This document shows, piece after piece, positions 1 through 64,000 of a stretch of DNA of 64,000 bases; the stretch's first letter is position 1; each line of letters starts with the position of its first letter. Below the pieces are notes generated by a model. The model had not been told where the DNA came from. It searched no databases and saw only the letters and a list, made by a program, of their open reading frames with translations. The translations under genes were made by a program, and so were the position numbers. The DNA is from Gammaproteobacteria bacterium (GTDB taxonomy: Bacteria > Pseudomonadota > Gammaproteobacteria > CBDBNL01 > G965229495): the NCBI GenBank assembly GCA_965229495.1, contig OZ245880.1, forward strand, positions 2,601,595 through 2,665,594. The letters are read 5' to 3'.

Positions 1-93
1 CGTGATAGATAATCGCGCAGATTTGAGCGCCACCCGCGCCCAGGTTGTACAATTGCACCAATTCTTTCAGCAAATAAGCGCGGCAAAGCATAC

Positions 94-948
94 ATGAACT
101 GGTTAACCCGCAGCGTTGGCGGCCTCTTCAACACCAAGACCGAATCCAAAAGACAAGTAACCGAAGGCGTATGGAGCAAATGCAGCGAATGCCAGCAAAC
201 GCTGTACACCCCCGACTTGGAGCGCAACCTCTACGTCTGCAACCATTGCAACCACCATCAGCGCATCGGCGCGCGCCAGAGGCTCGAATACTTCCTCGAT
301 AATGGCGAATTCAACGAACTCGGCAACGAATACAGCACCACCGACCCGCTGAAATTCCGCGACTCCAAGCGCTACAAAGACCGCATCAGCGAAGCCAACA
401 AAAGCAGCAGCGAAAACGAAGCCCTGCTAGTCGGGCAAGGCAAGCTCGAAGGTAGAAACATCATCGCTTGCGCCTTTGAATTCCGCTTCCTCGGCGGCTC
501 CATGGGCCAAGTCGTCGGCGCGCGCTTTGTCGCCGCCGTCGAAGCCGCGATCAAGCAATCCGTACCCTTAGTTTGCTTCTCGGCCAGCGGCGGCGCGCGG
601 ATGCAGGAAGGCTTATTCTCGCTCATGCAAATGGCGCGCACCTCAGCCGCAGTCGCCAAAATGCGCGACAGCAAACTACCTTACATCTCCGTGCTCACCG
701 ACCCCACTTACGGCGGCGTCTCAGCCTCGCTAGCGCTGCTCGGCGACATTAACATCGCCGAACCCCGCGCCAACATCGGCTTCGCCGGCAAGCGCGTCAT
801 CGAGCAAACCGTGCGCCAGAAACTCCCCGAAGACTTTCAGCGCAGCGAATTCCTGCTCGAGCACGGCGCCATCGACATGATCGTCAACCGCAAGCACCTC
901 CGCCCACGCATAGCCAACCTCCTCAATATGCTAATGCACGCTCGGTAA
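94..948 (+). CDS. accD: Acetyl-CoA carboxylase carboxyltransferase beta subunit
   Basis: N-terminal C4 zinc finger (WSKCSEC...VCNHC), [35 protein letters not shown] motifs. Confidence 0.97.
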
Positions 949-991
949 ATCCGAACTTGAAGGGCTTAACGATATCAACAAGAAACTAATC

Positions 992-3637
992 ATGAGCAAC
1001 CAACCCGAACTAGACGCCCTCGAAGTCGCCGAATGGGAACAAGCCTTTAACGACGTCCTGCAGCATTCCGGCCCCGAGGTCGCGCGCCAGCTACTGAGCA
1101 AACTATCAGACCTGGCAGCCAAATCCGGCATCGAGCGCCCATTCTCGATCAACACCCCCTACTGCAACAGCATCTCCGAGCGCGACGAACCACCCTACCC
1201 GGGCGAAATCTACCTAGAGCGCGAACTGCGCTCGGCGATCCGCTGGAACGCCATGGCGATGGTCATGCGCGCCAACCGCCAGGACTCCAGCATCGGCGGC
1301 CACATCTCGACCTTCATGTCGATCACCACCCTCCAAGAAGTCGGCTTTAACCACTTCTTCCACGCCCCCAGCGCCGACAGCCTCGGCGACCTCGTCTTTT
1401 TCCAGGGGCACTCGGCGCCCGGCGTCTACGCGCGCTCCTTCCTCGAAGGCCGTTTAGAGGAGCAAGACCTCAATCACTTCCGCAAAGAAACCCGCGAGCA
1501 CCCGGGGCTATCGTCGTACCCGCACCCCTGGCTAATGCCCGACTACTGGCAATTCCCCACCGTATCCATGGGCTTAGGCCCGATGCAAGCCATCTACCAG
1601 GCGCACGTCCGCCGTTATTTGCACAACCGCGGACTCATCGACGAAGCTGGCCGCAAAGTCTGGTGCTTTGTCGGCGATGGCGAAACCGACGAACCGGAAA
1701 CCCTCGGCTCCATCGCCCTCGCTGGCCGTGAAAAGCTCGACAACCTGGTCTTCGTCGTCAATTGCAACCTGCAGCGCCTCGATGGCCCGGTGCGCGGCAA
1801 CGGCAAAATCATCCAGGAGCTCGAAGGCGTGTTTCGCGGCGCCGGCTGGAACGTCATCAAAGTCATCTGGGGCAAATACTGGGATAACCTCTTCCAGCGC
1901 GACAGCAACGGCCTCCTGCAAAAGCTCATGGATAAAACCGTCGACGGCGAATATCAGAACTTCAAAAACAAAGGCGGCGCTTACACCCGCGAGCACCTCT
2001 TCGGCAAACACCCCGAGCTCCTGCAACTGGTCGCCAACATGAGCGACGACGACATCGCCCGCCTCAACCGCGGCGGCCACGACGTCAACAAAGTCTACGC
2101 CGCGTACCACCGCGCCTGGCACCACAGCGGCCAGCCCACCGTCATCCTCGCCAAAACCATCAAAGGCTACGGCACCCCCGCCGAAGCCGAAAACATCGCG
2201 CACTCGGTCAAGAAGTACGACCTCGACGGCCTCAAGCGCTTCCGCGACCGCTTTGAGATACCGATAGCCGACGAGCAACTACCCGACCTGCCGTACTACA
2301 AACCCGCAGCCGACTCGCCCGCGATGCGCTATCTGCAAGAACGGCGTCAGCAGCTCGGCGGTTATCTACCGCAGCGCAGCGACCAATTCACCGCCTTGCC
2401 CGCCCCCGAACTCGAGCTCTTCAGAAATCTCCTTGACGGCAGCAAAGACCGCGAAATCTCCACCACCATGGCGTTCGTGCGCGCGCTCACCGCGCTCACC
2501 AAAGATAAGAGCATCGGCGAGCGCATCGTCCCCATAGTCCCGGATGAAGCCCGCACCTTCGGCATGGAAGGCATGTTCCGCAGCTTGAGCATCTACACCT
2601 CCGACGGCCAGAAATACGTCCCGCAAGACTCCGAAAGCGTCATGTATTACCGCGAAAGCAAGCAAGGGCAAATACTCCAGGAAGGCATCAACGAAGCCGG
2701 CGCCATGTCGGCGTGGATCGCCGCTGCCACCAGCGCCGTCAACAATAATTGCCCGCTCGTACCCTTTTACATCTTCTATTCGATGTTCGGCTTTCAAAGA
2801 GTCGGCGACTTTGCCTGGGCGGCCGGCGACCAGCGCGCGCGCGGCTTTCTCATCGGCGCCACCGCTGGCCGCACCACCCTCGCCGGCGAAGGTCTACAGC
2901 ACGGCGACGGCCACAGCCACGTCTTCGCCTCGGTCATACCCAACTGCATAGCCTACGACCCAGCCTATGCTTACGAATTAGCCGTAATAATCCAGGATGG
3001 CATGAGGCGTATGTACCAGGAGCAAGAATCGGTGTACTACTACGTAACCGTGAGCAACGAAAACTACCCGCAGCCGGCGCTCCCCGAAGGCGCGCAAGAG
3101 GGCATCCTGCGCGGCATGTACCAGGTGCAGGCAGCTCAGAAACCGCGCGTGCGCTTACTCGGCTCCGGCCCCATATTGCGCGAAACCTTAGCTGCCAGCG
3201 AACTACTACGCCAACGCTTCGACATCGCCAGCAGCGTCTTCTCGGTAACCAGTTACACCGAGCTCAACCGCGACGCCGCAGCCAAAGAGCGCGCAGCCCT
3301 AATGCAAGGCCAGGCATCTGCTGAGCCCAGCCACATCCAAAGCTGCCTCGGCGCCAGCAGCGCGCCGGTAATCGCCGCCAGCGACTACATCCGCGCCCAT
3401 AGCGAGCAAGTGCGCCGCTTCATCAAAGCGCCTTATTACACCCTGGGCACCGACGGCTTCGGCCGCTCCGACACTCGCTCGGCGCTGCGCAGCTTCTTTG
3501 AGATCGACGCCGCGCACATCGCCTATTGCGCGCTCTACGCGCTCATGCAATCGGGCTCCATCAGCGCCCAGCAGCTCGTTGAGGCGCGCGCGCAGCTAGG
3601 CGTCAACGCCAATAAGAACAACCCCATGCACCTCTAA
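992..3637 (+). CDS. aceE: Pyruvate dehydrogenase E1 component (homodimeric type)
   Basis: 881 aa; GGHIS, YPHPWLMPDYWQFPTVSMGLG, TPP-binding GDGE...NCNLQRLDGPV, GEGLQH motifs. Confidence 0.97.
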   Translation: MSNQPELDALEVAEWEQAFNDVLQHSGPEVARQLLSKLSDLAAKSGIERPFSINTPYCNSISERDEPPYPGEIYLERELRSAIRWNAMAMVMRANRQDSSIGGHISTFMSITTLQEVGFNHFFHAPSADSLGDLVFFQGHSAPGVYARSFLEGRLEEQDLNHFRKETREHPGLSSYPHPWLMPDYWQFPTVSMGLGPMQAIYQAHVRRYLHNRGLIDEAGRKVWCFVGDGETDEPETLGSIALAGREKLDNLVFVVNCNLQRLDGPVRGNGKIIQELEGVFRGAGWNVIKVIWGKYWDNLFQRDSNGLLQKLMDKTVDGEYQNFKNKGGAYTREHLFGKHPELLQLVANMSDDDIARLNRGGHDVNKVYAAYHRAWHHSGQPTVILAKTIKGYGTPAEAENIAHSVKKYDLDGLKRFRDRFEIPIADEQLPDLPYYKPAADSPAMRYLQERRQQLGGYLPQRSDQFTALPAPELELFRNLLDGSKDREISTTMAFVRALTALTKDKSIGERIVPIVPDEARTFGMEGMFRSLSIYTSDGQKYVPQDSESVMYYRESKQGQILQEGINEAGAMSAWIAAATSAVNNNCPLVPFYIFYSMFGFQRVGDFAWAAGDQRARGFLIGATAGRTTLAGEGLQHGDGHSHVFASVIPNCIAYDPAYAYELAVIIQDGMRRMYQEQESVYYYVTVSNENYPQPALPEGAQEGILRGMYQVQAAQKPRVRLLGSGPILRETLAASELLRQRFDIASSVFSVTSYTELNRDAAAKERAALMQGQASAEPSHIQSCLGASSAPVIAASDYIRAHSEQVRRFIKAPYYTLGTDGFGRSDTRSALRSFFEIDAAHIAYCALYALMQSGSISAQQLVEARAQLGVNANKNNPMHL

Positions 3638-3650
3638 GAGGCTGGCAGTA

Positions 3651-5372
3651 ATGAATAGCAAACTAATAATCCCCGATCTTGGCGTCGACGCCGCCGAAGT
3701 AGTCGAGATTGCCGTCAAAGTTGGCGACAGCATCCAAGCCGAGCAAGACATCCTGACCCTGGAGACCGACAAAGCCTCCATGGAAGTACCCGCCAGCGTC
3801 GGCGGCACCATAAGCGAACTCAGCATCGCCGTCGGCGACAGCGTCACCAGCGGCCAAATCATCGGCCAAGTCTCTGGGAGCACCGAGTTGCCCACTGGGA
3901 GCGCCGAGTTGTACTCGGCAGGGGAAGACAAGGGGAAGGCTGGGAGCGCCGAGTTGTACTCGGCAAGGGAAGCCAAGGAGAAAACCGGGAGCACCAAGTC
4001 CCACCCACCAAAGAAACACCAAGCAAAAGCCGAAGCCCCCACCGCCATCCCCCTCGAACTCAGCGCCCCAGAAGCAACCACAGCCCAACTACTAATCCCC
4101 GACCTCGGCGTCGACTCCGCCGAAGTCGTTGAAATCGCCATCACAGTCGGCGACAGCATAGAGCCCGAGCAAGAAATACTCACCCTGGAAACCGACAAAG
4201 CCTCCATGGAAGTACCTGCCAACGTCGGCGGCACAGTCCAGGAACTCAGCATCGCCGTCGGCGACAGCGTCCACAGCGGCCAAGCCATAGGTTCAGTCCT
4301 GGGAGCGGGACTGGGAGCGCCGAGTTGTACTCGGCAGGGCAGCCAAGGGGCAACCAGGAGTGCCGAGTTGCCCGGGAGCACCGAGTCGCCTGGGAGCGCC
4401 GAGTTGTACTCGGCTGGGGAAGACAAAGGGAAGCCAAGGGAAGCAGAAACCCAAGAGCACCCACCCACCACCCCCCAAATCTACGCCGGTCCCGCCGTGC
4501 GCAAACTCGCCCGCGAGCTCGGCGTCGACCTCGGCCAAATCCAAGGCAGCGGCACCCGCGGCCGCATCGTCAAGCAAGACGTCCAAGCGCACGTCAAGCA
4601 ACGCCTACAGCAACCAGCCGCCCCAGCTCCGAGCAGCGCCCCAGCAGCAACGCCGCTGCCAGAGATAGACTTCAGCCAATTTGGCAGCTTAGAGGTCATC
4701 GCCATGAGCAAAGTGCAGCGCCTCACCGCCGCCGCCATGAGCAACTCATTGCAAGTCGCGCCGCAAGTCAGCCACCACGACAAAGCCGACATCACCGCGC
4801 TCGAGCAACTACGAAAAGACAGTAAAGAATTCGCCGCCGAGCACGGCGTCAAGCTCACCGCCTTACCCTTACTCATCAAAGCCTGCGCCCTCGCGCTGCA
4901 GCAATTCCCCGAATTCAACAGCTCGCTCGTTGGCGACAACATCATCCGCAAGCACTACATCCACATCGGCATCGCCGTCGACAGCCCGCACGGACTATTT
5001 GTCCCTGTAATTCGCGACGTGGATAAGAAAAGCGTCTTCGCCATCGCCCGCGAAGCTGCCGAGCTCGCCGCCAAAGCCCAGAGCAAAACCCTGAAACCCA
5101 CCGACATGCAAGGCGGCTGCTTCTCCATCTCCAGCCTCGGCGCCCTTGGTGGCGAGTACTTCACCCCCATCGTCAACTGGCCCGAAGCCGCCATCTTGGG
5201 CGTATGCCAGGCGCGAATGCAGCCAGTCCACATTGCTGGCGAATTCTCAGCTCGCCTCATGCTCCCGCTATCGCTATCCTACGACCACCGCCTCATCAAC
5301 GGCGCCGCTGCCGCCCGCTTCACCAACCACCTAATCAAGCTATTAGCGCAACCCAGCTTCATAATGGCTTGA
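3651..5372 (+). CDS. aceF: Pyruvate dehydrogenase E2 dihydrolipoamide acetyltransferase with two lipoyl domains; linkers contain in-frame palindromic repeats
   Basis: Two ETDKASME lipoyl motifs, E3-binding AGPAVRKLARELGVDL, catalytic SYDHRLING; follows aceE. Confidence 0.95.
   Translation: MNSKLIIPDLGVDAAEVVEIAVKVGDSIQAEQDILTLETDKASMEVPASVGGTISELSIAVGDSVTSGQIIGQVSGSTELPTGSAELYSAGEDKGKAGSAELYSAREAKEKTGSTKSHPPKKHQAKAEAPTAIPLELSAPEATTAQLLIPDLGVDSAEVVEIAITVGDSIEPEQEILTLETDKASMEVPANVGGTVQELSIAVGDSVHSGQAIGSVLGAGLGAPSCTRQGSQGATRSAELPGSTESPGSAELYSAGEDKGKPREAETQEHPPTTPQIYAGPAVRKLARELGVDLGQIQGSGTRGRIVKQDVQAHVKQRLQQPAAPAPSSAPAATPLPEIDFSQFGSLEVIAMSKVQRLTAAAMSNSLQVAPQVSHHDKADITALEQLRKDSKEFAAEHGVKLTALPLLIKACALALQQFPEFNSSLVGDNIIRKHYIHIGIAVDSPHGLFVPVIRDVDKKSVFAIAREAAELAAKAQSKTLKPTDMQGGCFSISSLGALGGEYFTPIVNWPEAAILGVCQARMQPVHIAGEFSARLMLPLSLSYDHRLINGAAAARFTNHLIKLLAQPSFIMA
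3874..4414 (+). repeat. Cluster of REP-like 25-nt hairpin repeats CTGGGAGCGCCGAGTTGTACTCGGC inside aceF
   Basis: Identical copies at 3895-3919, 3940-3964, 4311-4335, 4390-4414 (stem GCCGAGT/ACTCGGC, loop TGT); partial copies near 3874, 3985, 4299, 4354, 4372. Confidence 0.9.
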
Positions 5373-5397
5373 CCGTAAAACTCCGAGCTCATACAAT
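5369..5397 (+). promoter_or_regulatory. Putative sigma70 promoter of ssrA
   Basis: TTGACC-17 nt-TACAAT, 17 nt upstream of the tmRNA 5' end. Confidence 0.7.
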
Positions 5398-5414
5398 AGC
5401 GCCTCACACCACAT

Positions 5415-5786
5415 GGGGGCGTTCTTGGATTCGACGTGGTCTAAGAAGCTTGATTGTGCATGCCGAGTTGCAAACCTATCTCGCTAAACTGGGTTTGAAA
5501 AAAGTAACCGCAGAAGACGAAAGTTACGCTGACGAAAGTTACGCATTAGTGGCGTAAACAACACACCACTTCCCCGAGTATTTATTGCTTGTGGTTCATA
5601 CCGCGGGGTCATATACATAAGCTAGCGCTGAAACCGGTCTGAGTACTTAGCGTGAAATCTATCAGACACAGCTCTCGGATTTGTCGCCCAAACCATCACC
5701 GCGAGTTCCACCAGTTTGGGCTAAGCATGTAGATCAACAAGCCGACCAGACTGCGGACGGGGGTTCGACTCCCCCCGCCTCCACCA
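5415..5786 (+). ncRNA. ssrA: tmRNA; tag peptide (A)AEDESYADESYALVA at 5510-5557
   Basis: 5' GGGGGCGTTCTTGGATTCGAC; 3' GGGGTTCGACTCCCCCCGCCTCCACCA with G3-U Ala acceptor pair; tag reading frame ending YALVA-stop. Confidence 0.97.
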
Positions 5787-5789
5787 GTT

Positions 5790-5814
5790 TAGCACACCAT
5801 AGCACACCATAGCA
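5790..5814. repeat. 10-nt tandem repeat (TAGCACACCA)x2.5 right after tmRNA
   Basis: tagcacacca tagcacacca tagca. Confidence 0.8.
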
Positions 5815-5884
5815 AGCCGGTTGCAGTGGCGTTTCCCTTTGAACGCATAGTATTGTGATGGCCTGTGGGAGAGTCAATATCTCG

Positions 5885-6886
5885 TCATGCGGATAATTTT
5901 TTGTCTACATAGGCTAATATACCTTTAGCTGCTTCACTAACTACTGGTCGACCAGAATGCTGCTCTGCTTGAAGAAATCCCCCCACATTGAGAGTGTTTA
6001 TTTCTGACAACATACGCACGTTGTTATCATCGATCAGCGTATCAAATCCAAAAACAGGAACACCATGCTCCATCATTGTTGGTGATATCTCATCTGCAAT
6101 AGCATATTCCTTTGAGGTAATGTCACAGAAATCAGTTGTACCTCCTTGAGTCATATTTGCGAGCCATGAGCCCTTTTTAGGAAAGCGAATCATAGCACCT
6201 AGCACTTTACCATTTACCACCACAACTCTCTTATCTCCTAAATGAACGTTTTTAAGGTACTTCATGGCTAACATGGGGCCATGTTCTTTTAGCCGCACCT
6301 CTAAATCGCCAAAAAAATCATCAAAAAATGTTTCTCTGAGACCATCCCAAACTCTATTCCCATCAATTCTGATAAGCCCCTTGCCACCATAGCCATCTAA
6401 TGGCTTTAAAACAATGGGGTAATCCAAGATGGCAGATTTGATGTCTTGCATATTTTCACAAAGCCTCATCGATGGGCACAAATTAGGAAAGCGCAATAAA
6501 AAATATTTCGAAGCTGTAATGCGGACACCTTCAGGATTATTTATGATTAGTTTTGAAGAGAATCGCATACTTAATGAATCGAGAAAATCATCTGAAACTG
6601 GTCGGTCTAAACGAACAAACAGCACATCAAAATCATCAGGGCCTATATTTATAAGTTTATTTCTAAACCAATCTCCTGACTCACTGTATTGAAAATTGTC
6701 ATCAACACACCTTGCCATAACATCTGTACGAACTGATGGAGTGAAAAAAAAAGTATTAATATCTAAACCTCTACTTGCCACGCAGATTGACTCACATCTT
6801 CGATCTCCAGCCATACTCCTTAATAACGCATAGATTGACTCTCCTTCTCCATGCGTAGCATGATCCGTTATTGCTAAAATTCTCAT
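5885..6886 (-). CDS. Glutathione-synthetase-like ATP-grasp ligase with divergent N-terminus (ATG at 6886; alternative TTG at 6892)
   Basis: GshB/RimK-type motifs FVRLDRP, INNPEGVR, VLKPLDGYGGKG, GDKRVVVVNG, ANMTQGG, GFD...SEIN; AT-rich DNA. Confidence 0.85.
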   Translation of the reverse strand: MRILAITDHATHGEGESIYALLRSMAGDRRCESICVASRGLDINTFFFTPSVRTDVMARCVDDNFQYSESGDWFRNKLINIGPDDFDVLFVRLDRPVSDDFLDSLSMRFSSKLIINNPEGVRITASKYFLLRFPNLCPSMRLCENMQDIKSAILDYPIVLKPLDGYGGKGLIRIDGNRVWDGLRETFFDDFFGDLEVRLKEHGPMLAMKYLKNVHLGDKRVVVVNGKVLGAMIRFPKKGSWLANMTQGGTTDFCDITSKEYAIADEISPTMMEHGVPVFGFDTLIDDNNVRMLSEINTLNVGGFLQAEQHSGRPVVSEAAKGILAYVDKKLSA

Positions 6887-6901
6887 AGCCAATTTTAGTC
6901 G

Positions 6902-8785
6902 CTATTCATCAATTTCGTCACCATCAATTTCACCGTCATCGATTTCATCGCTAATTTCGTGCCCAATAAGTGAATGGCAATCGGGATCTTTCAGCAAATT
7001 TGCTAGATGCTGACCATCAGGATCATAATAACGCAATTTACCAAGCCAATCTTTCACCCGCTTTTTTTCTTCATCACTTAGACTTTTTTCTTCAGCATTT
7101 AATTTGTCATAATAACTTTTTTTAATACCATAAGCACAAATGCCTTGGTAGTATATTGATCGGCGCAGAGGGGGAGTGAGTCCTCTTGTCTTAGAGTCAT
7201 GTTTACCTATCTCACGCTTGTCTATTTTCAAGATCAAATCTTCTGCCCCATTAACAACTTTAACCACTAATTGAATTGCTCGTAAAGCGCTATCCTTGTC
7301 AGACTCATTGCTATTGCTTTCCCATTGCAATAAATTAAGCTTGGCTTTCGCTATAAGTAGCCCAGCAAATCTCCGCAGGGCTTGCATAATTGCGTTAGGT
7401 GTGCCTTCTTTTGTAAATTTATCTGTTAATTTTCCTGTCTTTTTATTAATAAGGCCTTCTAAAAATATAAAGCCTTTATTAAAATTACTGCGTGCCTCTT
7501 TAAATCTTCCGTTATCTCGATTAATAACGCCCCATTTCCAGCTCATTTCAGCATCAAGAACCTTGTATTCATCGTCATCTATTGGCTCGCGCACACTGCG
7601 CATAATGTTGTGGAGGTCTTGATGCATTCCAGTTGTAAGTCTATTATTACTACCTTGTATGACTGAGTCATAGAATCTCTTTGGTAGGTTTTTTTCATGT
7701 GGCCTTGTAAAGGTATAGGGGAGAGGACACTCGCACGAACGAAAGATTTTTTCCATCAATTCGTCGAAAGTTGAAATTTCATAGAGATATATATCTCCTC
7801 TGTAATTTGACACTAAGCGCTTTAGTTCTTCTCCTATTTCCAATTCACTGGTTACAGGGTTCCTGTACAAACACCAATGGAGTCCTAAAGTAAGATAACC
7901 TGGTTTTCTGAGCATATCTCGTAATGGAGCCATGATTGACTCATCATTTCCAGAGTAACCTACTATTATCAATCCAGCATCCTTACAAGACTCGTACAGT
8001 TTTCTTTCCATGTTCTCCTCAAGAGCATGCACCTCACTGCGAATATTTTTAATATTATTGTAAAGGTAATCTCCATGCAACTTAATTATTTTGGCCCTTT
8101 TGCCCGCCATACGAGCGCCCGCGACAGCTGAATCAAACGAGTAAACCACTGGGCGTGCCTCATAATAGTGTATGAGAGCATCGCTTAATAATTCATCAAA
8201 ATTCGTAGTCAGCACACGATTAAAGCGCTTGTCACTTATTAAACCAGCCAAGTATAAGTAGCCAAATGCCGGACGGACATCCTTAATTAATTTCTCTATG
8301 TAAAGTTGTCTCTCAGCTGGCTTGGCCACGAAATAGCTAAACAAGGCTCCATAATCACTATCATCTCTGTCAATTTTTGATTGAGCTTCTTTTTTAGATC
8401 TCCAGAGATCAAATTCTTTTTCCTTCCAGCGCTTAAATTCATCATCATCTGAACTTATATTAGTAGTGCCTGATTTGTCATTTCCAGGTGTTGCATTTTC
8501 ATCACCACAACTCATGCCCAAATTATCAGTGTTTGATTTTTTAGTCTTCTCCTCATCATACACCTTACGTTTCCATTCATTGACCATAGCGCTAGATGAC
8601 TTGACTCCAGAGCTTGTCGAGGCTCCAGCACCAAGAAACAATGTGTACGGAAACTCACCCCGCTCTGGAATTACAATTTTTTCCACAAGAATAGACACGG
8701 GGTTGACATGAACACCATCTACAACATCAGTGTCGGATACTTTGACCACATGCGTTTTCGGTCTTTGATTATGAGATATTTCCAT
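6902..8785 (-). CDS. SIR2-family (SIR2_2-type) putative NADase with helical C-terminal region and acidic tail
   Basis: LFLGAGASTSSG, VLTTNFD, IKLHG, IVGYSGND motifs; AT-rich; C-terminus DEIDDGEIDGDEIDE. Confidence 0.88.
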   Translation of the reverse strand: MEISHNQRPKTHVVKVSDTDVVDGVHVNPVSILVEKIVIPERGEFPYTLFLGAGASTSSGVKSSSAMVNEWKRKVYDEEKTKKSNTDNLGMSCGDENATPGNDKSGTTNISSDDDEFKRWKEKEFDLWRSKKEAQSKIDRDDSDYGALFSYFVAKPAERQLYIEKLIKDVRPAFGYLYLAGLISDKRFNRVLTTNFDELLSDALIHYYEARPVVYSFDSAVAGARMAGKRAKIIKLHGDYLYNNIKNIRSEVHALEENMERKLYESCKDAGLIIVGYSGNDESIMAPLRDMLRKPGYLTLGLHWCLYRNPVTSELEIGEELKRLVSNYRGDIYLYEISTFDELMEKIFRSCECPLPYTFTRPHEKNLPKRFYDSVIQGSNNRLTTGMHQDLHNIMRSVREPIDDDEYKVLDAEMSWKWGVINRDNGRFKEARSNFNKGFIFLEGLINKKTGKLTDKFTKEGTPNAIMQALRRFAGLLIAKAKLNLLQWESNSNESDKDSALRAIQLVVKVVNGAEDLILKIDKREIGKHDSKTRGLTPPLRRSIYYQGICAYGIKKSYYDKLNAEEKSLSDEEKKRVKDWLGKLRYYDPDGQHLANLLKDPDCHSLIGHEISDEIDDGEIDGDEIDE

Positions 8786-8902
8786 GTTATAAATTATTAA
8801 TTTTGGTTATGCTGTAGATAAGTTTTATAAATTACTCACCACAATAATTAATCGCGTATCAATAGTAATCGCTTAAGAATTAATCAACCATAGAGGAGAT
8901 CG

Positions 8903-9058
8903 ATGATTCTTCGTCATACCAAACTAGTGATTTGTGAAATATCTCACTGTTGTGAATTAGTGGCAAGACCACCGTTGCGACGGAATTTACATATTTTAGC
9001 GGAGCGCAGGCGGCGGATGGCAGAGAATGTCAATGATAATCGTATATCGGCACCGTAG
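8903..9058 (+). CDS. Possible 51-aa small protein divergent from the SIR2 gene
   Basis: GAGGAG 4 nt before ATG at 8903; open to TAG at 9056-9058; no recognisable homology. Confidence 0.25.
   Translation: MILRHTKLVICEISHCCELVARPPLRRNLHILAERRRRMAENVNDNRISAP
8933..8948. promoter_or_regulatory. CRP/FNR-family-like palindromic site upstream of the SIR2 gene
   Basis: TGTGA-AATATC-TCACT, one mismatch to TGTGA-N6-TCACA, in AT-rich DNA. Confidence 0.3.
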
Positions 9059-9433
9059 GCTCATCACCCCACATCCCGCCACCACAAGAGCACAGACCCT
9101 CTTCAACACTGGCCATGCCCATCTTGCTGCTGAGCGGTATCGCAACAGCAACCAAACCTATGCGCTCAATCTGAGCAGCATAGCTCAACCATCCTGCACC
9201 GGTCAACCAAGGCGCACAGAACACAAACCAACGGCACAGCCAGGCTTCAACAGGCGTCTCATATCCAATCAAACAACCTAGCCACCCAACTACGACCCGC
9301 CGACCTGTACAATAACCACCCACCCCAAGCAAACCCATACGCCATAACCACCCATCAAGCCATCCACGATGATTACCAGCCCAGCCCTCAATTCTTCGAC
9401 ATACCTCTGAATAACCACACAAAAGCGCTAGCT

Positions 9434-10453
9434 ATGGCATCTGAACTTACTGAAAATATATTGCTCAATGACATCAAATCGATTCTTGAGCACGCCAGAT
9501 CGCAGGTCAAGCAAACCGTAAATTCAGCTATGGTGCAGGCCTACTGGAAAATTGGTCAGCTGATTGTCGAAAATGAGCAACAAGGCAACCAACGCGCTGA
9601 ATATGGGAAATCGGTGCTGCAGGATTTATCGAAGCAGCTAAGCGCAGAATACGGCAAAGGCTTTGAAGAGCGGAATTTACGCTATATGCGCAAATTCTAC
9701 CAGCTCTTCCCAATTTGGAACGCACTGCGTTCCGAATTGAGCTGGACGCACTACCGAGCCTTGATCCGTGTCGACAACGAACGCGCACGCACATGGTATA
9801 TGCAAGAGGCGCAACAGCAAGCCTGGTCTGCCAGAGCGCTTGAGCGACAAATAAGCACGCTTTACTATGAGCGCCTACTTGCCAGCAAAGAAAAAGCACC
9901 CGTAGAGCAGGAAGCACAAGAAAAAGCTCAAGCGACCGCCGAAACCAGTAAAGATTATTTGCGCGATCCCTACATACTAGACTTCTTAAACCTACAGGAT
10001 AAAAGCTACCAGGAGTCCGATTTAGAGCAGAGTATCATTAATAACCTACAGCAGTTTTTACTCGAACTGGGCAAAGGCTTTGCCTTTGTCGAGCGCCAAC
10101 AACGCCTTCGCTTTGACGATGAGGACTTTTACATCGACCTCGTATTTTACAATTTTAGACTCAAGTGCTTTTTGCTGATTGATCTAAAAATTGACAAGCT
10201 CAAGCACCAAGACATTGGACAAATGGACACCTACGTCCGCATCTACGATGAAAAAATTAAAAGCGACGACGACAATCCCACGATAGGCTTGTTATTGTGC
10301 AGTGAAAAAAGTGAAGCTATCGCAAAATACTCCATACTAGCTGACCAACAGCAACTATTTGCGTCGAAATACATCGCCTACCTTCCGAGCGAAGAAGAAC
10401 TAAAACGCGAGCTAGAAAAAGAACGCGAGCAATTACAACTCACCTCGCAATAG
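9434..10453 (+). CDS. YhcG/DUF1016-family PD-(D/E)XK nuclease-domain protein
   Basis: YWKIG...RAEYG, LSWTHY, WSARALERQI, DPYILDFL, ELGKGFAFV, YIDLVFYN...IDLK, GQMDTYV, DNPTIGLLLC. Confidence 0.92.
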   Translation: MASELTENILLNDIKSILEHARSQVKQTVNSAMVQAYWKIGQLIVENEQQGNQRAEYGKSVLQDLSKQLSAEYGKGFEERNLRYMRKFYQLFPIWNALRSELSWTHYRALIRVDNERARTWYMQEAQQQAWSARALERQISTLYYERLLASKEKAPVEQEAQEKAQATAETSKDYLRDPYILDFLNLQDKSYQESDLEQSIINNLQQFLLELGKGFAFVERQQRLRFDDEDFYIDLVFYNFRLKCFLLIDLKIDKLKHQDIGQMDTYVRIYDEKIKSDDDNPTIGLLLCSEKSEAIAKYSILADQQQLFASKYIAYLPSEEELKRELEKEREQLQLTSQ

Positions 10454-10556
10454 AATAATCCTTATAGATTTTGCCGTTTCACCACTTTGGCAGCAAAGCC
10501 AATTGCCCAGCAGCCCATCATGATCAATGATTTTCTGATGCCTGCTGTTGCAGGGG

Positions 10557-12419
10557 TTACGGTAGGCGGAAGGTGGAGAGTGTGTTGGCGTCCTGACCGA
10601 TGACAAATAGTTGGCGGCCGTCGGTGCTGATGGCGCTGCTGTAGCCATTGAGGCCGTCTATGCCGTTGACTTCGTTGTTGAAGCGAGTTAGGTAGGTCAA
10701 TTCGCCACTGCTAGTGTTGCGGTCGAATACTACTACTCCGTCGTCCCAATTGGCGACGAATAGCCTGCTGTTGTCAGGGCTCAGAGAGATGTCCGTCGGT
10801 CCCGATAAGCCGCTGATGCCGTCGACGCCATCTTTGTACACCCCCTGATAGCTGATGCTGTCATTATCAGAGGTGTCTCTGGCGAATACGGCTATGGCTT
10901 TATCAAAGCTTCCGGCAACGAATATCTGCCGGCCATCGGCGGTTAGCTGTATGCCTCGGGCTCGGTTCAAGCCGTCAACGCCGTCCTCGCCATCGATAAA
11001 GCTCTGACGGTAGCTGAGCTCACCACTATCGAGGTCGCGGTCGAATACTACTAATGCATCATCGTTCCGACCAGCGACAAACACTTGCCTGCCGTCTGGA
11101 CTTACTGTTACATACCAAGGGATAGCTAGACCATCGACGCCATCCTCGCCATCTTTGAAAGTGCTGCGGTAGCTGAGTTTGCCACTAGCATCACGGTCGA
11201 AGACGACCAAAGAGCCGACGACTTCGCCAGTGGCGAAACCACCAATAACGAATACCTGGCTATCGTCGGGGCTGAGTGCGATCGTAACTGCGCTGTGTAG
11301 GCCATCGACACCATCAATGCCGTCTTCGTAGATGGCGTTTAGAGATAGCTCGCCGTTAGCGTCGCGGTCGAAGACCACCAAGCTATGATCCAAATTTCCA
11401 GCGACAAATACCTGGCTGCCATCGGCGCTCAGGGCTATGCCGGTGGCGCCTCCCAGGCCATCTATAGCATCGACGCCGTTTTTGTACACCGTTCGGTACC
11501 GCAGGCTGCAACTGGCGCCATGGCGGTCGAATACTGCCAGCGCGTCGTCGTCATATCCGGTTACGAATACTTGTTCGTTATCTGGGCTCAGTTCAACAAA
11601 GGGAGCATAAGCCAAGCCATCGACCGCATTGCTGCCAAAAGCAGAATTCTGTCCGTCCCAGGCTAACTGCTCTTGATAAATGCCGCTGGCGTCGTAAGCC
11701 AGCACGGCGGCGCCGCGCAGGTCGAAGCCGCCGACGATTTCATGGATGTCGTCGAGTATGCTGACTGTGCCTTGGTAGGTGGCGCTAACTGTGCCCACTG
11801 GGGCGAAGGCGATGGTTATTAAGGTGCTGTCGCCAGCCGCGAGGCTGAAGTTGCTTGGGTCGGCGCTAAAGGCGCTGCTGACTTCCAGGCTGAAGCTGAG
11901 GCTGTAGCTATTGCTGCTGGCGCCGCTATTGGTAAACTCAAAGGTGCGCTCGGCGCTGGAATTCACCAATACTTGGCCGAAGCCGAAGAGGTTGGTGGGG
12001 AAGATTTCGGCGGCTTGTACTTCTATCTTGACTTCGGCGCTATCGCTAAGTTCGCCGTCGTCGACTGTGAGGGTGAAGGTGTAAGTGCCAGGCTTGGCGG
12101 CGGTGAAGGTGGTGCTGGCGCTGCTGGTGGAGCTAAGGTCGATTGCCTGGTTGGCGGGCTGGCGCCAGGTGTAGGTGAGCGCGTCGTTGTCGGGGTCGCT
12201 GCTGGCGCTGCCGTCGAGGGTTATCTCGGTCTGAGTGTCGGGCCTGCTGCTTTGTAGGTCGGGGCTGACGCTAATGCTGGCAGTGGGGGCTTGGTTGGTG
12301 GTCTTGTCTCGGCTGCGATTGATCGCATCGGTGCTATCGCAAGCGCTAAGGATTATGGCGGCGAGGGCGAACGGTGCGAGCTTGAGGTGGTTTGGAAAGT
12401 GACTGGGAGATTTAGGCAT
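10557..12419 (-). CDS. Lipoprotein: PKD/Ig-like domains plus lactonase-type beta-propeller (paralog 1)
   Basis: Lipobox ILSAC; LDGSASSDPDND...YTW...GTYTFTLTVDDG PKD motif; repeated VFDRD...DGVDGL...SPDG blades. Confidence 0.8.
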   Translation of the reverse strand: MPKSPSHFPNHLKLAPFALAAIILSACDSTDAINRSRDKTTNQAPTASISVSPDLQSSRPDTQTEITLDGSASSDPDNDALTYTWRQPANQAIDLSSTSSASTTFTAAKPGTYTFTLTVDDGELSDSAEVKIEVQAAEIFPTNLFGFGQVLVNSSAERTFEFTNSGASSNSYSLSFSLEVSSAFSADPSNFSLAAGDSTLITIAFAPVGTVSATYQGTVSILDDIHEIVGGFDLRGAAVLAYDASGIYQEQLAWDGQNSAFGSNAVDGLAYAPFVELSPDNEQVFVTGYDDDALAVFDRHGASCSLRYRTVYKNGVDAIDGLGGATGIALSADGSQVFVAGNLDHSLVVFDRDANGELSLNAIYEDGIDGVDGLHSAVTIALSPDDSQVFVIGGFATGEVVGSLVVFDRDASGKLSYRSTFKDGEDGVDGLAIPWYVTVSPDGRQVFVAGRNDDALVVFDRDLDSGELSYRQSFIDGEDGVDGLNRARGIQLTADGRQIFVAGSFDKAIAVFARDTSDNDSISYQGVYKDGVDGISGLSGPTDISLSPDNSRLFVANWDDGVVVFDRNTSSGELTYLTRFNNEVNGIDGLNGYSSAISTDGRQLFVIGQDANTLSTFRLP

Positions 12420-12479
12420 GGTTAAAGATAGCCTGTGGCACTTTTTCCATGGCGGGTCGGAGGTGGCTGATCCAGGTTA

Positions 12480-14315
12480 CTACGGCAAATGGAATACAGA
12501 CAGCGAGTCGGAGTCAATTCCAACCACAAACAATTGACCGCCATCTGAACTGGTGGTAATGGCGTAACTATTCAGGTTGCCTAAGCCGTTGGTGTCGTTT
12601 TTTAATTGAGTCAGGTAGGTCAATTCGCCACTGCTGGTGTCGCGGTCGAATACTGTTATGCCGTCGTCCCAATTGGAGACGAATAATTTGCTGTTGTCGG
12701 GGCTCAGGGCGGTATCCGCTGGTCCCGATAAGCCGCTGATGCCGTCGACGCCATTTCTGTATACTCTCTGATAGCTGATGCTGTCATTGTTAGAGGTGTC
12801 TCGAGTGAATACCGCTATGGCCTCATCAAAGGTTCCAGTTACGAATATTTGGCTGCCATCGGCGCTCAACTCTATGCATCTGCCTCGGTTCAAACCGTCG
12901 ACGCCGTCCTTGCCATCAAAAAAGGTTTGGCGATAGCTCAGCTCGCCGCTGGCTTGGTCGCGATCAAATACTACCAATGAATCGTCTTCCCGACCAGCGA
13001 CAAATACTTGTCTACCGTCTGGACTTACTTCTAAATACCAAGGGTTACTCATGCCCTCGACGCCGCCGACGCCATTTTGGAAATAAGTGCGGTAGCTAAG
13101 TTCGCCGCTGGCATCACGGTCGAATACTGACAAAGTATCTCGTGGCCAACCGATTACGAATACCTGGCTATTATCGGGACTCAGCGCTATCTCGACCGCG
13201 CCCCGTATGCCTTCGACACCTCCGACTTCGTCTTTGAGTATAGTGGCCAAGGATAGTTCGCCGTCAGCGTCGCGGTCGAAGACCACCAAGCTGTGATCCG
13301 AGCCGCCAGCGGCAAATACTTGACTACCATCGGCGCTTACGGCGACACCGACAATGCTGCCCAGACCCTCAATACCATCGACGCCGTTTTTATACACCGC
13401 TCGGTAACTCAAGCCGCCGCTGGCAACATCGCGGTCGAAGACTACCAGAGCGTTATCTTCATGTCCGGTTACAAAAATTTGCTCGCCATCAGGGCTCAGC
13501 GCTATCGAAACGGGGTAATCCAAGCCATCAATGGCATCGTTAGCAAAAGCCGAGTTATAGCCATCCCAAACTAGCTGCTCTTGATAGATGCCGCTGGTGT
13601 CGTAAGCCAGCACGGCGGCTCCGCGCAGGTCGTAGCCGCCGACGGTTTCATTGACGCTGTCGATTATGCTGACTGTGCCCGCGTAGGTGGTGCTGACTGT
13701 TCCTACTGGGGCGAAGGTGATGGTGATCAGGGTGCTGTCGCCAGCCGCTAGGCTGAAGCTGCTCTGGTCGGCGCTAAAGGCGCTGCTGGCTTCCAGGCTG
13801 AAGCTGAGGCTGTAGCTATTGCTGTTGGCGCCGTTATTGGTAAATTCAAAGGCGCGCTCGGCGCTGGAATTCACCAATACTTGACCGAAGCCGAAGAGGT
13901 TGGTGAACAATACTTCTTTTTCTTGCACTGCTATCTGGACTTCGGCGCTGGCGTCGAATTCGCCGTCGTCGACCGTGAGGGTGAAGGTGTAAGTGCCAGC
14001 GGCGGCGGCGGAGAAGGTGGTGATGGCGCTGTTAGTGGAGCTGAGGTCGATTGCCTGGTTGGCGGGCTGGCGCCAAGTGTAAGTGAGCTGGTCGTTATCA
14101 GGGTCGCTGCTGGCGCTGCCGTCGAGGGTTATCGAGGACCCGGTGCTGGGAGTGGTGCTTTGCGGGTCGGGGCTGATGCTGATGCTGGCGGTGGGAGCTT
14201 GGTTGGTGGTGTTCGGGCTCTCGGCGTTGGCAGTGTTCTCGGCATCGCATGCGCCAAGGATTATGGCGGCGAAGGCGATTAGTGCGAGCTGGAGGCGGCT
14301 GGGGGATGTGAGCAT
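12480..14315 (-). CDS. Lipoprotein: PKD/Ig-like domains plus lactonase-type beta-propeller (paralog 2); start re-assigned to 14315
   Basis: MLTSPSRLQLALIAFAAIILGAC lipobox; colinear with paralog 1; the longer ORF-track extension overlaps the upstream gene. Confidence 0.8.
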   Translation of the reverse strand: MLTSPSRLQLALIAFAAIILGACDAENTANAESPNTTNQAPTASISISPDPQSTTPSTGSSITLDGSASSDPDNDQLTYTWRQPANQAIDLSSTNSAITTFSAAAAGTYTFTLTVDDGEFDASAEVQIAVQEKEVLFTNLFGFGQVLVNSSAERAFEFTNNGANSNSYSLSFSLEASSAFSADQSSFSLAAGDSTLITITFAPVGTVSTTYAGTVSIIDSVNETVGGYDLRGAAVLAYDTSGIYQEQLVWDGYNSAFANDAIDGLDYPVSIALSPDGEQIFVTGHEDNALVVFDRDVASGGLSYRAVYKNGVDGIEGLGSIVGVAVSADGSQVFAAGGSDHSLVVFDRDADGELSLATILKDEVGGVEGIRGAVEIALSPDNSQVFVIGWPRDTLSVFDRDASGELSYRTYFQNGVGGVEGMSNPWYLEVSPDGRQVFVAGREDDSLVVFDRDQASGELSYRQTFFDGKDGVDGLNRGRCIELSADGSQIFVTGTFDEAIAVFTRDTSNNDSISYQRVYRNGVDGISGLSGPADTALSPDNSKLFVSNWDDGITVFDRDTSSGELTYLTQLKNDTNGLGNLNSYAITTSSDGGQLFVVGIDSDSLSVFHLP

Positions 14316-14343
14316 GGTCGGACAATGTAGTGCACAATCAAAG

Positions 14344-14865
14344 TCATAGGCTTTCCAGTACCTGCCAGCGGACGAGGTTGGCGCGGGTGAGGCGGGTGAT
14401 GGCGTAGAAGATGGCGTGGTATTGTTTGCCGTCTTGCTGGTAAGCGGCGATGAAGTAGCGCTGCGAGTCGACGTCGCCGACGAGGTTGCGGTCATCGAAG
14501 ATGTGGTTGGCCCAGAGCGAGTCGCTGCCGCAAGCGCGACCCAGGCAATCGAATAGTATCTCGGCGTCTGCGGGGAGCTGCTGGCGGTACCACTGCTCGG
14601 CGAATTGCAGTTGGTGGCCATTAGGTAGTTGTAAGACTTTGAGTGAATATTCGCGGACATTGAGCAGGAGCATGTTTTCGCTGTTTATCTCCTGCCCGAG
14701 TTTGCGCAGCGCGGCGGCGTGGGCGATGACCAGGGTGTTGCTGGCGCTGCTGTGCTCGCGTAAGCTGGCGCCTGGGTAGTCTTGATAGTCGCTACTGGCG
14801 TAAGTGGCGCTGGCGCCGAGGAGGTGGATTACGAGCAGCGCTAGTCGGCGCGTGGTGGTGAACAT
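14344..14865 (-). CDS. Exported DUF4892-like protein
   Basis: Signal peptide; ILFDCLGRACGSDSLWANHIF motif. Confidence 0.7.
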   Translation of the reverse strand: MFTTTRRLALLVIHLLGASATYASSDYQDYPGASLREHSSASNTLVIAHAAALRKLGQEINSENMLLLNVREYSLKVLQLPNGHQLQFAEQWYRQQLPADAEILFDCLGRACGSDSLWANHIFDDRNLVGDVDSQRYFIAAYQQDGKQYHAIFYAITRLTRANLVRWQVLESL

Positions 14866-15474
14866 TTATTGCTTGCTCTTAAATAGTTCGGGCGCGCGGC
14901 GCTCGATCTGCCAGCAGAGAAAAGAGGCGGCGCGGGCGCGATGGCCGACGGAGTTCTTGAGCGCGGGATGCATTTGCGCGATGCTGCAATTATGCATCGC
15001 GGGGTAAAAGATGCTGTCGTAGCCAAAGCCGTATTTGCCTTGCTCGGTCTCGCCAATAACGCCGTCCCAGTGGGCTTCGCCGATTAGCGGACAAGGGTCG
15101 TCTGGGGCGCGCACGAGCACGAGGACGCAATAAAAATAAGCGCTGCGGTCGGTGATGCCTTGCATGTTTTTCAGCAGTAATGCGCGGTTGGCAGCGTCGT
15201 CGGCGTCGTTGCCTGCGTAACGGCTGGAATAGAGCCCAGGGGCGCCGCCAAGCGCGCGCACGAGTAGACCAGTGTCGTCTGCCAGGGCTGGCGCCGATTG
15301 CCGCGCCGACATGGCGCGGGCTTTGATGAGCGCGTTCTCGACGAAGCTGCTGGCAGTTTCGGACACTTGCTGATAATCGGGCACGACGACCAGGTCGAGC
15401 TCGGGCAGCTTGACTTGCAATTCGCGCAGTTTGCCGGCGTTGGCAGTGGCGAGGTAGATTTTGTTGGTAGCCAT
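14866..15474 (-). CDS. rdgB: Non-canonical purine NTP pyrophosphatase (Ham1 family)
   Basis: ATANAGKLRE, ENALIKAR, ADDTGL, GAPGLYSSRY, GFGYDSIF, GHRARA. Confidence 0.95.
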   Translation of the reverse strand: MATNKIYLATANAGKLRELQVKLPELDLVVVPDYQQVSETASSFVENALIKARAMSARQSAPALADDTGLLVRALGGAPGLYSSRYAGNDADDAANRALLLKNMQGITDRSAYFYCVLVLVRAPDDPCPLIGEAHWDGVIGETEQGKYGFGYDSIFYPAMHNCSIAQMHPALKNSVGHRARAASFLCWQIERRAPELFKSKQ

Positions 15475-17225
15475 TAGGTCGCGGCGTAACCAAGATTGCC
15501 CGCTAAGCCGATGATCTCGGGCGTGTTGACTTTATCGACTTTTACACTGGGGCGCGCGCGCAAATAGCGCAGGAAGCTATCCCAGACTGGTTCGCCGCTG
15601 GATTGCGCGCCGACCGTCGACCAGCCGGCGACTTTGTACATTTTGTCGGCTTGCAGAGGCTCGCCACCGGTGAGGTACATCTGGTCGATGCGCTGGCCGG
15701 CGGCAGCGGTGGGGTTGATGCGGTAGTTCATGCCGGCGATGCGCACCATGTCGCCGCCTTGCTGATAGTAAGGGTCGGGGTTGAAGATGTTATCGGCGAC
15801 GTCTTCAAAGATTAGCTTGAGGTCGGCGCCGCTGATGGGGCGGCTGTAGGTTTCGGGGTAAGTCATCGCCGTTTGCCCGTAGACATCTTCAGCGCTGATG
15901 GTGTTGCCAGCGGGCACTGATGGCCCCCAGCGAAATCCCGGGGAGAGCGCGATTTCGGCGTCGTTGGCTTCGAGCAAGGCTTCGCATAATAACTGGTCGA
16001 AGCTGCCGTTGAAGTTGCCGCGGCGGTAAAGGTCGCTCTCGGCGAGGCTGAGTGGCTCGGCGAGTTGCTCGGCGTAAGGCGCACGGACGCTGTCGATGTG
16101 CGCTTGCATCTGCGCGTCTGCCGGTAGTAAATCGGGGAAGATCGGCAGCAGGCGGTATTGATAACCGCTGACGCGACCGTTCTTGGTTTCAAGGTCGAGC
16201 ACGCCTAAGAATTTGCTGTGCGAGCCGCCGTTGGCGACGATGGTCATGCCTTCGGGGTTGCGGACTTCCTGCGCTATCGGCACGGCGTCGTGGGTGTGGC
16301 CGCCGAGGATGGCGTCGATGCCCACGACTTCGGAGGCGAGCTTTCTGTCGGTGTCCATGCCGTTGTGCGATAGCAAAACTACGGCGTCGGGGCGTTCGTC
16401 GGCGCGGATGGCGCTGACCAGGCTCTGCAATTCGTCGGCGCGCACGCCAAAGCTCCAATGCGGGATGAAGCGGTGGGGGTTGGCGATGGGCGTGTAGGGA
16501 AAGGCTTGGCCGATGACCACGAGCTTGCGGCCGCCGAGCTCGCGCACGGTGTAGGGTTTGAAGGCGAGGGCGTTGTCGATGTCGTAAGCGGGGACGTCTT
16601 CGAACAAGGCGTCTTCGGTGAGGCGGACGTTCTGCGCCAGGAACTCGCCGTTGAATTTCTCGATTAGCGCGTGGATTTCGTCTTCAGGGTAAGTGAATTC
16701 CCAGTGGCCGGTCATGGCGTCGACGCCGAGGAGGTTGGTGGCTTCGACCATGTCGTTGCCGCGTGTCCAGAGGGCGGTGGCGGAGCCTTGCCAGGTGTCG
16801 CCGCCGTCGAGCAAGATGCTGGCGCCGTCGGCGTATTCGGCGCGCATTTTGGCGATTAAGGTCGCCAAGTGGGCAAAGCCGCCCATGCGCCCGAATGCGC
16901 GCGCGGAAGCGGTGAAATCGAGGTGGCTGAAAGCGTGCACCAGGGCGGGGTCGCTAATGCCGTAACGCGCCATCGCCGCCTTGCCAACGAGGTGCGGTGG
17001 GGTGTTGAGCACGGAGTTGAAGCCGAGGTTTACCGAGGGCTCGCGGAAGTAAACGGGTAAGAGCTGGGCGTGGGTGTCGGTCATGTGCAGGATGCGCATG
17101 TTGCCCGAGGGAGCAAATTCGTAGATTCTGGAGTTTAGGTTGCGTCGGGGGCGGCTGGCGCAACTGGAGAGGCTACTCAGCGCGCCGAGGGCGGCTGCCA
17201 TTTGCATAAAATCGCGGCGGTTCAT
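15474..17225 (-). CDS. soxB: Thiosulfohydrolase SoxB (Tat-exported); likely start 17225
   Basis: MNRRDFMQ Tat motif; TDTHAQLLPVYFREPSVNLG, DGGDTWQGS, GHWEFT, GGHTHD, NPDPYYQQGGDMVR. Confidence 0.95.
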   Translation of the reverse strand: MNRRDFMQMAAALGALSSLSSCASRPRRNLNSRIYEFAPSGNMRILHMTDTHAQLLPVYFREPSVNLGFNSVLNTPPHLVGKAAMARYGISDPALVHAFSHLDFTASARAFGRMGGFAHLATLIAKMRAEYADGASILLDGGDTWQGSATALWTRGNDMVEATNLLGVDAMTGHWEFTYPEDEIHALIEKFNGEFLAQNVRLTEDALFEDVPAYDIDNALAFKPYTVRELGGRKLVVIGQAFPYTPIANPHRFIPHWSFGVRADELQSLVSAIRADERPDAVVLLSHNGMDTDRKLASEVVGIDAILGGHTHDAVPIAQEVRNPEGMTIVANGGSHSKFLGVLDLETKNGRVSGYQYRLLPIFPDLLPADAQMQAHIDSVRAPYAEQLAEPLSLAESDLYRRGNFNGSFDQLLCEALLEANDAEIALSPGFRWGPSVPAGNTISAEDVYGQTAMTYPETYSRPISGADLKLIFEDVADNIFNPDPYYQQGGDMVRIAGMNYRINPTAAAGQRIDQMYLTGGEPLQADKMYKVAGWSTVGAQSSGEPVWDSFLRYLRARPSVKVDKVNTPEIIGLAGNLGYAAT

Positions 17226-17384
17226 GTTTTCGTTGTTAGTAATGGAAGGCTTGGTGGGCAATTATACAGACAAGCGGCAATGGTCTGGGGGCGTCAATAC
17301 GCGCAATATCTTGGCGCGGGAGTGCGATTGTGGCTGGTTATGTAATTAGAATACGCCATCGCTAAAAGAGCTCAGCGCATATCG

Positions 17385-18482
17385 ATGAAAACCCTGCTAA
17401 TAACTAGCTTTTGCCTACTCTGCGCCTCGGCTCAGGCTGATATTAAGATAGCAGTGGCGGGCCCACACAGCGGCGCTTATGCGGCTTTGGGCGCGCAATT
17501 CTGGCTGGGTGCCAACCGAGCGGCGGACGAGATTAACCAGCTCGGCGGCATCAACGGCGAGACCATCGTACTGGTAAAAGCTGACGACGCTTGTGAACCG
17601 GCAAAAGCTCAGGCGCTAGCGCAAGAGCTGGTGCAAGACGAAGAGCTCAACGCCGTGCTCGGGCATTTGTGTTCGTCGAGCTCGATCCCGGCTTCGGTGC
17701 TCTACGACGAGGCTAACTTATTAATGGTTAGCCCGGGGAGCACCAATCCGTTGCTCACCGAGCGCGAGCTCAAGGGCGTGCTGCGCACTATAGGTAGAGA
17801 CGACCAGCAGGGCGAAGTCGCCGCTGACTTCATGGTCAATAATCTGCAGAGCAAGCGCATAGTGATATTGCACGGCGAGGATAAGTACGGCGCTGGCTTG
17901 GCAGCGGCAGTGGTCGAGCGTTTGCGCGCCCAAAGCGTCGAGCCTTTGAGCACGCAGACCATAGCGCCAGAATCGACTGACTACGCCAGCGTTGCCGAGC
18001 AAGTATTGCAATCGCGGGCCGACGCCGTCTATTTCGGCGGCTTGCACTTGGAGGCTGGAGCTTTGCTTCGAGCTCTGAAAGACGCCGATTACACTGGAGC
18101 ATTCCTGGCGGGCAATTCGGTGGTCAACGACGAGTTTATCGCCGTCGCTGGCGGGCTACCATTCGTAGAAAATGTTTACACTACTTTCAACCTGGAGGCT
18201 AGCGACGTGCCAGCAGCGCAGAGGGTAGTAAGCTCGCTGCGTGCCGAGGGTCACGACCCCAAAGGTTACACCCTGCGCGCCTATGCTGGCTTGCAAGTCA
18301 TAGCAGCGGCCCTACGCGCGCGCGGCAAGCGCGGCGGCGCCACTCTCGCGAGCTGGCTGAAAGCAGTGCCAATCCCCACTGTGATGGGAATATTAGAATT
18401 CGACGCCCAAGGCGACCTCAAAGCACCAGACTATCAGATGCACAAATGGGACGCTAACGGCAATTATGTTTTAGCCAATTAA
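17385..18482 (+). CDS. Branched-chain amino acid ABC transporter substrate-binding protein (LivJ/LivK family)
   Basis: Signal peptide; AGPHSG, DDACEP, GHLCSSSSIPAS, RDDQQG. Confidence 0.9.
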   Translation: MKTLLITSFCLLCASAQADIKIAVAGPHSGAYAALGAQFWLGANRAADEINQLGGINGETIVLVKADDACEPAKAQALAQELVQDEELNAVLGHLCSSSSIPASVLYDEANLLMVSPGSTNPLLTERELKGVLRTIGRDDQQGEVAADFMVNNLQSKRIVILHGEDKYGAGLAAAVVERLRAQSVEPLSTQTIAPESTDYASVAEQVLQSRADAVYFGGLHLEAGALLRALKDADYTGAFLAGNSVVNDEFIAVAGGLPFVENVYTTFNLEASDVPAAQRVVSSLRAEGHDPKGYTLRAYAGLQVIAAALRARGKRGGATLASWLKAVPIPTVMGILEFDAQGDLKAPDYQMHKWDANGNYVLAN

Positions 18483-18490
18483 TAAGAACT

Positions 18491-21301
18491 ATGAACGCAT
18501 TACAGCAACAAGCAAACCCGCTACCGCAAATAATCGACTTGACCGACTACGGCACTCCGGCGGTAGAGTCTGAGCAGCAGGTGCAATTACAGGTAGACGG
18601 GCGCGCGGTTAGTGTGCCCGCAGGTACTTCGATCATGCGCGCTGCGGTCGAAGCTGGGGTGCACATCCCCAAGCTTTGCGCCACCGATTCGCTCGCGGCT
18701 TTTGGTTCGTGCCGTTTGTGTATGGTCGAGATTGAGGGCGTCAAAGGCGCCAAGGCTTCGTGCCACACTCCAGTTAGTGCAGGTATGGAGGTGCGTACGC
18801 AAAGCCCGCAACTGGCGCGCTGGCGCAAGCAAATCATGGAGCTTTATATCTCCGATCACCCGCTCGATTGCCTGACTTGCGCTGCCAACGGCGATTGCGA
18901 ATTGCAGGATATGGCTGGAGTTGTCGGCCTGCGCTCGGTGCGTTTTCCGCAGGGCAAGACTCACCTGGAAGCTACCAAAGACGAATCCAACCCCTATTTC
19001 ACCTTCGACCCAGCGAAGTGCATCGTCTGCTCGCGTTGCGTGCGCGCCTGCGAGGAGGTGCAGGGTACCTTCGCGCTAACCATCGACGGCCGTGGTTTTG
19101 CTTCGCACGTCTCTGCCGGTGGCGTCGACTTTATGGATTCCGAATGCGTTTCCTGCGGTGCTTGCGTACAAGCCTGCCCGACGGCGACGCTGATGGAAAA
19201 TAGCGTTATCGAGCACGGACTCGGCGAGCACAAAGTCTTGACCACTTGCGCCTACTGCGGAGTTGGCTGTAACTTTGTCGCCGAAGTCCAGGGCGAGCAA
19301 GTCGTAAGGATGACACCGTACAAACACGGCAAAGCCAATTCCGGGCACTCTTGCGTCAAGGGTCGCTTCGCCTGGCAATACGCGCGCCACGATGAACGCC
19401 TGCGTCAGCCGCTGATCCGCGATAGCATTGATGACGAATGGCGCGAGGTTAGCTGGGAGCAAGCCGTGGACTTCGCCGCCCAGCGCATCTCCAGTATCCA
19501 AAAAGAATACGGGCGCAACAGCGTCGGCGCCATCACCTCGTCGCGCTGCACTAACGAGGAAACTTACCTGGTGCAGAAAATGGTGCGCGCCGCCTTCGGC
19601 AATAACAACGTCGACACCTGCGCGCGCGTTTGCCATTCGCCCACCGGCTACGGCTTGAAAAAAACCTTCGGCACCTCGGCGGGCACCCAGCACTTCGCCT
19701 CTGCCGAGCACGCCGACCTGTTCCTGATTATCGGCGCCAACCCCACAGACGCGCACCCGGTGTTCGCCTCGCGCATGAAGAAGCGCCTGCGCGCTGGCGC
19801 TCAGTTGATAATCGTCGACCCACGCAGCATCGACCTGGTGCGCTCCACTCACGTCGAAGCCGACCACCACTTGGCGCTGCAACCAGGCACCAACGTCGCC
19901 ATGGTCAACGCGCTCGCTCATACCATCGTCGACGAAGGCTTGGAAGATAAGCAATTCATCGCCGAGCGCTGCGACCCCGAATGCTACACAGCCTGGCGCG
20001 AGTTTATCTTGCAAGAGAAGAACTCGCCCGAAGCCGTGGCGCGCGCTTGTGGCGTCGCTGCCGAGCAAATCCGCGCTGCTGCCCGCGCTTACGCTGCCGC
20101 GCCCAATGCGGCTATCTATTACGGTCTCGGCGTCACCGAGCACTCGCAAGGTTCGTCGATGGTCATGGGCATTGCCAACCTCGCCATGCTTACCGGCAAC
20201 ATCGGCCGCGAAGGCGTTGGCGTCAATCCATTGCGCGGGCAAAACAACGTCCAAGGCGCTTGCGACATGGGTTCCTTCCCGCACGAATTTCCGGGTTATC
20301 GTCACGTGTCGGACGCCGCCGCGCGCAAAGTCTTCGAGCAGGAATGGGGCGTCGAGCTGGTCTCCGAACCCGGCCTGCGCATCCCCAATATGCTCGACGC
20401 CGCCATCTCTGGTCGCTTCAAAGGCATCTTCATCCAAGGCGAAGACCTGGCGCAATCCGACCCCAACACCGCGCACGTGGTCGAAGCCCTGAGCGCTATG
20501 GATTGCGTCATCGTCCAGGACATTTTCTACAACGAAAGCTGTAAATACGCCCACGTGGTCTTCCCCGGCGCCAGCTTTCTGGAAAAAGACGGCACCTTCA
20601 CCAACGCCGAGCGCCGCATCAACCGCGTGCGCCAGGCCATGCAGCCGCTCGCGGGCAAAGCCGAATGGCAGACCATCTGCGAGCTCAGCGCCGCGCTGGG
20701 CTACACCATGAGCTACGACCATCCTGAGCAAATCATGGCCGAGATCGCCCGCACTACTCCTAGCTTCGCCGGCGTCAGCTACGAGCGCCTTGATGAGCTG
20801 GGCTCGGTGCAATGGCCGTGCAACGAGCACAAACCTGAAGGCTCGCCGGTTATGCATGTTGGCGAATTTGTCATCGGCATGGGCAAATTCATGCTCACCG
20901 AATATGTCCCCACCTCCGAACGCAGCACCCGCCGCTATCCGCTCATCCTCACCACCGGCCGCATCTTGAGCCAATACAACGTCGGCACCCAAACCCGCCG
21001 CACCGAGAATAAACGCTGGATGAGCGAAGACATCCTCGAAATCCACCCCGCAGACGCCGAAACCCGCGGCATCGTCGATGGCCAATTAGTCGAGATCAAC
21101 AGCCGCAGCGGCGCCACCCAACTGCACGCCCAACTCAGCGACCGCATCCAACCCGGAGTCGTCTACACCACCTTCCACTTCCCGCAAATGCAAACCAACA
21201 TCATCACCACCGACAACTCCGACTGGGCCACCAACTGCCCCGAATACAAAGTAACCGCAGTCGAAGTCCGCGCCGTGAGCGTGGTTAGTAGGGTGGGGTA
21301 G
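18491..21301 (+). CDS. Formate dehydrogenase alpha subunit, NAD-linked FdsA type (Cys ligand)
   Basis: 2Fe-2S and 4Fe-4S clusters (CRLC, HPLDCLTC, CIVCSRC, CAYCGVGC), CARVCHSPT, PLRGQNNVQG, PEYKVTAV. Confidence 0.93.
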   Translation: MNALQQQANPLPQIIDLTDYGTPAVESEQQVQLQVDGRAVSVPAGTSIMRAAVEAGVHIPKLCATDSLAAFGSCRLCMVEIEGVKGAKASCHTPVSAGMEVRTQSPQLARWRKQIMELYISDHPLDCLTCAANGDCELQDMAGVVGLRSVRFPQGKTHLEATKDESNPYFTFDPAKCIVCSRCVRACEEVQGTFALTIDGRGFASHVSAGGVDFMDSECVSCGACVQACPTATLMENSVIEHGLGEHKVLTTCAYCGVGCNFVAEVQGEQVVRMTPYKHGKANSGHSCVKGRFAWQYARHDERLRQPLIRDSIDDEWREVSWEQAVDFAAQRISSIQKEYGRNSVGAITSSRCTNEETYLVQKMVRAAFGNNNVDTCARVCHSPTGYGLKKTFGTSAGTQHFASAEHADLFLIIGANPTDAHPVFASRMKKRLRAGAQLIIVDPRSIDLVRSTHVEADHHLALQPGTNVAMVNALAHTIVDEGLEDKQFIAERCDPECYTAWREFILQEKNSPEAVARACGVAAEQIRAAARAYAAAPNAAIYYGLGVTEHSQGSSMVMGIANLAMLTGNIGREGVGVNPLRGQNNVQGACDMGSFPHEFPGYRHVSDAAARKVFEQEWGVELVSEPGLRIPNMLDAAISGRFKGIFIQGEDLAQSDPNTAHVVEALSAMDCVIVQDIFYNESCKYAHVVFPGASFLEKDGTFTNAERRINRVRQAMQPLAGKAEWQTICELSAALGYTMSYDHPEQIMAEIARTTPSFAGVSYERLDELGSVQWPCNEHKPEGSPVMHVGEFVIGMGKFMLTEYVPTSERSTRRYPLILTTGRILSQYNVGTQTRRTENKRWMSEDILEIHPADAETRGIVDGQLVEINSRSGATQLHAQLSDRIQPGVVYTTFHFPQMQTNIITTDNSDWATNCPEYKVTAVEVRAVSVVSRVG

Positions 21302-21303
21302 TC

Positions 21304-21328
21304 CTAGGTACGCAGGCGTCCAGCCTGC
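21304..21328 (+). repeat. REP-like hairpin with the same architecture as the aceF repeats
   Basis: CTAGGTAC + GCAGGC-GTCCA-GCCTGC (8-nt leader plus 17-nt hairpin). Confidence 0.5.
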
Positions 21329-21416
21329 CGTGTAGAAGTCGCCGGAGGCTATCGTTGCAGCAACCTATTCACATAACACCACAGTATAGAACTACCAAAG
21401 TTTACTCAACTACTAG

Positions 21417-22199
21417 ATGAATAAGTGGACGCAACTAAGCATCGAATACGCCAACCAACGCTCGTATCTGGATGACCTGTTCTCTGTCTATCCAACTATC
21501 CCTGAGGGCATTAGGGATATAAATGAGCAAACTTGGCAAGAGATAGAAGCTAATTTCACTAGCCGAAATAATGTCGATTTGTTGAAGTCTTTACTGAAGT
21601 TACCACTATTCCCTATCAAAGACTCTTATGTTGCCTACCTAAAAAAAGACCCAGCGAGTATCGATAGAAACCCTAAGACTGTCGACCGAATATGCGGCAG
21701 GATATACCAGTTAGGCTTGGATCAACTTTTTCAACGCTGCAGTGAGCCTAAAGAAACCAATAGGCAAATTGGCCCAATGTTTCGCACATGGCTACGCAAG
21801 AAACATCTAGGCATAGCACCGGTAGATTTATCGAGTTTTTTAGCAAATGACAATAATGCCATCCTAGACGGCAGCGATAGCGTGCTCAAGCAATTTGCCC
21901 AAGAACATCTTAACTACCATAGGGATAAAGGAGTTGACTTAATCGCTAGGTTTAACGGTAAGTATGTATTGGGGGAAGCCAAGCTGCTCACAGATATGGG
22001 AGGGCATCAAAATAGTCAGTTCCATGACGCTATCACAACTTTAGAAGAGAAAAATGTCAATGCCGTATTAATAGCAATACTAGATGGAGTGTTGTACGTC
22101 AAGGGGCGCAGCAAAATGTTTCGTTTTATCTCGAACCAATACTCTGATAAAAGAATCATGAGTAGTCTAGTATTACGCGAGTTCTTGTATCAGCTATGA
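21417..22199 (+). CDS. Type II restriction endonuclease, Tsp45I-like
   Basis: MNKWTQLSIEYANQRSYLDDLF, FPIKDSY, PKETNRQIGPMF, D...GEAK, GGHQNSQF; ATGA overlap with a methyltransferase. Confidence 0.8.
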   Translation: MNKWTQLSIEYANQRSYLDDLFSVYPTIPEGIRDINEQTWQEIEANFTSRNNVDLLKSLLKLPLFPIKDSYVAYLKKDPASIDRNPKTVDRICGRIYQLGLDQLFQRCSEPKETNRQIGPMFRTWLRKKHLGIAPVDLSSFLANDNNAILDGSDSVLKQFAQEHLNYHRDKGVDLIARFNGKYVLGEAKLLTDMGGHQNSQFHDAITTLEEKNVNAVLIAILDGVLYVKGRSKMFRFISNQYSDKRIMSSLVLREFLYQL

Positions 22200-23299
22200 A
22201 TACCAGCAGCAATAATTTGCTCATTCGTTCGCAGAATGTTCCAGCATTAGAATGGTTATTGGCCGGCCTAAATTTAGCAGCAAAAATTGACCTGGTGTAC
22301 ATAGATCCACCATTTGCAACTAACAACGATTTCGTTATTAACTCTGATAGAGTGGCGACTATCAGCAGCGGCAAGACAGGTAAAGTAGCTTATTCTGATA
22401 AAATAGTTGGTCAAGAATTTATCGATTTTCTTCGAGCTCGAATGATCTTGATCAAAGAGCTATTATCTGATCAGGGGTCGATATATGTCCATACTGACTA
22501 CAAAATTGGCCATTACGTCAAGGTAATGATGGATGAAGTTTTTGGCGCTCATAATTTTCGCAACGACATTACCAGAATAAAGTGCAATCCTAAAAATTTT
22601 AGCAGGATAGGCTATGGCAATGTTAAAGATATGGTTCTGTTCTATAGCAAGGGCGCTAAACCAATCTGGAACGAGCAATACGTAGCTTACTCTCCAGAGG
22701 AGCTAGTGAAGCTCTTCCCAAAGATTGATAGTAGCAGGCGGCGCTACACGACAACTCCCATCCACGCCCCTGGAGAAACCATTAACGGCGACTCTGCCAA
22801 GAAATTTCGCGATCTAGACCCGCCTCCTGGCCGACATTGGCGAGTGAGCGTGGAGAAATTAGAGCAATGGGACGAGCAGGGCTTGATTGAGTGGTCTGCT
22901 AATGGCAATCCTCGAAAGAAAATCTACGCTGACGAAAGCCCAGGCAAAAAGCTACAAGACATATGGAGCTTTAAGGACCCGCAATACCCGGTCTACCCAA
23001 CAGAAAAAAACTTGAAATTAATAGAGCTAATAATCCGAGCGTCATCTAAGCCTGGTAGCACAGTGCTAGATTGTTTCTGCGGCTCAGGAACCAGCTTAGT
23101 CGCCGCCCATCAGCAACAGCGCAACTGGATCGGCATCGACGCCTCAGCAAGCGCCATAGCGGCAGCGAAAAAAAAACTCCAAGCAGCACAAATGCCCCTC
23201 ATGGCGCACCAACCAATGTATAAATTCATCCAGCTTGATGGTGAGTCTCCACGTCCTAAAACTCCCGCTGCTAAAGTACAGCGTTTGCAAGAGGCGTAG
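22196..23299 (+). CDS. Site-specific DNA methyltransferase (N6-A/N4-C, beta class)
   Basis: YIDPPF catalytic motif before YPTEK and VLDCFCGSGTS SAM-binding motif. Confidence 0.93.
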   Translation: MNTSSNNLLIRSQNVPALEWLLAGLNLAAKIDLVYIDPPFATNNDFVINSDRVATISSGKTGKVAYSDKIVGQEFIDFLRARMILIKELLSDQGSIYVHTDYKIGHYVKVMMDEVFGAHNFRNDITRIKCNPKNFSRIGYGNVKDMVLFYSKGAKPIWNEQYVAYSPEELVKLFPKIDSSRRRYTTTPIHAPGETINGDSAKKFRDLDPPPGRHWRVSVEKLEQWDEQGLIEWSANGNPRKKIYADESPGKKLQDIWSFKDPQYPVYPTEKNLKLIELIIRASSKPGSTVLDCFCGSGTSLVAAHQQQRNWIGIDASASAIAAAKKKLQAAQMPLMAHQPMYKFIQLDGESPRPKTPAAKVQRLQEA

Positions 23300-23399
23300 A
23301 AACCAAAGAGCTATCGCCTTGCGCACCATTGCGAAGGGATTTGCAGAATAATGCTTGGAGTAAAGGCGGCAAGTCTCAGCATGTGCAATTGGCTTTGTC

Positions 23400-23756
23400 A
23401 AAGAATTTACCACCAAGGTCTTCGGAAACAACCCCACCGATAAGACGCACGAGTTCGATAAGCTCTGCCAGAGCTTGGGCATTGAGCACCGATTGACCAG
23501 GGTTTGAAGACCTCAAACGAATGGCATGGTCGAGAGGTTCAACGGACGTATCGCTGATATCCTGAAGACGCATCACTGCCAATCAGGCAAGGAGCTCGAA
23601 CACACCCTGCTACGATACGTCGACCTGTATAATAATCACCTGCCTCAGGCTAACCTAAACTGCAGAACCCCATGTCAAGTCATGTACGAGTGCTACGAGA
23701 AAAAGCCTCAACTCTTTGATAAAGCCGTTCATAATCGTACAGAAGGCGACACCTAA
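23400..23756 (+). pseudogene. IS481-family transposase remnant (5'-truncated, internal stop)
   Basis: KEFT...HEFDKLCQSLGIEHRLTRV*RPQTNGMVERFNGRI...YN...TP; TGA at 23505-23507; ends GACACCTAA like IS481 right ends. Confidence 0.82.
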
Positions 23757-23759
23757 CCT

Positions 23760-25013
23760 ATGACCACCACCAACCTAACCACCGCCGACGGCGTCGAGCT
23801 TAAGACTAGCTTACGCCGTGCTCTGCGGCGCGACAAGCTCCGCGCGCTGTTGCTGGTGGCGCCGCTGTTCTTGTTCGTCCTCGTGAGCTTCATCGTCCCC
23901 ATCGGCGATATGCTCTTGCGCAGCGTCCAGAACGACATCGTCTCCGACCAACTTAGCCAGACCGCGCCGCTACTACACGACTGGCAATCCGAGAGCGGCG
24001 AGCTGCCGAATGAGGCGGTATTCGCCGCCATGGCCGCCGACTTCCGCACCGGCGCCGAGCAGAAAACCATTACCCGCCTCGGGCAAAGGCTCAATTACGA
24101 GAAGTCAGGGATGTCGAGCCTATTCCGCAAAACCGCGCGCCGCATCAAGCGCGTCGAGCAAGGTCCCTGGCAAGATCAGTTCATAAAGATTGACAAAAAA
24201 TGGGGGCAAATCGAGACCTGGCAGCTAATCCAAACCTTTCTACCGCGCTACACCCCGGGCTACTACCTGACCGCGCTCGATATGAAAATGCAGCCCGACG
24301 GCAGCATCGCCGCGCAAGAGGAAAACCGCCGCATCTACTTGTCCTTATTTTGGCGCACCATCCTGCTCAGTTGCGCGGTCACCCTGCTAACTCTATTACT
24401 CGGCTTTCCCATCGCCTACTTACTCGCGACTCTACCCCTGAAAATCAGTAACTTATTGATGATCATGGTGCTATTGCCATTTTGGACCTCGCTACTCGTG
24501 CGCACCACCGCCTGGATCGCGCTCCTGCAAAAAGAAGGCGTCATCAACGACTTCCTCGTGCTCGTCGGCGTCATCGGCGAAGACGGCCGCTTGGGCATGA
24601 TCCACAACGCCACCGGCACGCTCATCGCCATGACCCACATCCTCCTGCCCTTCATGATCCTGCCGCTGTATAGCGTCATGAAAACCATCCCCCCAAGCTA
24701 CATGCGCGCCGCCAAATCGCTCGGCGCCAGCCCGCCGCTAGCCTTCGCGCGCGTCTACTTGCCCAACACCATCCCCGGCATCGGCGCTGGTGGCATCCTG
24801 GTATTCATTCTGGCGATTGGCTACTACATCACCCCCGAGCTCGTCGGCGGCACCAGCGGCACCTTCATCAGCAACCGCATCGCCTACCACATCTCCTCCT
24901 CGCTCAATTGGGGCCTAGCGGCCGCCCTCGGCGTTTTGCTACTGGCGCTGATCATGGCGCTCTACGCGCTCTACGACAAAATCGTCGGTATTAACAACAT
25001 CAAATTAGGCTGA
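23760..25013 (+). CDS. Polyamine/opine ABC transporter permease (PotB-like)
   Basis: LLPFWTSLLVRT, HILLPFMILPLY, EAA-loop-like RAAKSLGA, GYYITPELVGG. Confidence 0.9.
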   Translation: MTTTNLTTADGVELKTSLRRALRRDKLRALLLVAPLFLFVLVSFIVPIGDMLLRSVQNDIVSDQLSQTAPLLHDWQSESGELPNEAVFAAMAADFRTGAEQKTITRLGQRLNYEKSGMSSLFRKTARRIKRVEQGPWQDQFIKIDKKWGQIETWQLIQTFLPRYTPGYYLTALDMKMQPDGSIAAQEENRRIYLSLFWRTILLSCAVTLLTLLLGFPIAYLLATLPLKISNLLMIMVLLPFWTSLLVRTTAWIALLQKEGVINDFLVLVGVIGEDGRLGMIHNATGTLIAMTHILLPFMILPLYSVMKTIPPSYMRAAKSLGASPPLAFARVYLPNTIPGIGAGGILVFILAIGYYITPELVGGTSGTFISNRIAYHISSSLNWGLAAALGVLLLALIMALYALYDKIVGINNIKLG

Positions 25014-25867
25014 TGAACACCTTACCCCCCTACGCCTCGCTCCCTGAGAAAATCTGGCACTATTGCTTTTACTTAATCTGCGGCTGCATCTTCTTCTTCC
25101 TGATATTCCCGGTGCTGGTGATCGTGCCGCTGTCTTTCAACGCCGTACCTTACTTCACCTTCACCGAAGCCATGCTCAGCTTCGACCCCGCCGGCTACTC
25201 CACCAAGTGGTACCAGGACTTCTTCACCAACATCAACTGGCGCCAAGCCGTCAGCAACAGCCTGATAATCTCTTTCTTCGCCACCATCATCGCCACCGTG
25301 CTCGGCACCGTCGCCGCCCTCGGCTTGAGCCGCGCGCACATGCCCTACCGTACGGTGATCATGGCGATCCTGCTCTCGCCCATGATTGTGCCCTTGATCA
25401 TCACGGCGGCTGGCATGTTTTTCTTTTATTCGCGCATAAACCTCCAAGGCACCTACCTCGGCGTCATCCTAGCCCACGCCACCCTCGGCACGCCCTTCGT
25501 CGTCATAACAGTAACTGCCACCCTCAGCGGCTTCGACCAAAGCCTCATCCGCGCCGCCGCCAGCCTCGGCTCCAAACCCGCGAACACCTTCTTCAAAGTC
25601 ATCATGCCGCTGATCACCCCGGGGGTCATCTCCGGCGCGCTCTTCGCCTTTGTAACCTCCTTTGATGAAGTCGTGGTCGTGCTCTTCGTCGGCACCTTCC
25701 AGCAGCACACCATCCCCTGGCAAATGTTCTCCGGCATCCGCGAGCACATCAGCCCGACCATCCTCGCCGTCGCCACCTTACTGGTGCTATTCTCCATCGC
25801 CTTGCTCACCACCATGGAACTCCTCCGCCGCCGCAGCGAACGCTTACGCGGCGTGAGCCCATCTTAA
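25013..25867 (+). CDS. Polyamine/opine ABC transporter permease (PotC-like)
   Basis: PLSFN, SPMIVP, RAAASLG, FVTSFDEVVV. Confidence 0.9.
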   Translation: MNTLPPYASLPEKIWHYCFYLICGCIFFFLIFPVLVIVPLSFNAVPYFTFTEAMLSFDPAGYSTKWYQDFFTNINWRQAVSNSLIISFFATIIATVLGTVAALGLSRAHMPYRTVIMAILLSPMIVPLIITAAGMFFFYSRINLQGTYLGVILAHATLGTPFVVITVTATLSGFDQSLIRAAASLGSKPANTFFKVIMPLITPGVISGALFAFVTSFDEVVVVLFVGTFQQHTIPWQMFSGIREHISPTILAVATLLVLFSIALLTTMELLRRRSERLRGVSPS

Positions 25868-25873
25868 CTTACC

Positions 25874-26941
25874 ATGCGCCCCGTACTCCTCAGCCTCTTA
25901 CTCAGCCTCAGCAGTCTCACCGCCGCGCAGACCCAAGTAACAGCTATCGAGCTCGCCTCTGGCATTCCCAGCCCTTGGGGCTTGGCGATAACCCCGAGCG
26001 GCGAGATGTTCATCAGCAGCCGCGACGGCGACGTTTACTGGCGCGACCGCAGCGGCGAGTTACGCCTGATAGACGAAGTCGACGTCAGCACGGGCGGGCA
26101 GGGCGGTTTACTCGATCTCGCCCTGCATCCGGATTTCACCAGCAACGGCTACGTCTACGCCAGCGCCAGCTATAGGCGCGGCGGCTTACGTGGCACCGCA
26201 TTGTTACGCGCGCGCTTCGCCGACGGTCAATTCTCCGAGTGGCAAACTCTGCTCCAAGCCGACAACCTGGCGCGCGGCGGCCGTCACTTTGGCTCGCGCC
26301 TGGTCTTCGACAATGCCGGGCATCTATTCATGAGCCTCGGCGACCGTGGCGACCGCGACCGCGCGCAAGACTTGAGCGACCACGTCGGCACCATGCTGCG
26401 CCTGGATAGCAACGGTCGCCCCATCGCCAGCAATCCTTTCCCCGCCAACCCAGCGGTCTACAGCTACGGGCATCGGAACATCCAGGGCATGGCGCTGCAC
26501 CCCACAAGCGGCAAGGTCTGGACGCACGAGCACGGCCCCCGTGGCGGCGACGAAGTCAATCTCTTAATCGCAGGCGCCAACTACGGCTGGCCCTTGGTAA
26601 CTTACGGCGTCGCCTACTCCGGCTTCAAGATCGGCGAGGGCACGCACAAGGAGGGCACCGAGCAGCCGCTCTGGTATTGGGTGCCGTCGATAGCGCCCAG
26701 CGGCATGGCTTTCTACACGGGCGACGTCTTCCCCGACTGGCAAGGCGACCTGCTCGTCGGCGCTCTAGCTGGTCAAGCGCTAGTGCACCTCGAAGTCTTA
26801 GGCGACGAGATAGTTAGCGAGCAGCGGATGTTAGAGGGCGCCATCGGCCGCGTGCGCACCGTGCAAGTGCACCAAGGCGAGGTCTATCTGCTCACCGACT
26901 CCGGCAACGGCAAGCTGTACCAGTTACAGTCCAAGCTCTAA
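25874..26941 (+). CDS. PQQ-dependent sugar dehydrogenase (YliI/sGDH family)
   Basis: GQGGLLDLALHPDF, HFGSRL, SYGHRNIQG, EHGPRGGDEVN, NYGWP, PSIAPSG. Confidence 0.92.
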   Translation: MRPVLLSLLLSLSSLTAAQTQVTAIELASGIPSPWGLAITPSGEMFISSRDGDVYWRDRSGELRLIDEVDVSTGGQGGLLDLALHPDFTSNGYVYASASYRRGGLRGTALLRARFADGQFSEWQTLLQADNLARGGRHFGSRLVFDNAGHLFMSLGDRGDRDRAQDLSDHVGTMLRLDSNGRPIASNPFPANPAVYSYGHRNIQGMALHPTSGKVWTHEHGPRGGDEVNLLIAGANYGWPLVTYGVAYSGFKIGEGTHKEGTEQPLWYWVPSIAPSGMAFYTGDVFPDWQGDLLVGALAGQALVHLEVLGDEIVSEQRMLEGAIGRVRTVQVHQGEVYLLTDSGNGKLYQLQSKL

Positions 26942-26946
26942 GAGCT

Positions 26947-28986
26947 CTAAGCCAGCTCGGCAAAATCAGCCACCCGCAAAAATAACCCCCTAATAGTCTG
27001 CAGCAGACCACGGCGAAACTCGCGTAGCTGTTGATCGTCGCTATTTACCATTACTTCGTCAAAGAACCGCGCTAGCGGTTGCTGCAATTCCAGCAGTAAA
27101 GCCAGATTGTGCTCGTGGTCGGCGTCGCGCCAAGCATCAGCAGCGCCACGGTAGGCTCGCAGCAGCTCGGCGTCGGCAGACTCGCTGCTCTCTGGCAGTG
27201 AGCGTAATTCGGCATTCGCCGCCTCGCGGCAGATGTTATTGATCCTTTTGTAAATCTCGGCTAGTTGCTGACCGCGCTCGTCGGCGAGCCACAGCCTTAA
27301 GGCTTGCAAACGCCGCCGCTGCTCGTCGACGCGCGTCGGCGCCACTGCCAGCACCGCGCGCACTTGCTGGGCGGCAAAGCCAACGTCGAGCCAGAACACG
27401 CGCAGGCGCTCTTGGATAAAAGCCACCAGCTCTTGCTGCAGTTGCTCGCGCTTCGCCTCTGGCACTGCCAAGCTCGCCGCCGAATTTGCAAATAGCTCGC
27501 CCAAGTCCAACTGCAGTTGATGCGCGTCAAGAATACGCACCACGCCGAGCGCAGCACGGCGCAAGCTCAAAGGGTCGGCGCTGCTGCTGGGTTTTTTGCC
27601 GACGCTAAAGAAAGCCGTAAGACTATCGACCTTGTCCACCAGCGCCAGCAGCGCCGCTGACATAGTCGGGATTGCGTCCTCGCGCCCGCTCGGTTGATAT
27701 TGCTGGGCAATAGCGCTGCAAAGCTCTTCCGCCATCCCTGCAGCTTGCGCCAACCGCGCGCCGGCGTATGCCTGCAGCTCGGGAAATTCCTGCACCAGGT
27801 TGCTGAGCAAATCGGCTTTGGCGAGCCGCGCCGCTTGCTGCAAATGCTCCTGCTGCGCTGGCGGCAGGTCGGCGGCGACGAATTGCAGCAGCAGAGCGTG
27901 GCGCTGGCTTTTGTCGTGCATAGAGCCGAGCCCGCGCGCGAACACTAGCTTCGGCAGCCGCTCTGCCAGCGCCACCAAGCCGCTATCCTTATCCTTACTC
28001 CAGAAGAACCAGGCGTCCTCCAATCGCGGACGCACCACGCGCTCGTGGCCCTTGCTGATGAGCGCGCCGTCGCCCTCGGGGTTATTGCTCACCGCGATAA
28101 AGTAATTGCTCAGTTTGCCAGCGCTGTCGTTGAGCGGGATGTACTTTTGATGCTCGATGAGCACCGAGCGCAGCAGCTTATCGGGCAGCTCGAGAAAGTG
28201 CTCGGTAAAGCTACACAGCCGCGCATCGGGCAATTCCACCAGATTAGTTATGGTCGTCAGCAATTGCCCGCTCAAATCGGCGCTGAGTTGGCGCTCGCTG
28301 CAGATCGCTGCCACTTGCTGCTCGATCAACTCGCTGCGCTGCGCCGCCGTCGCCACCACCTTGCCCACCGTGCGCAAATCGCCGAGATAGGCGTCGGCGT
28401 GGTCTATAGGCAGCGGCTGCGGGTGTATCAGTCGATGCCCGTAGCTCGAGTTGCCAGCAGCGCAACCAGCGACCTCCAAGTTCAGCACTTGGTCGTCGAG
28501 CAACGCCAGCAGCCAGCGGATAGGGCGGCTGAAGCGGTCTGTGCCCAGGTTCCAGCGCATCGATTTTTTCAGTTTCAATACTGACACCGTCGTCGCCAGC
28601 GCTTGCTCCAGCACCTCTTGGGCTGCGAGCTGAGGCAATTGCTGCACGCACAATAGACGACCGTCGGCGCTGCGTTGCAGCTTGTCAACCGTAGTGTCGC
28701 AACTGCGAGCAAAGCCGCTCGCAGCCGCAGTCGGTTTGCCAGCGGCATCGAAGGCTTTGTCCCAAGCTGGACCTTTGCGCTCGACTTGGGCGCTGCTCTG
28801 GCGCTCCGCCAAGCCGTGCACCACTGCTCCCAGGCGTCGTGGCGTCGCGACGCTGGTCAAGTCCTGGTACTCCAAGCGCTGCGCTTTGAGCAGCGCGCGC
28901 AAATTTTCCGGGAATTGCGCGGCAAAACTCTCGAGCTCGCTGTGCGGCAATTCTTCGCAGCCGATTTCAAAGGCTAAAGTTGGCAT
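26947..28986 (-). CDS. glyS: Glycine--tRNA ligase beta subunit
   Basis: FEIGCEELP, TPRRL, RPIRWL, RPRLEDA, KADL...EFPELQ, DPLSLRRAA, FFDEVMVN. Confidence 0.95.
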   Translation of the reverse strand: MPTLAFEIGCEELPHSELESFAAQFPENLRALLKAQRLEYQDLTSVATPRRLGAVVHGLAERQSSAQVERKGPAWDKAFDAAGKPTAAASGFARSCDTTVDKLQRSADGRLLCVQQLPQLAAQEVLEQALATTVSVLKLKKSMRWNLGTDRFSRPIRWLLALLDDQVLNLEVAGCAAGNSSYGHRLIHPQPLPIDHADAYLGDLRTVGKVVATAAQRSELIEQQVAAICSERQLSADLSGQLLTTITNLVELPDARLCSFTEHFLELPDKLLRSVLIEHQKYIPLNDSAGKLSNYFIAVSNNPEGDGALISKGHERVVRPRLEDAWFFWSKDKDSGLVALAERLPKLVFARGLGSMHDKSQRHALLLQFVAADLPPAQQEHLQQAARLAKADLLSNLVQEFPELQAYAGARLAQAAGMAEELCSAIAQQYQPSGREDAIPTMSAALLALVDKVDSLTAFFSVGKKPSSSADPLSLRRAALGVVRILDAHQLQLDLGELFANSAASLAVPEAKREQLQQELVAFIQERLRVFWLDVGFAAQQVRAVLAVAPTRVDEQRRRLQALRLWLADERGQQLAEIYKRINNICREAANAELRSLPESSESADAELLRAYRGAADAWRDADHEHNLALLLELQQPLARFFDEVMVNSDDQQLREFRRGLLQTIRGLFLRVADFAELA

Positions 28987-29041
28987 GGTTGATTAGGTCG
29001 GTGAGCAAATGCCGCGAATTGTACAATAGCCACCACGCAAC

Positions 29042-29083
29042 TACTCTATCACCGATACTCTATCACCGATACTCTATCACCGA
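29042..29083. repeat. Perfect 14-nt tandem repeat (TACTCTATCACCGA)x3 directly upstream of holB
   Basis: Three exact copies 29042-29055, 29056-29069, 29070-29083. Confidence 0.9.
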
Positions 29084-29085
29084 GC

Positions 29086-30072
29086 ATGGCAATGTACCCC
29101 TGGCACCAAGAGCAATTCTGCAATTTCGTCGATCGCTACTTGCATAGCGCTAGGCTACCGCAAGCCTTTCTGCTCTCCGGGCCGCGCGGCATCGGTAAAC
29201 TCGAGTTGGCTCGAGGATTGGCGCGGATTTTGCTGTGCTTACAACCGCGCGCCCACGCCGCCTGCGGCGAGTGCCACGCTTGTAAACTGCTCGATTTTGG
29301 CAACCACCCCGACCTGCTGCTGGTGCAACCGGAAAACCCCGAGCGGCGCTCGGCGCAGATCAAAATCGAGCAAATTCGCGAGCTCAGCGCTAGCCTGGAG
29401 ATTAGCGCGCACTTGGGGCAGCGCCGGGTTTGCATTCTGGCTCCAGCCGAAGCCATGCAGACCATGGCTGCCAACGCCTTTTTGAAAACCCTGGAAGAGC
29501 CGCAGCCCGACTGCCACTTCTTGCTGGTGAACAACTCCGGCAGCGGTATTCTTGGCACCATCCGTAGCCGTTGCCTGGACCTGCCTTGTCAGCCGCCGCG
29601 CGCTGCCGAATCCTTGGCTTGGCTACATTCGCAGTTGGTCACGATCAAAAAGCCGCGCGGCGTCGCCCTCGACGACGACCTGCTGCAGCGCGTTTTGATC
29701 CTGGCGGATAATTCGCCGTTACTGGCATTGAGCTGGCTCGAGCACGCCGCCGATTTACTCGCTTGCTTGCGCGAACTCGACCAGTTGGCGCAGGATGTCA
29801 GTCTGGACCCGCTGCGCTCCGCCAGCAATTGGCACAAACTCGACGCCACTCGGCTGTTTGCCTGGCTGAGCGCGCACCTTGCCGCGACCATCAAGCGCCA
29901 AGCTATAGACGGTAACGCGGCTTTCGACCAACGCCAAGCCTTGGCTTTGCATAGCTATATGCTCGAACGCCAGCGCTTGTACCGCATCCATAGCTTGGAC
30001 ATGAAGTTGATAGTCGACCATTTCTTGATTAGCTGGAGCAAATTGTGGGGGCGCCCACAACCTTCGAGCTAG
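29086..30072 (+). CDS. holB: DNA polymerase III delta' subunit
   Basis: YPW, GPRGIGK, ACGECHAC, HPD, AANAFLKTLEEP, TIRSRC. Confidence 0.93.
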   Translation: MAMYPWHQEQFCNFVDRYLHSARLPQAFLLSGPRGIGKLELARGLARILLCLQPRAHAACGECHACKLLDFGNHPDLLLVQPENPERRSAQIKIEQIRELSASLEISAHLGQRRVCILAPAEAMQTMAANAFLKTLEEPQPDCHFLLVNNSGSGILGTIRSRCLDLPCQPPRAAESLAWLHSQLVTIKKPRGVALDDDLLQRVLILADNSPLLALSWLEHAADLLACLRELDQLAQDVSLDPLRSASNWHKLDATRLFAWLSAHLAATIKRQAIDGNAAFDQRQALALHSYMLERQRLYRIHSLDMKLIVDHFLISWSKLWGRPQPSS

Positions 30073-30959
30073 CGGCGCTACGCGAGCGCGAGCGTATTAG
30101 CTTTACGCTGTTCCTGGCGCTAATAGCGCACGTCGTCGTCTTCTGGTTTGTCGAGCTCGACGTCGAGCGCGCGCCAGTGCAAAACCAAGTCGAGGTTAGC
30201 GTGAGCCTAATCAGCGAAGAGGTCGACAATCCCGACTTTCTCTCGGCGAATTCGCAGCGCGGCGGCGGCTCGCTGGACGAAGCGCGTTTGCTCAGCGTCG
30301 ATAGCCCGCCGCAGCTTATCGCCGAGCAACCCTTGGACGCCAGCGCGCAAATCCTCGCTGGCGCTGCCAGCTCCAGCACTGGTGATTCCGCGCAGGATCA
30401 TAGCGGCGCTAATGCCAAGGCTCTGCTGCTCACGCGCGTCGAAGCTGCCACCGAGCGCGCGCCGCAGCGCAGCCAGAGCAGCTTGGCGGCGCAATTCGAG
30501 CAGCAAATGCAGAGCTTGCAGTCGGCGATCAGCGACATTGAAGCGCGCCTGACGCGCGAACGCCAGAAGCTGGCACGGCAAGACGACGTCAAGCGCCTGA
30601 CCTCGGTGAGCTCGCTGGCAGCAGTGGAGGCCGAGTACATCGAGTATTGGCTGGAGACCGTCGAGACCATAGCCAACATGAACTACCCGCAAGAGGCCAG
30701 CCGTCGCGGCGTCGAGGGTAGCTTACGGCTGGCAGTGCGCGTCAGCGCCAACGGGCAAATCCTCGCCCTCAAAACCCTGGCGAGCTCGGGACATAAAATA
30801 CTCGACGACGCCGCGCACAACATAGTCCGCCTCGCCGAACCCTTCGCTCCTTTCCCAGCAGCCATGCGCGCCGACACCAGCGCCATCGAAATCATCCGCA
30901 CCTGGAAGTTTTATCGGGAGAATGCTGAGTTGATAATTGATACAGTAATTGATAATTGA
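30045..30959 (+). CDS. TonB-family energy transducer protein
   Basis: N-terminal TM helix with H; NYPQEASRRG, SSGHKILDDAA, PFAPFP, IIRTW. Confidence 0.8.
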   Translation: MGAPTTFELAALRERERISFTLFLALIAHVVVFWFVELDVERAPVQNQVEVSVSLISEEVDNPDFLSANSQRGGGSLDEARLLSVDSPPQLIAEQPLDASAQILAGAASSSTGDSAQDHSGANAKALLLTRVEAATERAPQRSQSSLAAQFEQQMQSLQSAISDIEARLTRERQKLARQDDVKRLTSVSSLAAVEAEYIEYWLETVETIANMNYPQEASRRGVEGSLRLAVRVSANGQILALKTLASSGHKILDDAAHNIVRLAEPFAPFPAAMRADTSAIEIIRTWKFYRENAELIIDTVIDN

Positions 30960-30985
30960 TAATGGAAAGTTGATAATTATCAACT
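30929..30985. repeat. TTGATAA heptamer-like repeats ending in perfect 18-bp palindrome AGTTGATAATTATCAACT
   Basis: gttgataattgata...aattgataattgataatgg; palindrome at 30968-30985. Confidence 0.75.
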
Positions 30986-31130
30986 AACTATCCATATCTG
31001 GGCAATATATTAGAGTAATTGCCGGAAGTCTATTTGCGCATCTAAACCAATCTGTGTGCATCTGTAGTTTTTACTTGTCAGCCATAGATGAATGCAGGTT
31101 AAGTCAGCTACTAATCTGCATACTAACTAC

Positions 31131-33716
31131 TTATTTTTTTGTACTATTCGCTGGGCGCTTCTTAAACTCTTCATGCCAATTTCGCAATTCGTTGAAATCA
31201 TCTCCGAGCTCATCTGGTTGTGGAAATTGAACTGGGGCTTCCAATGACTGCGAGTGCACGTGGCGCGAATATCTTGTCATCAGATCATCAAATAACTTGC
31301 AATCTTCATCCGATATCTTAGCTAATTTGCTGAGTTTGCCCATTGTATGTATTGATCTACGATGTCTTTCCACAATGCCGCTAGTCAATTCCAGCTCGAT
31401 CATGCGCTCTAAAATAATTCTAAATTCGCTACAAAGAGCTTTGGCATAAATGCTGTAAGCGTCGTTGCCCTCTTCTTCTAGCTTTTGTTTTGCCATTGGA
31501 AGTCTTTTTTCAATTAACTCATTAAGAGCTTTTTTGGGCTTAAGTGCGAAAAGTGGAGTGCTACCCGACTCTCCAGCACCCCAAGATTCTTCTCTAATAT
31601 AAATAACTTCAGATGAGTTGCCAGCTTTCTCGGCGTAATCATTTACCATACCCAAGAGTGAAATTCGATGAGTAAATATGATTATTTGTCTATTAGATGC
31701 TATGGTACAAAGGCGTCTGATGAAAGCCTCTTCATAATCCTGGTCAAGAGATGATATTGGATCATCAAATATAAATGGAGCTGAGCTAGCTCCACCTCTG
31801 ACATCGGCAAGAAATGCCGCAATTGATACAATTCGTTGCTCTCCCTCACTCAATATCTCATTGATATTATGTTTGGCTTTATCTAAACGAAGGCGGTGCA
31901 GGACTCGGCCTTTTGAGACTTTCGATTTTATTATTTCTACTTTGATGCGAGATATACCCAGTTCTTTTAGCTCTGTGTTAAATCGTTGCACAAAAGCATC
32001 CGTTATAAATTCTTCTGCCAACTCTCCTTTTTTTCTGGATAAAGCTGTGGTCGAAGTTTTTTTTCGTGCCTGATCGATTGCCTCGAGTGACTTAAGTCTA
32101 TCTAATTCTTCTAGAATAGAGGCTTTCTGCTCTGCGAGCCACTCCTTAGCTCGAAGGTTTCTTAAACATGCTTTTAATTCATGGCGATTATCTTTTCTAG
32201 CGTCTTCCTCATATGTTTTGATTTTATTGGCATAGTTCTGTGAAATTTTGTTAAGTATACCAAAGAATTCGGAAAAATTACTAGTATTAAGACTTTCTAA
32301 TTCATAAGTAGATGATAATATTTTTGACTTTCTGTCGCTAAGTGTTGTGGCAATGCTAATTAAGCCAAGAGTAATATCTTGGTCTGTGATTCCAGCAGCA
32401 TCAATTTTTGTCTTTAAAGTAGAAGTGTCTGGTATATCTGGTAGGGCTTTAAGTATTTTGTTTAATTCTTCAACTGCTATTTGATATTTTCTTTGGGTTT
32501 CGCCTTGTATGTATGACTCAAAATCAATTAGTCTTCTTTTGGCGCCCTCCGACAAGGTCTGGTGGCAAAGAACACATACTGAGTTATCTTGAGTATTAGG
32601 GAAATCATGTCCTACATACGCCTGCTCTTTTGAGTATTTTCTTGCAGCATTCCAGAGTTCTTGCCAAACGTCGGATCCAATACCATCAAGATATACATCG
32701 TTCTTAATGCTATTTGCAGCGGCCTCGGCTGCTGCTTTCGTCTTAGAGACCCTATGTTCCAGCTCGGTAATTCTTCTGCAATTCTCATCAGATAGCTTGT
32801 CAATATAAGATTGAAAGTCATTGACAATTTCGTCGATATATCTTTTTTGATTGCGAAGTTTATTAGCCTGCTCAGATGGCGATTCTACATTAATCCTTTT
32901 TTGAAGTTCACCTAACTCAGTTATTTCTGGGTTAGAGATAGAACAATAAAAATTAATTTCATCTTTCGGTGTGTTATGGGCTAATTTTTTTAACCATTCG
33001 CCTGTGCTAGTTTCTGACAGGTGGCTAGGCATGGTTGGCATCTTGGACTGCAACGCATCTGCCTTCTGCTTAAGGTTTGCGTCGACTTGCCCACAGATAT
33101 CGATTAAGCTAGTAAAAAAAGATAAAATAGGAGGCTCATAACTAACCTCATTTTCGTTCCCCATGAAAACTTGACCAAATGAAGTATCAAATATACCCAC
33201 AGAGTGAAGAGGATCGCATACGTCTATACCTCTCCACTCATAACTAATTGGACTGTCGTTCTTTAGGAATGATATCGTTGCTTTTTGCTCTGTATCATTT
33301 TTTAAATACGTATTACCATAGAGTTTTCCGAGAACAATATCTCGAGCTCCACAGATATGCTTTAGAAGCCTAACGTAGCTAGATTTACCTGAGCCATTGT
33401 GGCCATAAATAATAGCAATATTGCTATTACCAAAATCTAGTGGTTTGCGAGGATTTAGCTTGTTTACACCAGTTATTTCGCTGATGGAGCACAAGCGTAT
33501 TTCTTCATCGTCGGAGGTGGTAAAAGCACTATGTGGGATGGTGTGATCAATACTTGGAAATTCGCTCTTGACTTCTTGTAAGCACAAGTTTGTTATTTCT
33601 TTGATGGTAGCTCCGTCTATCTCGCCATTCTCGATTAAATGCTTAGCTGCATACTGCAGCCATTTTGGCTTTTCTAAAAACCAATTCTTTAAGCTATTTA
33701 TATTACTTTCAATCAT
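31131..33716 (-). CDS. RloC-like SMC/ABC ATPase with zinc hook and putative C-terminal HEPN-like domain
   Basis: GHNGSGKS Walker A, coiled coil with CVLC hook, LSEGEQR signature, FDDPISSLD, IFTH; RYSRHVH near C-terminus; AT-rich. Confidence 0.75.
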   Translation of the reverse strand: MIESNINSLKNWFLEKPKWLQYAAKHLIENGEIDGATIKEITNLCLQEVKSEFPSIDHTIPHSAFTTSDDEEIRLCSISEITGVNKLNPRKPLDFGNSNIAIIYGHNGSGKSSYVRLLKHICGARDIVLGKLYGNTYLKNDTEQKATISFLKNDSPISYEWRGIDVCDPLHSVGIFDTSFGQVFMGNENEVSYEPPILSFFTSLIDICGQVDANLKQKADALQSKMPTMPSHLSETSTGEWLKKLAHNTPKDEINFYCSISNPEITELGELQKRINVESPSEQANKLRNQKRYIDEIVNDFQSYIDKLSDENCRRITELEHRVSKTKAAAEAAANSIKNDVYLDGIGSDVWQELWNAARKYSKEQAYVGHDFPNTQDNSVCVLCHQTLSEGAKRRLIDFESYIQGETQRKYQIAVEELNKILKALPDIPDTSTLKTKIDAAGITDQDITLGLISIATTLSDRKSKILSSTYELESLNTSNFSEFFGILNKISQNYANKIKTYEEDARKDNRHELKACLRNLRAKEWLAEQKASILEELDRLKSLEAIDQARKKTSTTALSRKKGELAEEFITDAFVQRFNTELKELGISRIKVEIIKSKVSKGRVLHRLRLDKAKHNINEILSEGEQRIVSIAAFLADVRGGASSAPFIFDDPISSLDQDYEEAFIRRLCTIASNRQIIIFTHRISLLGMVNDYAEKAGNSSEVIYIREESWGAGESGSTPLFALKPKKALNELIEKRLPMAKQKLEEEGNDAYSIYAKALCSEFRIILERMIELELTSGIVERHRRSIHTMGKLSKLAKISDEDCKLFDDLMTRYSRHVHSQSLEAPVQFPQPDELGDDFNELRNWHEEFKKRPANSTKK

Positions 33717-34047
33717 TTATGCCTCATACCTAATTCTAGCAAGTAAGCAAAAAGCTTACTCGTTTGTTATTTTAATGTGCTGTATGGCTGTTGCCCATCG
33801 TCGGTGCTGATGATAGCTCTAGCATAGAACGAAGTGTATGTCTATGGGCACTGTAGCTAATATCAACCAGTCGTGCGCTCTGGGCGTTGCTCTAGGCGCT
33901 GGTGGGCTGCAACTAGCTGGGTTAAATTGACTGGTGATTAGCAAGCCGGTGGCGCGTTCGCGGGTTACTTGCTTGGCGCCTCTGGTTTTGAAGGGTGGTC
34001 TACGGTGATTTTTATGGGGTGGGTGAGACGTTGCGCTCGCAGGTGCC

Positions 34048-34989
34048 TTAGCTCTGCTCGTCGATCACGGATTGCACTATCGCGATTTCTATGCCTAAAA
34101 ACTGGCTAATCTCTGCGGTGCTTCGGCCTTGTTGGTGCGCTTGCAAGATTAGTTCGCGGTCGCGCTTCACGCGGCCTATGGCTTCGCCTTCAACCCTGCC
34201 TTTAGCCTCACCTTCGACTCTGCCTTCAGCCCTACCCTGGGCAAGACCCTCGACCCTGGCGTCGTCGACTTCGGCGCGGGCTTGGTTGATGGCTATGCGC
34301 TGGTTGAAGGCGAAGTCTTCGTAACGCTTTTTATCTTCCGGGTTAAGTTTGAGTAAGTCCAGGCGCTCGGCGGCTTGGTTTAAGCCTGGGGCGCTGAAGC
34401 TTTCCTCAACGAAACCGGTTTTCAAGGTGTATAGCCATTCGTCGAGCTGCGTTTGTACTTTGTCGGGGAAGTTGCCTAGGCTGATGAGTATGTATTCGGG
34501 GAAGATGTCTTCGATTACCCTCAAGCTCATGCGTTTGGCCTCGCTGCTGTTGAGCCGAAGCTCTTGCTGGCTATGCAAGCCGACGAATTTTTGCCGACCG
34601 TGGTAAACGTAGTCGTCGCCGCGCCCAAGCCGAAAGTCGCACACCGAGATGGTGTAGACCTTGGGTAGCCCTTCGTAGTGGCTGCCGCTTTTTACGTGCT
34701 CGACCAAAGTCTTCGAGGTGTAGAACAGCAGGCGGCGGAAGAAGTGGTGCTCGGGTTTGTACTGAAACTCAATCAACGCCAATTCACCATTACCGAGGCG
34801 GGCTTTGAGATCGAGTCGGATCAGGCGTTCGTCGGGCGCCCCCTGGTTACTCTCGCTCTCCAAGAGGTCGTCGATCTTGACTGGACGGTCGAGGATGGTG
34901 CTGAATAAACCTTCGAGGACGTCGAAATTGGCTTTGTCGCGCAGGGTGTATTTCAGCGCCCAATCGAAGGAGATGATGTTGCGGGGCAT
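34048..34989 (-). CDS. Rpn-family recombination-promoting nuclease / PD-(D/E)XK putative transposase (copy 3)
   Basis: SFDWALK, RLDLKA...IEFQ, LDEWLY, EG-rich tetrapeptide tail, C-terminal HTH-like AEISQFLGI. Confidence 0.88.
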   Translation of the reverse strand: MPRNIISFDWALKYTLRDKANFDVLEGLFSTILDRPVKIDDLLESESNQGAPDERLIRLDLKARLGNGELALIEFQYKPEHHFFRRLLFYTSKTLVEHVKSGSHYEGLPKVYTISVCDFRLGRGDDYVYHGRQKFVGLHSQQELRLNSSEAKRMSLRVIEDIFPEYILISLGNFPDKVQTQLDEWLYTLKTGFVEESFSAPGLNQAAERLDLLKLNPEDKKRYEDFAFNQRIAINQARAEVDDARVEGLAQGRAEGRVEGEAKGRVEGEAIGRVKRDRELILQAHQQGRSTAEISQFLGIEIAIVQSVIDEQS

Positions 34990-34995
34990 GGATTG

Positions 34996-35075
34996 AGGCG
35001 GTGGATTAGAGCACTGCTAGTATAGCTGAGTAGAGCAAAGGGCAGGATGTTGGTTGCGAGGGTGGCTGAGGTGCT
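34996..35075. repeat. 80-bp intergenic repeat of the Rpn array (second copy 35980-36059) with a -10-like TATACT on the minus strand
   Basis: aggcggtggattagagcactgctagtatagctgag...gaggtgct identical in both spacers. Confidence 0.9.
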
Positions 35076-35091
35076 TGTGTGCTCAGGGGGC

Positions 35092-35973
35092 TTAATGATG
35101 CTCGTCGATGACGGATTGGACTAGAGCGATTTCTATGCCTAAAAACTGGCTAATCTCAGCGGTGCTTCGACCTTGTTGGTGCGCTTGCAAGATTAGTTCA
35201 TGATAGAGTTTTTGGCGCCCTTCGGCTCTACCTTCGTCCCTGGCGTCGTCGACTTCGGCGCGGGTTTGGTTGATGGCTATGCGCTGGTTGAAGGCGAAGT
35301 CTTCGTAACGCTTTTTATCTTCCGGGTTAAGTTTGAGTAAGTCCAGGCGCTCGGCGGCTTGGTTTAAGCCTGGGGCGCTGAAGCTTTCCTCGACGAAACC
35401 GGTTTTCAAGGTGTACAGCCATTCGTCTAACTGCGTTTGTACTTTGTCGGGGAAGTTGCCCAGGCTGATGAGTATGTATTCGGGGAAGATGTCTTCGATT
35501 ACTCTCAGGCTCATGCGTTTGGCCTCGGAGCTGTTGAGCCGAAGCTCTTGCTGGCTGTGCAAGCCGACGAATTTTTGCCGACCGTGGTAAACGTAGTCGT
35601 CGCCGCGCCCGAGTCGGAAATCGCACACCGAGATGGTGTAGACCTTGGGTAGTTCTTCGTAGTGGCTGCCGCTTTTGACGTGCTCTACCAGGGTTTTCGA
35701 GGTGTAGAACAGCAGGCGGCGGAAGAAGTGGTGCTCGGGTTTGTACTGAAATTCTATCAACGCTAATTCACCATTACCGAGGCGGGCTTTCAGATCAAGA
35801 CGGATCAGGCGTTCGTCGGGCGACCCCTGGTTACTCTCGCTCTCCAGGAGGTCGTCGATCTTGACCGGGCGGTCGAGTATGGTGCTGAATAAACCTTCGA
35901 GGACGTCGAAATTGGCTTTGTCGCGCAGGGTGTATTTCAGCGCCCAATCGAAAGAGATGATGTTGCGGGGCAT
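35092..35973 (-). CDS. Rpn-family nuclease (copy 2)
   Basis: Near-identical protein to its neighbours, shortest tail. Confidence 0.88.
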   Translation of the reverse strand: MPRNIISFDWALKYTLRDKANFDVLEGLFSTILDRPVKIDDLLESESNQGSPDERLIRLDLKARLGNGELALIEFQYKPEHHFFRRLLFYTSKTLVEHVKSGSHYEELPKVYTISVCDFRLGRGDDYVYHGRQKFVGLHSQQELRLNSSEAKRMSLRVIEDIFPEYILISLGNFPDKVQTQLDEWLYTLKTGFVEESFSAPGLNQAAERLDLLKLNPEDKKRYEDFAFNQRIAINQTRAEVDDARDEGRAEGRQKLYHELILQAHQQGRSTAEISQFLGIEIALVQSVIDEHH

Positions 35974-36074
35974 GGTGGCAGGCGGTGGATTAGAGCACTG
36001 CTAGTATAGCTGAGTAGAGCAAAGGGCAGGATGTTGGTTGCGAGGGTGGCTGAGGTGCTGGTTTGCTCAGGGGC

Positions 36075-36992
36075 TTAAATATGCTCGTCGATCACGGATT
36101 GCACTATCGCGATTTCTATGCCTAGAAATTGGCTAATCTCTGCGGTGCTTCGACCTTGTTGGTGCGCTTGCAGGATTAGTTCGCGGTCGCGCTTGGTGCG
36201 TCCTATGGCTTCGCCTTCGGCTCTGCCTTTGGCCTCACCTTCCACTCTGCCTTCGTTCCTGGCGTCGTCGACTTCGGCGCGGGTTTGGTTGATGGCTATG
36301 CGCTGGTTGAAGGCGAAGTCTTCGTAACGCTTTTTATCTTCCGAGTTAAGTTTGAGTAAGTCCAGGCGCTCGGCGGCTTGGTTTAAGCCTGGGGCGCTGA
36401 AGCTTTCCTCGACGAAACCGGTTTTCAAGGTGTATAGCCATTCGTCTAATTGCGTTTGTACTTTGTCAGGAAAGTTGCCAAGGCTGATGAGTATGTATTC
36501 GGGGAAGATGTCTTCGATTACTCTCAGGCTCATGCGTTTGGCCTCGCTGCTGTTGAGCCGAAGTTCTTGCTGGCTGTGCAAGCCGACAAATTTTTGCCGA
36601 CCGTGGTAAACGTAGTCGTCGCCACGCCCGAGTCGAAAATCGCACACCGAGATGGTGTAGACCTTGGGTAATTCTTCGTAGTGGCTGCCGCTTTTTACGT
36701 GCTCTACCAAAGTCTTCGAGGTGTAGAACAGCAGGCGGCGAAAGAAGTGATGCTCGGGCTTATACTGAAATTCTATCAACGCCAATTCACCATTGCCGAG
36801 GCGGGCTTTAAGATCAAGACGGATCAAGCGTTCGTCGGGTGCCCCCTGGTTACTCTCACTCTCCAGGAGGTCGTCGATCTTGACCGGACGGTCGAGGATG
36901 GTGCTGAATAAACCTTCAAGGACGTCGAAATTGGCTTTGTCGCGCAGGGTGTATTTCAGCGCCCAATCGAAGGAGATGATGTTGCGGGGCAT
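36075..36992 (-). CDS. Rpn-family nuclease (copy 1)
   Basis: Near-identical protein to its neighbours, intermediate tail. Confidence 0.88.
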   Translation of the reverse strand: MPRNIISFDWALKYTLRDKANFDVLEGLFSTILDRPVKIDDLLESESNQGAPDERLIRLDLKARLGNGELALIEFQYKPEHHFFRRLLFYTSKTLVEHVKSGSHYEELPKVYTISVCDFRLGRGDDYVYHGRQKFVGLHSQQELRLNSSEAKRMSLRVIEDIFPEYILISLGNFPDKVQTQLDEWLYTLKTGFVEESFSAPGLNQAAERLDLLKLNSEDKKRYEDFAFNQRIAINQTRAEVDDARNEGRVEGEAKGRAEGEAIGRTKRDRELILQAHQQGRSTAEISQFLGIEIAIVQSVIDEHI

Positions 36993-37125
36993 GGGCTCAG
37001 GGTAATTGGGATTGGTGGTAGTATAGCTGATTGTGTTGATGTGCCGGGTAGACGCTTATGGTGGCGTCTTTAGTCGAGTGCAGCTCTTTTCTACGGGCGG
37101 GTGAGGTGTTCGCGGGCGCGGGCGC

Positions 37126-39204
37126 TCAGCGGATTGACAGGGGTATTTTGAGCTGTTGGCCGGAGAGGATGAGGTCGTTGTGCTCGAGTTGGTTGATGTT
37201 CTGCACGGCGGCGACGTCGATGTTGAAGCGCTGGGCGATGCCGGAGATGGTGTCGCCGTTGTCAACTTTGTAGATGGTGTAGGAGGGGAGGTTGGGTTGC
37301 GGTATTAAGATGTTTTCGCCTTCATAGACCATGCCGTCGGTTATGCCGTTGAAGCTGCTGAGTTTGGCGACGCTGATGCCGTGCTTCTGGGCGATGCTGC
37401 CGAGGGTTTCGCCCCATTTGACGGCGTAAACAAAATGGCTGGGGGCGCGGTTGGCCGGGATTTTGATTATCTGATTGGGACGGATGAGGCTGTTGTCAAG
37501 CTGGTTCAGTTCCATGAGTTCGGCGCTGCTGAGGCCGTGGCGCTTGGCGATGCTGTTGAGGTTGTCGCCGCGCTGTACCTGGTATTTGATGTAGGCTTGG
37601 TAGCGGCTCGCGGTTTTGGGGACATACAGCTTCTGCCCGCGGTAGATTTTTTGCTCGCTGTTGATTTGATTCAAGAACATTAATTCACCGATGCTGGCGT
37701 TGTGCGCGAGGGCGATTTCGCTGAGGGTGTCGCCGGCTTGTACGGTTACCGATTGCAGGCGAAAGCGCGGTAGCTTTAGCTGCTGCCCAACGAAGAGTTT
37801 GGGCGAGCTGAGTTCGTTGAGTAGCAGCAGGTAGTTCTGGCTGATGCCGTGCCGCGACGCCAGGCCGCTGAGGGTGTCGCCGCGTTTGACCTGGTATTTG
37901 AAGTAGCTGCTCGGGTCCAGGTTGAGCATGCTCTGCAGCGCGGCGAATTCGGGGGCGCTGCTGGGTGCGGGTTCTTGGGTGTTGTTCGGGGTGGGCCGAG
38001 CGGCGGCGAGGCGCGGGGTCGCGGGGATGCGCTTGGTGGCGTTCAAGTAGGAACGCACGCCGAGGGCGATGGCTTCGGCGTAGCGCCGCTGCTCGTGGCT
38101 TTTGTTGAGTCGCTTAGCTTCTTCGGCATTCGACAGAAAACCCATTTCTATCAGCAGCGAGGGTATGGCGCCCGATTTCAGCACGACGAAGTTGGCGTGC
38201 TGCACTTTCTTGGAGTGTAGCTTGGTGATTTTGCCGAGCTCTTGCAGGATGTGCTTGCCGACCGCTTCGCTGTTGCTGCGAGTGGCTCCTAGAGCTAGCT
38301 CGGCGAGCACTCGGCTGATGTGCGGATTGTTGTCTTCGTAGTCTGCCAGCGCGGCGTATTCGTCGGCTTTGTTTTCTTTCGCCACCAGCATCCGCGTGAA
38401 GGCGCTGTTGGCGCCTTTGTCGGCGAGCCCGAAGACTATGGCGCCTTGGATGCGGCTATCCTGGATGTACGAATTGGCGTGCAGCGACAGGAAGAGGTCG
38501 GCCTGGTTTTGCGCCGCGAACATCCGCCGCTCGAGCAAGGCTAATGATTTATCCCGGTCGCGCGTGATGAGCGCGCGTACGCCGTCGATCTCGTTCAAGC
38601 GCTGGCGCAAGTGCTGCGCGACCGCGAGCACGACGTCTTTCTCAATGACGCCGTTGAGGCTGGCGCCGCGGTCTTCGCCGCCGTGTCCCGGGTCGATGAC
38701 TATGGTGTAGTAGTTCGATTTCTGCTCCGCTGGCGGTAGGCTTAGCTGCTGCGGGTAGGCGTTGCGGATGTCGAGCACCAGGCGTTGCGAGTGCACATCG
38801 TTGGGGAGTAGGGCGGTTACCGATGCCGAATAACCGTCGCGGAAGTCGACGCTGATGCTGGGCTTGCTGCCGCTGCGGATTTCGAGCTTGGTGATGGGGC
38901 TATCGGCGGGGAGGCGCGGGCGCGGTAATTGCGCGGCGAGCGCGGCGTTGCTCAGGGCGAGCGTGGCGCTGTTGGCGTCGTTGCTAAAGCTGTAAAAAGC
39001 CCGAGCGCTGAGCTCGAGGATGACGCGCGTGCCCTCCGAGCTTTCGTCGACGCGGATGCCGGTGACGCGCGTGGCGTCGTCGCTGCTGGTGGCGAGAGCC
39101 AAGCTGCTAGCCAATAGCGTCAGCAGCGTGGCGCCGAGCGCCAGGCCGAGCTTGGTTATCGGTGTGAATGTTGTTGAGCTGTTCCGACTGGAGTTGAAGA
39201 ACAT
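37126..39204 (-). CDS. amiB: N-acetylmuramoyl-L-alanine amidase with AMIN-like domain and five LysM domains
   Basis: IDPGHGGED, EKDVVL, SLHAN, LIEMGFLSN; five VxxGDTL-type LysM repeats; downstream of tsaE. Confidence 0.85.
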   Translation of the reverse strand: MFFNSSRNSSTTFTPITKLGLALGATLLTLLASSLALATSSDDATRVTGIRVDESSEGTRVILELSARAFYSFSNDANSATLALSNAALAAQLPRPRLPADSPITKLEIRSGSKPSISVDFRDGYSASVTALLPNDVHSQRLVLDIRNAYPQQLSLPPAEQKSNYYTIVIDPGHGGEDRGASLNGVIEKDVVLAVAQHLRQRLNEIDGVRALITRDRDKSLALLERRMFAAQNQADLFLSLHANSYIQDSRIQGAIVFGLADKGANSAFTRMLVAKENKADEYAALADYEDNNPHISRVLAELALGATRSNSEAVGKHILQELGKITKLHSKKVQHANFVVLKSGAIPSLLIEMGFLSNAEEAKRLNKSHEQRRYAEAIALGVRSYLNATKRIPATPRLAAARPTPNNTQEPAPSSAPEFAALQSMLNLDPSSYFKYQVKRGDTLSGLASRHGISQNYLLLLNELSSPKLFVGQQLKLPRFRLQSVTVQAGDTLSEIALAHNASIGELMFLNQINSEQKIYRGQKLYVPKTASRYQAYIKYQVQRGDNLNSIAKRHGLSSAELMELNQLDNSLIRPNQIIKIPANRAPSHFVYAVKWGETLGSIAQKHGISVAKLSSFNGITDGMVYEGENILIPQPNLPSYTIYKVDNGDTISGIAQRFNIDVAAVQNINQLEHNDLILSGQQLKIPLSIR

Positions 39205-39235
39205 CGCTGGTGGGACAAGGGCACTGTGACTACGG

Positions 39236-39277
39236 TAGAGCTGCTAGGCTATAGAGCCGCTAGGCTATAGAGCCGCG
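39236..39277. repeat. 16-nt tandem repeat TAGAGCYGCTAGGCTA x2.6 between tsaE and amiB
   Basis: tagagctgctaggcta tagagccgctaggcta tagagccgcg. Confidence 0.8.
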
Positions 39278-39294
39278 AGGGTGGAGCTCTGGTT

Positions 39295-39798
39295 TTAGCT
39301 AATGCTTGTAGCTTGGAGTGCGCTTATCGCCTTATCGGAATGCGCCGTTAGCTTAAGATTACGACGGTCGTGGGCAGTGATGGTAAATTCGATGCTCAGA
39401 TCTGCTGCTGGAGTCAAGTCGGCGCCTTGCTGCGGCCACTCTATTAACAGTAGCAGCGGCGAGTACGCTTGGTATTCTTCAAGCCCCAAGTGCAGGATTT
39501 CGCTCGCTTGGTTGAGGCGGTAGAGGTCGACGTGGCAGATTTGCCAGTGCTGCCAGGTGTAAGGCTCGAGCAGGGTGTAGGTCGGGCTTTTGACCCGAGC
39601 TTCGACGCCAATGGCCGCGAGCAGCTTTTGGCAGAAGGTGGTTTTGCCGCTGCCAAGGTCGCCGACCAAGTGCAGGCAGATGCTGCGCGGCTCGGCTTTC
39701 AGGCTTTGGGCGAGGCGCTGGCAGAGATCGTGCAGGTCGCTCAAGCTGAGGTTGTCGGCGGTTTTTGTGCAGGCGTTGTCCGTGCTGGCGCTGCTCAA
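39295..39798 (-). CDS. tsaE: tRNA threonylcarbamoyladenosine biosynthesis ATPase
   Basis: GDLGSGKTTF, VKSPTYTLLEPY, HVDLYRL, IEWP. Confidence 0.95.
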   Translation of the reverse strand: MSSASTDNACTKTADNLSLSDLHDLCQRLAQSLKAEPRSICLHLVGDLGSGKTTFCQKLLAAIGVEARVKSPTYTLLEPYTWQHWQICHVDLYRLNQASEILHLGLEEYQAYSPLLLLIEWPQQGADLTPAADLSIEFTITAHDRRNLKLTAHSDKAISALQATSIS

Positions 39799-40706
39799 GC
39801 TACGACCTCGTAACCAGCGTTGGCTAGCGCTGCCACCAGAGTTTTATGACCGATGCAGGCGTACTCGTAAGGCGGCGCCAGGCTTGGGTCTTGCTCGGCT
39901 TCGACCACGAACCAGCCTTGGTAGTTATTGGCTGCCAGGCGCTCGACGATGGCAGTGAAGTCCAGGCTGCCATCGCCCGGGACGGTGAAGGCGCCGCGTA
40001 GCACGGCGTCGAGGAAGCTGTCGCTATTGCGGTCTAATTGCTGCAGGACGTTTTGGCGCACGTCTTTGGTGTGCACGTGTTTGATGCGCGCGCCGTGCTT
40101 GTCGATCACGCGCAAGACGTCGCCGCCGGCGAACGCCAGGTGCCCCGGGTCGTAGAGCAAATACACGGCTTCGCCGGTGTAGTTCATCAGCACGTCGAGG
40201 TCGTGCTCGGTTTCGATGGCGGTGCCCATGTGATGGTGGAAGGCTATGGGCATGCCCTGATCAGCGCACCATTCGGCGAAGCGCGTCAGCTTGCGGCCGT
40301 AAACTCGTATCTCTTGGACGCTCAGGCTGCGGCGACTCGCCAGAGGCGCTTGGGGTTTGTTCTGGATGGTGCCGGCGGTTTCGCCGTACACCAGGCACGG
40401 CGCTTGCAAGTCGCGAAATAATTCCAGCTGCGGCCAGACTTGGTCTTGCTCGGCTTTGATGTCGTTATCGAGCATCGTGCCGCAATACCAACCGCCGCAA
40501 AGCTGCAGCTTGTGCGCTTGCAGTATTGGTTGGAGCTCGGAGCTGGTCTTGGGAAATTTGCCACCGGTCTCAACGCCGCTAAAGCCGGCGCGGTGGGCGT
40601 CTTGCAGGCAGACTTCTAAGGGTGTGTCGCCGCCGAGCTCGGGTAGGTCGTCGTTCGACCAGGCTATGGGCGCTATGCCCAAGCGCGCTTGTAGAGATGC
40701 GCTCAT
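39795..40706 (-). CDS. iolE: Myo-inosose-2 dehydratase; start re-assigned to 40706 (ATGA overlap with iolD)
   Basis: GIAPIAWSNDDLP, FHHHMGT, HVHTKDVR, FTVPGDG, VVEAEQDP. Confidence 0.93.
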   Translation of the reverse strand: MSASLQARLGIAPIAWSNDDLPELGGDTPLEVCLQDAHRAGFSGVETGGKFPKTSSELQPILQAHKLQLCGGWYCGTMLDNDIKAEQDQVWPQLELFRDLQAPCLVYGETAGTIQNKPQAPLASRRSLSVQEIRVYGRKLTRFAEWCADQGMPIAFHHHMGTAIETEHDLDVLMNYTGEAVYLLYDPGHLAFAGGDVLRVIDKHGARIKHVHTKDVRQNVLQQLDRNSDSFLDAVLRGAFTVPGDGSLDFTAIVERLAANNYQGWFVVEAEQDPSLAPPYEYACIGHKTLVAALANAGYEVVA

Positions 40707-42553
40707 ACGCCTATTCTCTGCTTGCGGCGGATTTTCTCGTGCTCGGCGCGCGCGGCGCGGACTTCGGCGCGCTTGCTGACTTCGGGTACGCCAACGTCCC
40801 AATCGGCGTCGCCGGGCGTCCAAGTGTAGGCGTCGGTGGCGATGCTGATGACGGTGGTGCGGTCGTTGCTGCGCGCCCAATCGAGGGCTTGGCGCAATTC
40901 GTCGATGCTTTGCACTTCGCGAGCTAGAGCGCCCATGGATTCGGCGTGCTGGACGAAGTCGACGCCGAAGTTGCGCACGATGCGCGAGTCTTTAATAAGG
41001 TTGTTAAAAGACGCGCTGCCTTTGAAATTCTGCAGGCGGTTGATGACCGCGTAGCCGCCGTTGTCGCAAACGACTACGATCATTTTGTGGCCGCTGAGCA
41101 CGCTGGAGTAAATATCCGAGTTCATCATTAAGTAGGAGCCGTCGCCGAGCAGGACGAAGGTTTCGTGCTTGCCGTCCGCTGCCATCGCCGCGCCCCAGCC
41201 GCCGGCTAATTCGTAGCCCATGCACGAATAGCCGAACTCGCAATCGTAAGTGTTGGGGCTTTTGACGCGCCAGCCTTTGGTGGTCTCACCTGGGAGGCCG
41301 CCGGCAGCGGTGACCATGACGTCGTTATCCTCAGCTTTGGCGTTGACCGCGCCGACTACTTGGGCGTAAGTGGTGGTTTGCTCGTCGCCGGGTTTTTGCT
41401 GGAGGTCGAGCAGGCTGTTCCATTCCTGGAATCTTTCCTTGGCGCGAGACAGCCATTTGGGGTCTGCCATCCAACCGGCGAGCGCGGTGTTCAATTCTTC
41501 AACTACTTCGAGGGCGTCGCCGACCAGCGAGAAGGCTTGGTGTTTGTTGGCGTCCCAGCGCGCGGTGTTGATGCTGACTATCTTGGTCTGCTGCGAGAAT
41601 ACCGTCCACGAGCCGGTGGTGAAGTCCTGCAACCTGGTGCCCACGGCGATAACCAAGTCGGCGATGGCAGCGGTGGCGTTGGCCGAGCTTGAGCCGATGA
41701 CGCCTAGCGGGCCGACGTGCGCTGGGTGGTCGTGAGTCAGCGAGCCTTTGCCGGCGATGGTCTCGACTATGGGGATGTTGCGTTTCAGCGCCATTTCGGC
41801 AAGGACATTGGCAGCTTGCGAATAACGCACGCCGCCGCCCGAGATGATGAGCGGGTAGCGCGATTTGCGGATCAAGCGTACTGCCTCAAACAGCGCGGCT
41901 TTATCGGGGCGCGGCCTGGGGATGGTGTGCGTCTTGGGATCGAAGAATTCTTCCGGGTAATCGAAGGCGAGCTCTTGGGTATCCTGGCACAAGCCGATAA
42001 ACGCTGGACCGCAATCGGCTGGGTCGAGCATGGTCGCCACCGCTTGCGGCAGCGAGCTTATGATCTGCTCGGGGTGGGTGATGCGGTCCCAATAGCGGGT
42101 TACCGGGCGAAAGGCGTCGTTGACAGTAACGCTCGGCGCGCCGAAATTCTCAATCTGTTGCAGAACTGGGTCTGGTCGTCTATTGGCGAAGCTGTCGCCG
42201 GCGAGCATTAGGATGGGTAGGCGGTTGGCGTGCGCCAGCGCGGCGGCGGTTACCATATTGGTCGCCCCTGGGCCGATGGAGCTGGTCGCGACCATGATCT
42301 GACGGCGAAGCTTGGCTTTGGCGTAAGCTATGGCGGCTAGCGCCATGGCTTGCTCGTTTTGCCCGCGCCAGGTCGGTAATTTGTCTTGGACTTCGTGCAA
42401 CGCTTCGCCGAGGCAGGTTACGTTGCCGTGGCCGAATATGCCAAATACCCCAGCGAACAAGGGTTGCTGCTGTTTATCAATCTCGATAAATTGATTGCTC
42501 AAATAACGCACCAGGGCTTGAGCTGTCGTCAGTTTTAGTCTTTCTCTTTTCAT
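40703..42553 (-). CDS. iolD: 3D-(3,5/4)-trihydroxycyclohexane-1,2-dione acylhydrolase
   Basis: IFGHGNV, NEQAMA, SIGPGATN, PDPVLQQ, GYSCMGYE, GDGSYLM. Confidence 0.95.
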   Translation of the reverse strand: MKRERLKLTTAQALVRYLSNQFIEIDKQQQPLFAGVFGIFGHGNVTCLGEALHEVQDKLPTWRGQNEQAMALAAIAYAKAKLRRQIMVATSSIGPGATNMVTAAALAHANRLPILMLAGDSFANRRPDPVLQQIENFGAPSVTVNDAFRPVTRYWDRITHPEQIISSLPQAVATMLDPADCGPAFIGLCQDTQELAFDYPEEFFDPKTHTIPRPRPDKAALFEAVRLIRKSRYPLIISGGGVRYSQAANVLAEMALKRNIPIVETIAGKGSLTHDHPAHVGPLGVIGSSSANATAAIADLVIAVGTRLQDFTTGSWTVFSQQTKIVSINTARWDANKHQAFSLVGDALEVVEELNTALAGWMADPKWLSRAKERFQEWNSLLDLQQKPGDEQTTTYAQVVGAVNAKAEDNDVMVTAAGGLPGETTKGWRVKSPNTYDCEFGYSCMGYELAGGWGAAMAADGKHETFVLLGDGSYLMMNSDIYSSVLSGHKMIVVVCDNGGYAVINRLQNFKGSASFNNLIKDSRIVRNFGVDFVQHAESMGALAREVQSIDELRQALDWARSNDRTTVISIATDAYTWTPGDADWDVGVPEVSKRAEVRAARAEHEKIRRKQRIGV

Positions 42554-42745
42554 GATGGGTATCGCTGTGGTTTGGTAGGGGTGTGGATTATAGGGCAGGG
42601 CGGCAAGATTAGATTAGCGGCGCGAGCTTAGATTGTGCCCAATCTGCCTGAATTAGCTTAGCTACATGCTAGTGGATAAAATGCGCGCTCACTGTATAGA
42701 TGGCGGCAAGATGTGTTTGTCGCTGGCAATTTTAGGAGTCCCACT

Positions 42746-45403
42746 ATGAGCAACAATAGTTTTGTCGCAGCGCAAACGCTGCAACACGACGGTAACAATT
42801 ACCGCTATTTTGACCCCAGCGCGGTCGCCGGTTCCGAGCGCTTATCTTTCGCGCATCGGATTTTATTAGAAAATTTGCTGCGCTACGAGGACGGCAAGAC
42901 CGTAAGCAAGTCCGATATTGAGGCTTTGCTGAAAGCTGGGCTTGGAGAGGGTCCAGCGCAAGAGATCGCCTATAGACCAGCCCGAGTGCTGATGCAGGAT
43001 TTTACCGGCGTGCCGGCGATGGTCGACCTGGCGACGATGCGCGACGCCATGGAGAAGATCGGCGGTGACCCGAAGAAGATCAACCCTTTGACGCCGGTGG
43101 AGCTGGTAATCGACCACTCGGTGCAAGTCGACGTCTACGGCGAGGCCAGCGCGCTGCAGACCAACACTGACTTGGAGTACCAGCGCAACGCCGAGCGTTA
43201 TCAATTTTTGAAGTGGGGCCAACAAGCTTTTGGCAATCTGAAGGTCGTGCCCCCGGGTGCTGGTATCTGCCACCAGGTTAATCTGGAAACCCTGGCGCGC
43301 GTGGCTTTTGCCGCCGACAGCGACGGCGGTGCGCAGGTCTATCCCGATACGGTAGTCGGCACCGATTCGCACACCACTATGATCAATGGCCTCGGCGTGC
43401 TCGGTTGGGGCGTCGGCGGTATCGAAGCCGAAGCTGCGATGCTCGGTCAGCCCATTTCTATGCTCGTACCGAAAGTCGTCGGCTTCAAGCTCAGCGGCGC
43501 GCTGCCCGCTGGCGTTACTGCCACCGACTTAGTGCTCACGGTTACGCAAATGTTGCGCGCGCACGGAGTTGTCGGTAAATTCGTCGAGTTCTACGGTCCC
43601 GGTGTCGCCAGCTTGAGCCTCGCCGACAGAGCTACCCTCGCCAATATGGCGCCCGAGTACGGCGCTACTTGCGGCTTCTTCCCAGTCGATAACGAAACGC
43701 TGCGCTATCTGCGCTTGAGCAATCGCCCCGAGTCCTCGGTGCAATTGGTCGAGAAGTATTACCGCGCCATTGGCATGTTCTACGATAAGCCCGAGCAGCA
43801 CGATATCTACTACCCCGAGCAACTAGAGCTCGACATGTCGACCATCGAGCTCAGCTTGGCTGGCCCCAAGCGTCCGCAGGATAAGATCTTGCTGCCCGAC
43901 GTTGGCAAAGTTTTCCAAGAAAATATCGAGCTCAGCCATAGCTCCATGCGCAGCAGCGAGCCTTTAGAAAATAAAGGCGAGCAATTCCAGCTCAGCGACG
44001 GCGACGTCGTCATCGCCGCCATCACTTCTTGCACCAACACCTCCAACCCAGCAGTGATGATGGGCGCGGGATTATTAGCGCAAGCGGCGCTGGCGCGCGG
44101 ACTCAAGGTCAAGCCCTGGGTGAAGACGTCGCTGGCGCCCGGCTCCAAAGTGGTAACCAGTTACCTGGTGCAATCGGGCTTGCTGTCGAGCTTGGAGCAG
44201 TTGGGCTTTAACGTCGTCGGTTACGGTTGCACCACCTGCATCGGTAACTCGGGACCGCTCGACGGCGCGGTCTCCAAAGCTATCGGCGATAGTGAGCTTA
44301 GCGTCGCCGCTGTGCTCTCGGGTAACCGCAACTTCGAGGGCCGCGTGCACCCCGAAGTCAAAATGAACTTCCTGGCGTCGCCGCCGTTGGTCGTGGCCTT
44401 TGCCCTCGCTGGCAGCGTCAATATCGACCTGCGCAAGCAACCCTTGGGTCAAGACAGCGCGGGCAAGGACGTGTTCTTGAGCGATATTTGGCCTAGTGGC
44501 GAGCAGTTGCGCGAGTTAGTCGGCTCTTGCATCACGCAAGCGCAATTCGCTGAGACTTACGACGAGATATTTACTGGCGACTCGGCTTGGCAGGCGATGC
44601 CGATCAACGCTGGGCAGATTTACCAGTGGCAAGGCGATTCGACTTATGTGCGCAAGGCGCCGTTCTTCGACGCTATGGGCGCCGAACGCAGCGCTGTCGA
44701 GAGCATAAGCGGCGCGCGTGTGCTGGCCTTGCTCGGCGACTCGGTTACTACCGACCACATCTCGCCCGCAGGCTCCATCGCCAAAGACTCGCCGGCTGCG
44801 GACTATCTGCGCGAGCAGGGTGTCGCCGCTGCCGACTTTAACTCTTATGGCTCGCGCCGCGGCAACCACGAGATTATGATGCGCGGCACCTTCGCCAATA
44901 TCCGCTTGCGCAACCAATTGGCGCCTGGCACCGAGGGCGGCATAACTCGGCACATGCCCAGCGGCGAGCAGATGAGCATCTTTGCTGCGGCGATGCGCTA
45001 TCAAGAGGACGGCGTGCCGGCGATCGTCATCGCTGGCAAAGAATACGGCACTGGTTCGTCGCGCGACTGGGCGGCAAAAGGGCCGAAGCTACTCGGGGTG
45101 CAAGCCGCAATCGCCGAGAGCTTTGAGCGCATCCACCGCACCAACCTGGTCGGCATGGGCATCTTGCCGCTGCAATTCCAAGACGGCGCCAACGCCGCCA
45201 GCTTGGGGCTGGATGGCAGCGAGAGCTTTACCATCAACGGCATAGCCGACGGCGCCAGCGACGTGGTTACAGTAATAGCCACTAAGCTTAATGGTCAGCA
45301 AACCAAATTCTCGGCTACCGTGCGCATCGATACGCCGCAGGAAGTCGAGTACTTCCGCGCTGGCGGTATTTTGCAGTACGTGCTGCAGAAGCTGGCAGCC
45401 TAA
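42746..45403 (+). CDS. acnA: Aconitate hydratase A; start 42746 after AGGAG
   Basis: RVLMQDFTGVP, DHSVQVD, GTDSHTT, AAITSCTNTSNP, GCTTCIGNSG, SRRGNHE, GSSRDWAAKG. Confidence 0.97.
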   Translation: MSNNSFVAAQTLQHDGNNYRYFDPSAVAGSERLSFAHRILLENLLRYEDGKTVSKSDIEALLKAGLGEGPAQEIAYRPARVLMQDFTGVPAMVDLATMRDAMEKIGGDPKKINPLTPVELVIDHSVQVDVYGEASALQTNTDLEYQRNAERYQFLKWGQQAFGNLKVVPPGAGICHQVNLETLARVAFAADSDGGAQVYPDTVVGTDSHTTMINGLGVLGWGVGGIEAEAAMLGQPISMLVPKVVGFKLSGALPAGVTATDLVLTVTQMLRAHGVVGKFVEFYGPGVASLSLADRATLANMAPEYGATCGFFPVDNETLRYLRLSNRPESSVQLVEKYYRAIGMFYDKPEQHDIYYPEQLELDMSTIELSLAGPKRPQDKILLPDVGKVFQENIELSHSSMRSSEPLENKGEQFQLSDGDVVIAAITSCTNTSNPAVMMGAGLLAQAALARGLKVKPWVKTSLAPGSKVVTSYLVQSGLLSSLEQLGFNVVGYGCTTCIGNSGPLDGAVSKAIGDSELSVAAVLSGNRNFEGRVHPEVKMNFLASPPLVVAFALAGSVNIDLRKQPLGQDSAGKDVFLSDIWPSGEQLRELVGSCITQAQFAETYDEIFTGDSAWQAMPINAGQIYQWQGDSTYVRKAPFFDAMGAERSAVESISGARVLALLGDSVTTDHISPAGSIAKDSPAADYLREQGVAAADFNSYGSRRGNHEIMMRGTFANIRLRNQLAPGTEGGITRHMPSGEQMSIFAAAMRYQEDGVPAIVIAGKEYGTGSSRDWAAKGPKLLGVQAAIAESFERIHRTNLVGMGILPLQFQDGANAASLGLDGSESFTINGIADGASDVVTVIATKLNGQQTKFSATVRIDTPQEVEYFRAGGILQYVLQKLAA

Positions 45404-45422
45404 CCTACTGTAGTTGCGCACC

Positions 45423-47144
45423 ATGCCCTCATCCGCACTGAGCAAGCTGCGCCAGTGGCTGAAAAAGCAAGAGCTGGACGCGATATATTTGCCGCGCACC
45501 GACGAATACGGTAACGAAAATCTGCGTCCCGAGCACGAGCGCATAGCTTGGCTCACCGGTTTCAGCGGTAGCGCTGGCACTCTGGTAGTTAGTCAAGAGG
45601 CGGCGGTGTTATTCGTCGATGGTCGCTACGAGCTGCAAGCCAAGCGCCAGTTACTATCGGGTTTTGAATCCGTGGCTTTGCGCGAGCAAAAGCCCGAGGC
45701 TTGGCTGTGCGCTAATATGGCGGCGGGCGCGCGTGTTGGCTGTCCGCAAGAGCTTTTGAGTCATGAGCATCAGCGTCGTCTAAGCTCGGAACTGGAGCGC
45801 GGTTGTTTGCGCTTAGAGCTCTGCGCTGAGCATCCCATCGATAAACTCTGGCGTCAGCGTCCAGCAGCGAGTATCGGTAAATATATCCATCTGCAACGTG
45901 CGACCCACGGCCACGATGCTGAAGATAAGATCGAGCTCATCCGCCAATGGTTAGAGCAGCGCGAACTCGACGCTGTTTTCGTTAGCGCCGCCGATTCCGT
46001 CAGTTGGCTGCTTAATCTTCGTAGCAACACCGTGCCTTATTCGCTGGTGGCTTTGGCGCGAGCCTTGGTGACTCGCGATGGTGATTGCCTATTATTTGCC
46101 GAGCAAAAACCGAATCCGAATCGGCTTTTTGATAGTCATTTCGATTACCTGCCTAGTGATAAATTGAGCTCTACCTTAAGTAAATTCAAAGACAAAGTAG
46201 TAGCCTACGATCCGAGTAGTTGCCCTTGCGTTGTCAGCATCGGCGCGCGCTGGCAAGAGCACGCCGATCCTTGTGCGCCGCTCAAAGCCTGTAAAAACGA
46301 GATCGAGATCGAGGGTATGCGTACTGCCCACGACTACGAATGCTTGGTTTGGCTGCGTATTTTGCGCTGGCTGGGTCAGCAGGAGAACGGCGTTTACGAG
46401 GCTGAGGTCGAGGAAAAAATCCTGGAGACGCGCGGTCAACTACCGGAATACGTCTGCGAGAGCTTTGCCGCCATCATCGCCAGCGGCCCTAATGGCGCCA
46501 GCGCGCATTACCGCCATCAAGGTCAAGGTCGCTACATCAAGCGCGACGATGTCGTATTGATTGACAGCGGTGCGCATTACACCTGCGGCACCACCGATTG
46601 CACTCGCACTGTGGCTTTTGGCGAGCCCAGCGCTGAGCTCAAGCTGTCTTTCACTCAAGTACTGCAAGCGCACATCGCGCTGGCACAACAGGCCTTTCCT
46701 CGCGGAACCACTGGCGCCCAGTTGGACATTCTGGCCCGAGCCCGACTCTGGCTCGAAGGTCGCGATTATCAGCACGGCACTGGTCATGGCGTTGGTTGTT
46801 GCTTGAACGTCCACGAAACGCCGCCGAGCATTTCCCCCATCAGCACCAGCGTCTTGGAGCCAGGCATGATCCTTTCCATAGAGCCCGGCTACTACCAAGC
46901 CAACGCCTACGGCATTCGCTTGGAAAATCTCTACCTGGTTTGCGAGCACAAAAAGCATCCGGAGTATCTCGGCTTCCAAAGCCTGACCAGCGTACCTTTC
47001 GACTTGAAGATGATAGATAGCAAAATCCTCGCTCCCAGCGACATGGACTGGATAGAAGAATACAACTATGCCGCCCTCGACACCGCCGACAGAATGCTCA
47101 ATAAGCTCACCGGCGAAACTGGCAGCGACGATGACGACGACTGA
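45423..47144 (+). CDS. Xaa-Pro aminopeptidase (M24B, aminopeptidase P family)
   Basis: TGFSGSAG, FVDGRY, DSGAHY..GTTDCTRT, HGTGHGVG..LNVHE, EPGYY, GIRLEN. Confidence 0.92.
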   Translation: MPSSALSKLRQWLKKQELDAIYLPRTDEYGNENLRPEHERIAWLTGFSGSAGTLVVSQEAAVLFVDGRYELQAKRQLLSGFESVALREQKPEAWLCANMAAGARVGCPQELLSHEHQRRLSSELERGCLRLELCAEHPIDKLWRQRPAASIGKYIHLQRATHGHDAEDKIELIRQWLEQRELDAVFVSAADSVSWLLNLRSNTVPYSLVALARALVTRDGDCLLFAEQKPNPNRLFDSHFDYLPSDKLSSTLSKFKDKVVAYDPSSCPCVVSIGARWQEHADPCAPLKACKNEIEIEGMRTAHDYECLVWLRILRWLGQQENGVYEAEVEEKILETRGQLPEYVCESFAAIIASGPNGASAHYRHQGQGRYIKRDDVVLIDSGAHYTCGTTDCTRTVAFGEPSAELKLSFTQVLQAHIALAQQAFPRGTTGAQLDILARARLWLEGRDYQHGTGHGVGCCLNVHETPPSISPISTSVLEPGMILSIEPGYYQANAYGIRLENLYLVCEHKKHPEYLGFQSLTSVPFDLKMIDSKILAPSDMDWIEEYNYAALDTADRMLNKLTGETGSDDDDD

Positions 47145-47194
47145 AGAGCCTTACTATTAAGTGCACACTGCTCTGAGCTGAGAAAGAACTATAA

Positions 47195-47833
47195 ATGCCG
47201 CCTCTGCAAGAATTCCTGGTCTTGGCGGCTGTGCATTTGCTGGCAGTAGCCTCGCCCGGACCCAACGTTATCGCCTCTATTACTAATTCTGTCACCCACA
47301 GCGTGCGCGCCGGCGTGTTGACCTCTCTGGGCATCGCCATCGGCAATATTTTCCATATCGCATTAGGCATACTGGGTGTGACCGTATTGATGAATACTTA
47401 TCCGGGGATCGGTATTTTCGTCTCCAGCCTGGGTATCGCTTATCTGGCCTATTTGGGCGTAGTAAAAATTCGCACGGGTTTAATGCAGCAAAACAGCACC
47501 AGCTTGCTCGCGGCGAGCAAGGTGTCGGAAAATTTCGTTATCAGTGGCATCGTCATTAACATCACCAGTGTCAAAGCTGTGGTCTTCTTTCTGATGGTCT
47601 TTTCGACCTTGATACCTATCAGCCAAAGCCTGGGCGTAAAGCTTTTTTATGGCTTTTGGATGGCGAGCGTAAATTTCTTATTTTTATCTGGCCTTGCCTG
47701 GCTTTTTGGTCGGAGCAAATTAACCAAGCATAAATTTACTCGCGCAAGCACGATCAATATCATCGGCGGAGCTGCTTACCTTATCGTTGCTGCGCTTATC
47801 CTGCATTCGACTGTGAGCACTTTTACAGTGTGA
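47195..47833 (+). CDS. LysE/RhtB-family translocator
   Basis: ASPGPN, YLAYLG, hydrophobic 212 aa; more AT-rich than neighbours. Confidence 0.88.
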   Translation: MPPLQEFLVLAAVHLLAVASPGPNVIASITNSVTHSVRAGVLTSLGIAIGNIFHIALGILGVTVLMNTYPGIGIFVSSLGIAYLAYLGVVKIRTGLMQQNSTSLLAASKVSENFVISGIVINITSVKAVVFFLMVFSTLIPISQSLGVKLFYGFWMASVNFLFLSGLAWLFGRSKLTKHKFTRASTINIIGGAAYLIVAALILHSTVSTFTV

Positions 47834-47981
47834 GAGTTTTGTACGATTACGAGACCGCCAGCAAAAAGATCGTGTTTGTTCTTAAGCTTTTGCGGCAAAG
47901 CGGAGTTTATTCAGTAGTAAATGAACATTTGCCAATACGCAGCAATGCTGGGGGCGAAAATGGCCTTCTGCAGAGGTCTCA
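47831..47981. mobile_element. ~150-bp MITE/palindromic-element-like repeat, copy 1
   Basis: Homologous in inverted orientation to 63780-63923; degenerate terminal inverted repeats GAGAGTTTTGTA...TGCAGAGGTCTC; core GTTTATTCAGTAGTAAATGA. Confidence 0.65.
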
Positions 47982-48011
47982 GTGCGATGGTCGTAGTATA
48001 TTGGCTCTATC

Positions 48012-48947
48012 CTAAATACTCTCAGCAAAGCCGTCGACGATGGTCGAGGTGGTTACTCTGAGTAGCTCTATGTAGCTGGGTACCGGGCCGTCGGCGCGGC
48101 TGAGCGAGTCGACGTAAAGTACGCCTCCGTACAAGGCTCCGGTTTCGCGCGCTACTTGGCGCGCCGGTCTGTCGGAGATGGTGCTTTCGCTGAACACCAC
48201 TGGTATGTTGTTAGCGCGCACGGCGTCTATGACCTTACGCACTTGCTGCGGTGTGCCTTGCCTGTCAGCGTTTATCGGCCATAGATAAATCTCTTGCATT
48301 TGCAGGTCGCGCGCTAAGTAGCTAAAGGCGCCTTCGCTGGTTACCAGGTAGCGTTGCGCTTCGGGGATGGTGCTGATTTTACGGCTGAGGTCGGCGCGTA
48401 AGTTCACTATTTGCTTTGAGTAGGCTGCGGCGTTGGCGTTGTAGGTTGTGGCGTTGTCCGGGTCTGCTTGTGCCAACGCTTTGCGAATATTATCGATGTA
48501 GATCAGCGCGTTAGTCGGCGACATCCAAGCGTGCGGATTCGGTTTGCCGCTGTAAGGCCCCTCGTAGATCGATAAGGGTTGCACGCCCTCAGATACCACC
48601 ACCGAAGGTACGCCTTCGATGTCTTGCAAGAAGCGCTGAAACCAACGCTCGAGGTTGAGGCCGTTCCAGAGCAGTAAATCCGAGCGTTGCGCTCGCACCA
48701 GATCTTGGGGAGTGGGCTGATAATCGTGGATCTCGGCTCCGGGCTTGGTGATCGAGACCACGCTGGCAGCGTCGCCAGCAACGTTGCGCACCATGTCGGC
48801 TATGATGGTAAAGCTGGTGGCGACTTTGAGCTCGGCGTGCGCGCTGCTGAGGACGGCGCAGAGGAGTAGGGCGAGCGCGTGATGTGGTCTTAATTTTGCT
48901 GGCAGTTTTAGCCAACTAGTGGGGCAGGCAAGCGTAATTTTTTTCAT
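48012..48947 (-). CDS. Mn/Fe ABC transporter substrate-binding protein (SitA/YfeA family)
   Basis: GAEIHDYQPTP, NGLNLERWF, PNPHAWMSP, SEGAFSYL, FSESTIS, YVDSLS. Confidence 0.93.
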   Translation of the reverse strand: MKKITLACPTSWLKLPAKLRPHHALALLLCAVLSSAHAELKVATSFTIIADMVRNVAGDAASVVSITKPGAEIHDYQPTPQDLVRAQRSDLLLWNGLNLERWFQRFLQDIEGVPSVVVSEGVQPLSIYEGPYSGKPNPHAWMSPTNALIYIDNIRKALAQADPDNATTYNANAAAYSKQIVNLRADLSRKISTIPEAQRYLVTSEGAFSYLARDLQMQEIYLWPINADRQGTPQQVRKVIDAVRANNIPVVFSESTISDRPARQVARETGALYGGVLYVDSLSRADGPVPSYIELLRVTTSTIVDGFAESI

Positions 48948-48956
48948 GCTAACGAG

Positions 48957-50534
48957 TTATGAACACCGCCAAGCGAAGTCGACGATGTTGCGTTTGCTCT
49001 CAAGGAATTCAATGCCGATTTGGTAGACTTTGCCCGAGTATTTAGCAGCGTAGCCTTGGCGGATGATTTGTTGTAGGGCGCTGTTGCTTTTCGATTTGCG
49101 CTTGACGACTTTGAATTCGATTACGTAGGTTTGCTCTGCTACTTGGATAGTTAGGTCGATGCGACCAAGGTTGGCGACGTCTTCGGCTATGACTCTGAGA
49201 CCCATGCCGACGAAGAAGCTGTAGATCACCGAGGCGTAGTAGCCTTCGAAGCGGGCGATGTTGTTCTTGCGGTAGTTGTCGGCAGCGATGCTGGCGAAGA
49301 GGCGCTTGAGCTCGGATTCTATGCTGCCGAGGTCGGCTTCGCGCAGGGCTGAGTGCATCGCCTGCTGGTAATCGCTGATTTCATCATCGGTCAAGTAGTA
49401 GCTAAAGAGCTGGTCTTGTAAGGCCGAGCGTACGCTGTGGTTAGGGCAGATAAGGCGATACATACTGCGACCAGGAATGTCGCTGCTGATTAGCTTGTCA
49501 ATGGTCAAATAGCCGCTTTGGAATAAGACAGTGATCAGTTTAACTTTCTCAATCGGACAACTATCCAGAATAGTCTCATTGGCCTCTGATGGCTCTATTT
49601 TATGCGCGGCTAAGTTGTCGCGTGCGATCAAGTCGACGACAAAAGTTGGCGTGCCTGTTTCGAACCAATAACTCCGAAAACGCGGCTCGCCGAAGCTGTA
49701 GCTGCGTTTTATGAAGTTGAGGATGTCGTAGGGGTTGTAGACGGGCTTTTCGCCAAGAAAGTTATAGCCGTTATACCAATGCCGTAGCTGCTCGCGGTCG
49801 ACATCTTGCAAGTACTCAGCGAATACCTTGTTTAAGTCTTCTTCGGTGTAGCCGCAAATACTGCCGTAATCTGGATTTAGGGAAATGTCCTCCAGATTGT
49901 TCAGCCCGCTGAATATCGATACTTTGGAAAATTTGCTCACTCCGGTGAGCATGACGAAGCGTAAGTGTTCGTCTGCGGCTTTGATGACCGAGTAGAAACC
50001 ACGGAGCTCATCGCGCATTTGTAGCGCCAATTCCAGATTGCCAATGTTGTCGATCATCGGCTTGTCGTACTCGTCGATGAGTAGTACTACTTTGCGTCCA
50101 TGCTGTGCGTGCGCCCGCCGTAGTAACTGTTGCAATAATGCCGCTGGTCCACCCGTGTCTGACAACTCCACACCCAGACAACTCGCCGCGTAGCGTAGAT
50201 TATCTTCGAGTGCAAACCTAAGATCGCTAACGTTACCCGAATCACCGCTCATATCAACCTTGATAACTGGATATTTAATCTCCCATTCCCAGTTGTACTC
50301 AGCGTACAAGCCTTGGAATAGCTCGCGTTTGCCTTCGAATAGGTTACGCAGCATATCCAGAAATAAGCTCTTGCCGAAGCGCCGTGGCCGCGAGAGGAAG
50401 TAGAGTTTAGCTTCATTTGCAAGCTTGATTGCGAGCGGTGTTTTATCGACATAGACGCAGCCTGATTCACGCACTTCGGCAAAGGTCTGTAAGCCTAGGG
50501 GCAGTTTGGCGATCTGAGCTTTCGAGATGGTCAC
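48957..50534 (-). CDS. AAA-ATPase-like + PD-(D/E)XK nuclease protein, array copy D (GTG start overlapping upstream stop)
   Basis: YVDKT, RPRRFGKS, LIDEYDKP, LTGVSK, WYNGY, YNP, QSGYLT, GRIDL...VIEFK, ALQQI...Y. Confidence 0.9.
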   Translation of the reverse strand: MTISKAQIAKLPLGLQTFAEVRESGCVYVDKTPLAIKLANEAKLYFLSRPRRFGKSLFLDMLRNLFEGKRELFQGLYAEYNWEWEIKYPVIKVDMSGDSGNVSDLRFALEDNLRYAASCLGVELSDTGGPAALLQQLLRRAHAQHGRKVVLLIDEYDKPMIDNIGNLELALQMRDELRGFYSVIKAADEHLRFVMLTGVSKFSKVSIFSGLNNLEDISLNPDYGSICGYTEEDLNKVFAEYLQDVDREQLRHWYNGYNFLGEKPVYNPYDILNFIKRSYSFGEPRFRSYWFETGTPTFVVDLIARDNLAAHKIEPSEANETILDSCPIEKVKLITVLFQSGYLTIDKLISSDIPGRSMYRLICPNHSVRSALQDQLFSYYLTDDEISDYQQAMHSALREADLGSIESELKRLFASIAADNYRKNNIARFEGYYASVIYSFFVGMGLRVIAEDVANLGRIDLTIQVAEQTYVIEFKVVKRKSKSNSALQQIIRQGYAAKYSGKVYQIGIEFLESKRNIVDFAWRCS

Positions 50535-52123
50535 GATTGAATGTCCGCGTTTGCCCGCCGCCATGCAAAGTCAACGATGTTGCGCTTGGTCTCGGAAAAC
50601 TCGATGCCGATTTGGTAGACTTTGCCCGAGTATTTGGCGGCGTAGCCGCGCTGGATGATTTGTTGTAGGGCGCTGTTGGTTTTCGATTTACGCTTGACGA
50701 CTTTGAATTCGATTACGTAGGTTTGCTCTGCGACTTGGATAGTTAGGTCGATGCGGCCAAGGTTGGCAACGTCTTCGGCTATGACTCTGAGACCCATGCC
50801 GACGAAGAAGCTGTAGATCACCGAGGCGTAGTAGCCTTCGAAATGGGCGATGTTGTTTTTGCGGTAGTTATCGGCGGCGATGCTGGCGAAGAGGCGCTTG
50901 AGCTCGAACTCTATGCTGTCGAGGTCGGCGAGGCGTAGAGCTGAGTGCATCGCCTGTTGGTAATCGCTGATTTCATCATCGGTCAAGTAGTAGCTAAAGA
51001 GCTGGTCTTGCAAGGCCGAGCGTACGCTGTGGTTCGGGCAGATAAGGCGGTACATACTGCGACCAGGGATGTCGCTGCTGATTAGCTTGTCGATGGTCAA
51101 ATAGCCGCTTTGGAATAAGACTGTGATCAGTTTTACTTTCTCAATCGGACAACTATCCAGAATAGTCTCATTAACCTCTGATGGCTCTATTTTGTGCGCG
51201 GCTAAGTTGTCGCGTGCGATTAAGTCGACGACAAAAGTTGGCGTGCCAGTCTCGAACCAGTAACTCCGAAAACGTGGCTCGCCAAAGCTGTAGCTGCGTT
51301 TTATGAAGTTGAGGATGTCGTAGGGGTTGTAAACGGGCTTTTTGCCAAGAAAGTTGTAGCCGTTGTACCAATGGCGGAGCTGCTCACGGTCGACACCGTG
51401 CAAGTACTCAGAGAATACCTCATTTAAGTCTTCTTCGGTGTAGCCGCAGATGCTACCGTAATCTGGATTTAGTGAGATATCCTCCAGATTGTTCAGCCCG
51501 CTGAATATCGATACTTTGGAAAATTTGCTCACTCCGGTGAGCATGACGAAGCGTAAGTGTTCGTCTGCGGCTTTGATGACCGAGTAGAAACCACGAAGCT
51601 CATCGCGCATTTGTAGCGCCAATTCCAAGTTGCCAATGTTGTCGATCATCGGCTTGTCGTACTCGTCGATGAGTAGTACCGTCTTCTGACCATAGTGGTG
51701 ACTGGCGTCTATTATCAGATTATGCAGTTGCATTGGCGCGTCTTGTCCGCGCAAATCCACTCCCAGTTCGATGGCGCTGTTTTCTAGCGAATTAAGTAAA
51801 TTAATGTCTAAGGCTTCTAGCTTGTTGAAATTGCTACTTATGTCAATTTTGATCACTGGGTGGCGGCGCTGCCACTTCCAGTTAGCCTCAGCGTACAAGC
51901 CTTGGAATAACTCGCGTTTGCCTTCGAATAGGTTACGCAGCATATCCAGGAATAAGCTCTTGCCGAAGCGCCGTGGCCGCGAGAGGAAGTAGATGCCAGC
52001 GTTGTTTGCTAAATCCAACGCTTGCGGGGTCTTATCGACATAGACAAAGCCACCTTCGCGAACTTTGGCGAAGGTCTGTAAGCCTAGGGGTAGTCTGGCG
52101 ATCTGAGCTTTCGAGATGGTCAC
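50531..52123 (-). CDS. AAA-ATPase-like + PD-(D/E)XK nuclease protein, array copy C
   Basis: Same motifs; GTGA overlaps on both sides. Confidence 0.9.
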   Translation of the reverse strand: MTISKAQIARLPLGLQTFAKVREGGFVYVDKTPQALDLANNAGIYFLSRPRRFGKSLFLDMLRNLFEGKRELFQGLYAEANWKWQRRHPVIKIDISSNFNKLEALDINLLNSLENSAIELGVDLRGQDAPMQLHNLIIDASHHYGQKTVLLIDEYDKPMIDNIGNLELALQMRDELRGFYSVIKAADEHLRFVMLTGVSKFSKVSIFSGLNNLEDISLNPDYGSICGYTEEDLNEVFSEYLHGVDREQLRHWYNGYNFLGKKPVYNPYDILNFIKRSYSFGEPRFRSYWFETGTPTFVVDLIARDNLAAHKIEPSEVNETILDSCPIEKVKLITVLFQSGYLTIDKLISSDIPGRSMYRLICPNHSVRSALQDQLFSYYLTDDEISDYQQAMHSALRLADLDSIEFELKRLFASIAADNYRKNNIAHFEGYYASVIYSFFVGMGLRVIAEDVANLGRIDLTIQVAEQTYVIEFKVVKRKSKTNSALQQIIQRGYAAKYSGKVYQIGIEFSETKRNIVDFAWRRANADIQS

Positions 52124-53709
52124 GATTTGATGTCCGCGTTTGCGCGCCGCCAAGCGAAGTCGACGATGTTACGCTTGGTCTCTGAAAACTCAATGCCTAT
52201 TTGGTAGACCGGGCCTGAGTATTTGGTAGCGTAGCCTTGGCGGATTATTTGTTGCAGGGCGCTGTTGGTTTTTGACTTGCGCTTGACGACTTTGAATTCG
52301 ATTACGTAGGTTTTTTCTGCAACTTGGATGCTAAGATCAATGCGACCAAGGTTGGCGACGTCCTCGGCTATGACTCTGAGACCCATGCCGACGAAGAAGC
52401 TGTAGATTACCGAGGCGTAGTAGCCTTCGAAGCGGGCGATGTCGTTACGGCGGTAGTTATCGGCGGCGATGCTGGCGAAGAGGCGCTTGAGTTCGGATTC
52501 TACGCTGTCGAGGTCGGCGTTGCGTAGGGCGTGAGATATAGTGCTTCTAAAGCTATCGTTGATGCTACCTGTGTAGTATCTGAACAAGTTGTTTTGTAGT
52601 GCCGAACGCACGCTGTAGTTGGGGCACACAAGCTCGTAGGTTACGGCACCGGGATCGCTATCGTCGACCGAGGCGATAGTCAAGTAGCCGCTCTGGAATA
52701 GAACTGTAGTTGCCTCAATTTTTTCAATAGTGCTGCTCTCGAGGATATCTTCGCTGATGCTCTGTGGCTCTAATTGTTGAGCTCGAACCTGATCGCGCGC
52801 GAGTAGCTCGACGACGAAAGTTGGCGTGGCTGTCTTAAACCAATGATTCTCAAATTTGAATTTGCCAAAGCTGTGGCTGCGATCGATGAAGTTGAGGATG
52901 TCGTAAGGATTGTAGACGGGTTTTTCGCCAAGAAAGTTATAACCGTTGTACCAGTGGCGGAGTTGTTCGCGGTCGACGCCGAGCAAGTACTCGCTGAAGA
53001 CCTCGTTCAAGTCGTCATCGGTGTAGCCGCAAATGCTGCCGTACTGTGGGTTTAAGGAAATGTCTTTGAGGTTATTCAAGCCACTGAATATCGATACTTT
53101 GGCAAATTTACTCACGCCAGTGAGCATGACGAAGCGTAAGTGCTCGTCTGCGGCTTTGATTACCGAGTAGAAACCACGGAGCTGATCGCGCATCTGTAGC
53201 GCCAATTCCAGATTGCCAATATTATCGATCATTGGCTTGTCGTATTCGTCAATTAGTAGTACTACTTGGCGTCCGTGCTGCGCGTGCGCCCGCCGTAGCA
53301 ACTGTTGCAATAATGCCGCTGGTGTGCCCGTGTCTGACAACTCTAAACCCAGACAACTCGCCGCGTAACGTAAATTATCTTCGAGTGCATCCCTAAGATC
53401 GCTAACACTACTCGAATCGCCGCTCATGTCGAGCTTTACCACCGGATATTCGATCTCCCATTCCCAGTTATGCTCGGCGTACAAGCCTTGGAATAACTCG
53501 CGTTTGCCTTCGAATAGGTTACGCAGCATATCCAGGAATAAGCTCTTGCCGAAGCGCCGTGGGCGCGAGAGGAAGTAGATGCCAGCGTTGTTGGCTAAAT
53601 CCAACGCTTGCGGGGTCTTGTCGACATAGACATAGCCACCTTCGCGAACTTTGGCGAAGGTCTGTAAGCCTAGGGGCAGTTTGGCGATCTGAGCTTTCGA
53701 GATGGTCAC
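52120..53709 (-). CDS. AAA-ATPase-like + PD-(D/E)XK nuclease protein, array copy B
   Basis: Same motifs; GTGA overlaps on both sides. Confidence 0.9.
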   Translation of the reverse strand: MTISKAQIAKLPLGLQTFAKVREGGYVYVDKTPQALDLANNAGIYFLSRPRRFGKSLFLDMLRNLFEGKRELFQGLYAEHNWEWEIEYPVVKLDMSGDSSSVSDLRDALEDNLRYAASCLGLELSDTGTPAALLQQLLRRAHAQHGRQVVLLIDEYDKPMIDNIGNLELALQMRDQLRGFYSVIKAADEHLRFVMLTGVSKFAKVSIFSGLNNLKDISLNPQYGSICGYTDDDLNEVFSEYLLGVDREQLRHWYNGYNFLGEKPVYNPYDILNFIDRSHSFGKFKFENHWFKTATPTFVVELLARDQVRAQQLEPQSISEDILESSTIEKIEATTVLFQSGYLTIASVDDSDPGAVTYELVCPNYSVRSALQNNLFRYYTGSINDSFRSTISHALRNADLDSVESELKRLFASIAADNYRRNDIARFEGYYASVIYSFFVGMGLRVIAEDVANLGRIDLSIQVAEKTYVIEFKVVKRKSKTNSALQQIIRQGYATKYSGPVYQIGIEFSETKRNIVDFAWRRANADIKS

Positions 53710-55289
53710 GATTGAATGTCCGCGTTTGCGCGCCGCCAGGCAAAGTCGACGATGTTGCGTTTGGTTTCGAGGAATTCGATGCCGATTTGGTAGACTTTGC
53801 CCGAGTATTTGGCAGCATAGCCTTGGCGGATTATTTGTTGCAGGGCGCTGTTGCTTTTTGATTTGCGCTTGACGACTTTGAACTCGATTACGTAGGTTTT
53901 TTCTGTAACTTGGATGCTGAGATCAATGCGACCAAGGTTGGCGACGTCCTCGGCTATGACTCTGAGACCCATTCCAACGAAGAAGCTATAGATTACCGAG
54001 GCGTAGTAACCTTCGAAGCGGGCGATGTTGTTACGGCGGTAGTTGTCGGCAGCGATGCTGGCGAACAGGCGCTTGAGCTCAGATTCGACGCTGTCGAGGT
54101 CGGCGTTGCGTAGGGCGCGAGATATAGTGCTTCTAAAGCTATCGTCGATGCTACCCGTGTAGTATCTGAACAAGTTATTTTGTAGCGCCGAACGCACGCT
54201 GTAGTTGGGGCACACGAGCTCGTAGGTTACAGCACCAGGGTCGCTATCGTCGACCGAGGCGATAGTCAAATAACCGCTCTGGAATAGAACCGTAGTTGCA
54301 TCAATTTGCTCAATAGTGCTGCTCTCAAGGATGTCTTCGCTGATGCTTTGTGGCTCTAATTGTTGCGCCCGAACCCGATCGCGTGCGAGTAGCTCGACGA
54401 CGAAAGTTGGCGTGGCTGTCTTAAACCAATGATTCTCAAATTTGAATTTGCCAAAGCTCTGGCTGCGATCGACGAAGTTGAGGATGTCGTAGGGGTTGTA
54501 GACCGGCTTTTCGCCAAGAAAGTTATAGCCGTTGTACCAGTGGCGGAGTTGCTCGCGATCCACGCCCTGCAAGTGCTCGCCGAAGACTTCGTCTAAGTCG
54601 TCCTCGGTGTAGCCGCAAACGCTACCATACTTTGGATTTAAGGAAATGTCCTTGAGGTTATTCAAACCGCTGAATATAGATACCTTGGCGAATTTGCTAA
54701 CCCCAGTGAGCATGACGAAGCGCAAGTGTTCGTCTGCGGCTTTGATGACCGAATAAAAATCACGCAACTGATCGCGCATCTGCAGCGCCAATTCCAGATT
54801 GCCGATGTTATCGATCATCGGCTTATCGTATTCGTCTATGAGTAGTACTACTTGGCGCCCGTGCTGATCATATGCTTCTTCGATTAGCTGCTCAAATAAT
54901 TTAACTGGTTCTTCGGTGTTTGAGAGCTCTATGCCGAGGCGCTTGGCGGCGCGGCGTAACTTACCTTCGAGTATCGACCTCAGCGCATTGACGCTACCTG
55001 AAGTTCCACTCATATCGAGCTTTATCACCGGATATTTGATCTCCCATTCCCAGTTGTGCTCAGCGTACAAACCCTGGAATAATTCTTGCTTACCCTCGAA
55101 TAAATTGCGTAGCGTATCCAGGAATAAGCTCTTACCGAAGCGCCGTGGGCGCGCGAGGAAGCAAAATTTAGCTTCATTTGCTAGCTTGAGCGCGAGCGGT
55201 GTTTTGTCGACATAGACATAGTCCGATTTACGCACCTCGGCGAAGGTCTGTAAACCTAGGGGTAGTCGAGTGGCTGAATTTGCTGGCAT
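53706..55289 (-). CDS. AAA-ATPase-like + PD-(D/E)XK nuclease protein, array copy A (ATG 55289)
   Basis: Same motifs; unique N-terminus MPANSATRLPLG. Confidence 0.9.
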   Translation of the reverse strand: MPANSATRLPLGLQTFAEVRKSDYVYVDKTPLALKLANEAKFCFLARPRRFGKSLFLDTLRNLFEGKQELFQGLYAEHNWEWEIKYPVIKLDMSGTSGSVNALRSILEGKLRRAAKRLGIELSNTEEPVKLFEQLIEEAYDQHGRQVVLLIDEYDKPMIDNIGNLELALQMRDQLRDFYSVIKAADEHLRFVMLTGVSKFAKVSIFSGLNNLKDISLNPKYGSVCGYTEDDLDEVFGEHLQGVDREQLRHWYNGYNFLGEKPVYNPYDILNFVDRSQSFGKFKFENHWFKTATPTFVVELLARDRVRAQQLEPQSISEDILESSTIEQIDATTVLFQSGYLTIASVDDSDPGAVTYELVCPNYSVRSALQNNLFRYYTGSIDDSFRSTISRALRNADLDSVESELKRLFASIAADNYRRNNIARFEGYYASVIYSFFVGMGLRVIAEDVANLGRIDLSIQVTEKTYVIEFKVVKRKSKSNSALQQIIRQGYAAKYSGKVYQIGIEFLETKRNIVDFAWRRANADIQS

Positions 55290-55371
55290 AGCTTTTTCTG
55301 TTGTGGAGTCTTGCAAAAATTCACCAACTGGGCAAAACTCTTATGCTTAACAACTCTGGAATCAGTTATTA

Positions 55372-56400
55372 GTGTTGCGTTCAAAATTAAGTCTCCAGCA
55401 GAAGATCAGTTGGCTAGAGCAATTGCGCGTGCTCCTGAGTAACGGCTTAGCCCTTACTCCAGCTCTGGTGATACTGGCGCGTGTCCGCGATTATAGATAC
55501 ATCAGCAGCTCTATAGTAAGCGATGTTAGCGGCGGCTTGCTGTTATCGGAGGCGCTAGGTCGGCTGCCAGATTTTGACGATCTCGACCGCGCTTTGGTGG
55601 CCTACGGCGAACGCACCGATAATTTGCTCGAATTTTTGGGTCAGCTAGCAAATCTCCGCCAGCAGCAACTCAGCAACCGCGACCGAGTAACGCGCGCGCT
55701 GCGCTACCCGCTACTGGTGATATTCGTGGCTACGGTGATCACGCTAGCGCTGATGAGCACGGTGATCCCGGCTTTTGCGCAGATTTTCGCCGACGCCGGG
55801 CAGCAACTACCTTGGCTCAGCCAAAAGGTATTCGCTGCTTCCAATTGGCTCTTGGCGAACTGGCGTACTGTCGTCCTGGCGCTGATCGCACTATTCTTGC
55901 TCGCGCTAGCGCTGCGCTGGACTAGCCTCGCTCGCTACGGCGGCGAGCTTTTGTATTGGTTGCCAGTCATCAGCAACATCCGCACTTGTTACGACCAACT
56001 GCTCACTGTGCAATTTCTGCTCGCGGGGGCGCGGTGTCAGTTGGCAGTCGTGAATTCTCTGCAGCTCTTGCCCGAGGCGACCTTTGCTCGCCGTCAACAG
56101 CTTCGTTTGTGCGTTACTTTGCTTTATTTGCAGCAGGGCGAGCCGCTGATCTCAGCTTTCACCCTTAGCCGTGCTTTGTCGAAAGACGTGCTTCAGCTAT
56201 TGGCTACTGGGGTCAGCAGCGGTGATTTAATCTTTGCCTTGGTCGGTGCGCGGCGTTGGCTGGAGCTGGAGTTGGCGCGCGGTATCGAACGCAGCGTTGC
56301 TGTACTGCAACCGACGCTGAATTTGCTCATGGGCGCTTTTATCGCGCTGGTGGTCGTGGCTATCTACCTGCCGTTGCTCAGCATTGGTCAGGCTTTGTAG
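55372..56400 (+). CDS. Type II secretion F / PilC-family inner-membrane platform protein (divergent)
   Basis: LLSNGLAL, LSEAL, GERT, ALRYP, VIPAFAQIF, LPW, QP...AIYLPL. Confidence 0.8.
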   Translation: MLRSKLSLQQKISWLEQLRVLLSNGLALTPALVILARVRDYRYISSSIVSDVSGGLLLSEALGRLPDFDDLDRALVAYGERTDNLLEFLGQLANLRQQQLSNRDRVTRALRYPLLVIFVATVITLALMSTVIPAFAQIFADAGQQLPWLSQKVFAASNWLLANWRTVVLALIALFLLALALRWTSLARYGGELLYWLPVISNIRTCYDQLLTVQFLLAGARCQLAVVNSLQLLPEATFARRQQLRLCVTLLYLQQGEPLISAFTLSRALSKDVLQLLATGVSSGDLIFALVGARRWLELELARGIERSVAVLQPTLNLLMGAFIALVVVAIYLPLLSIGQAL

Positions 56401-56402
56401 CG

Positions 56403-57023
56403 CTACTGGACTTGAGCGTCGTCGCGAAAAATCTGGCAGGCGTAGAAGATGCGCAAAGCCGCGCTCAGAGCGCAGATCGCAGCAAAGCCGTAAGCCAGCG
56501 GCGCGAAGTAGTTCGGCAGCAAGCACACGAGCACAAAAAAGCCAATAGTCTCAAAGCCCTCGCAGATGCCGCCGAGGTAGTAAATGCCTTTTTGCGGATA
56601 AGCCGTCGAAGTCAAGCCACGGCGCTCGGCAATGAGCGCGAAGGTGAGAAAGCTAATGCCAGTGCCGATAAAGCTGGCTAGTAGTAACGCGGCGGCGAGC
56701 GCGTTGGCGCTGGGGTCTAGCAGCGCGAAGCTTAGTGGGATCAAGGCGTAGAAAATGAAATCGAGCACTATGTCGAGAAAAGCGCCCAAGTCGGTGCTGC
56801 CGCGCGCGCGCGCCAAGGCGCCGTCGAGTCCGTCGCATAGCCTTGATATTAATAACGGTATTAGCGCTAGGAGGGTGTAACCGTAGGCGATGCTGGCGGC
56901 GCTGACGAGCGCGAACAGCAGACCTAGAGCGCTGATAGAGTTGGCGCTAACGCCAGCAGGCACGAGATTGGCGCTTCTTTGCAACCAAGGTTTGAGCTGC
57001 GAGTTGATGCGGGCGTCGAACAT
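56403..57023 (-). CDS. CDP-alcohol phosphatidyltransferase family protein (YnjF-like)
   Basis: DGLDGALAR...GAFLDIVLD motif; KGIYYLGGICEGFET. Confidence 0.88.
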   Translation of the reverse strand: MFDARINSQLKPWLQRSANLVPAGVSANSISALGLLFALVSAASIAYGYTLLALIPLLISRLCDGLDGALARARGSTDLGAFLDIVLDFIFYALIPLSFALLDPSANALAAALLLASFIGTGISFLTFALIAERRGLTSTAYPQKGIYYLGGICEGFETIGFFVLVCLLPNYFAPLAYGFAAICALSAALRIFYACQIFRDDAQVQ

Positions 57024-57040
57024 GGTGTAGTGCTTTGATA

Positions 57041-59371
57041 TTAATTAATGCTCTGGATACGGCACAGCGCTTGCAGGTGGCAGCGGCGGCAGCTCTGCGC
57101 GCTTTGCGGGAGCACGGCGGCTTCGCCATTAATGTACGCGCCGAAGATTTGCTCTAGCTGCTGGCGCCATTGTTGCATAAATTCTTGCCATTTTTGCTCG
57201 TCGACGCTGCGGTAAGAGCGGCTGGAGGCGATGGGCTGGGTGTCGTTGCTACCCCAGCCGAAGTAATCGACGTTGCGCGCGTTCACTTGCAATAGCGCTA
57301 CGCCCTCGCATTCGCTGGCGAGGCTATAGATGCCGGCTTGAGGGTCAGTGAATTTATCTGGCGCCATAGACGGGGCTCTGCTGACGTAGGCGCCGCTTTT
57401 GTAATCGATGAGTACGCGTTTGCCATTCGGCAATTTATCGATGCGGTCGACGCGCAACTGAAATTTATAACCTAGCACGGCGAATTCGCGCGTTTGCTCG
57501 ACGTGTTCGATGACGTAGGGGGGACGTTGCTGCTCCATTTGCCGCAATTGCTCGAGTAATTCTAATAGTCGTCGCTGCTCGCGGCGTTGCCATGTGCCGT
57601 CGCAGTGGGGGTAATGTCGAGCTTGCTGGCGCACGATGTCTTGCACCCAGAGGCGCAATTGCTCGGCGTCCAATGCTTGCCAACCCTCGGGGTAGGCGCG
57701 GCCCAACTGCTCGAGTATTTGGTGTAAGGCTTGGCCGCGAATGCCAGCGTCGGGCTGTAGCGCGGTCTCTGCTGATGGTCGGCCTAGTTGCAAGCGATGC
57801 ACGGCAAAGCTCTGGAATGGACAGCTTTGCTGCGCGCTGATGAGCTTGTTGAGCGCTTTTGGCGTTGGCTCGTTCGGGCTCCAGGCTGGGGCTTGGGGCT
57901 CGGGGTCGAAGTCGGCGCTGGTGGCTGGAGCGCTGGGTGGGCTGCGGTAGGCGAAGCGCAGATATTCAAGCCCGAGTTCGTCGCCGCTGCAAATTAGTTC
58001 GATGGCGTTATGTCTTAGCTGGGTTAATACTCTACGCTTTACCGCAGGGTGCGCTGCGCTCAAGCTGAGCGCTATTTGTTTGTGCTTGGGAGAAGCGTAG
58101 TTATCGATGCTGTCGCTGCGTAGCAGCCAGACGCTGTGGCTTTGCCCTAAGTAATCGCTTAATTTGACCACGGTGGCGGGTCGCTGGCGGTAGAGCGCCA
58201 GGCGCAAGATCAGCAATAGCTCGGTGGAGTCAAGCTCAAATGCTAGCCAATCCAACTCGCGCAATTCAGCTATTGCTCTTTGCCAGCTCGCTTGGGCTGT
58301 CGGATTTGTTAGTTGCGTCAGCAGCGTTTGCTCCAGGAGCTGTGACCAGCCTTGTAAGTTCTGTGGTGGTTGCTGTGCCAGCTCTTTGATAGCGTTGACC
58401 TTGGCGGCGAATTCGGGGCTATTGGCGAGATAGTTAGTGCTGATGATCGTCGCGAGACTGAGTTCGGCGCGGGGTAGGGCGCTGATACTGTTTTCGGCTC
58501 GTGCTAACTCCAAGCGCTCGGAGTGCTCGGCTAGTGGGCTCTGGCTGAATACTCGGTGGAACTCTGCTGGAGGATGTGTGCCACTGGCGAGATTTAGTAG
58601 CTTGAAGAGCGCGGCGGCGGGTAGTTGCGCCCGCGCCCCGAGCTCGCTTAGCGTTGCTTGTGGTGCCACGATGGCGCAGGCGTCGTCGCTGTTGCGTGTG
58701 TAGCTCAAAGCTTGCTGGAGCTGCTCGGGTTCGGAGGCGCAAGCGACCTTAGAGCAATGGTCATAGCCTGGACGCTCGGCGAGGATTGGTTGGCTGCAGA
58801 AGTAGACTTTGACGCCGAGCTGTCGTAGCTTGCGTAGCAATGCGGCTACGGCTGGGACCAGGCGGACGAAGCCCGCGCAGACGATGCTCGATAGCTGGAG
58901 TTGTTTGATTATATCTGTGGTCAAATTGGCGCAAAGCGTGGCAACGCTGGCTTTGCTTTCGAGTAAAGAATGCTCAGCGAGGAAATTTCGATAACGCCGC
59001 GCCCTGCGCGAGAACAGTGCGCTTTGCTCGTTTTGCTGCCAGGCTGGGGAGCTGAGGTTTAAGTTATGGTCGAGGCAAGTCTGCCATGCCTCGACATCAG
59101 CTATTAATGCCCGCCAGCCCGATTCTTGCGCGTAGCAATTGGCGTCGTGGCGACGGCTGAGCGTGTACCACAGCGTGCTCGTGTGTTGCTCGTTGAGCGG
59201 ACGTAAGCTCTGGTTGAGCGCCAGGCATTGGCTGGTGCACCATTGCTCTATGCTGGCGATATGCTGCTCGGGAAGCAGATCGCGCAACCGAGTGCACCAG
59301 CTCTGATTGGGCGTGAGCAGTAGCGCTGGCGCGGCGCGCGTGATGACTCGGCTGAGTTGAGGATTTAGCAA
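57041..59371 (-). CDS. AddB-like DNA repair protein with C-terminal PD-(D/E)XK nuclease and Fe-S cysteines
   Basis: CPFQSFA, RGQALHQILE, RVDRID, IDYKSG, Q...Y, CRRCHLQALCR. Confidence 0.78.
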   Translation of the reverse strand: MLNPQLSRVITRAAPALLLTPNQSWCTRLRDLLPEQHIASIEQWCTSQCLALNQSLRPLNEQHTSTLWYTLSRRHDANCYAQESGWRALIADVEAWQTCLDHNLNLSSPAWQQNEQSALFSRRARRYRNFLAEHSLLESKASVATLCANLTTDIIKQLQLSSIVCAGFVRLVPAVAALLRKLRQLGVKVYFCSQPILAERPGYDHCSKVACASEPEQLQQALSYTRNSDDACAIVAPQATLSELGARAQLPAAALFKLLNLASGTHPPAEFHRVFSQSPLAEHSERLELARAENSISALPRAELSLATIISTNYLANSPEFAAKVNAIKELAQQPPQNLQGWSQLLEQTLLTQLTNPTAQASWQRAIAELRELDWLAFELDSTELLLILRLALYRQRPATVVKLSDYLGQSHSVWLLRSDSIDNYASPKHKQIALSLSAAHPAVKRRVLTQLRHNAIELICSGDELGLEYLRFAYRSPPSAPATSADFDPEPQAPAWSPNEPTPKALNKLISAQQSCPFQSFAVHRLQLGRPSAETALQPDAGIRGQALHQILEQLGRAYPEGWQALDAEQLRLWVQDIVRQQARHYPHCDGTWQRREQRRLLELLEQLRQMEQQRPPYVIEHVEQTREFAVLGYKFQLRVDRIDKLPNGKRVLIDYKSGAYVSRAPSMAPDKFTDPQAGIYSLASECEGVALLQVNARNVDYFGWGSNDTQPIASSRSYRSVDEQKWQEFMQQWRQQLEQIFGAYINGEAAVLPQSAQSCRRCHLQALCRIQSIN

Positions 59372-59504
59372 ATTAGATTGGTGCTGCTGGTGAATATTTT
59401 GCTGCTAAGTGCTTAGTCTATATGTAGAATGCGCGGTGTCGATTTGTCGACTAGACGCGCACCGAGTGCGAACATAATAACTACATAACTATTGAGGGGA
59501 CAAA

Positions 59505-61313
59505 ATGTCTATCAAACCACCATTTACCGACTTGGAGATCAATAGGTCGCCAGCGGGCTTTTACGAAGGTCACTCCTTGGAGATTGCGCTTATGAGTAAG
59601 GCCGTTATGGTCGCTCTTGTGCTCTGGGCGCTGATCTGGCCTGCTAACGCCAATAGCGTGCTCGGCAGCTTTAATTGGTATCTGCTCGAAGGCTTCAACT
59701 CCTTCTACATCATCATCGTCGGTACTTTCATTTTCTTCTTGGCTGCTCTCGCCATCATCCCGCAAACGGGGCGCCTCAAGCTCGGACCGCAGGGCGAAAA
59801 GCCGGAATTCTCGACCTTCTCTTGGTTTTCGATGATGTTCGGCGCTGGCTTGGGCGTTGGTCTGATGGTTTTCGCCACGGCAGAGCCGCTAGGTCTTTGG
59901 GGCTCGAACCCCGTGGTAATTTCAGGCGCTGTTGCTGGTAACACCGAGGAGGCGCTGCAATCGGCGTACCGTTACACTTATCTGCACTATGGCTTCCACG
60001 CTTGGGCGATTTATGTGGTAACTGGTTTGTCTCTGGCTTACTACGCTTACACCCGCGATATGCCGCTGACCATCCGCTCGGCGTTGACGCCACTTTTTGG
60101 TCGTCATCTCAATGGCTTTTTGGGGCACGCAGTCGACGTGCTCGGCGTGGTCGCGACCATTCTGGGTGTGTCTGTTACTATCGGTTACGGTGTTTCTCAG
60201 TTCATCGACGGTGTTTACGCCATCACGGGTATTGAGTGGATCATGAACTTGGGCGGAGACGCGCCCGCGCCGAGCACGGTGGGTCTGATAGCTGGATTGA
60301 TAATCATCATGGGCTTGTCGATAGTTTCGGCAGTTTCTGGAGTGGGTCGCGGGGTCAAATATCTCTCGAACCTTAACCTGGTGCTGTCGATCATCCTGCT
60401 GCTGGTATTCGTAATCTTCGGTTCCTTCCTGTTCTCCATGAGCACCTACGTCCAAGCCTTGATCGATTACCTGCTGCACTTCTTGCAGTTAAGCTTCGGC
60501 GCCTATGGACCGCAGAGCGCTGCCGAATTTGCGCAGGCACTACCCGCAGAGGCCGCGCCTTTGGCCGATGCCTTGCGCGGTGGCGCCACCAACGCTTGGG
60601 GTTCTTTTGACGGCTTCAAATCGGGCTTAGAAGGCGATGCTGCTGCATTGTCTGACCAAGTGCTGACAGCCGCCTATGCTGCTGGCGAGCCTGGTCGACA
60701 GTTCGGCTGGCAAGCTGGCTGGACTACCTTCTATTGGGCTTGGTGGATAGCTTTCTCGCCTTTCGTTGGTTTGTTCCTGGCGCGCATTTCCAAAGGTCGC
60801 ACCATTCGCGAATTCATCATCGGTTGCGTGTTCGCGCCAGCTCTGGTGTGCTTCGCTTGGATGTCGATACTTGGTGGTACCGCCATCGACCTCGAACTCC
60901 AAGGTGCTGCCGAAGGCGCAATTATCGGCGCTTCCAATACGGCAAAACTTTTCGTAACTCTCGGCGAGATGCTCAGTGGTGGCTTCTTATCTCTGATTAC
61001 GGTGATGTGCGTCGTTCTGATCCTAACCTTCTTGGTTACTTCGGCGGACTCTGGCATCCTGGTTATGAACACCATCATGTCTGGCGGCGATCAAGACATC
61101 GGCAACCGCCACAAGATAGTCTGGGGCGTGATCCTTACTGCCGTTATCGGCGCGCTAATCATGGCTGCCGGTGATAGTAACCCCATGGACGCACTTCGCA
61201 ACGCTATGATCATCGGTGCCCTACCGTTCACGATGGTTATGGGCTTGATGTGCGTGTCTCTGGGCAAAGCGCTTTACCGCGACGGTCTACGTGCCAAGGC
61301 TGCATCTGGGTAG
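59505..61313 (+). CDS. BCCT-family betaine/choline/carnitine transporter
   Basis: KPEFSTFSWFSMMFGAGLGVGLM, AEPL, HAWAIY, WTTFYWAWWIAFSPFVGLFLARISKGRTIREF, TSADSG. Confidence 0.95.
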   Translation: MSIKPPFTDLEINRSPAGFYEGHSLEIALMSKAVMVALVLWALIWPANANSVLGSFNWYLLEGFNSFYIIIVGTFIFFLAALAIIPQTGRLKLGPQGEKPEFSTFSWFSMMFGAGLGVGLMVFATAEPLGLWGSNPVVISGAVAGNTEEALQSAYRYTYLHYGFHAWAIYVVTGLSLAYYAYTRDMPLTIRSALTPLFGRHLNGFLGHAVDVLGVVATILGVSVTIGYGVSQFIDGVYAITGIEWIMNLGGDAPAPSTVGLIAGLIIIMGLSIVSAVSGVGRGVKYLSNLNLVLSIILLLVFVIFGSFLFSMSTYVQALIDYLLHFLQLSFGAYGPQSAAEFAQALPAEAAPLADALRGGATNAWGSFDGFKSGLEGDAAALSDQVLTAAYAAGEPGRQFGWQAGWTTFYWAWWIAFSPFVGLFLARISKGRTIREFIIGCVFAPALVCFAWMSILGGTAIDLELQGAAEGAIIGASNTAKLFVTLGEMLSGGFLSLITVMCVVLILTFLVTSADSGILVMNTIMSGGDQDIGNRHKIVWGVILTAVIGALIMAAGDSNPMDALRNAMIIGALPFTMVMGLMCVSLGKALYRDGLRAKAASG

Positions 61314-61335
61314 AGCCACTAACTACAACTCCTAG

Positions 61336-61370
61336 CGGGCGTCCGCCTTAGCGCGGACGCCCGTTTTTTT
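61336..61370 (+). terminator. Rho-independent terminator of the BCCT gene
   Basis: CGGGCGTCCGC-cttagc-GCGGACGCCCG followed by T7. Confidence 0.9.
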
Positions 61371-61557
61371 GCAATATCGCTGCTAAGCGCCTAGGTGGCC
61401 GTTGTTTGTAGTAACGAATTGGCGCCTTGTCTAACGCTCGTTAGCTCTCAATAGCACCCTTGAGCACGATCCAGCGACGGCATTCCACTTCATGACATGG
61501 CGGAACCCAGGCCGGGGTGATTGCAAAACCTCGTCGGTGTGCTGTCCTACCCGCCAT

Positions 61558-61595
61558 AAAAAAAATGGGCTAGCTCCATTACAGAGCTAGCCCAT
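61558..61595 (-). terminator. Rho-independent terminator of glnA
   Basis: ATGGGCTAGCTC-cattaca-GAGCTAGCCCAT preceded by an A-run (U-tail on the minus strand). Confidence 0.9.
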
Positions 61596-61613
61596 CGCTT
61601 GGCTTTGTTAGCC

Positions 61614-63020
61614 TTAGCTCGAATAGTACATATCGAACTCGATTGGGTGCACCACCTGACGGCTGCGGTCGACGTCTTCCATTTTCAGGTCGATGTAGGC
61701 TTCGATGAGGCTAGTGCTAAAGACATCACCAGCCAGCAAGAACTCGTGGTCTTGTTGCAAAGCTTCGAGCGCTTGATCAAGACTCGAGCACACCGTGGGT
61801 ATGGATTTCGCCTCTTCGGCGGGCAGGTCGTAGAGGTCTTTGTCCATAGCTTCACCCGGATTGACTTTGTTCATGATGCCATCTAGACCAGCCATCATCA
61901 GCGCCGAGAACGCCAGGTAAGGATTCGCCAGCGGGTCGGGGAAGCGCGTCTCTATGCGTTTGGCTTTGGGTGAAGACACGTAGGGGATGCGGATAGCCGC
62001 CGAGCGGTTACGCGCCGAATACGCCAGCATTACTGGAGCTTCAAATCCGGGCACCAAGCGGCGATAGGAATTCACCCCAGGGTTGGTGAAGGCGTTGAGC
62101 GCGCGCGCGTGCTTGATAATGCCGCCGATGTAGTGCAAAGCCTGCTCTGAGAGCCCAGCGTATTTATCGCCGACGAAGACGTTATTGCTGCCTTGCATTA
62201 TCGATTGGTGCACGTGCATTCCGCTGCCGTTGTCGCCCACTAGCGGCTTGGGCATGAAGGTGGCAGTAAGGCCGAAGCTGGCAGCGACGTTGTGCACGCA
62301 ATATTTGAGAATTTGCACTTCGTCGGCTTTGCGCACCAGGGTATTGAAACGCGTACCAATCTCGCACTGACCGCCAGAGCCAACCTCGTGGTGGTGCACT
62401 TCCACTTCCAAGCCCATATCGCTCATGGCAGCGCACATGGCGCTACGGATGTCGTGCAGCGAATCGACTGGAGGCACAGGGAAATATCCGCCTTTGGTGC
62501 GCGGGCGATGGCCCATGTTGCCGTCTTCTTTTTTGTTGCGACGCTCCCAATAGCCTTCGTCGCTATCGATCTTGTAGAAAGCTTCGCTGGTGCTATCGTC
62601 CCAACGCACTGAGTTGAAAACAAAAAATTCGGGTTCTGGACCGAAGAAGACCTTGTCGCCAATACCAGTGCTTTGCAGGTAAGCCTCAGCGCGTTGCGCC
62701 AGCGAACGCGGGTCGCGTTCGTAGCTTTGCATGGTATTGGGTTCGAGAATGTCGCAGCGCAGGTTGATGGTGTTCTCTTCGCTGAAAGGGTCGAGCACGG
62801 CGCTGTCGTCGTCGGGCTTTAGAATCATGTCGGATTCTTGGATGCCTTTCCAACCAGCTATCGACGAACCATCGAACATCTGCCCGTCTTCGAAGAATTC
62901 CTCGTCGATCTTAGAAGCCGGGATGCTGACGTGCTGCTCCTTACCTTTGGTATCGGTAAAGCGCAAATCAATCCAGCGGGCTTCATGGTGTTTTATTAGG
63001 TCTAAAGTTTTTTTGGACAT
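61614..63020 (-). CDS. glnA: Glutamine synthetase type I
   Basis: FDGSSI, GPEPEFF, HHHEV, FMPKP...[35 protein letters not shown] adenylylation site; AGGAG RBS. Confidence 0.98.
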
Positions 63021-63132
63021 GCTTTCTCCTTGTCAAGCGTTGAGTTAGTCTAATAATATTAGGTTAAAACCTGTGCGCGCATTGTATTAATAAAGATTTA
63101 TATTGCTAGCCCTCGAGCGCTCAGGGTATACC

Positions 63133-63558
63133 TTAATTGCTAGTTTGCCGCACCCGAGCTTCGCTGCCTGGCCAAGCGGCGTGCTGTGGTAGCTCGTCCG
63201 TTATTTGATGCCAAGAGGCTTTGGAGTCGACAAAGATATGCGCTTCGGGAGTGGCGCTAACGCCATCAAGACCACCGAGAGGCACGCCGACTACGTTGGG
63301 CTTGTCCGCATAAGTGCTGTGTAACGACGAGCCGCATTGGCTGCAGAAATGTTTGGTTACATTGGTCCCAGATTCATAGCCGCGCAATAGCTCCGAACCG
63401 GAGAGGATACGGAATTGATCTTTGCCGATAGAAGCTCGGGTGCGAAAAGCGGCGCCGTGCCAGCGGCGGCATTTCGAGCAATGGCAGTTGAAGATTGGAC
63501 CGAGCTCACCCTCTATGGCGTACTTGATCTGCTCGCATAAGCATTTGCCAGTAATCAT
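63133..63558 (-). CDS. GFA/CENP-V family protein (start likely 63558)
   Basis: GKCLC, CHCSKCRR, FCSQCGS, HIFVDSKASW. Confidence 0.9.
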   Translation of the reverse strand: MITGKCLCEQIKYAIEGELGPIFNCHCSKCRRWHGAAFRTRASIGKDQFRILSGSELLRGYESGTNVTKHFCSQCGSSLHSTYADKPNVVGVPLGGLDGVSATPEAHIFVDSKASWHQITDELPQHAAWPGSEARVRQTSN

Positions 63559-63779
63559 CGTCTCGTCGATTTGGGTTGCTAACGAAAAACGGCACATCCT
63601 AACACATCAGCCGCGCGCTGAACCCTACGCACTTGACTACTTCGTCTAAACCCGCTCAAGCGCAATTTTGCCTTGGCTATTTGTCAAGTACAATTGACAA
63701 AGCGATCAATTTAGCTCTAATTGTCGCTGCGTTATTCATGGGCGCCAGACCGAGCTTGGCTCTGTTTCGGAAGTCTATC

Positions 63780-63923
63780 TGAGACCTTTGCAAAAAGGCT
63801 CTTTTTGCCCCCAGCGTTGTTCGCAAATGCTCATTTACTATTGAATAAACTGCGCTTTGCTGCCTAGCTGGGAACAAAAAATAGCTATTTTTGCACGCGG
63901 CCTCTAGTTATGCAAAACTATCT
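63780..63923. mobile_element. ~150-bp MITE/palindromic-element-like repeat, copy 2
   Basis: Starts TGAGACCTTTGCAAAA; reverse complement aligns by eye with 47831-47981 throughout. Confidence 0.65.
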
Positions 63924-64000
63924 ATCTATACCAAATAACTAAAGACATTATAAATGGTCGGAAAATCATTCGTAGCCGCTTTGGCAGCAGTAGTCGCGAT

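What the first reader, a model, noticed from the sequence alone, without database searches (positions are those of the whole stretch)
5885..8785. Candidate new defence/signalling system: SIR2 NADase plus GshB-like ATP-grasp ligase at the tmRNA 3' end
Seen: two co-oriented genes 9-15 nt apart, sharply more AT-rich than the flanks, ending about 100 nt from the tmRNA CCA. Gene 1 has intact SIR2 motifs (GAGAS, TTNFD, KLHG, GYS) and a long helical C-terminal region. Gene 2 keeps the ATP-grasp core but differs from GshB at the N-terminus (ITDHATHGEGES), the substrate loop (SWLAN for ETRGN) and INTLN for INVTS. Known: ssrA is an integration hotspot; SIR2 domains are NAD-depleting effectors in Thoeris, DSR, SIR2-HerA and short-Argonaute systems; ATP-grasp enzymes form amide bonds. 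I do not know of a described SIR2 + ATP-grasp pair. Inference: the ligase makes or attaches an amino-acid/peptide signal that switches the NADase on or off.
Basis: partly seen in the sequence, partly recalled or inferred. Interest (0 to 1): 0.82.

Follow-up and report, generated by a model that had tools for sequence, protein, structure and literature searches.

The report
Mobile SIR2 NADase plus ATP-grasp ligase cassette
Next to the tmRNA gene sits a foreign, AT-rich two-gene cassette, a sirtuin-type NAD-destroying enzyme followed by a glutathione-synthetase-like ligase, that recurs as a unit in unrelated microbes and looks like an undescribed anti-virus module.

Summary
Two co-oriented minus-strand genes lie 9 nt apart: a 627-aa SIR2 protein (6902-8785) and a 335-aa ATP-grasp ligase (5885-6892). 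They are 37-40% GC against about 60% in the flanks and end 98 nt from the tmRNA. The ligase is not glutathione synthetase: it scores below NCBIfam cut-offs, and a true gshB lies elsewhere in the genome.

The pair is conserved. SIR2 sits directly upstream of the ligase in 7 loci (cyanobacteria, a gammaproteobacterium, metagenomes), often AT-rich against local flanks, and the two proteins co-diverge (r = 0.83). The ligase family was found in 0 of 400 other sampled genomes of the same phylum.

The SIR2 domain is closest to anti-phage NADases (SPARSA SIR2-APAZ, ThsA, SIR2-HerA, KomC). It carries a TPR-like helical C-terminus rather than APAZ, and the genome has no Argonaute.

The same ligase subtype also pairs with a DUF4760 membrane protein or is fused to a zinc-ribbon/transmembrane domain. 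A sister clade sits in a metabolic-looking operon.

Best reading: a new SIR2-based NAD-depletion defence cassette whose ligase controls the effector. The mechanism is inferred, not shown. No description was found in print. No integrase or att repeat was found, and ssrA adjacency is unique to this genome.

The parts
6902..8785 (-). Gene 1: 627-aa SIR2 protein with an N-terminal SIR2 NADase-type domain and a C-terminal helical TPR-like domain
   Evidence: ORF. Pfam SIR2_2 4.6e-12. PADLOC Aga_SIR2-PNTD1-PNTD2 2e-58, SIR2 part only. AF2 model has mean pLDDT 80.5.
7730..8734 (-). SIR2 catalytic domain (residues ~18-352), with N195 (TTNFD) and H237 (KLHG) invariant in 30 homologues
   Evidence: Alignment A2 invariants. 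The profile matches SPARSA Sir2 chains 8jkz/8in8 at 1.3e-31 over profile positions 35-308. VIA-align: PsSIR2 Z 16.4, SeThsA Z 15.2. Foldseek top hits are SPARSA, ThsA, DSR2, SIR2-HerA and KomC.
6938..7687 (-). All-helical C-terminal domain (residues ~367-616), TPR-like repeat; R472 invariant
   Evidence: DSSP of the model. VIA-align for residues 401-618: Csx29 TPR-CHAT Z 13.0, FKBP TPR 12.6, PlcR 11.4, RapH 11.2. These are helical-repeat scores in the range the tool itself calls ambiguous.
6893..6901 (-). 9-nt intergenic spacer between the two genes (operon-like)
   Evidence: Coordinates. Gaps in homologous pairs are 0-83 nt.
5885..6892 (-). Gene 2: 335-aa GshB/RimK-type ATP-grasp amide ligase with its own N-terminal TDHxTH motif and SWLxN loop
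   Evidence: Pfam GSH-S_ATP 7.8e-26 and RimK 1.4e-10. NCBIfam gshB scores 122 bits against a cut-off of 272. AF2 model pLDDT 93.1. Foldseek 1gsa TMq 0.76, then RimK and ArgX/LysX. No PADLOC model matches.
8786..9433 (.). Upstream non-coding stretch. The GC shift from island to flank falls near 9000. It presumably holds the promoter, which was not identified.
   Evidence: Sequence, composition. Promoter-like sites are not above chance: 13 found against 10.3 +/- 3.1 in shuffles.
5415..5786 (+). tmRNA gene (context: the cassette ends 98 nt from its 3' end)
   Evidence: ARAGORN. Rfam RF00023, 170.5 bits.
9434..10453 (+). Neighbouring YhcG/DUF1016 PDDEXK nuclease gene. It is context only and was not shown to belong to the cassette.
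   Evidence: Pfam YhcG_C 6.1e-57 and DUF1016_N 1.2e-48. PADLOC candidate PDC-S02 4.4e-147. GC 0.42-0.49.

Best explanation
This is a horizontally acquired two-gene operon. Gene 1 is an NAD+-cleaving SIR2 effector of the anti-phage sirtuin type, carrying a TPR-like helical receptor domain. Gene 2 is an ATP-grasp amide ligase of the GshB/RimK/LysX group.

Most likely the pair is an abortive-infection or defence cassette. The SIR2 protein depletes NAD+ when triggered. The ligase is the control module: it uses ATP to join an amino acid to a carboxylate, either a small peptide-like metabolite or a protein tail, and that product or modification sets the activity of the partner.

Shown here: the genes, their domains, intact catalytic motifs, conservation and co-divergence of the pair, foreign composition, very patchy distribution, and the same ligase subtype combined with alternative partner modules (SIR2-TPR-like, DUF4760 membrane protein, fused zinc-ribbon/transmembrane domain).

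Inferred only: NADase activity, anti-phage role, and any link between the ligase product and SIR2.
For: Conserved unit:
- SIR2 is directly upstream of the ligase on the same strand in the window and in L003, L004, L081, L083, L085 and L087. L088 also has the pair but is cut by the contig end.
- Ten further ligase/SIR2 hit pairs share identical longest-contig sizes.
- Pairwise identities of the two proteins across 15 pairs correlate at r = 0.83; 0 of 2000 Mantel permutations were as high.

Foreign and mobile:
- Window GC is 0.37-0.40 against about 0.60 in the flanks.
- The pair is also AT-rich against its flanks in L081 (0.38-0.40 vs 0.63), L085 (0.33-0.34 vs 0.51), L004 and L003.
- The two genes gave no DNA match in any of 20 relatives.
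- The ligase family was found in 1 of 401 sampled genomes of the phylum at E <= 1e-70, and that one is the window's own genome.

Defence-type SIR2:
- Best PADLOC models are the Argonaute-associated SIR2 (2e-58).
- The profile hits SPARSA Sir2 at 1.3e-31.
- Fold matches are PsSIR2, ThsA, KomC, DSR2, SIR2-HerA and Avs5.
- N195 and H237 are invariant.

Ligase competent but not GshB:
- Eighty positions are conserved across clades, including K163, the YGG loop, GDKR, E297 and N299.
- It scores below the gshB and RimK cut-offs.
- A true gshB scoring 357.7 bits lies elsewhere in the genome.

Partner swapping within one ligase subtype:
- The SIR2-linked, DUF4760-linked and zinc-ribbon/TM-fused ligases share E18, D96, N302 and V303. 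The other clade has N, P, S and I at these positions (partners).
- On the tree, the DUF4760 and solo subclades are nested among the SIR2-linked ones.

Conflict-type neighbours:
- YhcG/PDC-S02 in the window.
- NB-ARC STAND NTPases and PD-T4-6-like kinases in L003/L004.
- A D5-type primase in L085 and an EEP nuclease in L087.

Precedent for an enzyme-made signal switching a SIR2 NADase: Kongming dITP-KomBC (abstract starts seen) and ThsA with gcADPR (PDB title).
Against: - No experiment, and no defence-island statistics. The neighbour evidence rests on about 6 loci.
- The SIR2 protein also exists without the ligase. L084, L086 and L089 have no ligase downstream and no degraded copy. In 72 more distant SIR2-helical relatives no neighbour is shared beyond 4 near-identical loci. 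The SIR2 protein may therefore be self-sufficient.
- The ligase is not restricted to conflict contexts. Of 82 family genes examined, 55 have the unknown 480-aa protein upstream and 67 have an AstE/AspA-like hydrolase downstream, mostly in Saprospiraceae. One protein is a ligase-AstE fusion. This looks metabolic.
- Three Moorena loci have the ligase alone.
- Neither gene family was found with its partner on viral contigs.
- No integrase or att site was found.
- TPR-like fold scores (Z 11-13) are within the range the tool calls ambiguous for helical repeats.
Confidence: 0.5

Rival explanations
1. Toxin-antitoxin-like pair of the enzymatic-antitoxin kind. SIR2 is a toxic NADase. The ATP-grasp ligase keeps it off, or turns it on, by covalently adding amino acids to the SIR2 protein itself, for example to its C-terminal tail, as RimK does to ribosomal protein S6 and LysX/ArgX do to LysW.
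For: The ligase's closest folds after GshB are RimK and ArgX/LysX, which modify protein C-termini (chemistry from established knowledge). The window's SIR2 ends in an acidic tail finishing in Glu, and so does its 90%-identical relative P0121. The genes are tightly coupled (9-nt gap). One ligase is fused to its membrane partner, P0241.
Against: The acidic tail is not conserved in the other 28 aligned SIR2 homologues. Eighty ligase positions, including the N-terminal TDHxTH motif, are shared with the clade that has entirely different partners. That argues for a common small substrate rather than a partner-specific protein tail. SIR2 occurs without the ligase in 3 of 7 evaluable loci, which is odd for an essential antitoxin.
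Confidence: 0.17
2. The SIR2-TPR-like protein is a complete single-protein sensor-effector, like DSR2 or SIR2-TPR proteins. The ligase is an independent accessory, either a second effector or a metabolic helper that travels with it. There is no signalling link between them.
For: There are solo SIR2 homologues (L084, L086, L089). In 72 more distant SIR2-helical loci no neighbour is conserved beyond 4 near-identical contigs. Related SIR2 proteins carry Pfam TPR repeats as single genes. DSR2 senses a phage tail tube protein directly (abstract start of PMC11850899).
Against: Co-divergence of the two proteins (r = 0.83). Gaps of 0-83 nt are conserved across phyla. The same ligase subtype recurs with other effector-like partners and in a fusion, which points to functional coupling.
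Confidence: 0.15
3. This is not defence but a reversible modification or metabolite cycle. The ligase installs an amide-linked amino-acyl or peptide group, and the SIR2 protein removes it as an NAD-dependent deacylase. That would parallel the ligase plus AstE/AspA-type amidohydrolase arrangement of the sister clade.
For: The sister clade pairs, and once fuses, the ligase with an amidohydrolase. Classical sirtuins are deacylases and appear among the fold matches at Z 10-13. An Atlas lead links the 480-aa partner to ATP-grasp (0.94) and GshA (0.91) families (a lead only).
Against: The SIR2 domain is of the SIR2_2/defence type, and its best matches are all NADases. SIR2 occupies the upstream slot, not the AstE slot downstream. 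Distribution is sporadic and composition foreign. The alternative partners are membrane proteins, not hydrolases.
Confidence: 0.1
4. Chance adjacency of a spare glutathione synthetase and an unrelated sirtuin.
For: Public sources label many homologues 'glutathione synthase'.
Against: It scores below the gshB equivalog cut-offs (122 vs 272 bits; 114 vs 299). A true gshB is present elsewhere. The pair recurs in 7 loci from different phyla and co-diverges.
Confidence: 0.02

Closest known systems
SPARSA / short prokaryotic Argonaute with SIR2-APAZ (e.g. Geobacter sulfurreducens, PDB 8jkz, 8in8)
   Same: This is the closest SIR2 domain by sequence (profile 1.3e-31 over the SIR2 domain; PADLOC 2e-58) and by Foldseek (1.1e-11). 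The TTNFD, K(L/I)HGD and GYSG(x)DE motifs align.
   Different: The match stops at the end of the SIR2 domain (chain residues 23-299 of 584). The C-terminus here is all-helical and TPR-like, not APAZ. No Piwi protein is found in the whole genome. The partner gene is an ATP-grasp ligase.
Thoeris (ThsA SIR2-SLOG + ThsB TIR) and Kongming (KomA/KomB/KomC)
   Same: Both have a SIR2 NADase effector switched by a small molecule made by a partner enzyme: gcADPR (PDB title 8bto) and dITP (abstract starts). ThsA and KomC are among the best fold matches (Z 15.2 and 13.8). This is the working analogy for the ligase.
   Different: No SLOG domain was detected. The two flanking genes are an ATP-grasp ligase and a YhcG nuclease by Pfam, so neither neighbour is a TIR, deaminase or HAM1 gene. 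The candidate signal-making enzyme is an ATP-grasp amide ligase, which would make a peptide-like product, not a nucleotide.
DSR2 and single-gene SIR2-TPR proteins
   Same: N-terminal SIR2 plus a C-terminal alpha-solenoid/TPR-type domain. Related SIR2 proteins with Pfam TPR repeats appear. DSR2 chains appear in Foldseek at TMq 0.27-0.31.
   Different: It is much shorter than DSR2 (627 aa against about 1000). The global fold match is weak. Here a conserved second gene is attached.
Glutathione synthetase GshB (E. coli 1gsa), RimK, LysX/ArgX
   Same: Same ATP-grasp fold: 1gsa TMq 0.76, RimK 0.65, ArgX 0.64. Shared GDKR, Gly-rich loop and E-x-N metal motif.
   Different: It scores below all NCBIfam cut-offs. 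No Pfam match was found to the GshB N-terminal domain. It has its own invariant N-terminal TDHxTH motif and an SWLxN loop where E. coli GshB has ETRGN. The genome keeps a true gshB.

Membership tests
SPARSA (short pAgo + SIR2-APAZ) | SIR2 domain of the Argonaute-associated subfamily | tested here: met
   PADLOC Aga_SIR2-PNTD1-PNTD2 2e-58. PDB profile hit 8jkz/8in8 at 1.3e-31.
SPARSA (short pAgo + SIR2-APAZ) | APAZ domain C-terminal to SIR2 | tested here: not met
   Sequence and Foldseek matches end with the SIR2 domain. Residues 367-616 are predicted all-helical and TPR-like.
SPARSA (short pAgo + SIR2-APAZ) | Adjacent short Argonaute (MID-PIWI) gene | tested here: not met
   The neighbours are an ATP-grasp ligase and YhcG. 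Pfam Piwi gave 0 matches in the whole 2.68-Mb genome, which is 95.9% complete.
Thoeris | ThsA with a SLOG (or other signal-binding) domain, plus a TIR-domain ThsB gene | tested here: not met
   Only weak ThsA SIR2-part hits (6e-4). The C-terminus is helical-repeat. The two flanking genes carry ATP-grasp and YhcG domains by Pfam, not TIR.
SIR2-HerA / Nezha | Adjacent HerA ATPase | tested here: not met
   The only co-oriented neighbour is the ATP-grasp ligase. SIR2-HerA chains match only at the SIR2 fold level.
DSR1/DSR2 | Single ~1000-aa protein: SIR2 plus a long helical sensor domain | tested here: inconclusive
   The protein is 627 aa. Foldseek gives DSR2 TMq 0.27-0.31 with rmsd 18-25.
Glutathione synthetase GshB (NCBIfam NF003573 / TIGR01380) | Score above the equivalog cut-off | tested here: not met
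   122.4 bits against 272, and 114.3 against 299.05. The own-genome search gave 113.6 bits (below cut-off) here against 357.7 bits for the true gshB.
RimK family (TIGR00768) | Score above the subfamily cut-off | tested here: not met
   57 bits against 143.4.
ATP-grasp superfamily (GshB/RimK/LysX group) | ATP-grasp fold with a Lys for ATP, a Gly-rich loop and an acidic/Asn metal site | tested here: met
   Pfam GSH-S_ATP and RimK. Invariant K163, Y168-G170, D220-R222, E297 and N299. Model pLDDT 93.1 and 1gsa TMq 0.76.
Anti-phage defence system (generic) | Protects cells from phage; enriched in defence islands | not testable with these tools
   Only anecdotal neighbours are available.

The most novel reading that the evidence does not exclude
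An ATP-grasp ligase acts as the signal generator of a bacterial immune system. On infection it makes a small amide-linked (peptide-like) messenger that is read by the TPR-like domain of the SIR2 NADase, and, in sister cassettes, by DUF4760 or zinc-ribbon membrane effectors. That would be a non-nucleotide second-messenger class in prokaryotic immunity, with one ligase subtype driving interchangeable effectors.
Probability: 0.2. Interest if true: 0.85.

Novelty: new variant of a known kind. Interest (0 to 1): 0.62.

Why it matters
SIR2 NADases are a recurrent effector of bacterial immunity. Every characterised system couples them to a nucleic-acid sensor (Argonaute), a helicase/ATPase (HerA, STAND), a direct protein sensor (DSR2) or a nucleotide-signal enzyme (TIR in Thoeris, the Kongming enzymes). 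An ATP-grasp amide ligase as the fixed partner of SIR2 and of membrane effectors has not been described in any paper I could search.

If the ligase makes or attaches a peptide-type signal, it would add a new chemistry to immune signalling and give a small, easily cloned 2.9-kb system to test. If the ligase is instead an enzymatic antitoxin, it would be a new kind of toxin control.

The work also marks a large, unannotated ligase family that is routinely mislabelled 'glutathione synthase'.

Tried and rejected
- **Co-fold of SIR2 with the ligase** (complex prediction): verdict 'no answer' (score 0.00, controls not run). It is not used as evidence either way.
- **Island borders by synteny:** ssrA regions of three relatives (G001, G017, G009) share no neighbouring genes with the window, so the borders could not be set by comparison.
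- **att sites and integrase:** none found.
- **Promoter and terminator scan:** counts are not above shuffles (13 vs 10.3 +/- 3.1; 5 vs 2.5 +/- 1.9). No terminator was found between the ligase stop and the tmRNA.
- **Rfam:** only the tmRNA in 5300-10600.
- **Expression:** no RNA holder was listed for the stretch. The four DNA runs come from one study and may be the source sample.
- **Viral contigs:** 0 of 52 SIR2-domain loci had the ligase. The ligase profile found no relative.
- **Relation between the 480-aa partner and SIR2:** hhalign probability 0.1%. It has no PDB sequence match and no Pfam or PADLOC hit. The Atlas gives only leads: ATP-grasp 0.94, GshA 0.91.
- **N-terminus of P0241 against SIR2:** no relation.
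- **DUF4760 in the literature:** one listing only, not read.
- **PMC9503650:** the passages mentioning ATP-grasp concern DNA ligases and a CDC123 reference, not a SIR2 partner.
- **Limits of the literature search:** supplementary tables of defence-system surveys were closed. A SIR2 + ATP-grasp candidate listed only there would have been missed.
- **Dropped rows:** L042, L049 and L078 were dropped because my simple gene caller did not return the ligase ORF there.
- **Tree sampling:** it used 25 randomly drawn loci of the U480/AstE-linked set, not all of them, and a quick search with SH-aLRT support only.


Full report
**1. What is there**

Two minus-strand ORFs fill 5885-8785.
- The first is a 627-aa protein (6902-8785).
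- The second is a 335-aa protein (5885-6892). It starts at a TTG, with an ATG two codons later, so the gap between the genes is 9 or 15 nt.

The tmRNA gene is at 5415-5786 on the plus strand (Rfam 170.5 bits). The ligase stop is therefore 98 nt from its CCA end. GC is 0.37-0.40 across 6001-8750, against 0.59-0.65 upstream and 0.55-0.62 beyond 10500.

There is no trace of the integration machinery that the title implies:
- no integrase ORF;
- no second copy of the tmRNA 3' end;
- no flanking repeats.

**2. The two proteins**

*Gene 1 (SIR2).*
- It carries Pfam SIR2_2 (4.6e-12).
- Its best PADLOC models are the Argonaute-associated SIR2 (2e-58), but only over residues 140-350.
- A profile of 30 homologues (A2) hits the Sir2 chain of the SPARSA complexes 8jkz/8in8 at 1.3e-31, again only over the SIR2 domain.
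- N195 (TTNFD) and H237 (KLHG) are invariant.
- The AlphaFold2 model (pLDDT 80.5) has a Rossmann-type SIR2 domain at about residues 18-352 and an all-helical domain at 367-616.
- Foldseek ranks SPARSA, ThsA, DSR2, SIR2-HerA and KomC first.
- VIA-align gives PsSIR2 Z 16.4, SeThsA Z 15.2 and KomBC Z 13.8 for the N-terminal domain.
- For residues 401-618 it gives TPR-type repeats: Csx29 TPR Z 13.0, FKBP TPR 12.6, PlcR 11.4, RapH 11.2. The tool warns that such Z values for helical repeats may reflect only a common arrangement, so 'TPR-like' describes the fold class and no more.
- There is no APAZ domain, and no Piwi protein in the whole genome.

*Gene 2 (ATP-grasp ligase).*
- It is an ATP-grasp enzyme (GSH-S_ATP 7.8e-26, RimK 1.4e-10).
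- Its model is very confident (pLDDT 93.1). It superposes best on E. coli glutathione synthetase (TMq 0.76), then on RimK and ArgX/LysX.
- It is not GshB. It scores 122 bits against a cut-off of 272, and 114 against 299. No GshB N-terminal Pfam domain was reported. A true gshB scoring 357.7 bits lies 1.1 Mb away.
- It has no PADLOC model.

**3. Is the pair real?**

Homologue lists for the two proteins share ten identical 'longest contig' sizes, including a Sodalinema genome.

A scan of species genomes with the ligase profile kept 80 loci. SIR2 lies directly upstream in three of them: L003 and L004 (cyanobacteria) and L081 (a gammaproteobacterial symbiont).

A metagenome scan with the SIR2 profile gave eight full-length relatives, L083-L090:
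- the ligase follows in L083, L085, L087 and L088 (L088 is cut by the contig end);
- it does not follow in L084, L086 or L089, and no degraded copy is present;
- L090 is too short to tell.

That is 4 of 7 evaluable loci. Gaps between the two genes are 0-83 nt.

The pair is AT-rich against its own flanks in L081, L085, L004 and L003.

It is very patchy. No DNA match to the two genes was found in 20 relatives. The ligase family was found at E <= 1e-70 in only 1 of 401 sampled genomes of the phylum, the window's own.

None of 11 related loci has a tRNA or tmRNA. The ssrA position is therefore peculiar to this genome.

**4. The wider ligase family**

Of 82 ligase genes examined:
- 55 have an unknown 480-aa protein upstream;
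- 67 have an AstE/AspA-type amidohydrolase downstream, often followed by a PLP-dependent decarboxylase, mostly in Saprospiraceae;
- one protein fuses the ligase to AstE (P0242).

These form one clade (SH-aLRT 90). The SIR2-linked ligases fill the rest of the tree (quick search, partial sampling). Nested among the SIR2-linked ones are:
- two ligases preceded by DUF4760 proteins, each with one N-terminal hydrophobic helix;
- a Moorena group with no partner.

A 659-aa protein (P0241) fuses a zinc-ribbon plus multi-pass membrane domain to the ligase.

The SIR2-, DUF4760- and membrane-fused ligases share E18, D96, N302 and V303. The other clade has N, P, S and I at these positions. Eighty positions, including the N-terminal TDHxTH motif and the SWLxN loop, are common to both clades.

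I draw two inferences:
- One ligase subtype is combined with interchangeable effector-like partners, a hallmark of conflict systems.
- The ligase's substrates are probably common small molecules rather than the partner proteins, because the substrate-side residues do not change with the partner.

**5. Context**

- Window: a YhcG/DUF1016 nuclease (PADLOC candidate PDC-S02).
- L003 and L004: NB-ARC STAND NTPases upstream and two kinases matching PD-T4-6 downstream.
- L085: a D5-type primase.
- L087: an EEP nuclease.

This is suggestive, not statistical.

The more distant SIR2-helical relatives (72 loci) share no conserved neighbour; the largest neighbour cluster spans 4 near-identical loci. The SIR2-helical architecture therefore also works as a single gene.

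**6. Mechanism**

Most likely (confidence about 0.5 overall) this is an NAD+-depleting abortive-infection cassette in which the ligase controls the effector. The precedents for an enzyme-made signal switching a SIR2 NADase are:
- Thoeris (PDB title 8bto);
- Kongming, where dITP activates KomBC (abstract starts of 10.1101/2024.12.20.629578 and PMC13454610).

Here the signal would be an amide or peptide product. Its receiver would be the TPR-like domain, whose only invariant residue is R472.

The rivals are:
- an enzymatic antitoxin that modifies SIR2 (the acidic, Glu-ended tail of the window's protein fits, but it is not conserved);
- a self-sufficient SIR2 sensor with an unrelated accessory ligase;
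- a non-defence ligase/deacylase cycle.

The chemistry of GshB, RimK and LysX that I use is established knowledge recalled by me, supported only by the PDB titles.

**7. Novelty**

Five full-text searches found no paper describing the pair:
- SIR2 + ATP-grasp + defense;
- SIR2 + ATP-grasp + NADase;
- ATP-grasp + anti-phage + defense system + ligase;
- RimK + SIR2 + phage;
- glutathione synthetase + SIR2 + defense island.

The one candidate text I opened mentions ATP-grasp only for DNA ligases. Subscription papers and supplementary tables were not searchable.

I rate this a new variant of a known kind: SIR2 NAD-depletion defence with an unprecedented partner.

Noticed in passing
L012:5156-10522 and about 55 similar loci (L008-L082): Conserved operon, mostly in Saprospiraceae: an unknown 480-aa protein (no Pfam, PADLOC or PDB match; Atlas leads to ATP-grasp and GshA families), then this ATP-grasp ligase, then an AstE/AspA-like amidohydrolase, often followed by a small protein and a PLP decarboxylase. 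A ligase-AstE fusion exists (P0242). It looks like an uncharacterised small-peptide pathway.
   Followed up: partly
G000:C1:1854679-1854987 (L227:1060-2721): A second SIR2_2 protein (553-aa ORF) elsewhere in the same genome. Its best PADLOC models are also the Argonaute-associated SIR2 (2.7e-26), although the genome has no Piwi protein.
   Followed up: partly
window 5791-5815: A tandem duplication of a 10-nt unit (AGCACACCAT) lies immediately after the tmRNA 3' end.
   Followed up: no
window 10557-12419 and 12480-14660 (-): Two paralogous large proteins (620 and 726 aa) with internal repeats of about 159 nt period. Their DNA is 79% identical to each other, and further repeat copies lie near the contig end.
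   Followed up: no
window 9027-9422: A C/A-rich, ORF-poor stretch between the cassette and yhcG, with three copies of AATAACCACCCA-like words. The GC shift falls just before it.
   Followed up: no
window 5415-5786: The tmRNA tag peptide AEDESYADESYALVA contains an internal DESYA duplication. Three relatives have shorter tags ending in NYALAA or SYALAA.
   Followed up: no
P0241 (659 aa; metagenomic): A zinc-ribbon plus multi-pass membrane domain is fused to the conflict-type ligase subtype. It has no Pfam or PADLOC family for the N-terminal half.
   Followed up: partly
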